The translations under genes and the position numbers were made by a program. Source: Octopus bimaculoides (Eukaryota). From it: 64,000 nucleotides of DNA. Under the pieces are notes generated by a model. It was not told the DNA's origin, searched no databases, and saw only the letters and a program-made list of their open reading frames with translations. Shown here piece after piece: positions 1 to 64,000 of this stretch. The stretch is taken from positions 70,752,031 through 70,816,030 of the forward strand of contig NC_068988.1 of NCBI RefSeq assembly GCF_001194135.2, given 5' to 3'. Every line of letters begins with the position of its first letter. Positions within the stretch are counted from its first letter, which is position 1.

Positions 1-137
1 ACGAACTGTTAATAACTTTGAATTCCGTAAATATTTGTGTGCATGTTAGATACTTGCCTTCTTTTATACAGTTTACTATCTCTTCCTTCCATTTCACATA
101 TCCATGTACATAATGATAATATTTTTCCACGCAGCTA

Positions 138-284
138 CAAGCGTGGCTGTTTGCTTCCGAACCACATGATTAAAGTTTGAGTCCCACTGCGTGGCACACT
201 CTGCAAGTGTTTTCTACTGTTGCCTCAGTCCAACGACATCTTTGTGAGTGGATTTGTTAGATCAAAACTGAAAGGAGTCCATCT

Positions 285-322
<38 letters not shown>
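138..322 (+). mobile_element. tRNA-derived SINE, family A (decayed), with (TA)n tail
   Basis: GCGTGGCTGT...AACCACATG...GTCCCACTGCGTGGCAC...TTGTGAGTGGATTTG...AACTGAAAG then (TA)n; homologous to 16330-16500, 25060-25142 and 44694-44876. Confidence 0.75.
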
Positions 323-324
<2 letters not shown>

Positions 325-325
<1 letters not shown>

Positions 326-1154
326 TAGATGACGTACCCGGTAATACCCGGGAAAGCGGAGCTTAGCCATTGGTTCCCTCTGATAAGTGTTTTGCTAATT
401 CAATAATAACAATACAAAGTATGTAGCCCTTAAAACGGTTTTTGTTCATTTATAGAGAATACCGAACAGTCTTACACCAGATCTTGTTTTTAGAAATTCC
501 CAATAAGTTATGAATATCCAAATTGTGAAATCAGTTATGTAAAACATGAAATGAGTACCCGATAGTAAGAATTCAAATAAAGTAGCCCCGAAAAGGGCTT
601 TAATGTGTTCCCAGAGTATATAGAACATAGGAGGCATTATTAATAAGGTGTGTATACTAAAATCGTGAAGCATGTTACGTAATAACAGGCTAATCATATA
701 TGAGATAATAACATTTCAAGGTAAATAACTTTGAAAAGGGCTTTTGTGCGTTCCTAGAGAATATTCCTCTCAGGGGTGCTAGTGTTGGTATATTCGTGAA
801 TAAGTCACTAACCGAAATAAGTGGATCAATTGATTAGGAAAATACTATTTACTTGTTTAAATGGATAAATTGCGAAGATAACTCTCACAGTTCAAATACT
901 AACAAATAGGCATATCCAATTTCATTTTTACCAAATAATTTAGGAAAATGAATGGGTTATTTCCCTTAGTTTTTAAAATAAAATATATTAGATATATATA
1001 TGTATCCCTTCTATTATCGATTTTTTTCAACAATCTGAGTATGCTATGGTTCTACTTACGTGTCAAGTTTCATCAAAATCGATAAAACAATGTAGGAGGA
1101 GTTAAATAACAACTCCACAAATACACCCACAGAATTTCCCACATATGTAGTAGA
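325..1154 (-). mobile_element. Non-autonomous Helitron (~830 bp)
   Basis: Minus strand starts TCTACTAC at 1154 and ends CTAG at 325; GC hairpin CCCGG-N6-CCGGG at 337-352 lies 8 nt before the CTAG; inserted between A and T, no TSD. Confidence 0.8.
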
Positions 1155-1669
1155 TTGAATCTTCTATGTGTTAACGTAAACCTCCTTGCGGCAATCTAAA
1201 CTTTCAGTTAATCAATTTACCGTTGGCCTGGGGAGTAGCCTGCGATACAAACCTCCCTCGGATATTTACCACTTCTGAAGTTCTGCTTGCTATGAAGCAA
1301 ATGTTACCTGGACCTTATCTACTCCATTCCGTAACTATTGCATTCTTATTCATACACCCGGCAACCCTGACTACCTACTGTGAAATATGAAAAAGAACCT
1401 TTTACAGGTGATCGTACTTCGATACGAAAAAAAAAAAAGAAAAAAAGAAACAAATCCACAATCTTCCGTCTCAATAAACCAATAGAGTCCCTGAATGTTT
1501 TTATATTTACTACAATTCGCTTGAAGCTAACTTTCTTCCTACACCTCGGTGTATATATATATATATGTGNNNNNNNNNNNNNNNNNNNNNNNNNNNNNNN
1601 NNNNNNNNNNNNNNNNNNNNNNNNNNNNNNNNNNNNNNNNNNNNNNNNNNNNNNNNNNNNNNNNNNNNN

Positions 1670-2210
1670 TATACAAATAAACAGAATTCTCACCTCACCA
1701 AAAACGAACACCTTATGTATCTGATAGAGTAAAGGGGAATGAAGTTTATCTGTATATATCTTCATCATAGAAGCGGGAATACTTCCGGGTTGCTTTTGGA
1801 TACACGTGGGGAGAGGAATAAAAATTCAGCATTGAATATATTCCCAAGAATATAATTATTCGTTTAACGAATAATTATGTAAATATAAACGAATAATTAT
1901 ATAAATATAAACGAATAATTATATTCTTCGGAATAGAAATTTCCCTTATGAATTTTTTTACACACTGGCTTCTTGATAAAATACTTGTAAAAGTGTTTTA
2001 TCCCCTTTTGAATTTATTAATCAATTATATTCTTGGGAATATATTCAATGCTGAATTTTTATTCCTGTCCCCACGTGTACCCAAAGGCAACCCGGAAGTA
2101 TTCCCGCTTCTATGATGAAGATATATACAGATAAACTTCATTCCCATTTACTCTATCGGGTACATAAGGTGTTCGTTTTTGGTGAGGTGAGAATTCTGTT
2201 TATTTGTATA
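1670..2210. repeat. 188-bp inverted repeat (1670-1857 / 2023-2210)
   Basis: Arms align with 6 mismatches by hand; the left arm abuts an N gap. Confidence 0.9.
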
Positions 2211-2533
2211 TATTTTTGGAACAATACTATGCTGACGAGCGAAATCTAGATTCATTCTAGTAATCGCGAAATCGGACGATACATAGTTAAGTTTTTTTAA
2301 AAGAAAGTTGGTCGTCTTCTGTTTGGTTGTTTTTCCTCGCATTCGGTACGAAATGTGGTTATTTTGAGAAGTCCAGCGTGTGGCATAATAATTTTTTCTG
2401 TAGTAATGCCGATTATATAAATATAAACGAATAATTATATTCTTGGGAATAGAAATTTCCCTTATGAATTTTTTTACACACTGGCTTCTTGATAAAATTA
2501 TTGTAAAAGAGTTTTATCCCTTTTTGAATTTAT
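1896..2533 (+). repeat. 122-bp direct repeat (1896-2017 / 2412-2533) defining a 516-nt unit
   Basis: Copies align with 5 mismatches, offset 516 nt, and bracket the ribozyme at 2226-2287. Confidence 0.9.
2226..2287 (+). ncRNA. Type I hammerhead ribozyme (canonical core)
   Basis: Stem I ACUAUG/CAUAGU; core CUGACGA 2232-2238; stem II GCGA/UCGC plus CUAGA/UCUAG; GAAA 2268-2271; stem III AUCG-GA-CGAU; cleavage triplet AUA ending at 2281. Confidence 0.85.

Positions 2534-2613
<80 letters not shown>
2534..2613 (+). repeat. (GATA)n microsatellite
   Basis: About 20 tandem GATA units. Confidence 0.97.
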
Positions 2614-2619
2614 CATAAA

Positions 2620-4345
2620 CAAAGGGCGCAAACACCTAGCGCTCAAAGTACAGCTGATTGAGAGGAATTGTTAGCTAAGAGGAATTGACTTATAACAATC
2701 AAGGGTCATATGCCAAACTTCGCTTCCGACCTCATGTGATGCCTGATTAAACCACTTAAATCGGATATCGGTCTGGTGAGCAAGCATATTTTCAGGGAGA
2801 AAAGCGACGACATAGGAAGGCTTCCCGTTTCTCCTTATTGCCTAAATACAATGAAGTAACTTCATGGTTTAAGGCAAACCAGGGTAGAGGCAGAGGAAGG
2901 TTCACCCAATTCGATATTGTTGACTTTTATCCATCGATATCGAAAGAGTCACTAGAAAGAGCGCTTACTTTCGCTATGCCCGTATCACCATTTATACCCC
3001 TATCACCGAAGTTAGTCAACACTCGCGTTAGTGATGAAGGTATAGAGGATATCATGCACGCCAGCAAAACGCTACTGCTCATCAAATGTTCGAAGTGGAT
3101 CAAACTAAATCTTCAATATATCGAATACTCCCATCTCCTTCAATTTGGAGATGGGAGTATTTGACAGCGCGGATATTTGCAGTCTAGTTTATATATACTA
3201 GACACCTTAAGATGTTCCCGTAAGTTCACTTTGGTCTGTATAAAACTGGCGATTTAGCCATCTCTCGAGGTGCAAACGTGTACATCCAGACATTCCCACG
3301 GAGGATCTGAGTCATACCTTTGGCTCGTTTAGTCATAAAGTTACCATTAGGATCAGCATAACTGTAGTTATTTTTTTAGATGTTACTCTTGATTTCGACA
3401 CCTTTTAATACGGGCTCAACTGCAAAGTAAATGCAAAGCTGACATCTATAAAAACAGCCTCATGTCACCCCAATTAATTTATCCAAGACCCATGAGAAAG
3501 GTGTCAGTTTCAGGATTTCGAACCAATCCTCGAATGAAGACATTTTTGAAACAGCGGCTCCCTATTATTACGAGGTTCTGGAAGCCAGCAGTTATAAGGA
3601 CCGCATCATCTATTTGTCGGGACATGACAAGCAAAATAAAAGTGCCACTGTAAGGTGTTTTCATTTGCCCCGCCCCTCTCAATCAATGTCAAAACCTGCA
3701 TGGGAAAGGTCTTCCTTAGATTAGTAAATAAACGTTTCATGGTTCCGTAGGTGAAGGAGATTATTCAATAGACACAACTAAAGGATCTCGTTCAGCTGCA
3801 CACATAGTGTAAAAAGATATAAGGGAACGCCCCAAAACCCTTTACAGAAGCAAAGTACACATATAGGGTTAAGAGTAATTGCCCACTCAATGGTCAATGC
3901 AACACCGAAGCCTTAGCTTATGAAGCTGAGGAGGTGCCTAAAAATAGCAGAAACAACAGAAACGAAAGGACACACATATGGAAATATGGTGTGCCATCTT
4001 GGATTCAGAAAGCGAGATTTTTAGCCGATGTCCTCTGGACAGAAAATTCGTTTTGGAAAACGTGGTTTTGCCATCTGTGGACTAGAAAACAGAAAACTCG
4101 TAGAGTGAATGACCCATTTCAGCCATTGCTGGATCATTTAAGGGGAACCAATTCCTCATTGCATCTCAGAAAGGGACATTTTCAGCTACACTTTCCCGCC
4201 GCCAATTTCACCAAAACTATATATATTCACCTCCATGAGTAAAAAGGCTATGTGCTTCCTTCCGGCCAGCAGGTCTCTTGAGTTGTCTATCTTGCCAAGT
4301 GCAATAGTAAAACCAATGGCAAATCTCTTACCGGTTTTATGTCGT
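2620..4345 (+). mobile_element. Penelope-like retroelement remnant (RT + GIY-YIG), frameshifted
   Basis: Motifs ITIKGHMPNF, KSDIGLVSKHI, EVTSWFK, QFDIVDFYPSISKESL, FLDVTLD, then CPLNGQCNTEALAYEA typical of the PLE linker/GIY-YIG region; many stops and shifts. Confidence 0.8.
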
Positions 4346-4554
4346 AACCAGACAGACAGACAGAATGATAGATAAGTAGATAGATAGGTAGGTAGATAGT
4401 TAGATAGATTGATAGATAGATGACGGAGGGAGGGGCACATACATATGTTTGTATATGTCGCCCTCCATTTTTGGTTCACAGTCATTTTTTTATATCTGCA
4501 CATACATTCTGAAGCCCATACATGAGACAGCATCCATACACACACGCATACACA

Positions 4555-4783
4555 TACGAACACGCGCACATACACGTTTGTTGTACTTGGGGATGGTCAT
4601 ATTGCCAGTTTAGCCAATAAAAACACACGCACTGTATATTTGGTGTTAATTTGCTTCAGCTTTATATTACATTAATCTTAATCTTATTTCGGCCAGAGTT
4701 CTTTCGTCACACTTCTGTGACCTCATCAGTGAACCTTTGTTTCCTTCTTTCTTATGTGTGTCTCACCTTGCTAACTATCAGCC

Positions 4784-4785
<2 letters not shown>
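4555..4785 (-). mobile_element. Short hammerhead-containing repeat (retrozyme-like), copy 1
   Basis: 4618-4785 is the near-identical reverse complement of 43215-43383. Confidence 0.8.
4691..4735 (-). ncRNA. Type I hammerhead ribozyme, minimal stem III
   Basis: Minus: GGUUCA-CUGAUGA-G-GUCAC-AGAAGU-GUGAC-GAAA-G-AA-CUC-UGGCC; bulged stem I; CUC cleavage triplet. Confidence 0.75.
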
Positions 4786-4815
<30 letters not shown>

Positions 4816-4994
4816 GCACCAGAGTAAGCACATAAATGCGAAACAAGGTGAAAAAATAGTACTCTAATACCAGAGGTAGAGTAATAGAGTAATATGCTTT
4901 ATTAACTGTTACTCAGTTCGCTCAGGCGAACGGGAACGTAAAATTCTCAGTAACAGTTTCTGTGATATGTTTGCTACTTTTTAATAAAGTATAT
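4816..4994. mobile_element. Short element with nested inverted duplications and a degenerate hammerhead-like motif
   Basis: Inverted pairs 4892-4905/4981-4994, 4904-4913/4949-4958, 4916-4921/4926-4931; CAGGCGA-ACG-GGAA-CGU-AAAA...GUA-ACAGU resembles a decayed core. Confidence 0.4.
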
Positions 4995-5600
4995 ATGTAT
5001 GTATGTAAATATGTATGTTTGTATGCATGTATGTATGTATGTATGTATGTATGTATGGATGGATGGATGGATGGATGGATGGATGGATGGATGAATGTAT
5101 ATATGTATGTATGTATGTTTGTATGTATGTATGTATGCATGCATGTATGTATGTATGTATGTATGTTTCTAAGTATGTGTTTGTGTATGTATGTATGCAT
5201 GTATGTATGTATGTATGTATGTATGTATTTATGTTTGCATGTATGTGTGTATGTATGTATGTGTGTATAAGACATTTTAAGCGCCAGCGCAAATGAAGCT
5301 ATAAATAAAAAATGCTCATAAAATATCACGTAAGTATACAGTTCATATATTTGACTAATATTCTATGCACTTTTGTTTCTTTATGACTTTCTTTATACTG
5401 GCTATTTAGAAAGATCATTCAAAATTTTTTATCGCTAAATAAACGTAAGTGTATGTATGCGTGTGTATATGTATGTATGTATATATGTATGTATGTATAT
5501 ATGTATGTGTGTGTGTATATATGTATATATATATGTATGTATATGTGTGTGTATGTATGTATATAGATGCATGCATACACACATACATCCTTATATCCAT
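4995..5600 (+). repeat. Compound (TATG)n/(GATG)n/(TA)n microsatellites
   Basis: Direct inspection; source of the MYVC/HTYI ORFs. Confidence 0.95.
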
Positions 5601-6399
5601 GCATTCATACTTACGTACATAGTGCCGTAAACAACAGTCGTGCAGGCGTAGAAGACCATTCGAAATGGGTTGTTGAGCGTTTTTGTCTACAGTTATTCCG
5701 ATTTCAAGTTAAATCCATACCTGGTTTATTTCTTCATTTATAAAGAACATGAAAAATATTATTTGCCAATATATCATTATTCAGGCCGGATTACAAACTA
5801 TAACTAGCACTACGAGGTAACTCATTAATAGGATCATTGATGATACTGATAAGAACAATGCCAACCCTGATAACAACGCAAGTAGTACTATGGCATCTGT
5901 AAGTTATGCATAGTGACATAAGTTTTCTTCTCATTTCACGTGGTTTTCACATTTGAAACAAGATTTATGTCGGTACTATGACAAAGACCGTGATGACTCT
6001 TCTATAGCTTATATAATGCGGTTAAAATAATACAGTGGCGGAACTCGGCAGAATGCATCTTTGTAAAATTAAATGGCTATTACAAACAGAATTTGCTACT
6101 CCAACTCTTGAAATAATAATCGATCTTCTCTAAATACTGACAACTGGCTAAAATCTCTAAACAAACCGCTACCATCATTACTAGACTCTCATGTTTCTCC
6201 GTATGCAACTGATTTGATAGAGATGGCTAAAATACATTCAATTTCGGAGAATTTGGAAACAACTGTTTATCATGTTAATGTAATTTTGTCCTATGAGAAG
6301 TCTGCAGTATAAATGGTATAGAATATTGTACCCATACATTAGTACAGAATACTCTACCTATATTATATCGACAATAAAACATATACAATTGACCCTAAA

Positions 6400-7300
6400 G
6401 ATGTCCCTGTAGCTATAGGCAAAAATTATGATGGGAATGCTTCTACGAGTCAGGTAAAAGAGGTTGACTTTCGACTGAAATGTATATAATCAGGACTATT
6501 GAAAGACAGATTGGTGTACTATATTGGCTTGATGAAGCTCGGACGATCCATGTCACCATGAATAAAACTACCGAGTTGGCAACAAAACTATAAGTCTTGA
6601 CAAGGTCTTACAAAAAATTCCACAAGGGTCCTTGTGAGTCCAACAACATAGAGTCTGATGAGCTGACAGAGAAATAGAAAGGGGTTTGAGAATGTGTTGA
6701 ACAACTTTTGATAAGCAAAACTGTGCTGTCTGAGGTAAGAAAACTCCGCAGAAAACTTGTGGCAGTATGGCTGGCTCATAGAAAAGCATTTGATTCTATT
6801 TCTCGTTCATGGTTGCTGCAGTCTATGTGCCGTGTAAACGTACCTACCCCCGTAGTGAAAGGGAATATTCGAAAGAGAGCTTTTATGCAAGTTTGTTTAT
6901 TTTGACATTAAATCCTCATCATTTCTGCTATAAAAATCCAATCGCTATATGCTAGATTATGCGATTTCTAGAGTTATCAATGTAACCAATAATTTCTTTG
7001 TAGAAGCTGTATGCTAAAACTGATTACAATGCTGAAAAGAACTAGACTTAACTTTTTCTGCTGATATAGGAAGTGAATTTGGCTAAAAGAAATTATCGCA
7101 TTTGTTGATCTAAACAGGGGAAATCAGCCTCCCAAATTCCTAACCGCTCCACCAAAGGTCTCTATATCTTTCCTGTTCCACACAAATATTGTTACATTCA
7201 TTTAGGCATTGATGAGGACATATAATACGAAGATGCTGTGAAGAAAGATAGCGTGAGCCTAGAAGAATATTACACCAGAATTTGTTTAAATGGCAGTCAA
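6400..7300 (+). mobile_element. R4/Dong-like non-LTR retrotransposon RT remnant
   Basis: WLDEARTIHV, LISKTVLSEV...VWLAHRKAFDSISRSWLLQ (RT domain 3), later DIGSEFG and HLGIDE; decayed. Confidence 0.7.
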
Positions 7301-8630
7301 CATTCACCTCTTACAAGACATTATACCACTGTACCGCTATACCAGATCACACGTGAAAGTGTGATATGATGTAATGGTTACGCGTCCAAGATAGATCACG
7401 TTCAGGGTATGTCGTAAAATTTTAGCTTTTAAAACATATTGGAAGCAGGGAGCCTATAGGCCAAATAAGCCTAAAGGCTTGCAATAGATATATGGGTTTC
7501 ACTATGACGTCGAAAATTCTCAAATCAGTGCATTCAAATAAAGTACACTGTAATGTTTCTTCTGTTTATGCTACTTCCTTATCACCCAAGCCATCACAAA
7601 TTCGGCAAACTAAGAGTTAGCTTGTTGGAAACTTTTAACCCAGGAAGTTGTTGTTCATAAACAAGAATAAAAAAGTAATATTTTCATAAAACTCTTAAGT
7701 TTCTCAACCATTAAAATCTTTTTCTTTCATTTCCGCTTCGTTGCGTTTTTTTTATATCGCTATGTTTGTCTCTTTCAGTTATATTCTCTTTAAGCATTAT
7801 ATATTATAGTACATATTATATATTATGTATTCATATTNNNNNNNNNNNNNNNNNNNNNNNNNNNNNNNNNNNNNNNNNNNNNNNNNNNNNNNNNNNNNNN
7901 NNNNNNNNNNNNNNNNNNNNNNNNNNNNNNNNNNNNNNNNNNNNNNNNNNNNNNNNNNNNNNNNNNNNNNNNNNNNNNNNNNNNNNNNNNNNNNNNNNNN
8001 NNNNNNNNNNNNNNNNNNNNNNNNNNNNNNNNNNNNNNNNNNNNNNNNNNNNNNNNNNNNNNNNNNNNNNNNNNNNNNNNNNNNNNNNNNNNNNNNNNNN
8101 NNNNNNNNNNNNNNNNNNNNNNNNNNNNNNNNNNNNNNNNNNNNNNNNNNNNNNNNNNNNNNNNNNNNNNNNNNNNNNNNNNNNNNNNNNNNNNNNNNNN
8201 NNNNNNNNNNNNNNNNNNNNNNNNNNNNNNNNNNNNNNNNNNNNNNNNNNNNNNNNNNNNNNNNNNNNNNNNNNNNNNNNNNNNNNNNNNNNNNNNNNNN
8301 NNNNNNNNNNNNNNNNNNNNNNNNNNNNNNNNNNNNNNNNNNNNNNNNNNNNNNNNNNNNNNNNNNNNNNNNNNNNNNNNNNNNNNNNNNNNNNNNNNNN
8401 NNNNNNNNNNNNNNNNNNNNNNNNNNNNNNNNNNNNNNNNNNNNNNNNNNNNNNNNNNNNNNNNNNNNNNNNNNNNNNNNNNNNNNNNNNNNNNNNNNNN
8501 NNNNNNNNNNNNNNNNNNNNNNNNNNNNNNNNNNNNNNNNNNNNNNNNNNNNNNNNNNNNNNNNNNNNNNNNNNNNNNNNNNNNNNNNNNNNNNNNNNNN
8601 NNNNNNNNNNNNNNNNNNNNNNNNNNNNNN

Positions 8631-8727
8631 TATACATAATATATATATTATATACATATATATAAATAATGTACATATTATATATATACATATGTATATC
8701 TATAAGTATTTATACATATATATATTT

Positions 8728-8765
<38 letters not shown>

Positions 8766-9051
8766 TATATATATACATATATATATATCTATATGCATAT
8801 ATATATATACATAATGTATATATCATATATATACACATATATATGTATCTATATGTATATATATATATGCATAATATATATATATATGTATGAATGTATG
8901 TATATATATATATACATAATATATATATGTATGTATGTATATGTATATATTTATTTTTCTTTTACTCAATACAACTTTCTCTCTCTCTCTTTCTCTCTCT
9001 CTCTTTCTTTCTCTCCCTCTCTCTTTCTCTCTCCCTCTCTCTCTCTCTCTC
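8631..9051 (+). repeat. (TA)n-rich and (CT)n microsatellites beside a gap
   Basis: Direct inspection. Confidence 0.95.
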
Positions 9052-12000
9052 CATAAAAAAATTCCATCAGTATTGTGCAATATACCCATATGTCTTTTTT
9101 GTGCGATTGACTTCTTATTACAGTGTTTTTAATGTTATTATTCGGTTTGAATTAACTTTATTTAAGAGAAATATTTCTTAGTTATAAGATTAATGTTTGT
9201 CGTCTATTCGTCATATATTGGGTGAAATCAACCGCCCAATATTACTTGTACAGATTAAAAGAAAATTTGTAATGAATTGTAAACTTAAAATTTTCATGCG
9301 GTAAATGTTATGTGTGGGAATTAGGAGAAATTTATTCTGCTGTTGTTTGTGTTAAACGTCTGACGAATAAGTGGTACTTTGAAACCAGCAGCTAATAGAG
9401 TATATTTCTAGTAACAGCAGCTAGTAGAGTAACTTACTTATATACTTAGCTGTTTCTTGCGTTTAGAAAATGACAATCACTTATGATTTCTTTGTATTGT
9501 CTGCACATTATTTCATGGTTAATATGTTATGTGACTACGTTGAATGATATCGATTTCGGAGTACAGAAAATGTTTACTCTTTTGTCCATATGCAAACTTA
9601 ACTATTTACTGCTAGCTGCTATAATTCAGATTATATGTTCGAAGACGTTCAAGTAATAGTTTTTTAAGAAGAATGAGTGATATGAAAACGTTTTTGAAAG
9701 TGGGTAATGTAGAGACTTGTGACCGCGAGCTAGAAGCCTACAGTTCACAGACATACAATCCATCAGAGTGAAGTTAGACGTTTTTCTTCTACCTTTGATT
9801 TCGTAGAATATACTTTCTCTGAAAGGATTTCTGCAATAGAATATGCTAACGTTTATTGAAAAATATTTTCCTTCAATAAAACATAGGTCTTCCAATGAAT
9901 AAGTTTTTTTTTATATGAAAAATTTGAAATCCTATGAGGGATCGTTTCAAGTAAATTAATATCGATGTCGTAGAAAATGTTCTTTTTTTTTAATCTCTAA
10001 ACTCTGTTTCTTGTAACTCTCATTGATTAATCAGTTAAAGTATATTATTGGATTAATTCCCTCACAACCACATTTAAGATCAATTTTAGTGATATTAATA
10101 ATTTGGAAACCAGTTTAATTTCCTTTTGGTGTTATATTGACGTCATAATAATTAATTACTGAAGAAATCAGATTCCCTGAAGCTGCTACAACTTTAGCCT
10201 CATAATATAAACCATCGCAGTTGCTTAATGAATTCCTATTATAAGGCATAAATAAAAACAGCAACTGATGATATTACTACTGATAGTAATTTTCGAACTG
10301 TTACTACTACAAAAATGCTTCATTATTTTCATTAATATTGACGCGTCAATAACTGAGTCTTTTGATGCTTTTTATTGTTACATTTGAATCATCATAGGCA
10401 GCCTATCAACCCTAAATTTCATTTTTTTTAATGACTCATTATTATTCTATTCCAATTCCTTTCTTCGTATATTTGATATTGTTGTAGTGGAAGTGGTACA
10501 TCACTGCCACGGGAGAAGTAGTATGAGAGAATCACTATAAAGTGAAGCGATATCAACAAGCATAGGGAGGCGTGTGTCAGTCGTTGTGCTATTTCTCAGT
10601 TGGAGTTAAGTGTCAGTTATGTGTTATAGTCGAGTTCGAATCACAGTGAAGATAAACGGTTCAAATTCGGTGTCTTGTAGAGCTATCAACGATGGCACGA
10701 TAGACAAAGTGATGTATCACCATTCCAGTATAGAAGTGATACGCTATATCCGATTACAAGAAAACATCGTGGTTACAACAGCTACAGTCACAACAGCGGC
10801 CAGACATTATAACTGTGGAAAACACATCATAACATATATTCCATACGATTCTCAACTTCTTGGAACTACGTGATAGCATCTGTTACTCCGACGAGACTAG
10901 GACTCCACAAATGAACATTTTTCTTCAGTCTGCTGACTATAGAGATGCACACGATAAGACAGCCTAGCAGCTGTGAAAGATTGCCTGCTAGTCGTTTCCA
11001 GGGACTGTTTTTTCGTTGGATGCATTTTTCTTCGGTAGTCGCTTTTCTCGTCTTCTTAAACGGCTATATAGTACCAGCCTCTAGTTGGAGGGATCATCAG
11101 CAATGTTGTCCCATCTTTCAAATGTTGGTGGATTTAGGTGGAGAGTGTACGCATCCCCCTCATCTTCCTCCTCCTCCACCTCATCATCATCATCAAGAGG
11201 TCTTATAGAGGGAATAAATTCAGGTTATTTAATATCATGTAATCAAGTTGTAGGTCAAAGTTGCACATATAATTTCGTCTCTCTGACATTTAAGATTCAA
11301 TCAATTTTAATAATCACGAAATTGTCAGAATATCAAATCTTTATTTCTTCAGATATGTTATGTTTACCAATGTTTATAAGAATTAATTAAAATTATTGAG
11401 AACTTGCAGCTGTCATTTTAACAGATATGTTACAAAATATTTCACAGTCGGTCTGTGGAACACTATATTCTTCACCACCACAAATTTGCTAACATTTTCA
11501 GGGTTTGATAGTTTGCCAATATATTTAATATTTGGCGACGTGAATGAATGTTCGCACATTGTTTCACAACATGTATGAAATAGTATGTGGAAGATTTCAC
11601 ATGCTTCGACTATTGAAATTGCGGCCATTACTTTCGCTATATCATCATTGGAAACCACATTAGCAAGGATGATTATAACGTTCGTAAAATTAAAGTTTTG
11701 GATTTCTATTCTTAATGAAAATGGTTGTTCTTAATTGATAGCAATCTATGAAACGTTTCGAAATTTTTGAAACCACAACCAACAAATACTGACTTCAAGT
11801 TACTTGTATATTATTACAATATACATTCTATAAACGACAACGTTTTTGTTTTAGAAGGAACGCCAACGAGAAGAAATATGAACTACAGTATTTAATTTCA
11901 TTCCTCTATATGTTAACGTCAGATTCTACAATAGTTAATTTTGCATTTCACCACATCCATTGGCAATAATAACTGGTCATAACCTGGGCTGATCATTATG

Positions 12001-12389
12001 AATAGCTTTGTGATAATTTAAGATACTAATAAATATAATGTGCATAATTTAGTATTGTGCGTGTGTGTGAGTGTTTGAGACAGAGATGGGAAAGGAGAGA
12101 GAGAGACTGAGCTTTAGACTGTGCGTTGATGTGGAGATAAACACAGCAGATGATAAAAAAGGTGAAAAACAAGAAATTCTGGAAATCTCTATTGCAGTTT
12201 TCGGGTGTCAGATTCTTAAGAACCGATCCCAGCTACTTCGTCCTCGTCGACGGCTATAGTTTTCGAGATTTCATCGCTATTACCCACCACTATTCCTCTA
12301 TATATTGCTGTATATTGCTATATATTGCTGACGTAGAGGGCGGTAAAGACCTTACTATATACCAGTGTATCGCTACCAAATGTAGGTCG

Positions 12390-13090
12390 TAATCTCTTCA
12401 GTTTATTCTGGCCGTTTTATTCTGCCAAGCCGTTTTATTCTGCTAGGTGGTGAGGTATTTGCTCACCTATTTCTGATATTGGGCTTAAAGTTATTTCCCT
12501 TGCCAAACTCAGAGATTTGGCTTGTGATACTCAGGAACAGGGATTTTTCAGTTTATGGTTGCTGTTGATCTTCATTATTTCGTTTACTGTATTTCTGTTC
12601 CTCTGAGCATCCAGCTCTGGGTTGATTTACTTCGACATATGTAACAACTAAGCTTTCAGCTTGTATCATTAAATCCATGCACTTAGTCTCGGTGCCTCCT
12701 CTGGGTACAGTTCGGTTAGGCTTTGTGGCCCTCGGTTACCATTAAGACTTCTAAATTTATTTTGACACCCTGCTTTGACTATTCTTCCATACTGCGATAG
12801 ATATGCGACTACTAGCAATGAATCTAAGTTGTTAGATGTGTCTTATTGCCATAGTTGTGTGCTTATGTAGTTGGGCATAAATGCCATAGATTTTAACGTT
12901 CTCATTTGAAAGAATTTCCGATATGTTCTGAAGAGACTTGTTATACTACACGAAGTCAGTGGGGATTCATCCCACTTTCGTCCTTCCGTTAATAGAGACA
13001 TATATATTTCTTCTTTAATCTCTTTTGGATTAGCTCCTGTGATAAAGATATGGTGTTCGATTTTACGAACTACTCCGAAATACATCTTTT
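12390..13090 (-). mobile_element. R4/Dong-like LINE remnant, pre-RT to RT domain 2 (inverted segment)
   Basis: Minus: LFRTYRKFFQ, TQLWQ, ISEIGEQIPHHLAE resemble the F..N.K.FY, FW..IW and I...I..HL..N motifs upstream of RT domain 3. Confidence 0.55.
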
Positions 13091-13149
13091 GTTGTGAGTG
13101 TTAGATATTAGAGTTTTCTACATTCATTTTGGAGCTAGTAATAACACAA

Positions 13150-14560
13150 ACAATTCTTTCTTTGGTACCACCAATACTCAGGATATTTTATATCATGTCG
13201 TGAAGCTCTGGAAAAAAACGCTACAACTATAAATTCTGGAGAGTCAATATTCATCTTTCAAGGAGACTAATTTTCTCTTTTGTCATTTTATTTAGCATTG
13301 TTTCCTTTTAGTAAATTCTCGAGTGAAACAAATTATGGAGACAAGAAGTATGTGAAATCCATCAACCAACTTCTTTATATGGATGAGTTGAAACGTTTTG
13401 CGAAAACTGATCAACAATTGCACGCGCTCTTTCACACAGCCACACAATTTAGTGATGACATCAAAACGGAATTTGGGCTTGACAAATGCGCCTAGGCTAC
13501 ATTTGTCAAGAAAAAGCTATCAAATACATGCAACATCGTCCTTGAAAGAGATACGGACAGAAAAGATTTAGAACTTGATGGTAGTTAGAAATATCTAGGT
13601 GTTTATGAAGGAAATGAAAATAAGCGCTCAATAGTAAGAGAAAAGTTAAGAAAGGAATGCTATCATTGAGTAAGGGCTATTTTGAGAATTGGATTCAATA
13701 CCAGAATCAAAAACTTGGGCCATAATCACGTAAGCCATATAATCACATACAGCTTCAATGTTATTAACTAATAATCTTTGAGATAACAAAGTTGTGAAAT
13801 CCGTAAACTAATGACTAGGCATCATATACATCGATTAATAACTTCCGAGAAAATAAAACTCAGTGGTTAATACAATCTCAATTCTATTAAGAACTGCAGC
13901 GATGGGGCTTCTTGCATACCTGCAAGAAGTAAGCAGTAGTATGTTAGAGCTGATTCTGAAACTCAAAGATACCAAACAGCTGCACTCAGTGACGTAAAAT
14001 GCAATAATACACCTTCGGGATATGCAGTGTGGTGAAGAAAATGCCGAAGAAAATACGTTACCAATTGAAAAGGCAAAACAAAAGAAAGACATGTAACTAA
14101 ACAAACCATCCTCCAATACACTAAGTAGAAATAGAAGCAAAAACCACAGCATGCCAAATACCATTATAAGGGCCAGGGACCCTGGTGTAGACCAAACTAT
14201 TACTCATCAGTGACTGGTGTGCTCTGGTCTCAAGCCGGAAACTGAAGGGAATAATATGGCTCCTCGGGATCAGTTCATTCTAACCAAAAATTACCAGTGT
14301 AGCGTTCTGGAACACGAAAACAATCCGTCCTGTCACGTATGCAGAGACCGTTCGGAGAAAATAGACAACATCGACTGCCACTAATAGAGTACTTGCAAAG
14401 ACCTGACAATATACCGCATATACAACCTCCATCACTAAGAGAGTTGGTGGGAAGATAAACCATCATAAGTAGTCGAGAATGCTGAAGGCACCATCCTTTG
14501 GGATTTCGGTTCTGAGAGTGATCGGAAAATTCAGAATAACCGACCAAATATTATTCTGGC
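13150..14560 (+). mobile_element. R4/Dong-like LINE remnant, RT domain 4 to start of REL endonuclease
   Basis: IFQGD, LLYMDELKRFAK, IKTEFGLDKCA, GLKPETEG, cysteine region, ILWDF...NRPNII. Confidence 0.8.
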
Positions 14561-16109
14561 TATTTAAGGTCATAGTTCACAACTTTGCTTTTCAGCCTCA
14601 CTGGGTCGACAATTGAAAACTGTTGTTTTAATCGATAGAACACTCCCTTCTATATTCTGGCCTTGCGCCTTTGTTGTTATTATTTATGTCTTCCTAGTAC
14701 TTGTTCTCGTTAAGAAAGGTGATAAATCTAACGAAGTACTGATGATAATGGTGTTGACGATGACACCAACGTGGACAAAGACAATGACGACAACGATTAT
14801 GATGATGATGATGATGATGATGATGGAGAGGATGCGTGGTGGTGGTGGTGTAGTGACGATGATATGGTTGTTTATTAAGACTTAGATTTACATTATCCTA
14901 ATAGCTTATTAATATCTATTTAATAGCTTATTAATAACCAAACTCTGATCCGTCCACTAAGCCATCAAGTGCTTTTCGTATAATCATGATAGTAATAAAT
15001 AATGACTGAGTTTATGGCGATCTTGTATCATAAGTTCTTTTAATTGAAATCAATGTATCCGTAGTATTTATGAAAGAAAGGTAAAAGATAATTTTTCCTG
15101 CTAAATGATATTGCAATGAAGATGATAGACACACCACACGATTATACAATTATACGCAATGCACGTGATGGCTTAGGGGTCGGGTTACTGACTAGTTATA
15201 ATATTAATAAAATGAGGATAGAGCGTTGGTTAAGAAACGAAACAACTAATTGCTGAAACAGTATGTCAAAATTCATTTGTTATATAAGAGAAAAGAAAGG
15301 TTGAGTAAAACGTTTATTATAGTTTCTTTATTCACACAACTACTGGTTTGGTTAACTTTTAGTATATGTGGCTGCTCTCAACATAGTAACATTTATTGGC
15401 GGTTGCAGAGAACTATATTATTGAGTAAAGTGTAATATTTCTCTCTTTGATAGTTGCTTTAATCTGTAATAAGGCTCTACCATTCAAAGTACTTATATGT
15501 TAATGTATAAAGTTGCGCTGGCGCCTATCTCTTTATATGTCTTTTAGGTACAATAGATCCAAAACTTATAAAGAGATGATGGGTTATCATGTACAATTAT
15601 CTGCAATGTGTATATTCAAACATAATTTCTTTGAATGCTAAAAGCCAATACTAATATTTTAATCCTCCTTGTATATCTTGATCTAGTAACACAGTTTTGA
15701 AACGGTTTATTAATCACTACACTTGTGACTATATCATTCGTATACCTTTGTGAGCCACTTAAGCCTAATCACTTGAAAATCACTAATTTTATTTATTGTA
15801 GCTGATGTTATTCACTGCGACAGAGGTTACTGCTAGTAACCATTAAAAGAACTTGTGATACAAAAGTTCCATAACATCTGTCATTACGTGTTACTATCAT
15901 GATTACACGAAATGCTCAAAAACACGAAAGTAAAAGAATAGGAATCAAGATATTTTCATAGTAAAACTATATATGTAATAATTTAAAACTGTAGAGAGTG
16001 AAGTAAAAAATACTACGGTTTTGACATTTCTAAAACTAATGACTGAAATGCAAATGCTCAATATGGAATAGATATTGCAAAGACTGTAAAATTAAATAGA
16101 CAATTATCT

Positions 16110-16500
16110 TTTATTTGTTTCAGTCACATTATACTGCGGTCATGCTGGGACACCAACTTCAAGACGTTTAGTCGAACGAATCAAACCAAGTGTTCATTGT
16201 TAACCTTGGTAACTATCTATCGTTTTCTCAAGCCAAACCAATAAGTTATAGGGACGTAAAAACATTAATACTAGTTGTCAAACGGTCAGGAGGCGTGGAA
16301 AAAACTGACACAAAGACATACTCATATATACATATATACGTCGAGCTTCTTTCAGTTTCCGCCTACCAAATCCACTCACAAGGCTTTGGTCGGCCCAAGG
16401 CTGTAGGAAAAGACACATGCACAAGATGCCACGCAGTAGGACTGAACCTGAACCATGTGGTCGTGAAGCAAACTTCTTACCACACAGTCACGCCTGCGCC
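16110..16500 (-). mobile_element. tRNA-derived SINE family A with downstream second module
   Basis: Head GGCGCAGGCGTGACTGTGTGGTAAG...GGTTCAGTCCTA at 16500-16435; the body at 16110-16290 is homologous to 22930-23060. Confidence 0.8.
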
Positions 16501-17665
16501 TATTATATCTTAATTTTACTGAAAGAATATGCATCTTACCGTCAGTAAAGTTTTAGAATATTTTGAAAGTAAAATTGCTGCTAACAACTAAAATATTATT
16601 CATGATATTTATATATTTAATATTATCATGTTTTATATCTATCTTCTTCTTTACATGTTCAGTTATTGACTGATTCATTCAATGCTAGTTATTGCTATCG
16701 GTGGTTTAGTAGAGCAGATGATTGACGGAAATGGAATATAAAAATTTATTTAATATATTACTCGCCAATAATTCAATTTATATAATGCCTCCCAGTGAAT
16801 TTTATTATTGTATATGAAATCAATGAAATATAAACAGTAAAGCATATTTGTATTAAATAAATGTCTTCAAAAACCAAAAAGTGAAATAGATCTAAAACTT
16901 AAAAATACATTAAACTGGCGATATATTTTTTCAAAGACAGACTATCGTTAGACAAAGCTGCTCACAACGGAAAGTATGATCTCATAGAAACAAGTCAAGT
17001 TGTAGATAATGATTGGCTTTTGTTAAGATATGCGTACAACACAAGGTTCAGAAATTTGAAGCAACACATTCGTATAACTTTTATGTCAAAAAGTGTATTT
17101 GACAACGTTGAATATTACTAAAATATGAACTGGTTTCCATGGTAGTTAGTATATTAAAGTAGAATAGATGAAATAAAATTTATTAAATTTCAATGGCTAC
17201 TTTTTTTGCATTTCTATTCTGTTGCAATTATGAACGGTGGATGCAGATTCACAATGAACTAATCACTAATTCTTTGATAAGGATGCATCTGTAACTCGAT
17301 ACATAAACAAATATTTCCAGGGGTATTTCTCACTTGATTTTGCTGACATTTATCGTTAACCGATAAGTATTCGCATACATACGCATAGACATAGGTGCAT
17401 ACGTATGCACACACATTCACACATACGTCTCTGTAGCTTTTCGGTAAACGAAAATACAGGAGGATCAGTTAACTATGATTTTATTCAACATATTCCCTTC
17501 TGACATTCACATATTTTTTGCAGTGATCCTTTAGTTTTTCTAAGCCCAGTAAAAGAGCAGCGAAGGATGGGTCTCCAACGTGGTCTTTCGCGAGAACTTC
17601 TCAGCACCCCTTTGTATATGCATATGAATATATATATATGCCTAAAACTATGAAAATACACATAC

Positions 17666-17720
<55 letters not shown>

Positions 17721-17917
17721 CACGTTACAATGAAGTAGAGAAATTTGAAAAGACAGCACAAAACCGATTATTTCTCAAAATATAATGTTTATATACCAAA
17801 AAGATTTTATAACATTTTTCTAACATTTTTCTGACATAATTTAAATATATACTTTAACCATGTAACACAAGCCTTCTGGAGTTTTTTCACTCTTATTATC
17901 TTTTATCTATCTCTCAA

Positions 17918-17954
<37 letters not shown>

Positions 17955-20293
17955 ATATATTTACATACATACATGCATGCACACATACCCACATACATAC
18001 ATACATTACATACATGCATGAATACATGCATACATACATAACTGTATAAAAGTGCAACGATACAATGACCGACTGCTAAAAACCTGATGCAATTTATACG
18101 TAGTCTGCGCGCTATACACGGATACAAAATCAAATTATTTTGTGCATTTATTATAGTCTTTTGCAGAAGTTTTGAAAAATGAAATTTTGTGTTTCATTCT
18201 TTCTGTTGTCAACAGTTTTCAATCAAATAGGGAAGATTTTAACAATGACTGTTAAAATGGTTCGGTTTAAAAATACAGAAAACCCGTTACATATTCGATT
18301 TTCTCTAGAGTTGATGTATAACTTTCTGTACGGTGGCTACTGCAGTATTACTATATACGAGTGTTTAGAAATATCGTGGCTGATATACAAATCAGGAAGT
18401 TACAAAGATTTTAAAGAAAATCGTGAATCAGGCAATTTAGAACTGGTGAATCTGCTATTCCTTTGTAGAATAAATAACATGGGAAATGCTATTTCTAACA
18501 TTTTAAACGATCGTACAGAAACACTCTCATTGCCTTAGGTGTCCAGAATTAATTTCCTGTTTGTTTTACGTCATAGCATCGCAGGTCCATCAGGAAGCCA
18601 GTTGCGCTGGAGAAAGAAGACTCACTTCTCACATTAATTAGAATAAATTATCTCTAGGATTCTGATGAATTTCTTTCCCTTAAGTTCTTTTTGCTTTTGT
18701 TGTTATATTTTTTGATAGATGTGATATTCTGTGTTGCTGCTGTTTAACCCAAGCCAGCAGTGATTAGGTAAAGTTGTGATCAAAGACTGTCCTACCATAA
18801 ACATCATTTTTCGGATTGGGTAAGTTTGCCGTTACTCGTGTATCATCTTAATGCAGTAGGGTATGGGTTGTAGAAATTTGGCTGCTATGTCTAACAAATT
18901 GAATGACCACTTAGAAGCTTCTTCATTAGATTTCGATGCCTTTGTCACTGACGGGGGTGTAGTGTTCATTAGTACTACTCTTTTTGTTGTTGCCGTCATC
19001 CTCGTCGTCATCGTCGTCGTTGTTGTTGTTGTTATTATTGTTGCTATTGTTGTAGTTGTTGTTGTTAGCCAGGGTTTCACAAGTGTTAACCTTTTTGATA
19101 CTAACCATCCTGAGACTTCCCTTAGTTTTATGACACAAAAGTACTTGTTTTTAAGTGGTCTGAATGAAAATCTCTCATCAAAATTTCATCTTAATTTGTT
19201 TCAAGCATCACATTTATTAGGACAAAATTATTTTACTAAATTTTTAATTATTTTCAAAATTAATTGAAATAAAAGCAATGGGTTTCAATAGAAATACTAA
19301 CAAATGGTTCAAGAAAGCATTAGAGCCTGAAGATCAGTACAAGGTTCCAACAGTTAAAATGGAGCAGGTACAATCTGCCAGCGCCCCTCGCTAAAATAAA
19401 AACGAATCGAAAATCACGCAAAGAAAACATAGCAGATTTCTTTAGTTAAAAGTGAAATTGAGAAAATATTTTCAGTATCAGTGGTTGTTTTTGTTTCAAG
19501 TGAAATCATGCATATTCAAACTTTAAGACTGAAGCAACATTTGATTCGTAACTTTGTTTACAAGTATCCTGACTCATTAAGTTGGGAATGCTGATCAATA
19601 CCAATGTATTTGGCAAGCACGTACTTGTGGCAATGAATAGCATCAATGTTGAAGTTCAGATAGCTTTCCTGAGTTATTATCATATTGGTGATTTGCTAAA
19701 ACTGCCCTGTAAAAAGTGCTCTGTAACAGCTTAATAGACAACTTATTTCTCAACTGTTAACAAGCAATTTTTAACCATTAGATGTCTGCATCAATAAACC
19801 ATTTAAATATACGATTTATTAAAACCAACAATTTACAAATTCATTTTTTTGTTATCACCCAGAAATGCATACGTTTCATGAACGATTATTCCAGTGACCA
19901 ACTTCTGCATCAGCGGGGTGTATGATGCAGGTTTATCTCTTCATTCCTGTTCATCAGGGAATTAAGCTGTCCAGCTATTCTTTTATGGCAGCATATCAAA
20001 TTCTTTAGGTACAATTACTTGTATTTGCACACAGCATGGAAATTTTCCAGTTCTTTGTATTCTGTACAAACAATCTTCTCAAACAATCTTCTACCCTAGA
20101 CTGATAGCCCATGCATTAATTAAGATATATTACTTGTAATGACATTCTTTAATCAACTCTAGCAGGAAATTTTCGACAAGATATTTTAAATGAATTTGAA
20201 GATTGAGCAAACTTGTGACTGTATTTGGATCTTCTTTGCTTTTGCGAGCAGCAGAAACAAGCTGTATTATCATCTCACACACAAGCATTTTAA

Positions 20294-20513
20294 TATTGGT
20301 TTCAAATTTTACCACAAGCCCAGAAATATCGGGAATGGGGTCAGGTCGAATGCATCGGTCCTAGTGCTCAACTGGTACTTATTTTATCGACCCAGGAAGG
20401 GATGAACAACTAAGTCGTTCTCAGCAGAATTTGAACTCAAAACTTATGGACGGGTGAAATCCCGCTAAGCATTTTCACCCGGCATGCTAAGGATTCTTTC
20501 AGCTCGCCACCTT
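20294..20513 (-). mobile_element. tRNA-derived SINE family B
   Basis: Minus AAGGTGGCGAGCTG...GAGTTCAAATTC...ATAAGTACCAGTTGAGCAC...AAATTTGAAACCA; at least 8 further homologues in the window. Confidence 0.85.
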
Positions 20514-20542
20514 CACAAACATTTTTAGTATTATAACAGAAG

Positions 20543-20760
20543 AAGACGGTGATCTGGCAGAATCGCTAGCACACTGGCCGAGATAGGTAGCGATATTTCC
20601 TCCGTTTATACGTTCTGATTTCACATCCTGCCGAAGTTGACTTCCCCTTTCACCCTTTTAGTGTCGATGAAATAAGTACCTGTTGAACACTGGGATCGAT
20701 GTAACCAACATGATACGTTATCTGAAATTGCTGGCTTTGTGCCAAAATTTCAAACGAATA
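20543..20760 (+). mobile_element. tRNA-derived SINE family B
   Basis: AAGACGGTGATCTGGCAGAATCG...GTCGATGAAATAAGTACC...GTGCCAAAATTTCAAAC. Confidence 0.8.
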
Positions 20761-21654
20761 TTACTACAGAAGGAAAACAGCTTGAATACAGGAAATGTAA
20801 TTCTTTATAACTATTTGCTTAAAGCAAAATAGCTTCTAAATAATATTCAAAAGGGAATCAGTCATAGGAAATTTCCTACGAGGAGTTTCTAACGTTATCT
20901 CATTTTTTTGTTTCCATTACCGATTTTTGCTTGCGTCTTTTACTTATCTTTCTTTTGACGCTTCTCTGGGTGTTGGATTTCTGACAGCATTTTGAAAGTT
21001 AAGGTTTTCGCTATACATACATACATACATACATACATACATACATGCATGCATACTCACACACACACGCACAGGCACACATGCACACATATATACTCTA
21101 TTACTCGCTTTCTTACTACATTCTTCTGTATTCTTTCATTATTGTCTTATTTCTTTTAATATGGTAGAGTTTCTAATATTCGTATGAGAATGAGAACGCT
21201 CGGCAATCATGCTTTCGTAAATAATTGTTTCAGAATATGTATGTATTCGTGAGCATACGCTCGCATATGCATACGAACTCTCTCATTGAAATCCCTCACC
21301 TTCTGAACCAGCGGTATATTCACAATGTAACAGCTGACGATAGAAAGAAAAGTGACACAAAGAGTAAGAGAAAGAGAAGGAAACACATTGACATAGAGAG
21401 TGAGACATTGTGGCATCCACTTTAAGCTGAGTAGATTAAAGCATAGTTAAACAAAGAGCTTTGCTCCGGAACACAGCGTGCTGCGCATCTAGGAATTGTA
21501 CCAACGACATTATGATAGTCAACCGAACTACCTAACTGAATCTACACACGCGCGCATACACACACTCGCTCAAACACAAACACACACATTCACACACACA
21601 AACACAAACACACACACATATACGTAAGCCCGCGCACACACACAGAAATATATA

Positions 21655-22914
21655 CAGCGATTGGAGTAAATAATGGAAACACCTTAAAATTTCAAACAAT
21701 TAATTTTAATATGGGGTAGGACCACTTTTGGCAGTAATTACAGTTTCAATTTTACTCGTACAAAATTTGAATTTTCCAAAGGAATGTTTGTCTATTCTTC
21801 AGCTAAAACAGTCTCCAGTTCTTGTAGTGATGATGGTGGTTGATATCGACTCCTTACTTGTTTTTCTAAAATGCACAATAAACGTTCAATAATATTGATA
21901 TCTGGGGACTCTGGTCGCCAGATAAGATGTTCAACTTCACTAGAATGTTCTTCGTGCCATAAAGTAACAAATTTAGCTGTGTGAATTGGTGCAATATCAT
22001 CCCGAAAGATTGCGTTTCCCTCCAGAAACAGTTCTGCAACTATAGGATGAATTTGATCAGATAAAATGCTTAAATAGTCTTGACTACTAATTCTGCCATG
22101 AAGGGAAACCAGTGGGCCGGCGGATTTCCACGAAATACCCCCACACACCCCCTCCCCCAGATAATCGCAGATCTTTCTCCATGTTTAACAGTTGGAAGAA
22201 GGCAGTCTAGGTCAAATGCTTCTTTTTGGCTGTCTCCACACGTATACTCGGCCGGTGGTCGGAAGTAAGGTAAAAGATGACTCGTCCGAGAAAACAACAT
22301 TCTTCCACTGCTCTGGGGACCAATTCCGTAAGTTTTTATTCCACTTTAAACGTTACGCAACGTTTGTTTTTGAAAGTAGTCGTTTTTTGATTACAGCACT
22401 CCCGTGAAATCCGGCTTTGTGCAGCTTCTGGCGAACAGTTTTGGTGGAAACTGGGCTCTCGATGTAGTCAATAAGCTCTCCAGTAATTTTGGGAGCTGTA
22501 CTTTTGTGATCCTTTCTAACAATCCGTGTAAGAGTCCGACGATCTCTATCTGAGAGTTTTGGTTTTATTCTGGAGTTTTGTTTCCCTCTTTCTCAAAGGC
22601 TGTCATTAATTTCGAGACAGTACTTCTTGATACACCAAATATTTCGGCTGTTTTCGTTACGCTAGCGCCTGAAATACGAGCAACAACAATTTGACTACTT
22701 TGAAAGTCCGATAGATCTGTCATTTTAATGAATTTTAATTAACTTTTTTTGATGATAACTGAAAGGAAACAGCAATTTTAGCAAAACATATTAAGCAAGA
22801 CTAATAATAAATTAAAACAAAAAACAAAAATAAACAAGCTTTTAATGGTTTTATAGGTATTTCAAAAGTATGATGCTAGGATGCTAGGTGTTTCCATTAC
22901 TTTGTCCAACCCTG
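21655..22914 (-). mobile_element. Tc1-like DNA transposon, full length, disrupted transposase
   Basis: Imperfect ~29-bp TIRs ending TAATGGAAACACC with TA flanks; ATG at 22723 MTDLSDFQSSQIVVARISGASVTKTAEIFGVSRSTVS (HTH); DDIAPIH...WRPESPDINIIE. Confidence 0.92.
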
Positions 22915-22929
22915 TATATTTGTATAATT

Positions 22930-23060
22930 TATTTCATTTGTTTCAGCCATTAGACTGCAGACATGTTGGGGCACCATCTCGAAGAAATGTTAGTCGAATT
23001 CATCGACTCCAGGATATTTTTAAAGCCTGGTACTTATTCTATCGATTTACTGGTTTATTG
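22930..23060. mobile_element. SINE body fragment
   Basis: TTGTTTCAGCCATTAGACTGC...GTCGAATTCATCGAC...CCTGGTACTTATTCTATCG matches 16110-16240. Confidence 0.6.
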
Positions 23061-23189
23061 GTTTACTGATTTTCCCCCTTTTAAAGGGGAGAAACTTGTA
23101 TTTTATGTGGAGTATGGACAGCTTCATGGAGTAGTCGCTTCAAATGGATTGTTTTGACTTAACAGAAGCTCAAAAAACCGAAAGTGGTT

Positions 23190-23980
23190 ACGAGACCATG
23201 GCCAAAAGAGGCAGTTACGCGTCAGCAGCCCAAGTCAACAGCGACGGAGTGAGTATCAGGACAAACCCAAAGTATACACGGAATTACTACAGAAGGAGTG
23301 GATGGATGTGAGATTGACACCCACCAGAAGAGGTTAAAGAGAGCACCAAGAGGAAAACCGTATGATACCGCATCTTTTCACTGGCAACGAAAAAAAAAGA
23401 AATAGAGATGGCCTCTAAGGATGCCGTCTAAAAATGTCTACGCCAAATTTGGAGTGAGGCGAAATTTTTAACAAAGCGCGAAACATTTTGGGACGGATGG
23501 AAGCGAGGTTTGCTTCAGAAGAGGAAACTTTAAAACACTAACACACCCCTGGAATCGACAGAACTGGTGTTACTGCCGACTTATCTCGGAAGTAGGACAT
23601 CCAAAATTAAAATTGATTAAGTCCCTCCTGAAATTGACGAGATGTGGTTGAACTTAAAAGAAGAAGGAAAAATATTGAAAGCAGCCAAGACACAACAACA
23701 AAATTGGGGCTATGGCCTGAATGTAACAATCCAGATCACCCCAAGTGACCTAGAAGAGATCTCAGATCAAATTATCCTACCAGACGAGACCAATCAGAGA
23801 ATTAGAGTAGAGGGCAGAAGCCTAAGGTGTTATAAATGTGGGGGAAAATGGTCACTTAAAGGTCAAGTGCCCACAGGTTTGCAACATGAGGCAAACCCTG
23901 CTCCTAGTACACCACTACAACCAGAAGAACCAATAAGCGTCAGTTCTGAAAAACGTTTCTCAACTACTACTACTGCTTAA
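23190..23980 (+). pseudogene. Tx1/L1-like ORF1 (gag-like zinc knuckle) remnant
   Basis: LPTYLGSRTSKIKI.VPPEIDEMWL...QQQNW...IRVEGRSLRCYKCG, with a frameshift restoring GHLKVKCP (CCHC knuckle). Confidence 0.65.
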
Positions 23981-25059
23981 ACAATTAAAAACAAGAATTC
24001 ATATAAAATATTAGTACAACTAATATCTGCTGCCCACTACCTAAAACTCACATGAGTTAAAAAAAGAGAGACAGAGACACACAGAAGAAAAGGAAAATGT
24101 CCCTTGCATTTGAAAACTATGGTGATATTTTTTAAAAAACACTTCATTTTATTTTTTCACCATTTAATTGTTTTTCATGCTTTACTCTAAGTTGAAAAAG
24201 TCGCAAAGACTAAAACCGGTACTAAAATGTTCTTCATGATAAAATTATTTTAGCATTTTCTACCTTGTTTTATTTNNNNNNNNNNATATATATATATATA
24301 TATATATACACCTTTTAATTGTTACAGAAGTGACTTAGAAGTCGGGTTTTGCACGTATTAAGTGTATCATGCTATGCGCAAAACTCGCCGCATGAATCGC
24401 TTTCCTAACTTACTGACGATTAAGTATAATAGTATTTATAACTATATACTGAGTTTTGTTTGCTCAAACAAACTTATATAAAGACTATGTTTGTGTATGT
24501 ATGCATAAACGTTTACAAACATTTTATACACACGCACACACAAAATATTTTTGTATATCCGATAGCAAACTTTGGTATAGTATGAAAAATAATCATTCTA
24601 CGACATCAGTAATATATACATGTATAAATAAGTTCACATATCTACATATTTGTGTTGTGTGTATATGTATACACACATATACATTATATGCATATATATT
24701 TATATACATTCCTATATATACATACACAGAAGCACATATGCACACACATGTAATATATATATATATATATANNNNNNNNNNNNNNNNNNNNNNNNNNNNN
24801 NNNNNNNNNNNNNNNNNNNNNNNNNNNNNNNNNNNNNNNNNNNNNNNNNNNNNNNNNNNNNNNNNNNNNNNNNNNNNNNNNNNNNNNNNNNNNNNNNNNN
24901 NNNNNNNNNNNNNNNNNNNNNNNNNNNNNNNNNNNNNNNNNNNNNNNNNNNNNNNNNNNNNNNNNNNNNNNNNNNNNNNNNNNNNNNNNNNNNNNNNNNN
25001 NNNNNNNNNACAAAGCTTTCGTAACTCCGATGTTATAGCAGACGACACTTACCCAATTT

Positions 25060-25142
25060 ACCCAAGGTGATACGCAGGGAAACGGAATTTAAAACCATGC
25101 GGTTGAAAAGCAACCATCTTGCCACACGGCCACGCCTGCGCC
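25060..25142 (-). mobile_element. SINE family A head
   Basis: Minus GGCGCAGGCGTGGCCGTGTGGCAAG; the rest runs into a gap. Confidence 0.7.
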
Positions 25143-25203
25143 GGGTAACTGATTTCCACAAATATACATCGTTTAATTTTTCTGTCGTATGTATGTGCAA
25201 CTG

Positions 25204-25266
<63 letters not shown>

Positions 25267-25689
25267 CTATGTATACGAATGTATATAAATACATTTACAC
25301 ATTATACATAAGCTTATACACATACACAAATGTATAGGTATGTACGCATATACATCACCGATGCGGTAGCATGGTTATTTTTCATAAATACCAAAGTTTG
25401 CTATTGGGTATAAAAAAATATTTTAGCCGTCACTACCTTCATAATAATTGTTTAATTAATTTAATTCACTACACAGATAAGACATTTGTAAACATGTCAT
25501 ATTTATTGTATCATCTCACCGTGGACAGTGAAAATATATATGTGCCTTTATATGTATGTGTGTGTGTGCGTGATGTCTAACTGTCTGTATGTAAGTGTGT
25601 ATAACTGTGCGTGTGCGCACCGCCCACGTGTGTGTGTGTGTGTGTGTATGCCATTATTCAATTTCAATAAAGTTTTTCTTTTTTCGGCT

Positions 25690-27010
25690 GTAATATTTTT
25701 ATCGATACGTTGTCTTGTTACAGGAACCCACATAATATATATTTTCATCTACCACTATATACCTATAACATTCCTCATCAGATGTAGGGAAACAGTTAAG
25801 TCATTGGTAGAGTTGATGGAGATGTTACTAGTCTGGTTTACAGTTTTCCCTCTTTTGACAACCATATAGCAACATTTATCCGGACCAGATTCCAGCCCTA
25901 TATACTTTGAGAATGTTGTAACCAGGTCAAGGCTCTTTTTCAATTCATGCATATTCTTGACAAATAGTTTCAAGGCATCCACAAAGAAACAGTGTGTAAT
26001 TTTGTTATTTCTGTTTCCTTGTGAACCAGTGAGATATCGTTCAGACTTCCTTAACATGAATGACAAGGGGTTTACAGAAAGTATAAACAGCATCGCAGAG
26101 AGGCTGTCTCCTTAGAATATACCACTGTGATGTATTTTATCAGTGATAATACAACCACTCCTTAAATTTTACTTCAAAATGGTAGCCCACGATGAAACCA
26201 GATGAGCTATAGCTTTGACTAAACTCACTGGAAGTTTGGCAAGTCGAAGGGCTTCTAGCAGAATTAAAGGCTTTCTTGGAGTCCAGCCTCATTGACACTA
26301 AGTTCTTCTTATGCTCCCACACTCCTGACATTACAGTTTTGTTTATTAACAATTGTTCGGTACAACCCCCGATCCCCTTCTTCCCATGTGTTTGTTCTTC
26401 TCTGATTATACTATTACTTTCTCAATGGTTGTGGAGGAAGGATTTTAAACTTGTTGCATATATTTTATACATTAATTTCTGGCATGTGGGTGGTTCTGCT
26501 TTTGGGGGTCACTTTTGTCTCTGCCAGAGCTAAGCAGTGTGGTATGCTACTATTCCCACTGAGAGCTTGATAAGATATGGTCGGTAGAAGGTTAGATTTT
26601 TTACCTGTATCCAGTAATGAAGTCTACTCAAGGTGCATTTCCCTACTAAATTTTCTGGATTATAGTCACAATGGCATTACCATCAATGCTGTAATTCTTG
26701 TGTGTAATGCAGGGACATTTATAGCTTCGAATTTATATCAGCTATAGAGCGACTGGGTTAAATTCCATTTTTTCACTCCAGATATTCCTCCAGAAGGTGT
26801 CTTTCTCTTCTCATAAAGGACTTTCTATGATATTTACTGATTCTCCTCTCATGTCTCTGTACAATACTACCTGGTCCCTGTTAAATTCTATGTTGTTTTT
26901 CTTTCTCCTCTGATGTCAGAGTTTCTCACTGACAGATTTTAGCTCCTGCTAGAGGGTTATCAGTTCGCATTTGAGTATTCTCTTTTTGCTATCTACAAAC
27001 ATCACTTCTA
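25690..27010 (-). mobile_element. R4/Dong-like LINE RT remnant
   Basis: MLINKTVM...RLDSKKAFNSA; LFILSVNPLSFML; ITHCFFVDALKLF; IGLESGPDKC. Confidence 0.8.
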
Positions 27011-28799
27011 TCTCCTTCACTTTTTCTTAGCGTGACGTATAGTGATTTGCTCGTTTGCAAGCAACAAGCAACGTCACACGGCTGATAGTTTCACGTAATT
27101 CAGCTAAATTTTTCTGTCTTCACAATCTCATAGTAGCACTTTCTTCGTTGTTTCGGTTTTGTTTACTGTTCAGTATCGTTCATGTATGTGTGTATGGATG
27201 GATGATGGACGGACGGATGGATAGATGCACTGCTAACGTGTAATATGTAAGCCAGTACAACTTATGGTTTTCGTTGGACACCCTACAGGACGAATAAGAA
27301 AAGCTGTTAAAGAGTGGATGAACTAATTCAGTAGAATGGCTATCCAACCGCTGGGAGTGAGTCATCCCCTACCCTTGGTTGTTTCATTTCTCAAGAAGGC
27401 AAATTTGGTATGACACCTGCGACCTTTTTACACCAAATGATTTAGAGTAGTTCTTTTTTAGAAAATGTATACGTTATTTAAAGAGTGGTGTTTCCTCATT
27501 TTCAAAACCTAATTTTTAACATCTATATTATGTATCGCATATTATGTCTATCCGTAACCGGAAAAGCAAAACATTCAATGAAAAGTTCCTTAATAGAATG
27601 CCGACATGTGTCAGTGTGTATAATAGACTCTTTGTACACCTGCCGCAAGAGGCATCCATCGTTGGTAAATCTCTGCAAAACAGTGTAGGTCCCTAGCAGA
27701 AATGAAAAGCCAGATTTGTGCTAGGCATTTTTTGAGAGAAGAATCAAATTACGGCAATACTTAGAATCGAATAGCAGCCATTATTTATGAATGTATGGGC
27801 ACACACAGACACACAGACAACACACACACAAACACACACATCATATAAACAGTTTCACTTCATGAGAGAGATGGGTTTTTTCATCATTTAATCTCGGTTA
27901 TTTCAAACCATAGCAATGAAAGCTGTTACGACTGCAGTAAGTACAGTAGTTGTGTATGTAATATATAGTAGAATGATTTCTTGCAAACATGTTTCCACTG
28001 ATGTCGTATGAATGACTTCTTGGAAATATAAAAACCTATTCGTAGCCTGAAGTAGGGAATTAATGAATTATATGCAAGTACTTGAACACGTATGCTTTTG
28101 TTTGGAAATGTTTAGTCTTATTGAAGATACTTGTCAAATATGTCTTCACTCATGTTATTTTGTTCCAATTTAAGGAAACTAAAGACCAATCTGTTCAATG
28201 AGACGTACATGTACAACACGAATAGTAATACAAAATGTCCAGTATTCTTGTTTTCGTGGAAGAATTGTAAACGAACACGCATTTATGTATACATTTTTAT
28301 AAATGTAGACATGTATACTTATATCAATATTTATACAATATTATATATATATATATTATATTAATATTAAATACGTGCCCCAAAAAATCGCATGACTCTA
28401 CCGCGACGTATCATTTGATGAAAGGATGAGCATATATCCTAGATCCGCTGCAGTCGATTTTACCAGTCGGTTTCATGCTCAAGAACTTAAGAAAACTAAT
28501 CTCAGCATTCATCACTTAGGTTGGTTGAATTTTTACCACAGGAGGTTAGACATTATCACATCCAATTCAAAAATATCGTACAAAATTGACAGAAAATACG
28601 TGGAAGAAACTCAGAAGACAGCTTTCTTTTGTTATTCTCCTTCAATAAGGATGAGCCAGGGACATCCAGTTTTGTGAAGTAATTACCTGTGGAGTGGCAG
28701 TGCACTGGCGTGAATGTGAGTTAGGGTTGGTTGATGAGTTTACCGAAGCAACGGTGCATGTTCATTAAACAGCCAGTGCAAGACAGAGAAACATGTAAG

Positions 28800-30540
28800 G
28801 GGTCGGCGATATCAAATGATACCAGAACATGCGAAAGTATGTGGGTACGAGAGAAAGTCCCGTCAAGGATAGATTTAACAACTACAAATCCTCCTTTAAT
28901 ATCCAGAAAAATATGTATGTCACAGCCTTCGCAGAGCACATATGGTCATTGAAATAAAGCACCACAGTAAAGATTAGAGTTGAGAGTACTGGAGATGTGC
29001 GCAACGTACTTCAATAGTAATAGGAGACGCTGGTTCTTTTTGGGGCAGAGAACTCTATTAAATTGGCTTTCACGTCGTCTCACATGTGAGATTAAGGGAA
29101 CAACTTCAGGATTGCCTGAAAGGAAGAGTCATACCTAACTGGATAGCGAGAGGGAGAACAGTACTCTCTCTTTATGAAAGACAAAATCAAGGGAGATATA
29201 GCTAATAAGGTTACTAGTTGTAACCCGATGTTAGGAACTTTTTCCAGTAGCCTAATCTGACGTGTGACATTGACATGGAATTTAAGATTCCATATGAAAA
29301 GAGGGAATAAGGTAGCCGGTAGTGGATTGCTGGCTACCTTCGAGAAAAACCATGGCGGGACCAAAGGATATTGGTGACTTTAGAACTGGGTGGTATTTTA
29401 CATACAGAAATGAAAGAAAGGTTAAAAGAAACATGTTCAAGAAGAGTAAAACTGATTTTAAAGTCCCACCCGAATGCGAGAAATCTAGCCAATACAGTGA
29501 AATACCCGGGCAGTTGCAATGATGCGATAAGGTCTATCCATTCTCAGGTTTACTGAAGAAGAAATATCAATGCTGGATAGAAAGACAAGAAAGTTATTTA
29601 AATTGTACGGAGAGTTGCAACTTAAAACGAATATAAATGGACTGTGCATGAAGAGAAAGAACGGTAGTAGAGGTATTCGTGAGTGTAGATTACAGTATAA
29701 GGATTGATGGGAAAATGCTTGCAGGATATTTGGTAAACAGTGACGAAAAGTTGTTGCATCATGCACTGAAGATATAATTATAAATTTAGATAAATTGTTC
29801 AATAAGAAAATTTTAACCAGAGCAAAAGAGAAAGAAGAAATCTTCTGGAAATGAGATTGCAAGATCAATTTGAAAGAAATACACAGACATTAATGATAAA
29901 ACAACATCATGGATATGACTTGAGCAAAGCCATTTGAAGCATACCACTGAAAGACTAATAATCGCAGAACAATACCAAACATTTCCAACTTATTCGATGA
30001 AATATAACAGCTACTAAACTTTTGAAACCAGAAATATACTCTGTGAAAAGAATGTCGAAAATATAACCCACTTGGTAATTTGAAGTGAGAGACTGGCACA
30101 AAAAGAATACAAGCATCACCATGTTAAAGCCTGCTTGTAACTCATTGGGGTTTATGTCGTAAATATCAATATGTAATGAAAAAGAATTGGTATAAGCGCG
30201 TGCCTGGTAAAGGACTACAGGTGGACGATATTCTGAGATTATGGATTGCTGACTGATAGAGTAATTGAGCATCTGTCAGATAATTAACGTAGAGATAGAA
30301 AATGACGAAATTATTGCGAGTAAAGACGTTGAAAAGATCACCAAGTGGATGTGACAAGAGCGTTTGGAGTGAGAGAACGTAATGTAAAAGTGAAACTAGT
30401 TCTGATTGGAGCATTAGGGTCAATGCCATGGAAATTTCAAGGCTGCTTAGAACGGTTGGAAATACCATGTAAGATTGGTGTCATAAAAATAACCAGCCTT
30501 GCTAGGTACTGCGCATATTTTAGTCAGAGTATTATCTTAG
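28800..30540 (+). mobile_element. R4/Dong-like LINE remnant with internal deletions
   Basis: IPNWIARGRTVL, DIDMEF, LDRKTRKL, LIIAEQ, VLIGALG (REL C-terminus). Confidence 0.75.
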
Positions 30541-31011
30541 TTCTCTGTTGTGACTTGACAGACGACTAAATACTCTGGTGCATTTTTTGTCTGCAATGCA
30601 TGAAAAAGTAGTACCAAGCAGTAGCTCACATGGTTTCTTATCTTAATTGGAAGTGTAATTCACGTGCATGTTTTGTCTTGGTGTGAAATATTCTGTTCAA
30701 TACTGCAATATCACAGATTTACTTGTAATTTGCTTTACCTTACCCAGTTGAGCTGGTGACTGACAATATGTGCATCTCTGATTACAAGCAAAAGTAGTGG
30801 AGTTGGATCATCATAACTATCTGCCAGGCCATGCACTGTTTATCTTCATATAAGGCCACCATGTCGTGCACATATGGTTGTGATACATGTGCCTCATTTA
30901 ACCTTAATAGATGGGTGGTTGCAATAGATATATTAGGCTTCGTATATTTGTAACCTAGTGTCGCTATGATGGCATGTGCTACTTACTCAATAATAAAAAA
31001 ATGAATATGGT

Positions 31012-31387
31012 TTCGAGTTTTGCCACAAGGGCACTCATTTTAGAAGAGGGGATGTGTCGATTATATTGATCTCATTGTTCAACTGGTACTTAATTTATCG
31101 ACCCCGAAAGGATAAAAGGCAAAGTCGGCCTCGGCGGAATTTGAACTCAGAACTTAGTGACCGACGAAATACCACTAAGCCTTTCGCCCAGTGTGCTGAT
31201 ATAACAACAATAACAGCGATAATAATAATCTTTTCTACTCTAGGCCAGATAGACCCCTGTACGCAACTGGTACTTTATTTATCGACTCCGTAAGGATGAA
31301 AGCCAAAGTCGACTTTTGCGGAATTTGAACTCAGAGCGTAAGACAGATGAAATACCGTTAAGCATTTTCGCCCGGCGTGCTAACGTT
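31012..31387 (-). mobile_element. Two tandem SINE family B copies (31012-31197, 31232-31387)
   Basis: Both carry TTTATCGACCCCG/CTCCG...GGATRAAAG...GGAATTTGAACTCAGA. Confidence 0.85.
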
Positions 31388-34300
31388 TCTGCCAACTAGC
31401 CGCCTTTACAATAACAGCAATAATGACGATGATGTTATTGCTTGTTGTTGTTTATCGCCAGGACTAGATATGACGCGAACATTCTGTGAGTCATTGACTT
31501 GTTTTCATTGTTATAAGTCTATTTTTGTCTCCTTTTTTTTTTTTTGTTTCATGGTGTCTCTTATTTTAAGCAGACCCTCAAGTTATGGCCATCTGCCCTA
31601 ACGGGAGAAGAAGAAGGGATTTCTTTTCGAAATACTGTTTAGAATTTCAATATATAGAGCCTTGTTCGCGAAAGGAAAGAGAATGGTGGGATGTAGTTCT
31701 GAAGGTGAAATTGCCTTTCACAGTCAACATTACCTAGCTGAAGTAACAAACGTGGAAAGATGTACTAGCAGCAGAATCAACATGAACAACAACAACAATA
31801 AGAACAATATTATTGCCACCAACACCGACAAAAATATGCATGCCAAAACATCTGAAAACAGCTTCCCCGGTACCACGACCGCCATCGCAAAAGCCCACAA
31901 AAGCAACGACAAAAATGAACAAGAAAATCGGGAAAAAGAAAAACGAAATTCTTCACACCTAACACGTGCAAATTCAACCACTACCACCATTAATGCCAAC
32001 AGAGTCGCTGAAAATTACAAAAATACACAAATCAACCATTTATGTTCTGCAGCTGCATGTGTCAAACAGAAGAAAATAAGAATCTGGTGATGGACGATTT
32101 AAGAAATTCCAGAAGCATATTAAAAAGAAATGGAAGAAAAGTAAGACTTAACACTCCTGAAGCCATTGTACAGGATACACTGTGAAAAACAATAATATAT
32201 AAAACAATAGAAATAAAGAGTCGTAGATCAGATCTACACTGCAACAGATTGAAAAGTGTCTACGTCCAGTGTGAGACAGAAAAAGCTTACGTTACAAGAA
32301 GGAAGAGATATGGCACTGTAGATGTGTGATTTACCACAGGGGAGGAGGAGAGGAAACACTCCATCTCAGATTTGTGAACAATAACGTAGAGAATTGGGTT
32401 TCTTCTTTAGAAATCCAACTCTAGAAACTTCGGCCGAATATCATACGCATTCTTGCGATTGATTCTAATACAGGAACACAATTGAAGTAACTGCAATAGA
32501 AAAGGTTCTAGTTTGTATCACTTTATATGTCTGTGTGTGTATATATACTTACATACACAGATGCACACGTACGCGCATGCACACACAGGAGCAGGTGGAC
32601 ACGTGTGAGTTTGTTGGATATAAAGATTACCCTCTGGTATTACTACTGCTTCCGTCACTAATAATTAATAATTAATAATCCTGGTGGCTATTTTCGATTT
32701 TCAGCTTCTGAAAGGATGCTGAAATTCTGTATATCGAAGTATTTGACTGGCGTTCGGTGAGTGGTGCTTTTCACTGAGATCCCATAGACCGAAATCACGT
32801 GTTATTGAAATTCCTGTACCCATGACAGAGGAATTTCTTCTGCTACGATCTATGTGTGGGCTTTCACTCGCCAAGCGCATATATGAGAGTATCTCTCAAG
32901 GCTGATAATGTAGTATTCGGTGTTCAAACAAGGCATCTATGTTAAGTTGAATATAAAAATTACCTTTTGGTACTAATACTTCTTGATTCCGACATCAATT
33001 CCTCATATATGTGTGTGTGTATCTTTATGTGTAAGTGTGTGTATGCATGTATATATTTATACATATGTGTATATCTATCTATTTATATATATATATATAT
33101 NNNNNNNNNNNNNNNNNNNNNNNNNNNNNNNNNNNNNNNNNNNNNNNNNNTATATATGTATATATATAATTACAAACTCATTTGCACGTACATAATTTTA
33201 AAACTTGTATGTTCTTCTATTAGCTTGAGTGCGTGTGTATGCGTGGGTGCGAATGTGTGTGTGCGCACGTGTAATAAGACTGAGCGTGACAGAGACAAGT
33301 CTTTCTTTTGTTTTCTTTAAGTGATGTTGAACAAAAAATTCAAGTAAATAATTCTTTCAAGTAGTTACGAATGTAATTTAATGAATGTTGTGAAGTGAAC
33401 CGTGAAATTACTGATTCATACTTGAATTGAATAAATATGTCTCCCCTGCCTACGAATTGAGAAGTGGGCATCTGGTAGAAATTAAAATAACTATTTATTC
33501 ACGATTTTTTGTTGTTGCTTTTTGTTTTTTTATTGCTTAAGACAATCGAAAATAATTGAATTGCTAAAAGCATTTATTGAGCTTTCTAGTAAGTCTTTTG
33601 TTTAAATATTCAATTATTTCTGATTCTCAGACGAATTCAGACCCCATTAGTGATACGTTAACTCTTTCATAATTTAGATGCAGTATTAAAAACATTATGT
33701 TGGTTATCAAATACACGGTTGATGAAATTTAACCTTAGCTTCAAAATTCTTTACGATTGTTCATTCCCACATCAGTTTGTATGCTTGTAGCTATTGAAAT
33801 TCTGAATGGGTCACTGCAAAGTCAACGTAGTACTGACAGTTGTTGGATAGAAAAATATTAGTGTTTAATCCAGAGTATTGGATTTCTAACTAGAGATAGC
33901 AAGTTAGAAATGGGGAGGCGTGTGATTTGAATGGAAAGGCGGATATGTTAAGTCATTTGATGCATATGATTTACAGAGGGCTAAAACAACTGGATACTGA
34001 TTAACACATACAAAGATACAACCGTAAGTCTAATAAAACCGGAAGTAAATATAGTGACATCGTGTTACTTAAATATTCCTAGTTGCAAGTAAGTGCTAAA
34101 GAGTAATTCTACATCCCAATATAAACATAGATAGCCTGTTAAACATAGATAGCCCGAATGCATGTTTCATTAACTTGCATTAGCTTACTGATTAGTTTAA
34201 TTTCAAATTTAAATCTAGAAACTGATAAGTTTTGTCAAGCTTGTTTAAACAACTTACATGAAAACGTTGAGTTCAGTATTGTACCCTAACACCTAAGAAA

Positions 34301-34402
34301 TCATGTGACTTGTATATACATGATTTTCATTAAATTTTCACAACCACACTTAATTTACTTAAGAATACCAAAGCGTAGAATAAAAGTATTGTCAATTGGC
34401 GC

Positions 34403-34785
34403 TGTTGTTGGCACTCCGTCGCTTACGACGTCGAGGGTTCCAGTTGATCCGATCAACGGAACGGCCTGCTCGTGAAATTAACGTGCAAGTGGCTGAGCAC
34501 TCCACAGACACGTGTACCCTTAACGTAGTTCTCGGGGATATTCAGCGTGACACAGTGTGACAAGGCTGACCCTTTGAATTACAGGCACAACAGAAACAGG
34601 AAGTAAGAGTGAGAGAAAGTTGTGGTGAAAGAGTGCAGCAGGGTTCACCACCATTCCCTGCCAGAGCCACGTGGAGCTTTAGGTGTTTTCGCTCAATAAA
34701 CACTCACAACGCCCGGTCTGGGAATCGAAACCGCGATCCTATAACTGCGAGTCCGCTGCCCTAACCACTGGGCCATTGCGCCTCC
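34403..34785 (-). mobile_element. Full-length tRNA-derived SINE family C with 11-bp TSD
   Basis: Head with A box TGGCCCAGTGG and B box GGTTTCGATTCCC; short (CAA)n tail; TCAATTGGCGC repeated at 34392-34402 and 34786-34796. Confidence 0.9.
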
Positions 34786-35232
34786 TCAATTGGCGCAATA
34801 AGAGATTATACACCTGTTAGAAAGGCTAAAAACCTATAATGACAACGTTGTTATAAACTATGATTATATTTTTCAGCATGTTTCCAGATGTAAAATATTC
34901 AAGATTACGATATTGCTTATATCTAAGTCACATATAAAATCCCTAACATGATTCATGATTCATGATTTATTATGAGAACAAAATTTTAATTTTGTTCTCA
35001 TAATGATGAATTAGTTAGTTGTTAAACAATTGACAGCAGTTAAGGCTTAAAATTATTGAATGAATTTGAACACAGCAAGAAAACGCACACTTCACAAGCA
35101 AGATTTGCAGTGAAATACAGCATGGATCACTGTAATCACTTCCAATTTTCTGTGGTAAAGTTCAATATCAGGATATCCTATGTAAAAGACTATTGTAGAT
35201 AATTTCGGACCATATACCACAATTTTGTTGGT

Positions 35233-35233
<1 letters not shown>

Positions 35234-35324
<91 letters not shown>

Positions 35325-35339
35325 ACTCTTTGTTTTATA

Positions 35340-35375
<36 letters not shown>
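35234..35375 (+). repeat. (CT)n and (TA)n microsatellites
   Basis: Direct inspection. Confidence 0.95.
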
Positions 35376-35376
<1 letters not shown>

Positions 35377-35659
35377 ATGATATTAATACGCTCAGTTTTG
35401 TTTGTTTTTGTACGTACCTGTGGTGTATGTCACATTTCAAAGTAAGAAGTGAATGACAACGCGAGAGAGTGGAGAACAGGGAGGAAGTAAGAGAGAGTGA
35501 AAGAGACAGTGAGTGGTGATGGCGTTCGTTTTGTGTTTTTAAATGTTTATCACATCGCAAGAAAAGTAGATGCATAGATCGAAAGAAAAGTTGATACATA
35601 GATGCATAAACACAGCAAATATTGGATGACACTTTCATATTTCATTACCACACTAGAAT

Positions 35660-36122
35660 AAAATTAACTCGCAAGTGGTTGAGTATTCCACAGACATGCA
35701 TATAATTAACGTAGTTCTCAGAGAGATTCAGTCTCACACAAAATATGACAAGACTGACCCCTTTGAATTACAGCTACAACTCATTTTTGCCAGCTGTATG
35801 AACTGCAGGAAGGTGAAATAAAGTACCTTCTTGTTTATCTGATCATCGGAACAGTCTGCTCGTAAAATTAACGCCTCAAGTGGCTGAATACTCCACAGAC
35901 ATACATACCATAACGTAGTTCTCAGGGAGATTCAGCCTCACGTAGAATGTGACAAGGCTAGCCCCTTTTAATTACAGCTACAACTCATTTTTGCCAGCTG
36001 GGTGGACTGCAGCAAAGTGAAATAGAGTACCTTGTTCAAAACACAGCGCTCCGCAAGGAATCGTACTCATGACTTTACGATTGTTGGCCGAATACCCCTA
36101 ACCACTGAACCACGCACTTTCA
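35660..36122 (-). mobile_element. Diverged SINE related to family C, with tandem partial body duplication
   Basis: AATTAAC..CAAGTGG.TGA.TA.TCCACAGAC...AACGTAGTTCTC occurs twice and matches 34480-34570; tRNA-like head at 36050-36120. Confidence 0.7.
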
Positions 36123-36635
36123 CTCTCTTAACCGTAGAGAAAAGGAGTGAAACGATACAGACAGAGAAAGGAAAGCCTCAGTCATTTACAATGGCAATTA
36201 GACTGAAATACGATCAATCTTTTCTAGCTTCTTTAATTTTAACAATGAAGAAGCGGGAAATACATTTAGTAATAAATAGAAAGAAAGTCTTTAAGGTGTT
36301 TATGGATTCCATGGTAATGTGGAATATATTTGGTCTGTCCTTTCTAACCCAGTACTTTCTCTCAAATTCAATAATGGATTGTCTGTTAAGATAATATTTA
36401 CTTCATCCTTTCAAAGATTGAAATTTTTCACACCAAATAACAGCGCCTTATTGATGCAAAATAGTTAGAAGCATAAGAGTTAGAGGCACCTAATTGAATA
36501 AATTTAATTTGCCTTCTATCGCTAATTCTGGTGAAATAAGCAGTTACATCGTATAAGCTAGACCATAAGTTAAGTTTTATAGTACTCTTAAGTGAGGAAG
36601 TGAGGGCATGTGCTTATCAATGACATGCTTACTAA

Positions 36636-36694
<59 letters not shown>

Positions 36695-37829
36695 NNNNNN
36701 NNNNNNNNNNNNNNNNNNNNNNNNNNNNNNNNNNNNNNNNNNNNNNNNNNNNNNNNNNNNNNNNNNNNNNNNNNNNNNNNNNNNNNNNNNNNNNNNNNNN
36801 NNNNNNNNNNNNNNNNNNNNNNNNNNNNNNNNNNNNNNNNNNNNNNNNNNNNNNNNNNNNNNNNCTCAGAACATAAAGTCGAAAGAAATGCTGCTAAACA
36901 TTTTGCTCGACGAAATAATTATTCTACAATCTACCGACTTCCAAGATAACCAATATTAACCAACTGAAATAATCTTTGTTCATTTCCGACCAACTATACA
37001 TACCCAAACAGTGAATAGAATTTATTGATTAATGGCGATCTTTTTAAACTTATTTAACGTGATTTCACGTAAATACGAATAATTCGTAATGACTTAGCTT
37101 TCCGAATCCTACCAAACGCCAGCATTTGTCTTGCGTTGATGCAGCTCTGACTTCGCTGGAATTGTTGTTTGCTTGTCGAACCTAAGCCATCGTTTCTTCT
37201 GCTTCATTTTCAAGAAGACACCGTTTTTCATCGCAGGGAACGACGCGGTACAAAAATATCTTTGTTTCCTCGAGTAGTTGGTTCTTCAAGTATTTTACTT
37301 CGAAGCCCTTAAACCTTTTTTCTTTCAATATCTATGATAGTTATCCAAGATACACACACGCACACGCACGCACACACACACGCACACTCACACTCACACT
37401 CACACTCACTCTCACACATACACACTCACTCTCTCTCACACACACACACATGTATATATAATTGACAGTGATTTCGAAGTTCCAGCCTCCATGGCTCAGT
37501 TGGTCGAAACTTCGCAGTCACTGTCAATAATAGCCTTGTTTAAGAATAATAAAGTCGTTCTCTGCAAAAGTATAGAGCAAATCATCAGATTAATATAAAA
37601 CTGTTTTTATTATAACAGAACATAAAAACAAAGTCTAACATACATATGTATGCATGGATGCACGTACGTTTGTATATTCATACTTACACACACTCGTGTG
37701 TGTGTGAGTGCAGGCGTACGAACGTGTGTTTATCAGAAAATGGCTTGGTCTTCCAAAACCACTAAATAAACTGTACTATATGGTAAACCCATGCTGCAAC
37801 TACGGATAACATCAATCGCCGAAGAATAT

Positions 37830-38937
37830 AAGGCATGAAACGAAGGACAGTAATGATGCTAAGGTATTTGAAAGATCAGAACATCCAAGAAAACCCTCCA
37901 AAGGTACGAACAGGGAGGAGGTGGAAAGCGGAAGAGGCAGTAAACAGGGCATTCGGAAAGCTAAGGCATGCCGATATATTCGGAGCGATGCAAGAAGCAA
38001 GAGCCTGTCTAGAGTTGCACAATTTCAAGCCATTTTGTAAAAGACATGAAATAAGTGAGAAAGGAGGAAGAAGAAAGGCGAAATGTACATTTGGTGCAAT
38101 GTAATCAACTAGGAGAGTGCATGAGATTGGAGGAATATGTAGTCAGTCGTAGAATATCATGGAAGGGACTTTGGGCTTGGGAACAAGCAAGAACATACTT
38201 CCTGATCAAGTCTATCTTCGACGTTTTACTTTCACCGGCGAACAACTGATGAATGTAGATGCGGAAAGAAAGTGACGGTGAGACATGTTCTGTCAATCTG
38301 CAGGCTAAGACTAGACAGATATACATGACTTCACAATCAAGTCATCGGTGTCATAGGCGCAGAACTCATTGAGAAGATCGAGGGATATATTAGGGGAGAA
38401 TGCTCAAAAGCGGAAAAGCGCGGAAAAATATACTTCCAGAAGGTGGTAAAAGGACATAAGGCCAGGCCTTGAAATAAAATATACGAAACAGACGAAAGAT
38501 GGAAGCGATACTGGAAGCTGGCCGCGGATTTGGGAAAACTGTTAATATTTCCACTCATAAACACATCAAAAAGACCGGACTTAATCCTATGAAACACAGA
38601 ACGGAAAATTGGAATTTTGCTAGAGTTGACAGTGCCATGGGAAGAGAACATCGCTAATGCAGAGCAACGGAAGAAGAAGAGGTATGAGAGACTAATCGAA
38701 GAGTGCGGAGAACATGGATGGACTGTCGAGTATTACCACCTGGCTGTGGGGGCTAGAGGCTTCATTGAAAGTAAAATGATGACGTTATTTAAAAGAAGGT
38801 TTGCATTTTCGAGCTCAGAGCTGGGAAAAGTAATAAGGAGGATACAGGAACCAATCGAAAAAGCCAGCTTCTATATATGGCTGAAGCGAGAAGACCCAAA
38901 ATGGTCTGAAAGCCTTAACGTGCCGACTGGAAAATAG
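37830..38937 (+). mobile_element. HERO-like (R2-superfamily, REL endonuclease) retrotransposon, 5'-truncated
   Basis: GRRWKAEEAV..LRHADI; SWKGLWAWE..FLIKSIFDVLLSPANN; CRCG...HVLSIC...HNQV; RPDL; LELTVPWEENI...KRYERL...VGARGF. Confidence 0.85.
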
Positions 38938-40279
38938 CATCGCTAGGTGAGGCTGGCTGCCACTTAAGCATCATCGCTGATTGACAGGTTGGTCAAGATA
39001 GCGATCTAGTTCATAGCGCGCCCTCCTCCTGGTTCGAAGGTTTGTACCACCAAACAGCTAGTCGGCTCTGGCAGCTGGAACTGAAATTAACGACACTGCT
39101 GGTAGGCAGATTTAGAGAAGGCACGGACTAAAACTGCGTGCCCTTCCCCTCCGTTGGTCAGTTGAAGCTTAGACATTGTCACGTGACAGCTGGTGCTGGC
39201 TGCTGGAGCATACCGGCGAGTATTTAAATGGAAATTTGGCGGTATGGTCAGTCACCCGCTGACATTCATTGACACCGCATTGAAGAAACCAAAGAACAAT
39301 AGAAAAAAGGAGAAGGAAGAAACCCACTTAACATCAGAGCTGAAGACACCGAAAGGAAGTGGGGACGTCACATCGAAAACGGTGGAAGAGTAGGGGCTGA
39401 AACCGGACTTGGTTCCTCCTGATAATGTCTTTAGCCACTGGATCCGATAAAGGAGCTGTTGAGGTAGCGAACGACGAAACGTGGTTGGAATTCCTCCTTC
39501 CTCCCATTCCTCCCTACCGAGTAAACATATGTAAAATAATACAGTTAGCTTCTAAATTTTTGTTTATAAACTATAAACTATTTCGAGTCAGAATTCAATG
39601 GGTTTCAGTTTTCGTTTCCATAATACAAACGGCAGTAATTTGTTCGCCGGACTATTCTAGCATAACAAAACAGTTATAGGAATACTCCAGGTAATTTTGC
39701 TTTTTTGCCTTATTTCCCACTGCAGCTATTTTTCAGTAATGGAATCTTCATCAAATATTGACATATCATTTCAATTTCCTGTCTATCCTCACTGTACGAT
39801 TCCTAATTGTATTGATTATTCTACATCTCAATTTGATCGATATTATTAAGAAATTCTCATGTTCTACATGCATAAGTTGTTTCAATAATACATCTGATGT
39901 TTATACATCTGATGTTTATACATCTATTAGTCAATAATAATGCAACAATAATTACCTTGTAGCGAGTTGTCTATGATTTAATGTGATGAGAAGTGGATTA
40001 TGCACACGCAATAATTACGTAGATATGTAAAATGTAATGATACATTATGTATAGTGTTGTCATACAGTCTAATGTCTTCATCACCAACAGTATTGTTTCT
40101 TTCCAAAGACATACATAGTTCAATATGTCAATTCCTACTTCCATAGTGCTAAGCTAGAGACATAAATCTTCTCATTTGTAGAATGTCAGTATGTGACAGT
40201 CACTCTTTTGCTGAATTAAATTCGACCCTGAAAATTAAGAGTCGACATTTCAGTTCTACACTAGTTTATTACTCTAATC

Positions 40280-40599
40280 CAGAGGTTCTCAGACTTTTTG
40301 GGCTACCGCCACCCCCATGGCCACATAATACCCCTAGTGCCACCACCCCTATTTGTATGTATAGATAAATATTTTATATTTTACTAATTTATATATACCA
40401 TGTCTCATTTGATATTTAATATAATATATAATTTGTATACAATACTATAATACAATTATAATAAATTCATAGCGTCCCCCAATTCACTGCCTTCCTCCCA
40501 AAGCATCCTTTTTCTCTACCGTTCCCTTAGGCACCAGTGTCCACCTAGACCGTCTCAACGCCCACCGGGGTACGGTAGGACCCACTTTAAGAATCTATG
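40280..40599. mobile_element. hAT-type MITE
   Basis: Imperfect TIRs CAGAGGTTCTCAGAC / CTTTAAGAATCTATG; 8-bp flanks CTCTAATC and CTCTAAGT. Confidence 0.7.
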
Positions 40600-40734
40600 C
40601 TCTAAGTTATAGTTTCTGTTTTTTGTCACTACAAGAAAATTGTAAGTAATGTTATTAAATTACTAACAACGAACCACTTTTTTTTTTTTTGATACATTAT
40701 TGGATAAGTTATCCGCTGTCTTTAGACATACAAT

Positions 40735-40869
40735 TTCAAAGCTGTATTTCTAATAATTCAAAGCTGTATTTCTAATAATTCAAAGCTGTATTTCTAATAA
40801 TTCAAAGCTGTATTTCTAATAATTCAAAGCTGTATTTCTAATAATTCAAAGCTGTATTTCTAATAATTC
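40735..40869 (+). repeat. Perfect 22-bp minisatellite, 6 copies
   Basis: TTCAAAGCTGTATTTCTAATAA at 40735, 40757, 40779, 40801, 40823, 40845. Confidence 0.97.
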
Positions 40870-41220
40870 TTAAGGTTTTATATCAGAAACGTAAAAAGTA
40901 TTATTTTAACAGTTTTTCTATTATACGACTGCTTCAACTGCATTAGGTATATTGATTTCAAATTTTGGCACAAAGCCAGCAATTTCGGGGAAGGTGATAA
41001 AGGGATCACATCGACCCCAGTCTTTAAAGGGTATTTTAACGACCCTGATGTGATGAAAGGCAAAATCGAGCTTGGCGGAATTTGAACTCAGAATGTTGAG
41101 ACAGATGAAATGCTGCTAGGCATTTTGCTCAGTGCAGTAACGATTCTGCCAGCCCGCCGCCTTAATTGCATTAGATATATTGGTTTCAAATTTTGATTCA
41201 AAGCTAACAATTTTATTGAT

Positions 41221-41400
41221 ATTACATTATTTACATTATCTACATTTGACGGATATTCGTCCTCATCTTGTTTGTTGTTAACACAACGTTTCGGCTGATA
41301 TACCCTCCAGCCTTCGTCAGGTGTCTTGGGGACGAATATCCGTCAAATGTAGATAATGTAAATAATGTAAATAATTCCTCATCTCTTAAATATAGAACTG
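41221..41400. mobile_element. 180-bp hammerhead-containing insertion with 41-bp inverted repeat and 12-bp TSD
   Basis: AATTTTATTGAT at 41209-41220 and 41401-41412; perfect IR 41222-41262 / 41330-41370. Confidence 0.85.
41280..41325 (-). ncRNA. Minimal type I hammerhead ribozyme (dimer-type)
   Basis: Minus: GACAC-CUGACGA-A-GGCUG-(10 nt)-CAGCC-GAAAC-GUU-GUGUU; palindromic AACGUU stem III. Confidence 0.8.
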
Positions 41401-41566
41401 AATTTTATTGATGTTGCATGTCTCTCTCAACTGATATACTGAAGCAAAAAATGGAAAACAAAGTCGACCTCCGAGGAATTTGAACTCAACGTAAAGACAG
41501 ACGAAATGTGGCTAAGTATTTTGTCCCGTGTGCTAACGATTCTCTGGTTCACCATCTTGATGATGG

Positions 41567-41597
<31 letters not shown>

Positions 41598-43125
41598 ACT
41601 CAAGTGAATGAGACACTGGGGTCGATTTCATTGACTCACCTCCATCTCCAAAATAGCTGGCCTTGTACCAAAATTTAAAAGAAATATTAAAGCCATCATT
41701 ATCGAAGATGTAGTTTGCTAAAAGAAGAAGTGAAATAAGGGGACATTCTAGCATTATATTATTTACAGCCAATGTCAACAAACGTTGTGTGTCTTTGTTA
41801 ACTGATATGCTGAAGCAAATATTTACACCTATTCAATATTTAGAACCACTTTTTGACGTAATCAAATACAAATATTGATTCTCTCACAAAGTGATAAACC
41901 ACAAAGGATTACAGTTTCCCTTTCAACACCAACACCAAGAAAATGACAGTGAGTATGAAAACACACACACACACACACATACATACATACATACATACAT
42001 ACATACATACATACATACATACATACGCAATACTGAACGAACATTTATAAAATTATGAATTACTTAGAGCAAGGATACAAGCCTATACAGTGAAAAAAAA
42101 TAAACTCAAATAACTAACCTGAAGTTCACGATATTGAAGATAAGAGATTGAAAAATATTCTACATCATAAAGTATATTCTCTAATTCTCTTAAAGAAACC
42201 TATCATTAATTCTTATCTGTTATCATAGTTCATATAATACGGCGTTGGAATTTTATTAAATGTGACTCTTTAAGCTATTAACAAGGAATAACTTTTTTAG
42301 TTTCACTAATTACTAATTTGGTTGCCTTTTATTTGCTTGTACTGTGATAAACTCTCAAAACAATTGTTCTATCTTTTCTCAAAATATTGCTCTTTCTTTT
42401 CTCCAATTTCAATCAATAATCACAGTCATTACTTGATGCAGGAGAATGAATTATAGTGGGACATTATTCAAATGACAGTTATATAGAACTATGCATAGAT
42501 AGAGGAAGTAAATAAAAGGTTGTAGACAGTGAAAGAAGTCAAACGTATGTACAAATAATGCTTGAGAATAAAGCAAAGATCAGAGACACAAAGGAAAGGT
42601 GATAGAAAGGACAGAGAGAGGGAAAAGGAATACACACACACATACACACACATAATTAGATACGAGAAAGAAGAGAAAGGAAACAGGGAAACTGTGTTAG
42701 TATGTAAAACAGAAACATAGCGTAATGATAAATATGAAACAAATTCAGAAATAGCAACGAAAACATCGGAAATATGACTGGACTAATTGGTGGGAGTGAC
42801 AGATACGCAGAAATGAAAAATAAATGAAAAACATTAGATTAAGATAAGAGAAAGAGACATGATAGATACGAAAAGAAGCAAATATAGAACATACGAGCAT
42901 AGAGTATGTCGGGGGTAGGGATTCATGAAATCTAGTTAACTTTTCATATCGCTGATGCAAGCAAACTTAAATGAAACGTATTTAGTAAGACCAGTTATGA
43001 GTTGTGTTCAAAGATCACCATGTTCCCTAATCAACAACATAATTAATGCCATCCAAACACTAATTTTGAAAGGACATTAACCGAATTGAATAATTTTCTT
43101 TATAACATATACGCGTATGCTTATG

Positions 43126-43168
<43 letters not shown>

Positions 43169-43214
43169 GCAAGATTTTTGATGTGAAATCGTGTGTTGAA
43201 ATACAAAATACAAA

Positions 43215-43383
43215 ATGGCTGATATTTAGCAAGGTGAGACACACATAAGAAGGAAGGAAACAAAGGACCACTGATGAGGTCACAGAAGTGTGACGAAAGA
43301 ACTCTGGCTGAAATAAGATTAAGATTAATGTAATATAAAGCTGAAGCAAATTAACACCAAATATACAGTGCGTGTGTTTTTAT
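43215..43383 (+). mobile_element. Short hammerhead-containing repeat, copy 2 (truncated by gap)
   Basis: Near-identical to the reverse complement of 4618-4785. Confidence 0.85.
43265..43309 (+). ncRNA. Type I hammerhead ribozyme, minimal stem III
   Basis: GGACCA-CUGAUGA-G-GUCAC-AGAAGU-GUGAC-GAAA-G-AA-CUC-UGGCU. Confidence 0.75.
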
Positions 43384-44693
43384 NNNNNNNNNNNNNNNNN
43401 NNNNNNNNNNNNNNNNNNNNNNNNNNNNNNNNNNNNNNNNNNNNNNNNNNNNNNNNNNNNNNNNNNNNNNNNNNNNNNNNNNNNNNNNNNNNNNNNNNNN
43501 NNNNNNNNNNNNNNNNNNNNNNNNNNNNNNNNNNNNNNNNNNNNNNNNNNNNNNNNNNNNNNNNNNNNNNNNNNNNNNNNNNNNNNNNNNNNNNNNNNNN
43601 NNNNNNNNNNNNNNNNNNNNNNNNNNNNNNNNNNNNNNNNNNNNNNNNNNNNNNNNNNNNNNNNNNNNNNNNNNNNNNNNNNNNNNNNNNNNNNNNNNNN
43701 NNNNNNNNNNNNNNNNNNNNNNNNNNNNNNNNNNNNNNNNNNNNNNNNNNNNNNNNNNNNNNNNNNNNNNNNNNNNNNNNNNNNNNNNNNNNNNNNNNNN
43801 NNNNNNNNNNNNNNNNNNNNNNNNNNNNNNNNNNNNNNNNNNNNNNNNNNNNNNNNNNNNNNNNNNNNNNNNNNNNNNNNNNNNNNNNNNNNNNNNNNNN
43901 NNNNNNNNNNNNNNNNNNNNNNNNNNNNNNNNNNNNNNNNNNNNNNNNNNNNNNNNNNNNNNNNNNNNNNNNNNNNNNNNNNNNNNNNNNNNNNNNNNNN
44001 NNNNNNNNNNNNNNNNNNNNNNNNNNNNNNNNNNNNNNNNNNNNNNNNNNNNNNNNNNNNNNNNNNNNNNNNNNNNNNNNNNNNNNNNNNNNNNNNNNNN
44101 NNNNNNNNNNNNNNNNNNNNNNNNNNNNNNNNNNNNNNNNNNNNNNNNNNNNNNNNNNNNNNNNNNTTATATTATATTATATTATATTATATTATATTAT
44201 ATTATATTATATTATATTATATTATTATATTATATATTTGAAATTTTTACTCCTTCCGTATTAATTTTTATTCGTATTAATTTTAACTTTCTTAACTTCT
44301 ATGAAATGATATTCACGTGTATTGCTTTATACCTTTAACTCAGTTTTTTTCAGTTCCAACATATCGGTTGAAACAATATATTCGTGTATAAAAATTTTAT
44401 ACTATGTGCTATATTTTTAATTATTTATTATTTCTTCTTGCGTTATTTTTCTTGCGTTATTTCTTCTTATTCCTTATGTTTGACGGATTATGCTGTATTT
44501 CTTATATATGTTTATTGAGGGGTTGTGATATGTTGAGTCGTTAACCCAGTCTTTTTATTCTTTAACTAATATTTTACTCTTGTCTCAGTTATTCTGATCA
44601 CTTCTCCTTGCAGCCCTGTATAAAATCTATTGGTTTCCTAATAAGAAACCATTAATATTATATATTTATATATATATACACATACATATATAT

Positions 44694-44876
44694 GTATGGC
44701 TATGTGTTAAGACGTTTTCTTCCCAACCACATGGTTCCACGCTCAGTTACACTGCGTGGCACGTTAGGCAAGGGTGTATTCTACTATAGCCCCAATCCGA
44801 CCAAAGCCTTGTGAGTAGATTTGGTAGACGGAAACTGAAAGAAGCCTGTCTTATATATATATATATATATATATAT
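44694..44876 (+). mobile_element. tRNA-derived SINE family A
   Basis: TGGCTATGTG...CCCAACCACATGG...CCGACCAAAGCCTTGTGAGTAGATTTGGTAGACGGAAACTGAAAGAAGCC plus (TA)n. Confidence 0.85.
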
Positions 44877-45989
44877 AATTATGTGTATTTCTTCTATCTT
44901 AATGAATAAAAATTCTTCTGATAGAATAAATGGGTTAATAGAAACCAATGTAGCAAAGAACATAAAATAACTGTGGTTTAGTTCCTGTTTTTAAGGCAGG
45001 AACTCCTTGAAATTTTGGGTATTTGAGTATATTAACAATTTTAATATCAAAGATCCCTATGGATCACACAGGTTGTAATCCTTTGAAACATATGTAGGAA
45101 TAAAGTATGCANNNNNNNNNNNNNNNNNNNNNNNNNNNNNNNNNNNNNNNNNNNNNNNNNNNNNNNNNNNNNNNNNNNNNNNNNNNNNNNNNNNNNNNNN
45201 NNNNNNNNNNNNNNNNNNNNNNNNNNNNNNNNNNNNNNNNNNNNNNNNNNNNNNNNNNNNNNNNNNNNNNNNNNNNNNNNNNNNNNNNNNNNNNNNNNNN
45301 NNNNNNNNNNNNNNNNNNNNNNNNNNNNNNNNNNNNNNNNNNNNNNNNNNNNNNNNNNNNNNNNNNNNNNNNNNNNNNNNNNNNNNNNNNNNNNNNNNNN
45401 NNNNNNNNNNNNNNNNNNNNNNNNNNNNNNNNNNNNNNNNNTATATATATATATATATGTATGTATGTATGTATGTGTGCGTGTTTATGTGAGGTTACCA
45501 TTTCATAGGAGGTCAAATGATTTTAGTATCAATGTATTTTATTCAAATCAACAAGTCCGACAAAATATAGTCTGTTACGTTTGGAGGAGTAAAACGACTA
45601 AACTTGTAAATGAGGAAAGGCTCTTTACATTATATACAGAAATATAGATAGAAAAACAGTTATACACCAAGTTACTTCCCGCTATCTACATCAGCTGCTT
45701 CCACCTTAACACAATCGTCAATCACCATGACATCCGTAATAGTGTGATATGTAACAGTGTGTGTATGTGCGTGTGCGTGTGTGGGTGTATGTGTGTGTGT
45801 AAGAAAAGGGCATAGTTTGCTTGAAGCATTATGAAAACAAGAAAACAATAACGTTGGAAAATTCTTACAACGTGAATTATTTTACAAGAGACAATTAATT
45901 ATTTATTAAATCGTTGCATTTCAAGTAAACCTCTCATCTACAGAGAGAAAATGCAGTAAGAGAATAATCTGCAAACCGAGATCACCGAG

Positions 45990-46254
45990 TATTGTCTTGG
46001 GCGGAAGTATTGGCAATAACGTTGGCATTGGAGGAAATAATAATGGCGGAGGTAGAAGCCGCAGGTGTGATAAGTGTGGAAATTCTGGCAGCAACAGTGT
46101 GGTCCTTATGCTGACTGTTGTTGCAGTAACACTATCAGTGCTGGTGATGACCGTGACAGCAACAGAGGTAATGTTGCTTCCAGTAGTAGCCTCATCAATA
46201 GCGACAGCATTGGTAATTTGGTAAAGGCAGTAGCAGTGGCATTGTCTGAAGTAC

Positions 46255-46308
<54 letters not shown>

Positions 46309-46360
46309 GAACGACTGCTCTAGTATCCAAGCAGTAGTACCAGCAGCAGTTGTGGAAGTA
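45990..46360. repeat. Low-complexity triplet region with (GTA)n
   Basis: (GTA)n at about 46253-46307 amid GCA/GTG-rich flanks. Confidence 0.85.
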
Positions 46361-46419
46361 ATAGCGGGATGCATGGTTATGCTAAAATGGTGGTAGATTA
46401 CTTTTCGACCTGTGTCGAT

Positions 46420-47480
46420 GATTTATTTGATCCTAGAATTACCTATGTTCTACTCCTATGCTTGGATGCTTTATTATTGGTGTTCCGCATTTCAAGATGT
46501 GTTTGAAGGAGTATGATACACGAACTGTGAAGTTCTCCTTCAACCGGATGTAAAGTGGCGTTATCGCGTTGAAAGGGTAATAACTGCTGCGATTGGTATT
46601 CTGTTGTTGATATAAAACACATATGAATTGCCACTTGTTCTTGTCACAGATAGGTTAGTTACAATGCATGGCTACGAGTCGCTGTGAGTTTGGGTGGTAG
46701 ATAAGCGTTTCCAAAATGATTGTCTGAAGTAGGTTAAACGTTTATTGAGTTCTTCTCTGAATATATCATATGGATAGCAGCAATTATCATTTCGTTAAAT
46801 TGTGGTATGCTCAGGGAGCAAGCGCTTGTGGATTTGTAGATTTTGCTCCGTTTTCTCGGTTTCAGGTGCTGGAGTTGGCTGATTAAAAGAAAAACAAGTA
46901 TTTGTTTATTCCAAGTAGCCCGAGCATTTGCGTGTTGTAGTCAATGTAGTTTCTTATATTCATGCCCCTATCTTGGAAACTGGTGATTTTATTACGTATA
47001 AATCTAGTTTGGGCGTTGATAGAGAAAGCCAACTAAAAATGCACGAAGAGGTCTCTCATAGTCACTTTCGAATAGAATTCCATCTTGATTGCCCTTCCTT
47101 CCGTAATGTTCAGTAAGAACAATAGAGGGGATGTCCAATCGTAAATTTATGTATTCGTCAACGTTGTTGAATTTGCTGAACATTCTACTGATCTCTGCAA
47201 GAGAAGACGGGCGAATGAGGATATCAACTATATACCTTGTGAAGATGGTTCATGATTAATAGGTATTAAACGTCATGCGACCAGGAAATGTTGACCAGAA
47301 CGAATATGTTGCATCTGATGTCCTTAAGCGAATCGGGTTCCAGATGAAAGAGTGTTTAGATGACTTCTGAGCTTTTGAGACCCAGACAAAGTTGCTAGAA
47401 GAGTTCTGTAGAGAGGAGCCAGGAGAGTTTGTATTGAGGTATTTCAAATATCAATGAGCCCCAGTGTTGATGGGCTAAAT
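46420..47480 (-). mobile_element. Second Penelope-like RT/GIY-YIG remnant, highly decayed
   Basis: Minus IFTRYIVDILI (YVDD-like), MEFYSKVT..LFVHF (YRKPT..H-like), TPLYIRLKEN (R.L..R..EH-like). Confidence 0.5.
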
Positions 47481-47582
47481 ATTTTTGCATAAATATGATA
47501 AAACCCACATATACCTACACACATACGTTCATACATATATATGAATAAGTATGTGTGCATATATATATATATATATATACAC

Positions 47583-47619
<37 letters not shown>

Positions 47620-48379
47620 NNNNNNNNNNNNNNNNNNNNNNNNNNNNNNNNNNNNNNNNNNNNNNNNNNNNNNNNNNNNNNNNNNNNNNNNNNNNNNNNN
47701 NNNNNNNNNNNNNNNNNNNNNNNNNNNNNNNNNNNNNNNNNNNNNNNNNNNNNNNNNNNNNNNNNNNNNNNNNNNNNNNNNNNNNNNNNNNNNNNNNNNN
47801 NNNNNNNNNNNNNNNNNNNNNNNNNNNNNNNNNNNNNNNNNNNNNNNNNNNNNNNNNNNNNNNNNNNNNNNNNNNNNNNNNNNNNNNNNNNNNNNNNNNN
47901 NNNNNNNNNNNNNNNNNNNNNNNNNNNNNNNNNNNNNNNNNNNNNNNNNNNNNNNNNNNNNNNNNNNGCGTCTGCTGTTAATCATCTGAATTGGTTAGTT
48001 TTTCATTGTTTTTTCTTCTTGTTTTTACTTTTGTGAGTTACAAGTGATGCTATCTGTGAGATTCTCAGCTTTTTTAGCTGCTATTTTCTGAACTTCGGTA
48101 TATGGTGAAGCAAATATTTTGCTGATCCCTTAATTATATTTATAAATATATGAACTTTTGAATAAGTTCTCCATCAATAATGGTGCTTTCATACCGATGG
48201 GCTTGGTAAAAATTATTAATTGTTAATTGATTTATTAATTAATAAATTGATAACCCTTTACCCTTTTAATTTGTAATAATATATATATATATATATACAT
48301 ATAATTTTAATCCTTCAGCTATTTAATTATCTTGGGGATATGCAACTGCCTATATTATTGATTCTGTTATTTTCATTTT

Positions 48380-48730
48380 TTTCAATAGTTACACTGGATA
48401 ATAACAGAATTAATGATATCCTCGCAAATTAACTTTTCGGGAATTATTTTTCTGGTGAATCGTTTGCTCCGTATCGAGATTGTTTTCACACTAGTGTCGG
48501 GTATGATTTTGGCGCAAAATTAATCAGTTGCAGCGCAGACTTCAAAACGACAGGTTGGGAGTCCCTTTCATGGTAACGCGTACTGAGGAAGCTAAGGCTA
48601 TTTTTGCCATTGCAGAAAATAGTACACGTGAGTCCAAATGCTTAAATGTACGTTGGGAGATTGTCTTAACTTGATTTGCTTTCGGTTGATTTCTGTAGTT
48701 ATCATCAGTGCATTTTGGCGATTTAAATAA
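48380..48730 (-). mobile_element. Possible CR1/L2-type LINE C-terminal remnant
   Basis: Minus FKHLDS, SLSFLSTR..RD, RFTRKIIP resemble post-RT motifs. Confidence 0.4.
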
Positions 48731-50199
48731 GAGTTTTGACTACTATTTCCAGTAGGTAGACATAGTATGTCCTTTGATTAATTTTAATCCTTCAGCTATA
48801 TATATGAATATATAATATATACACACACAGACACGTTTTTATTTATATAAAGAGTTTGAATCAAAGATGAATGACTTTAAGCTCCACTGATGGAAAAGTG
48901 CCTGATCGTTCAAATGCTTCCTTCTACTAATATCAATATTTGACCACTTTGCTACATATTGATTCCTTTTTCCTTTTGTTTCGTCTTCTTTCTCTAGCGC
49001 TCAAAAGTGAACAGGCATGTGCATTTGTGTGTGTGTGTGTGGAAGTATGTGTGTATATGCATATGTGCGTTTGTGTGTGAGGACTTTGTAAGTATTATTA
49101 GTTATAGTGCAGAGGCGGTGAGCTGACAGAATTATTAGCACACCGAACAAAATGTGTGGATTTAGAATATGAAGACAGGCAAAATGTCTAGCAGCATTTA
49201 GAATTATTACGTATACTATACTTCTAGGAATGAAGTAAAACGTGCACTCAGTACATTTCCTAGAGTCAATATACACTATAATGGTTGTAGTTGCACATTC
49301 CGATATTCAAATTTCAGAAACCTGAGCATAGATAATCCTCAAACTTGGATGGCTCATGGAGACAAAACATTTCCAGTTGCTTCATATATAAATTATTTCC
49401 CTGTAAAGTGCAAGTAATTTTACCACAAGAACCCGGTTCTGATACCCACAGTTAAATGAATGACGTAGAGGAACTATCTTGCTCTGAAACACAATGACAC
49501 GCATTAAGAAAATTGAAAGCATTTCTTGCGAGACGATAAGGAAATAGTACGACTATTCGACTATCTTGCAGAATTTTTTTAGACTACTATGTTACTGGAA
49601 AAAATACATTCTAAACCTATCAATTTTCAGAAGAAAGTTATAAAGAAGAAATATTATAAACTTTGACACCCTGTAGGAATTTTCCGATAAAATAATTTAA
49701 AGCATATATCCACCGTAGAAATATGAGTTTAAAGAAAACATTGGCAACAGAAAAAAGAACAAAAGACTATCAATAAAGTTTAGACAAATAGAAGTACTTT
49801 AAATGTATCAAAAATATCGTCAACAACTGAGTGTAGTATTAGAAGAGAACAATGTTGAGAAAGGTAATTTCAAATATACAGAATACTAGTGATCTGAATT
49901 CTTTAGACTTGATATATAACTGATATATTAAAAAGCCAAAAACACTTATCTCTGTAAAATGCATTCCATTAGATTCAAATGAATAGCTACATCAAAATAT
50001 GACTAACAATTTGTAACAAGATAAATCACTCTACAAACTTGTGTTTATATTATTAGTAAACAATGTCCCTTTATGTTCAAATAACTTCTGTGATAAGATA
50101 AAGCAATAAGTCGAATTTGTTCATTACTCGAAATGTATCGGAATTATTTCTTTAACCGTTTTAGAGATATCTCCCCACTGTTGCAGGAAATCCATAGGT

Positions 50200-51240
50200 T
50201 ATTAGTTTATTAATTTTATCGCCAATAGTATTTGAGAACAATTAACAGTATAATACTCTCTTCAAACCACTAGAAGATTTTTAATTTTTCAGATTTCCAC
50301 ACTCCATAGCAAATAAAATGTTCGCACAAGAAATGGAAGGACATGCCGTCATTGTTGCCATATGTACACTATGTTACGATTTCTAACTTTGCAACTTTCT
50401 AAATGTTGCAAGATCTTTTGTACACAATTGGAAATCTTTGGAAAGAGTGTTTCAACTTTATCAAAGGCAAAGAATATTCTAAACGTTCGGATGCTACAAG
50501 GACGCCAAAATTCACCCAACGGATTCAAAATATCGATGACGATCCAAAAAATCAATGAAGATCATCGCCATAAATTTCAGGTGTCAGAGTGAACTAACAG
50601 AATTGTGATGCATAAGGACATTCGATATATACCATGTGTACTGGGGATAAGGCCATATCATAGCTACAAAAACAGGAAAACAATTTGATTTGTGCCAGGC
50701 AAGTATTTCATGAGGTTAGACCCCATTCATCAAGAACATAGCATGCTTTGATTCTGTTATGATGAGAAAAAGTTTTCAGGAGATAAGACACATTATGTGC
50801 AGATCATTCCCATGATTCTAGTGTAATACACAACATTTCCAGCAACTATGATGGTTTTAGGGGGAGTAACAAATGTCATGTCACATCACTTCACAGCTTC
50901 CCACGTTGTTTTTCTTTAATTAATACTGCTGCATAAACTGAGGTACTGGGGACAGTTGCAAATCACTTGATGAATGAAGTATGCAGTAGAAGGCCATACA
51001 TGTTTCAACCAGACACAGCACCTTGTTACACAGCCCACAGCACCCAAGAATGGATGTCATATAATCTTATTATGATTGATCATATAACACCAAACTATGG
51101 TTCTCCAAACTCCTCACAGACTCCAATGTTTGAAAAGTTGTTGAAAGGGTGACTAAACTGACATTGTCACACACTCATAGCTTTGCTGAATGTGAATTTA
51201 TAAAATAATATAAGAAAGCTTATCGAGGACACGCGCTCAT
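50200..51240 (+). mobile_element. DD37D (maT-like) transposase remnant
   Basis: RSDATRTPKF...VMHKDIRY; RPYMFQPDTAPCYTAHSTQEWM; homologous to 62276-63545. Confidence 0.75.
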
Positions 51241-51280
51241 TTTTTATTAAAATACATTTTCTAGATTAGATTTATCATCA

Positions 51281-51283
<3 letters not shown>

Positions 51284-51342
<59 letters not shown>

Positions 51343-51534
51343 GTTGTTGTTGTTCAGTAGTTTTATTTTTATAACGTGCTTTCACTTCACTACCGAGCGC
51401 AGCTCTGTGTGCCTTGGGTATGTGCTGTGGTTTGCTGTGATGCTCTTATGGATACTGTATTGAAAGTGTTTTGCGTAGGATGTGTGCAGTGCCCAGTAGT
51501 GCAATTTTCTGTATGTTATATATATATATATATA

Positions 51535-51594
<60 letters not shown>

Positions 51595-51595
51595 G
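51284..51595 (-). mobile_element. 3' end of R4/Dong-like LINE within (TAA)n tracts
   Basis: Minus NIQKIALLGTAHILRKTLSIQ then 3' UTR and (CAA)(TAA)n. Confidence 0.8.
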
Positions 51596-52779
51596 TGACT
51601 AGATATATCCTCAAATATCTCTCGCGCACTGTCTCGTATTCTGTTTGCCTGGGAAACCAGCTCTTTCATGATTCAAATTTATTCTAAATATATCTATATC
51701 ATGTATAATAATTTCCCTGCGCTGAATGTGCTATTCATTGGAAGGCAATTCGAGAGGACTAATGTTAACAAAATATTATGCAAACAAGAGGCCAAAAGAA
51801 ATAACACTTGTATAGGCAAAGATTGAGAAAATACCTACACCATTCAACTACGGTCGTAGTTGAATAATATTCTTAAGGCCGCAATTTACTCACACACAGC
51901 ATCTTTCAGAGCTTGTCGCTAATTCAGTTTTTAACCAAATAGAAAACCGTTCACATTTTTGAGAAGAACAGGTCCCTAGCTACATTTTGGCATACAAATA
52001 TTGAGATTTGATTCATTAGAAAAAAGTTTAGATCAAAATTTGTAGCAGTGTAATAGGAGAGTAAGTAATGCCACTAATCTAGTTCAGATCTAAATAACTT
52101 TTTTTTTTTTTTGAAAGCAAAATATATTTATCTTAGCTTTAATGTTAGAAGAAAGCGTGAGGAATTTCATAGTTTTGGTCCCATGCAACAAAAAATTGGA
52201 TAAAAAAAAGTCGTGAGATAAAATATCATGAAAAGAATATAAGTAATGCAAAAATTTGTATTTAAGTATAACTCTATTTTATTTTAAAAGCAAACTATAT
52301 TTTAATTAAGCTTAAATTATAGAGCTCAGTTCAGGGAATTTCATAGTATCAATTTCATGCAATGAAGTTTCAAAAGAAAAAATTCGAGTTGTTGTTTCTC
52401 AAATTTGAGGGTGATGATGTAGTTCTATACTTTTTTATGAATATAGGTCTAGGGGACTTTTAATATATGTCACCGGCATCATTGAGGTAAGGAAGAAAAT
52501 TATCAACGACACTGCTAATTGATACATTTGACACATTAATTAGCATGATAGCATATCCTGAACAAAAACATGTATTATATAGAAAAATGCAAACAAGAGA
52601 ATAATATTCTTAAGATTATAAATCTGGAAAAGTACAGGACAAATTATTACACTTGGAAAAGTTCAAGACAAATTATTACATTTAGTAAAGTATAGAACAA
52701 GAAAACTTTTACTTCTAGTGAATGGGATGAAGATCTAGGTTCCATGCGAAAGTTGGCATAACAGGGAGCCATCTTAGTC

Positions 52780-53085
52780 TCTATGATCACCTTATGAGTT
52801 TATGAACAAAAACTCCCTTATTCCTACTTCACCTGCCTGTCCGTCACCCGTTCACCTGGTATATATTGCCATGTATTGCCATGGTTTGCGAAACCTCCGT
52901 TCGGGTGATTTTCCTGGGTCGCTATCTCGCACTTTTACACCAAAACGTCACAAGGTTACGGCTGAGTAGACTGGAGCAATGTAAAATGAAGTATTTTACT
53001 TAAGAGCCTAACGCACAGCCGGTATGGGAATCGAAACCATGATCTCACAATCGTGAGTGCAACACCCTAACCGTTAGCCATACTA
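52780..53085 (-). mobile_element. tRNA-derived SINE (diverged)
   Basis: GAGTAGACTGGAGCAATGTAAAATGAAGT central block and GGGAATCGAAACC...CCCTAACC head. Confidence 0.7.
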
Positions 53086-54396
53086 GCTGCTATGCTAGCT
53101 TTCCTCTATCTCTCTGTATTACTCAATTTCTCTTTCTCCAGATCTTCCGTCAACATAATTTGCTCGCCTACAATTTTGCAGATTAATGATAAGATTGTTA
53201 TTTCTTCATCCTTACGACATCAATTATTTTTGCTGAATTCAGTTAATTTACTTGTTAAGTGTACTATTCTTACAACACATATTTAGGCAGATTCATAGGA
53301 ATACATTGAATAATGATCTATTTGTCCAAAACAGTTTAGTATCTAAAAGAAATTAATACAAAAAAAAATTACAACAGCCATGTTTTCAGATTACTCAGAA
53401 TTTGTGTAAATTGTGTAAGTTGTGTAAACTTACAAATTATATCCACAAACTAAGCAATTTGGATCACGAAACCAGCCATCGATTTTCTGTTTTAATTTCA
53501 CTCGTGTAATTTAAAGTCTTCACACCTCTAAATTTTAACTTCAAAGTACTATTCTTTTAAAATCTAAATTACTATTTACAGCAGTCTAAAATACTTTTAG
53601 AATGTTTATAAGTATCTTTCGACAGTATCTGTGCATAAGTAAAAGTTTAGTCGTCGGTTAGGAAGAACGTTTAATTTTTCAATCACCTGAAAACCAATTC
53701 ATTTAATTCGCGTAGAAGTGCCTGAATATTCCACGTACATGCGCATTCTTATTGTACTTTTTTGACAGAATAAAAGGGACACAGTGTGAGAAGGGTGGAG
53801 TTTGAATTGCAGGTACAATTCTTACGAAGGACTTCTGCAAAAATTCCGTCTACCGAATTCCTTCCCACGATTGGGATCGGCCCGAGTTACAGCAAATGTT
53901 TCTTGCCCAAATGATTGCAAGTGGATATGTAAACATTCGGCCATACTAAGTCCATAAGTAATTTTTCTGCTGACACGCCTGCGTCAAATATGTTTCCTGG
54001 TGAGTCTAACCAAGTATCTAGTTTTACTTTACGCACTTTACTAATAAAGTTCAAAAGCAAATAAATACAAAATTTCTATTTCTCATTAAAATATTTCACC
54101 AAGTATCTACAAGATCAACAGTTGTGAAACTTAAAACGATTATTTTGTATTTGGATTGCAAGATACTTGATGTGAACTTATGCGTTAAAATAGATCTTTG
54201 TGTATCTCGAGAAGGTCATTATGCCAATAATAATCGCACGCACTGATTCTGTTTTACTTCTTTTCTTATTATTAGTCAACACTTTACCCATTTAACTGAT
54301 TAATTAATCGATTAACTGTCCCGCCAAACAATAACTTAGCTAAGTTCATCAGTATCCTTTCCTCTCTATTTGCCAACGAGTCAATGACTAATAATA

Positions 54397-54753
54397 ATAA
54401 TAATAATTATTATTATTATTATTATTATCATTATTATTATTATTATTTTATGTTTGACTTTTATTTTGCATTTGTACAAGTTGGATCCAAGTCTCACCCA
54501 GAGACCTCAAGAGACAACAAGTTAGAAGTTCATGTAGGTGTTATGCCTAGGGTACCATATATTTGGATTTGTACAGTTTTGTTCAAGTGAATGTTTAAGA
54601 AACCATAAGAAAATTATGTGTTTGCTTTAAAATTTGAGATCACATAGACAGTATTTTACGTAGGAGATGGGCAAGTTCCCATGAGCATTATCTTTTGAAC
54701 TTCAGCCATTTTGGGGTTTCCTGGAATCTGATCTAGGTAGTAATCAGCCCGTT
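54397..54753 (-). mobile_element. 3' end of R4/Dong-like LINE with (TAA)n tail
   Basis: Minus QIPGNPKMAEVQKIMLMGT then 3' UTR and TAA repeats; 5' part in a gap followed by (TTA)n. Confidence 0.8.
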
Positions 54754-55503
54754 NNNNNNNNNNNNNNNNNNNNNNNNNNNNNNNNNNNNNNNNNNNNNNN
54801 NNNNNNNNNNNNNNNNNNNNNNNNNNNNNNNNNNNNNNNNNNNNNNNNNNNNNNNNNNNNNNNNNNNNNNNNNNNNNNNNNNNNNNNNNNNNNNNNNNNN
54901 NNNNNNNNNNNNNNNNNNNNNNNNNNNNNNNNNNNNNNNNNNNNNNNNNNNNNNNNNNNNNNNNNNNNNNNNNNNNNNNNNNNNNNNNNNNNNNNNNNNN
55001 NNNNNNNNNNNNNNNNNNNNNNNNNNNNNNNNNNNNNNNNNNNNNNNNNNNNNNNNNNNNNNNNNNNNNNNNNNNNNNNNNNNNNNNNNNNNNNNNNNNN
55101 NNNNNNNNNNNNNNNNNNNNNNNNNNNNNNNNNNNNNNNNNNNNNNNNNNNNNNNNNNNNNNNNNNNNNNNNNNNNNNNNNNNNNNNNNNNNNNNNNNNN
55201 NNNNNNNNNNNNNNNNNNNNNNNNNNNNNNNNNNNNNNNNNNNNNNNNNNNNNNNNNNNNNNNNNNNNNNNNNNNNNNNNNNNNNNNNNNNNNNNNNNNN
55301 NNNNNNNNNNNNNNNNNNNNNNNNNNNNNNNNNNNNNNNNNNNNNNNNNNNNNNNNNNNNNNNNNNNNNNNNNNNNNNNNNNNNNNNNNNNNNNNNNNNN
55401 NNNNNNNNNNNNNNNNNNNNNNNNNNNNNNNNNNNNNNNNNNNNNNNNNNNNNNNNNNNNNNNNNNNNNNNNNNNNNNNNNNNNNNNNNNNNNNNNNNNN
55501 NNN

Positions 55504-55588
<85 letters not shown>

Positions 55589-55638
55589 GATAACAACAAC
55601 GACGACGACGACGACGACGACGATGATGATGATCATGT

Positions 55639-55684
<46 letters not shown>

Positions 55685-55694
55685 ACTTTCTACT

Positions 55695-55851
55695 ATAATG
55701 AAAAGGCCTAAAATTTGATGGGAGAGGACCAGACGATTATATCGACCCCAGTGCGTAAATGGTGCTTAATTTATCAGCCCCGAAAGGATGAAAGACAAAG
55801 TTGACCACGGCGGAATTTGAACTCAGAACATAGCGGCAGACGAAATACTGC

Positions 55852-55852
<1 letters not shown>
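55695..55852 (-). mobile_element. SINE family B
   Basis: ATCGACCCCAGTGC...CCCGAAAGGATGAAAG...GGAATTTGAACTCAGAAC. Confidence 0.8.
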
Positions 55853-55912
<60 letters not shown>

Positions 55913-55914
55913 CA

Positions 55915-56436
55915 GGAGAAGAAGAAGGGGAGGAAGAGGATTCTAACCAAAAAGAAGTGAGGAAACTACCTAAGTACAAAGACTTGAAATTAAAGTATTC
56001 AAAATGTGACAACAATGCCAGTAACAATTGGAGCGTTAGGTGTGATAAAAAAAAATATGAACTAAAACGTAAAGACTATACCTGTACCCTCAACAGTACA
56101 CACTATCCAAATAAATTACCCAGTTAGGAACAGTCCACACCCTACGCAAAACACTATCAATTCAATAATACAACCCAAACATAACAATCCACAAACACAA
56201 GTCACATTATGTACAGTACAAATCTAATAAAATAAACAACCACAACATCTACTCTACAGACCGGTCAGCATAACACAGCAAACTCACGCAATATAATACC
56301 AGGAAGAGTTTCTACTCCTCCAGCGACAAAAAAAAAAACAAACAATGCTTGCATACAGCCCCAACAACACGGAGGTGTAGCAAGTGATGCAGGAGAAATC
56401 TGCCTGAAACTATCAAATGCTGAATAATATTCACTC
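55915..56436 (+). mobile_element. 3' end of R4/Dong-like LINE flanked by (TAA)n on both sides
   Basis: KYKDL, MPVTIGALGVIKK, LGTVHTLRKTLSIQ; (TAA)n at 55852-55912 and 56437-56519. Confidence 0.8.
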
Positions 56437-56438
56437 AT

Positions 56439-56519
<81 letters not shown>

Positions 56520-56522
56520 TAG

Positions 56523-56804
56523 AATTAGAATTATAAAGAAAGTGACAGCGTAATTTTGGAGAGATAGACACTAGAAGTTTTAATTTTGTTGCATCTTGGA
56601 GAGTCATTATGCCAATAACAAACGCATGCATTGGTTCTATTTCAATTCTTTTAGTAATACTAATAATATTACTAAAAGAATTGAAATAGAACAAGTATAC
56701 ATGATTGCTATTGGCGTAATAACCCTCTAAGACGCAACTGAGTTAAGATTTCTAGTGTCTGTCTTTCCAAAATTACGATACCACTTTTTTTTATAATTCT
56801 AATT
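56523..56804. repeat. 282-bp foldback (imperfect palindrome)
   Basis: Arms 56523-56659 / 56667-56804, 7-nt loop, perfect inner 26 bp; diverged partial copy near 54200-54265. Confidence 0.9.
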
Positions 56805-58146
56805 TATATGCTTTGACATATTTATAACATAATTCTCTTCTTGAACTGCTGTTTAAAAGTGTTCTCTTTAATAAAGAGTATACGAAAATTTAGTTACACA
56901 CAATCTAGTTATTTTGAAAAAGCATAACTTTTTGACATTTGTTTCAGTTGCTTCTAATGTAATTAACTACATCTCTGTACTGATATTCACTGTTCTTTCG
57001 TTCTTTACTATTTTTCTAATTAACATTAACATGTTTATTGTTAATCATTAATATTGTGTGCCATATCTCGCCAGTATGAACAAAATAATTACCTGTCGTT
57101 GCCAGAAGGAGAGGAAATATCTAATGTACTTTCTACTACAATGTTCGTAAAACTTTAATAATTGTTAATCAGCTTATTTCCCTCCACAATAGGTTCGTCT
57201 GTATCTTCCTATATATCTTTCTAGCTCCTTCTGTTTCTGTTTCTGTTTATGCTTCCACTTTCTCCTTCTGCTTCTGATTCTATACCTCCATACAGTTATC
57301 TATCTATTTATCTATTTATTTATCCATCTAAAAGTGTTGCACTTCTTCGCCACAGCTTGCTATGAATCTTCCAAAGCATCTTGCTCAAAGGTGACCTAGT
57401 GGTGGTTTAACTGTTTCCTCGTCTGTTTTAGTGCTGTGTGACCGTTTATACGAAGTGAGAGATTTGAAAATACTTTCCAATAAATAAAAACATAAAAATT
57501 AGCGGCTCCAAAAATTAAAGTTTACCGAAATTTTTTTAATTTGATACAATAACACGCTTGACCAAACTGAATTGCTGGAGTTATTTCATTTTTTTCCAGC
57601 AAAATGTTTTTAAAAAGTTACAGAGGTTTAAAATTTGATCCTTTTCACCCAGTCAGGAAACAGGATTTGGAAGCTGCCATTTTATGCGTGACTGCACATT
57701 TTGACGTCAATATCCTGAAAATAGCAGTGTTGTCAATATTTGTTCTGAACACGTGTTATGTCTCCAGGAATTTTCTTTCATGTAAATAAATCTTATTTAA
57801 CTGCTATTTTTAGCACATCTCACAACCACCAGTGGTTAATGCAAATGTGATAAAGAATATGTTACATGCGATAAACACATTACAATTTTTAACAGAAAGA
57901 TTTACAAGAATTCGATGAAAGTTATCCGGTAATTTTCTTTCATGTAAATAAATGTTTATGTTGATTTAAAAGAGAAAAACAGTTAATTTAAAATCCCTGA
58001 GCGAGATATTGGCAAATAAACTTTAATTAAAAAGATTCATCCAAAAAAAACTTATTTAGCTGTTATTTTTAGCACACCTCCCAACCACCTCAATGCTCAA
58101 TACCAAAAAGAAACAAACACTAAAGAAGCAATTTAAATATGTTTAA

Positions 58147-58474
58147 TTACAATCTAACTATGCTTACAAAACAAACATTTAACTTTCGGTTTAAATTTTT
58201 AAAATATCCTCCTATTTTCAATGTTTCCATAATAGAAGCGAAGTTACTGGAACTTGCTGCCATAATCACACAGAACACAGAACACAGCATCAAATTTGTC
58301 AACACGTGCTTCCTCGCAGATAAATGACCTTTCAAAGACTGCTCGGATTCGCTTCTTACTATGGCAACAGGCACGTTGTGAGACAAAAGATTTCTCATGT
58401 TCCGCTTCTAACAATCGAAGCAGCCATGAATGTGTCTGTGGCTTACACTTGGCTAAAATTACCAAAATTTTCAA
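58147..58474 (-). pseudogene. Possible Chapaev/CMC-like transposase N-terminal remnant
   Basis: HEKSFVSQRACCH...FICEEARVDKFDAVFC loosely resembles the QDKSWAPHxCC...WREPxNHxDDCYFC zinc-finger region; judged by eye only. Confidence 0.3.
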
Positions 58475-58939
58475 ACTTTAATTACTGATAACTCCTTATA
58501 TATATTGATTTATAGCGAAAATTACTGTCATTAATTAGCCTATAAAAGTGTATGAGTACACTGAATATAAAATCAATTCGAACAGAAACTGACGCTGGGA
58601 GGCGCTGGCAACCAAACAGAAAGGATCCACAAAATGTAATAACAACGCTAGTGAGAACACTTCCAGCTCCACCACCAGTGGCAACAGCAAACCCACCACC
58701 ACCGACATTACTAACGAAACAAAAACAAGAACAAGGAAAACGAATCATGCAAATCGGCTGTTGGCGGTTTCGCCGACGTGACACGGCAAGTTTATAAATG
58801 GAAATTAATTTAAAAGACCAAAATATAGGTGACATATTACACTGAATGACCCTAGATCAGTCCAGAAAGGAATTAATTTGCGGATAGTTCTATATAAAAC
58901 AATTAGAACAAAAAGTAGAAGAAAGAAACGGACAACACA

Positions 58940-60240
58940 ATAGCAGATGGAAAATGTCTGCGACTAATTTGGAAAAGCGTAGCTTATATAGCCTGGGGAA
59001 CAAATATGGAATTGTGAGATTCACTTTAGATGAAAAGACGAAAAGTCACTCAACAACGACTCTAACGAGTGACGAATCCTCCCCACCCCATTTACCTTGG
59101 CCGAAGGGTGGTGTCTAAAATAAGAATATTAAATATACCACCAGAAATCAGCATTTACTGGTTGGTCACAGCTGTTCTGTTTGACATAAAAGATTCTCTG
59201 CTGATACAGAGAATACAGAAGCAGAACTGGTTAGAACAGTGTACGTAGTTCTTAAAACAAGCAGATTATCAAGTGTCAAGGCCATTCTGGTTTTCAGAAC
59301 CCTAGCAGATAGCACAAAGCTTCACGTGGCTGTTGGGAACACAGAAAGTAGAGCTATCCTCTGTGCGGGGACATAAACCATCTCAAAGTATTTTGCCCAC
59401 AGCTAAGGAAACCATCACTGCTGCTGACACTTCACCCCCATCAACACCACCACCACCACAAAAACAACAACGACAAAACCAGCAACGTTAGCAGCAACAG
59501 AATCAGGTGGCCACAACATCATCAACAAGAGGAAACTAACAGCTGCAAAAACAGCAGCAACAACAATTACTGCAACGTCCATAGCAGCAGCAGTTACACC
59601 CACCACCAACAACAACAGCAACAGTATCAAAAACCCACAAAACATCAACAGCTACGTCAAGAAAACACCAAAGATCTCCTCAAGACATACCCCTCCCTCT
59701 TTGAGACGATCACAGATCACCTGTATTGAAGGAGTGGTGAAGAGCCTAAATGGCAAACGGTTAGCAGGGCCAACAAAAGAAACAGGAGCAATAATAAATA
59801 CATCAACACAAAAAACTGGCAGATACGAACAAATGTGGGAGATGTCTTTGAGTGATAATGCTCACGATACTTGACCCTGAGCAGATGTGTGTGGCACCCA
59901 ACTGTATGGGACGAGTTGCAGTCCGGCATACATATGGATAGACTTCAGTGTCTAACTCGACAGCAAGCCACGACTCTCGGCAAGGCGGTGGATGGGGTGT
60001 TGCGAATTGCCGATAACAACCGTGAAAATACGGAATGCGATGCTGGGGAGCAAATCGCCTGGTTTTGCTGATGCGCCATACGAAATTTACTTTTATATGA
60101 TAAACTTGTTTGGCTGCATTTTAGCAGATATATACCGCAACTGACAGAAGTACGGGAGAATTCGTTGTTCTTTGAGTTCAGGAGCGGTAGAACTGCTGAG
60201 AATGGAAGCAAACAAGGAAGAGCAAATAGAAAATTTTAGG
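58940..60240 (+). mobile_element. Tx1/L1-like remnant: ORF1 plus start of APE endonuclease
   Basis: YLGRRVVSKIRILNIPPEISIYWL...QKQNW matches 23570-23710; Thr-rich linker; KWQTVSR; then GGGWGVA and FYMINLF APE-like motifs across frameshifts. Confidence 0.6.
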
Positions 60241-60505
60241 TCCTACTGGAGCTGAAAAATTGATGTAACCATGATAATTTGTCAATCTGATGAGCTAGTC
60301 TTCTATATCTGTATTGATTTGTAATATGCAATTTACAGCATAGTTACTAGAGCAGTCATGTAAGATAATTTATTATACACTAAAGTTAATTAATTTTACA
60401 GTATATTGGCTGCGAAACGGCCGTCAGCCTATAGATACCAACTGGTGAAATAATTATATTCATTACATGTCTTCTGATTATTTTTGTTCTATATTTGTGT
60501 GTGCT

Positions 60506-60598
<93 letters not shown>
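60506..60598 (+). repeat. (TG)n microsatellite
   Basis: Direct inspection; similar tracts at 25208-25262, 36641-36694 and 61417-61480. Confidence 0.97.
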
Positions 60599-60600
<2 letters not shown>

Positions 60601-61416
60601 CGTTCTTCCTCCGGCGACAAACTCACAAGGGTTTGAGCAGGTCGAGCAGTGGCTGTAGTAAGAGACAATTGCCAAAAATATGCCACACTGTGCGACAGTA
60701 TATGTGGGGGGGGTGGAGGTGTTTGTAAGATTAAAACTTTCATTTAACAGCACAAGTTTCATGTTTGAAGAAAGATATGAGGCTAAAATTTACCCTAATC
60801 GCAACTAAATTCCATTAAAATGGATGTATTGCAGTATATATATTCCACTGTGTGCGTGTATGTGAGTGGGTATGTATGTGCGTTTTTGCGCGTGCACGTG
60901 TGTGTCTGTGAGTTGTGTGCGTGAGAGGTGTGTGTGTGTGTATGTATTTATGGATGGATCTATGGATCGATGGATTCACTCGTAAAAATATACTGTAAAA
61001 AGTATAAGTTGTGAATTTCTACTTCGCATTTCTACTTCGAATTTGTTTTCCTTTTTCATTTACAGGACTTAATCTAAATTTACTAATTTGACAATAAATG
61101 CTAAAAACAGATTTTGAAATATTAAACGAAACATTTGGCCGAGTTAGTTTGGATGTCTTGAATAATAAAAGAAATATTTTTCAATTTCAGTAAACATTAT
61201 TCTCAATAAAAATAGATATTTCACATATTTAGTTTCCAAAGTCCTGACAAATTCATATTTTTGAAAGAAGCAAAACAGAAGAAATTTTTTTCGCACTGCC
61301 ACAAAATCTTTTGATATAGTTGTCTTCCTAGTTTTGTATAAGTAAATTATAAAATGTCGTTTGATATTAGAATTTTGAACATATATATTTGCACATGCAT
61401 AAACATATGCACATCT

Positions 61417-61483
<67 letters not shown>

Positions 61484-62194
61484 CTGTATGCATGTATGTA
61501 GATGGACAGTTGGTGACTCGAGTGTCCGTTTGTCGTAGTTTCATCGCCATGTAAATATATTTGTATGTATATATATATATATGCATCTATATTCATAAAT
61601 GCTTACAGAAAGATTATGTACATATATTTATAATTATGTACGTATATTAAAATTTACCTTAAACATGTGTCTGTGTATGTGCGTTCGAATAATAGTTTTC
61701 ATTGTCATTTCACCTGTCTCATTTTTTACTTTCACACACTACTTCCCAATTTTTATTACCTTTCCTACAAATTCGCATTGTCTATTTGTACAAAAAATAT
61801 ATCAACACTTGATGGAACGTATTTCTTTGACTATTCAAAAAACAATTTTTGCCTTTGTTAAAAATATTTTTCACGCATGAAACAATATTCTCTCACTGAT
61901 TCTCTCTCCCATTCTCCGAGTCCTCTCGTTCTCCATATGTGTCTATGAAAAAACACAACATTTACCCTCATCTATTATGCGTGTGTCTATCTGCATGTGT
62001 ATATGTGTACGTATTTGAAATTCATTCCATTATGCCTAGCCATGCACAAACAACTAGAACCATTACACATTTTATTTTCTATACAAAATTGTTTCGTGAA
62101 AATTTAATGTTTTTCATTCAATAATTTCTTTTCGTTTAATTACATATTTCTCTTTGATATTCCCATCCTTTTCGACTGCTTTTTATTAAACATA

Positions 62195-62226
<32 letters not shown>

Positions 62227-62275
62227 NNNNNNNNNNNNNNNNNNNNNNNNNNNNNNNNNNNNNNNNNNNNNNNNN

Positions 62276-63545
62276 ATAGGATGCGGTGAATAAATTGTCG
62301 CCTAAATTACGCGAAAATGAAAGTAACACTGACATCTCATTTTAAGACATATTCACCAAGATTACGTTAAAATGTCTGAAAAATACAAAAGAGTAAATTT
62401 ATTCTATGAAATCGGCATTGGCTTCAACCACGGTCTCCATGCGACTTCGGAATCTCCTGCAACTCTTCTGGACGATCTCTTTGTTTAAGTTGGTCAATGT
62501 CATAATCCTTGCCTTCAGTTCATTTTTGATGTTACAAGTTTTGTTGGTCTGCCGCTCAAATGCGCACCACACATAATAATAATCAAGGGGGTTGTAGTCT
62601 GGGAAGTCAGGTGGTCAGACGTTAGGGGTGATGTGGTGGCAGAAATTGTTTTACAGCCATGACTGGGTTCCCCTGGTTGTGTGGTATGGTGGAGAATCCT
62701 GTTGCCAAACATAGGGTCTTCCGGCAGTCACTCTCTTGATACAGGATATCACTACCTCCTCCAGGCACTTGATATAGGCCTCCGTGTTGAGTGTGAGGCC
62801 GTATGGAAAGTTTAATGGAGGCATTACATCGCCATGGTGTTGACTGGATCTTTTATTTTTATCACTCTTTGTACACTTTTTGGGGACACGGCAAGCCAAC
62901 GGTTGTTCTGAGTGTTCACCATCTGATCCTAGCAGATTTTTTTCTTGTCAGAGAAAAGCCAAAGCATGTTCGGTTGGAGGGGATGCCTGAGTTACTTCAA
63001 AAGCTTCGTAGCGCGGTCTTTTGTCTTGTTGTTGATGGCTTAGGATAAATATTGGCTCTTTTCTCATCTTCTATGAGGAATAGCGAATGTCTTCATGCAT
63101 CACCTGCCTGATAAGAAACTCAGACACTCCCATGTTCCTGGCGATAGAGCTGATTAACTTGGAAGGATCGTTGTCAATCATGGCTTGAATCTCACCAACA
63201 AATTCAGGTTTTTTTTTTTTATCAGAACGATCAGAATGAGTCTTTCGATCTGTTGTACTTTCGTAATCACCATTAGACTCATCCAACAGTTTCTGAATCC
63301 TCTGCACTGTCCTCAGATTGACACCTAAACACTGATATATTCGTATTGGAGCTTCCAGGACGAATGTCAAGCAGGACAGCAGGTTGTTTCCGACTTTCTG
63401 ACAGACTGAATTGCGTCACGGTGCTGTTTTTCACACAGATGATGTCCAACTCTACAATAGTGTGTAGTCTCAAAATCAAAAACAAACAATGAGCATGCAT
63501 GAAAGTACAAATATAAAAGGGAGACAAATTACCCATCAGACCCTG
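62276..63545 (-). mobile_element. DD37D (maT-like) DNA transposon, near full length, disrupted
   Basis: WQQD-37 aa-D (QQDSPPYH...PDYNPLDY) counted by hand with two in-frame stops; imperfect termini TAGGATGCGGTGAATAAATTGTC / GACAAATTACCCATCAGACCCTG-TA. Confidence 0.88.
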
Positions 63546-64000
63546 TATATACATACATATGTGCGTGTGCGTGTGTGTGTATTTACTTTAATAAATGCGG
63601 AAATGAATTTCTGTGTGTCAGTGTGCTACACTTACACACACTCTCTCCCACTCACTATTCAATTACATTCCTACTATTCCTCATGATGGGGTGAGGGTAA
63701 CAGCAGGCATAGAGACGGCGAGGGTGGTAGCGTAGACAGAGAGAGAGAGAGAGAGAAATAGGCACAAAGAAATTTAGGGAGAGTTGATGTTTTATTAAAA
63801 GTAATGGGAGTAATAATAAAGGGGAGAGAAAGAGTGGGTATGTGAGAGAAAGAGGGAAATGATGTACAACTTTTGTTTAATCATGCCTCCTTAACAGAAA
63901 TTCCAACAGGATTCTCCACAATACCACACTGAACACTATCATTTTTGTTTTATTTTATTTTTTGCTTTCTTTAATACACACACACACACACACACACACA

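What the first reader, a model, noticed from the sequence alone, without database searches (positions are those of the whole stretch)
1670..2533. Canonical hammerhead ribozyme inside a 516-nt direct-repeat unit with an inverted partial copy (retrozyme-like element)
Seen: a complete type I hammerhead at 2226-2287 (6-bp stem I, CUGACGA, two-part stem II, GAAA, 4-bp stem III, AUA site) lies between two 122-bp direct repeats 516 nt apart. A 188-bp inverted copy of the segment just upstream of the ribozyme precedes the unit. No ORF was recognised in it. Established: Penelope-like elements and non-LTR retrozymes carry type I hammerheads in tandem or partially inverted repeats, and multimeric transcripts self-cleave into monomers or circles. 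Inference: a non-autonomous ribozyme retroelement family, with fuller stems than the usual minimal metazoan motifs. Whether it has been described is unknown to me.
Basis: partly seen in the sequence, partly recalled or inferred. Interest (0 to 1): 0.88.

Follow-up and report, generated by a model that had tools for sequence, protein, structure and literature searches.

The report
Hammerhead ribozyme in Penelope-type repeat
A textbook-looking self-cleaving hammerhead RNA motif sits in a small non-coding repeat arranged the way Penelope-like retroelements insert, next to a dead Penelope-like element; it is a plausible new example of a well-known kind of animal "retrozyme", and I could not test activity or copy number.

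Summary
A type I hammerhead with every invariant core base lies at 2226-2287 (+). The 122-nt direct repeats are 516 nt apart (96% identical). A 188-nt inverted copy (97%) precedes the unit.

A motif this complete is the only one in the 64 kb window. It occurred in 0 of 300 simulated windows.

Three corrections:
- The inverted arm starts exactly at a 100-N assembly gap, so it is cut off.
- A 4-bp stem III would leave a 2-nt loop. Realistically it is 3 bp, or an intermolecular helix in a double hammerhead, which is the predicted optimum for two copies.
- No Rfam hammerhead model detects the motif, even at E<=10.

The layout is an inverted copy head-to-head with a partial tandem, no ORF, no poly(A), and microsatellites on both sides. 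That is the published insertion architecture of Penelope-like elements (PLEs). Directly downstream (2640-4242) is a decayed, 5'-truncated PLE of the "Hydra" clade.

Best reading: a non-autonomous, PLE-mobilised retrozyme-like element. With one ribozyme, this locus alone cannot release monomers.

No homologous copies could be retrieved, so conservation, covariation, copy number and cleavage are untested. It is a new member of a known kind, of modest interest.

The parts
1552..1569 (.). (TA)n-like microsatellite on the left edge of the assembly gap; possible left target flank
   Evidence: Sequence read (GTGTATATATATATATATGTG). Hydra-clade PLEs are reported to insert into (TA)n (PMC8557442).
1570..1669 (.). 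Assembly gap of 100 N that cuts the inverted copy
   Evidence: N run 1570-1669. The inverted arm starts at 1670.
1670..1862 (-). Inverted copy of unit positions about 2-193 (equivalent to 2019/2023-2210). Its outer end, which could include a second ribozyme on the minus strand, is lost in the gap.
   Evidence: I1: 188 nt, 97%; 6 substitutions, 4 of them transitions, so two genuinely diverged copies.
1863..1867 (.). TTTAA spacer, the centre of the head-to-head junction
   Evidence: and sequence: both arms begin CGAATAATTAT on either side of it.
1868..2017 (+). 5'-truncated upstream partial copy. It holds 22-nt tandem units (1866-1924, 2.7 copies) and direct repeat 1 (1896-2017), which equals the last 122 nt of the unit.
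   Evidence: (D5).
2018..2533 (+). The 516-nt non-coding unit ('X'), GC 33%. It ends ...GAATTTAT directly against (ATAG)20 and has no poly(A).
   Evidence: As a circle the monomer folds to -125.1 kcal/mol, z = -4.6 against 200 dinucleotide shuffles.
2218..2295 (+). Type I hammerhead domain including the distal part of helix I. The core motif is 2226-2287, and the predicted cleavage is between A2281 and C2282.
2412..2533 (+). Direct repeat 2 (3' end of the unit)
   Evidence: 96% identical to 1896-2017.
2534..2614 (.). (ATAG)20 microsatellite between the unit and the PLE remnant
   Evidence: 2534-2613, period 4, 20 copies, 100% matches.
2640..4242 (+). Decayed, 5'-truncated Penelope-like element of the Hydra clade (RT plus C-terminal GIY-YIG), with many stops and frameshifts. 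It is context, not part of the ribozyme unit.
   Evidence: tblastn of P0011 aa 169-588 onto 2665-3930, E = 1e-23. 118 protein relatives. Relatives carry RWK/DKT/CxCX5C/CxxC/CxH motifs that match the clade description.
4349..4421 (.). (GACA)n/(GATA)n microsatellite on the far side of the PLE remnant

Best explanation
Window 1670-2533 is one compound insertion of a small (about 516 nt), non-coding, Penelope-like-element-dependent retroelement, that is, an animal 'non-LTR retrozyme' or non-autonomous PLE derivative. It carries a canonical-core type I hammerhead on its sense strand.

Shown:
- The motif, the repeats and their geometry.
- The absence of coding capacity.
- The microsatellite flanks.
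- The neighbouring Hydra-clade PLE remnant.

Inferred mechanism: the element is transcribed as a multimer from tandem copies elsewhere in the genome. Two neighbouring hammerheads pair through their nearly palindromic helix III (AUCG-GA-CGAU) into a double hammerhead and cut after the AUA site (A2281). The 516-nt monomers, with 5'-OH and 2',3'-cyclic phosphate ends, can be circularised by a host tRNA ligase. A PLE reverse transcriptase / GIY-YIG endonuclease supplied in trans copies the RNA into microsatellite targets. That produces the characteristic 5'-truncated partial tandem plus an adjacent inverted copy.

This particular locus has 1.24-1.3 units and one sense ribozyme. A transcript through it would be cut once, not released as a monomer. 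It is most likely a dead-end daughter insertion a few percent diverged in age.
For: (1) All invariant core positions are present, along with the G10.1-C11.1 pair. Helix I is 6 bp and helix II is 4 bp, each followed by a loop. That is the geometry given for canonical metazoan hammerheads whose helices I and II interact (PMC4209133).

(2) It is the only such motif in 64 kb, and 0 of 300 simulated windows reach it.

(3) Two hammerhead domains cofold into the double-hammerhead form, with both cores free, at -44.7 against 2 x -19.9 kcal/mol. Helix III alone does not fold. Short palindromic helix III and dimeric action are the norm for animal type I and PLE hammerheads.

(4) The architecture is a partial tandem plus an inverted copy joined head-to-head, with microsatellites on both sides and an assembly gap. 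This matches the published description of PLE insertions, including the assembly problems (PMC8557442).

(5) There is no ORF with relatives, GC is 33% and there is no poly(A). The 516-nt unit lies within the reported retrozyme range: 150-450 bp and 51-972 bp.

(6) The ribozyme is on the strand that the 5'-truncated partial copy implies is the RNA sense strand, the same strand as the neighbouring PLE ORF.

(7) A Hydra-clade PLE remnant lies in the same (GATA)n tract. PLE machinery has therefore acted at this site in this genome, and retrozymes are reported to co-occur with PLEs and derive from them.

(8) The monomer is unusually structured, z = -4.6, as described for retrozyme RNAs.
Against: - No Rfam hammerhead model reports the motif, even at E<=10 on 106 nt. 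I attribute this to the 29-nt helix II, but I could not test that.
- No second copy is available anywhere: none elsewhere in the window, none in the protein-space search, none in metagenome, viral or prokaryote collections. There is therefore no conservation or covariation evidence and no copy number.
- There is only one ribozyme and about 1.3 units, so this is not a tandem array.
- The insertion boundaries (phase 2017/2018) do not coincide with the cleavage site (2281/2282).
- The ribozyme is not inside the repeated (pLTR-like) segment.
- The 3' end of the neighbouring PLE remnant shows no similarity to the unit.
- The hammerhead-like motifs I saw in other Hydra-clade PLE contigs are of the minimal type, unlike this one.
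- The minimum-free-energy fold of the monomer replaces helix III by CUGA:UCGG pairing: -20.2 against -16.9 kcal/mol for the hammerhead fold.
Confidence: 0.62

Rival explanations
1. The segment is the non-coding terminal region (UTR/pLTR) of a longer autonomous PLE, not a short non-autonomous element. On this reading, 2018-2533 is a copy 5'-truncated to its last 516 nt, joined in tandem to an even shorter truncated copy (1868-2017) and an inverted truncated copy. The hammerhead is then the PLE's own terminal ribozyme.
For: PLE insertions are mostly 5'-truncated and arranged as partial tandems with inverted copies, and their hammerheads sit in terminal non-coding regions. A PLE ORF remnant of the same orientation lies 130 nt downstream. 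In L003 and L004 a hammerhead-like core lies 200-300 nt upstream of the Hydra-clade ORF.
Against: No part of 1670-2533 shows coding similarity to PLE C-termini in any frame. The 3' flank of the adjacent remnant (4243-4348) has no similarity to the unit. The inner end of the inverted copy falls within about 5 nt of the tandem-junction phase, which is easier to explain if about 516 nt is the full element. That boundary is blurred, however, by an internal 19-nt repeat.
Confidence: 0.2
2. The hammerhead is a chance match inside an unrelated palindromic or foldback repeat, for example a replication-slippage inverted duplication in a microsatellite-rich region or a foldback/MITE-type DNA element. 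It has no ribozyme function.
For: By extrapolation (about 1e-3 per 64-kb window), a gigabase genome should hold some chance motifs of this quality, and the first stage selected the window for the motif. Rfam is silent. There is no comparative support. The region is AT-rich with many local repeats.
Against: Features not required by the descriptor are also present: G10.1-C11.1, a further 5-bp distal helix II, a further 5-bp distal helix I, and identical 3x3 loops at the canonical 6-bp and 4-bp distances. The motif is on the inferred sense strand. A foldback or MITE model does not explain a direct repeat with one copy inside and one outside the inverted arms, whereas the PLE model explains all the repeats. 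A PLE remnant shares the same microsatellite.
Confidence: 0.13
3. The inverted arm, and possibly the 516-nt repeat, is an assembly artefact: a palindromic contig end next to a scaffold gap.
For: The arm begins at the first base after an N100 gap. PLE-type structures are known to trouble short-read assemblies. The window has 11 gaps.
Against: The arms differ by 6 substitutions and a block of about 150 nt, and the direct repeats differ by 5 substitutions. Assembler-made hairpins are normally identical. The hammerhead itself lies in unique sequence, away from the gap.
Confidence: 0.05

Closest known systems
Metazoan non-LTR retrozymes (Cervera & de la Pena 2020, PMC7229834; Li, Clavereau & Pollet 2026 preprint, 10.64898/2026.07.22.740005)
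   Same: Both have a type I hammerhead with canonical core and helix sizes. Both are short, AT-rich, non-coding units without LTR/PBS/PPT or poly(A), with head-to-tail repetition and a highly self-paired monomer RNA. Both co-occur with PLEs.
   Different: Here there are only about 1.3 units and one ribozyme, not an array. The unit of 516 nt is above the 170-400 nt of the 2020 paper, though inside the 51-972 bp of the 2026 preprint. Helix II is extended to 29 nt through an internal loop. An inverted copy is attached. Expression, circles and copy number are unknown.
Hammerheads in the pseudo-LTRs of Penelope-like elements (Cervera & de la Pena 2014, PMC4209133; Craig et al. 2021, PMC8557442)
   Same: The insertion architecture is the same: partial tandem, adjacent inverted 5'-truncated copy, microsatellite target and assembly trouble. 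Helix III is nearly palindromic, implying dimeric action. The strand is the same as a neighbouring PLE ORF, and the adjacent remnant belongs to the Hydra clade, in which hammerheads are reported to be universal.
   Different: PLE hammerheads are mostly 'minimal': helix I of 4-5 bp, no real helix III, and an extra base before 10.1. They lie inside the repeated pLTR. This one has full helices I and II with loops, no extra base, lies between the repeats, and is not contiguous with an ORF.
Schistosoma Sm-alpha, newt satellite 2 and other classical animal hammerhead repeats
   Same: Type I topology, 6-bp helix I and 4-bp helix II followed by loops, weak helix III, and activity expected from multimeric transcripts.
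   Different: I detected no sequence similarity or membership. There is no pol III/tRNA-like part (no tRNA). Loop 2 is replaced by an internal loop plus a further 5-bp helix.
Plant LTR retrozymes (PMC4918200)
   Same: Non-autonomous, ribozyme-bearing, with direct repeats flanking a non-coding body.
   Different: Plant elements carry type III hammerheads inside about 350-bp LTRs, with PBS/PPT and 4-bp target-site duplications. Here a type I ribozyme lies between 122-nt repeats that are better read as a partial tandem.

Membership tests
Hammerhead ribozyme (consensus core, Hertel numbering) | C3 U4 G5 A6 N7 G8 A9 ... G12 A13 A14, the A15.1-U16.1 pair, and H17 not G | tested here: met
   CUGACGA 2232-2238, GAA 2268-2270, A2271-U2280, A2281.
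Hammerhead ribozyme (consensus core, Hertel numbering) | Three helices around the core, with type I topology (helix I open) | tested here: met
   Helix I is 6 bp (+5 distal) and helix II is 4 bp (+5 distal). Helix III is 3 bp as a monomer, or 4+4 bp with tandem G.A as a dimer.
Hammerhead ribozyme (consensus core, Hertel numbering) | Site-specific self-cleavage | not testable with these tools
   Needs in vitro transcription of monomer and dimer constructs.
Rfam hammerhead families (clan searched by cmscan) | Score at or above the gathering threshold of a curated covariance model | tested here: not met
   No hit at gathering score, nor at E<=10 on 1031 nt or 106 nt.
Canonical metazoan type I hammerhead | Helix I of about 6 bp and helix II of about 4 bp, each followed by a loop able to make the tertiary contact; short, palindromic helix III | tested here: met
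   Identical 3x3 AAU/UAA internal loops follow 6 bp (helix I) and 4 bp (helix II). Helix III is AUCG-GA-CGAU. The definition is from PMC4209133. The conserved loop nucleotides of the classical family could not be compared.
Non-LTR retrozyme | Short non-coding unit with low GC and no LTR/PBS/PPT | tested here: met
   516 nt, GC 33%, no ORF with relatives.
Non-LTR retrozyme | Tandem array in which each unit carries a hammerhead (two or more ribozymes) | tested here: not met
   There are 1.24-1.3 units and one ribozyme on the + strand. A second ribozyme, if present, would be inverted and hidden in the gap.
Non-LTR retrozyme | Multi-copy family in the genome | not testable with these tools
   There is no other copy in the window, and the source genome was not searchable.
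Non-LTR retrozyme | Linear and circular monomer RNAs in vivo | not testable with these tools
   Needs northern blots or divergent-primer RT-PCR.
Penelope-like element insertion (pLTR architecture) | Partial head-to-tail tandem, with an inverted 5'-truncated copy adjacent upstream | tested here: met
   compared with the description in PMC8557442.
Penelope-like element insertion (pLTR architecture) | Hammerhead located inside the repeated pLTR that flanks an RT-EN ORF | tested here: not met
   The ribozyme (2226-2287) lies between the direct repeats (1896-2017, 2412-2533). No ORF lies between them. The nearby ORF remnant is separated by (ATAG)20, and its 3' flank is unrelated.
Penelope-like element insertion (pLTR architecture) | Insertion into microsatellite targets | tested here: met
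   (ATAG)20 abuts the 3' end, and (TA)n borders the gap on the left.
Hydra clade of PLEs (for the neighbouring remnant 2640-4242) | RWK and DKT motifs, CxCX5C linker, C-terminal GIY-YIG without CCHH, and flanking CxxC / CxH | tested here: met
   The motifs were read in full-length relatives P0011, P0110 and P0028 and compared with the clade description. The remnant aligns to P0011 aa 169-588. No phylogeny was made, and the remnant itself has lost several motifs.

The most novel reading that the evidence does not exclude
This could be the first glimpse of a retrozyme family mobilised by Hydra-clade PLEs. Its hammerhead uses a design not covered by the current Rfam models: helix II runs on through a 3x3 internal loop (AAU/UAA) that is duplicated at the canonical distance in helix I. 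The tertiary contact would then be made between two internal loops rather than between a loop and a bulge. Its DNA copies also have ends that do not coincide with the cleavage site, which would argue for reverse transcription from a circle or an uncleaved transcript.
Probability: 0.2. Interest if true: 0.45.

Novelty: new member of a known kind. Interest (0 to 1): 0.3.

Why it matters
If confirmed, it adds one more ribozyme-bearing non-autonomous retroelement to a class already known to be abundant in invertebrate genomes. Three points go modestly beyond the ordinary:
- The physical association with a Hydra-clade PLE, for which retrozyme partners have hardly been described.
- A long, two-part helix II that hides the motif from all Rfam hammerhead models. 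Such variants may be under-counted in genome surveys.
- Insertion ends that are out of phase with the cleavage site, which bears on what RNA form serves as the template.

None of this changes current understanding.

Tried and rejected
(1) Rfam cmscan at three scales found no hammerhead. The only weak hits were plant miRNA-hairpin models matching the long inverted repeat, which I rejected as generic hairpin matches.

(2) I looked for other copies of the unit through spurious ORFs. A composite six-frame query against 5.8 billion proteins gave nothing at E<=0.01. An exact look-up of the 64-aa antisense ORF gave nothing.

(3) An exact 24-mer of the ribozyme found nothing in metagenome contigs.

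(4) A degenerate core-plus-helix-III pattern gave 44 hits in metagenome, 4 in viral and 23 in prokaryote contigs. None forms helices I and II, and none resembles the unit. These are chance matches.

(5) The first protein search with the stop-riddled PLE remnant found nothing. Pfam finds nothing in the remnant or in its full-length relatives. The remnant was classified only through an exhaustive HMMER search plus published motif descriptions.

(6) I tried to identify the source organism through a Tc1-like fragment, SRA run numbers in the literature and contig records.

(7) A tRNA or pol III SINE origin is not supported: no tRNA was found.

(8) The 'defined 5' terminus' argument for a 516-nt element was weakened after I saw that the inner end of the inverted arm lies in an internal 19-nt repeat and that both arms start with CGAATAATTAT.

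Full report
OBSERVATION.

The window is eukaryote-like: GC 35%, eleven N gaps, dense microsatellites and transposon debris.

At 2226-2287 on the + strand the sequence reads ACUAUG-CUGACGA-GCGA AAU CUAGA UUCAU UCUAG UAA UCGC-GAA-A UCG GA CGA U-A-CAUAGU. Every invariant hammerhead position is present:
- C3-A9, G12-A14, the A15.1-U16.1 pair and H17 = A.
- The usual G10.1-C11.1 pair.
- A G2.1-C1.1 pair closing a 6-bp helix I.

Helix II is 4 bp, then a 3x3 internal loop (AAU/UAA), then 5 more bp and a 5-nt loop. Helix I, after its 6 bp, has the same 3x3 AAU/UAA loop and then 5 more pairs (GGAAC/GUUUU, 2218-2222/2291-2295).

My descriptor scan of both strands finds this motif and no other, with either strict or relaxed settings. 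In 300 simulated windows with the same dinucleotide statistics there were 14 hits at stems >=4/3/2, 2 at >=5/3/3 and none at the observed 6/4/3. That corresponds to roughly 1e-3 per window, so the motif alone would not exclude a chance hit somewhere in a large genome. The distal helices and the matching loops were not required by the descriptor, and they make chance much less likely.

The repeats are as described:
- Direct repeats 1896-2017 and 2412-2533 (122 nt, 96%, spacing 516).
- Inverted repeat 1670-1857 against 2023-2210 (188 nt, six differences).

CORRECTIONS TO THE OBSERVATION.

(a) The left arm of the inverted repeat starts at the first base after a 100-N gap (1570-1669). Its length of 188 nt is therefore set by the assembly. 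If it continues, the missing part would include an inverted copy of the ribozyme.

(b) The whole of 1670-2210 is an imperfect palindrome centred on TTTAA (1863-1867). Both arms begin CGAATAATTAT. The left arm lacks about 150 nt that the right arm has: two 22-nt tandem units and the stretch between two copies of a 19-nt internal repeat.

(c) A 4-bp stem III would leave a 2-nt loop. As a monomer it is 3 bp with a GGAC loop, and it is not predicted to form on its own. The hammerhead secondary structure is 3.3 kcal/mol above the minimum-energy fold, which pairs CUGA with UCGG instead.

(d) No Rfam hammerhead model reports the motif, at gathering score or at E<=10, even when only 106 nt are searched.

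WHAT IT IS.

The unit 2018-2533 has no ORF longer than 64 aa lying wholly inside it. A composite query of all its reading frames has no relative among 5.8 billion proteins. It is AT-rich (GC 33%), ends without poly(A) directly against (ATAG)20, and is preceded by a 5'-truncated copy of its own 3' end and by an inverted copy.

This is the layout that Craig et al. describe for Penelope-like elements (PMC8557442):
- Heavy 5' truncation.
- Partial tandems forming pseudo-LTRs.
- Insertion bias towards microsatellites.
- Resulting assembly problems.

The six substitutions between the inverted arms and the five between the direct repeats show that these are real, slightly diverged copies rather than an assembler-made hairpin.

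THE NEIGHBOUR.

Downstream of the (ATAG)20 tract, 2640-4242 (+) is a stop-riddled ORF. Pfam and a word-indexed search found nothing. An exhaustive HMMER search with 2760-3161 found 118 relatives.

The full-length relatives are P0011 (713 aa), P0110 (697 aa) and P0028 (658 aa). They carry RW(K/R), DKT, YRDD, a CxCX5C linker, a C-terminal GIY-YIG domain, and CxxC and CxH motifs. These are the diagnostic features given for the 'Hydra' clade of PLEs.

P0011 residues 169-588 align to 2665-3930 across three frames (E = 1e-23). The remnant is thus 5'-truncated by about 170 codons. It is bounded by (ATAG)n on one side and (GACA/GATA)n on the other, as if it had inserted into the same microsatellite that the ribozyme unit abuts.

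The remnant is much older than the ribozyme unit, and its 3' flank shows no similarity to the unit. I treat the two as separate insertions that used the same kind of target.

In two contigs that carry intact Hydra-clade ORFs (L003, L004), and in L077, I could read hammerhead-core-like motifs of the minimal PLE type with palindromic helix III. Rfam does not report these either. They differ from the window's motif, which has full helices I and II.

HOW IT MOST LIKELY WORKS.

Cervera and de la Pena describe canonical animal type I hammerheads as follows:
- A 6-bp helix I and a 4-bp helix II that interact through their loops.
- A very short, palindromic helix III.
- As a result, single motifs cleave poorly, while two motifs in a tandem transcript fold into an active double hammerhead.

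The window's motif fits this. The loops follow 6 bp and 4 bp. Helix III is AUCG-GA-CGAU. Two copies are predicted to cofold into exactly the double-hammerhead form, with an intermolecular 4+4-bp helix III around tandem G.A and both cores unpaired. The energy is -44.7 kcal/mol, against -39.8 for two separate monomers. AUA is a natural cleavage triplet (abstract of PMC1636495, listed).

The 516-nt monomer, folded as a circle, is far more structured than shuffled controls (z = -4.6), as reported for retrozyme RNAs.

I therefore infer the retrozyme/PLE cycle:
- Multimeric transcripts from arrays elsewhere in the genome.
- Dimer-mediated cleavage after A2281.
- Possible circularisation by a tRNA ligase.
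- Reverse transcription and microsatellite-targeted integration by a PLE enzyme in trans.

The anatomy is shown. The steps of the cycle are inference.

At this locus there is one sense ribozyme in about 1.3 units, so the locus itself cannot yield monomers. The long inverted repeat would make any read-through transcript a 190-bp hairpin. That is why weak plant miRNA-precursor matches appeared, and I give them no weight.

WHAT DOES NOT FIT, OR IS OPEN.

- The ribozyme lies between the direct repeats, not in them as in described pLTRs.
- The insertion ends (phase 2017/2018, 3' end at 2533) are about 250 nt out of phase with the cleavage site. The template was therefore not simply the self-cleaved linear monomer.
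- I cannot distinguish a true 516-nt element from the 5'-truncated tail of a longer PLE.
- Above all, I could not retrieve any homologous copy. There is none in the window, none in protein space, and none in metagenome, viral or prokaryotic contigs. The 71 pattern matches there are chance, and none forms helices I and II.
- The source organism could not be identified.

Conservation, covariation, copy number and activity therefore remain untested.

COMPARISON AND VERDICT.

By function and anatomy this is closest to metazoan non-LTR retrozymes and to PLE-associated hammerheads. Recent work argues these are one lineage. It meets the core, topology, size, non-coding and architecture criteria. It fails the 'tandem array with two or more ribozymes' criterion and the 'ribozyme inside the pLTR' criterion at this locus, and it is not recognised by the Rfam models.

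I rate it a probable new member of a known kind. Interest is modest, because thousands of such motifs are known per invertebrate genome.

Noticed in passing
window 2640-4242 (+): Decayed, 5'-truncated Hydra-clade Penelope-like element (RT plus GIY-YIG), bounded by (ATAG)n and (GACA/GATA)n. Neither it nor its intact relatives (P0011, P0110, P0028) get any Pfam domain hit.
   Followed up: yes
L003 ~469-515; L004 ~94-140; L077 6798-6842: Contigs from other samples that carry Hydra-clade PLE ORFs have minimal hammerhead-core-like motifs with a palindromic helix III (for example ACUCGAGU) 200-300 nt upstream of the ORF or just after a truncated copy. They were read by eye or with a relaxed descriptor, and Rfam reports none. 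In L004 the motif straddles the end of a 103-nt terminal repeat (1-103 = 2445-2547).
   Followed up: partly
window 2218-2295: The same 3x3 internal loop (5'-AAU/5'-UAA) occurs in helix I after 6 bp and in helix II after 4 bp. This may be a loop-loop tertiary contact of an unusual form.
   Followed up: no
window 2117-2216: A hairpin of about 100 nt with a stem of about 20 bp lies inside the unit, immediately upstream of the ribozyme (circular fold; D9 repeat).
   Followed up: no
window 1866-1924: A 22-nt tandem repeat (AACGAATAATTATATAAATATA, 2.7 copies) sits at the head-to-head junction. The second unit has only about 1.8 copies at 2410-2440.
   Followed up: partly
window 21795-22345 (-), 62654-63415 (-), 25758-26421 (-), 38593-38934 (+): Other transposon debris is present. 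There is a Tc1/mariner-type DDE_3 fragment (Pfam E = 1e-5) whose relatives are up to 79% identical, and an RVT_1 fragment. Two further TE-like ORF fragments have no Pfam hit.
   Followed up: partly
window, 11 N runs (1570, 7838, 24276, 24772, 33101, 36695, 43384, 45112, 47620, 54754, 62227): Several gaps whose flanks were seen lie next to simple-sequence repeats. This suggests a short-read scaffold in which repeat structures may be collapsed.
   Followed up: no
P0001 (288 aa, best hit): This database 'protein' consists of about four tandem copies of a 70-aa fragment around the Hydra-clade RT motif FDIVDFYPSI. A piece of such a PLE has apparently become a roughly 210-bp tandem repeat in some genome.
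   Followed up: no
L001/L002 (Logan SRR11869391/SRR11869394): A decayed copy of the same PLE lineage (77% nucleotide identity to window 2849-2953) occurs in sequencing runs of an unidentified, presumably related organism. Its 3' end matches window 34759-34788 at 93%, possibly a shared short repeat.
   Followed up: partly
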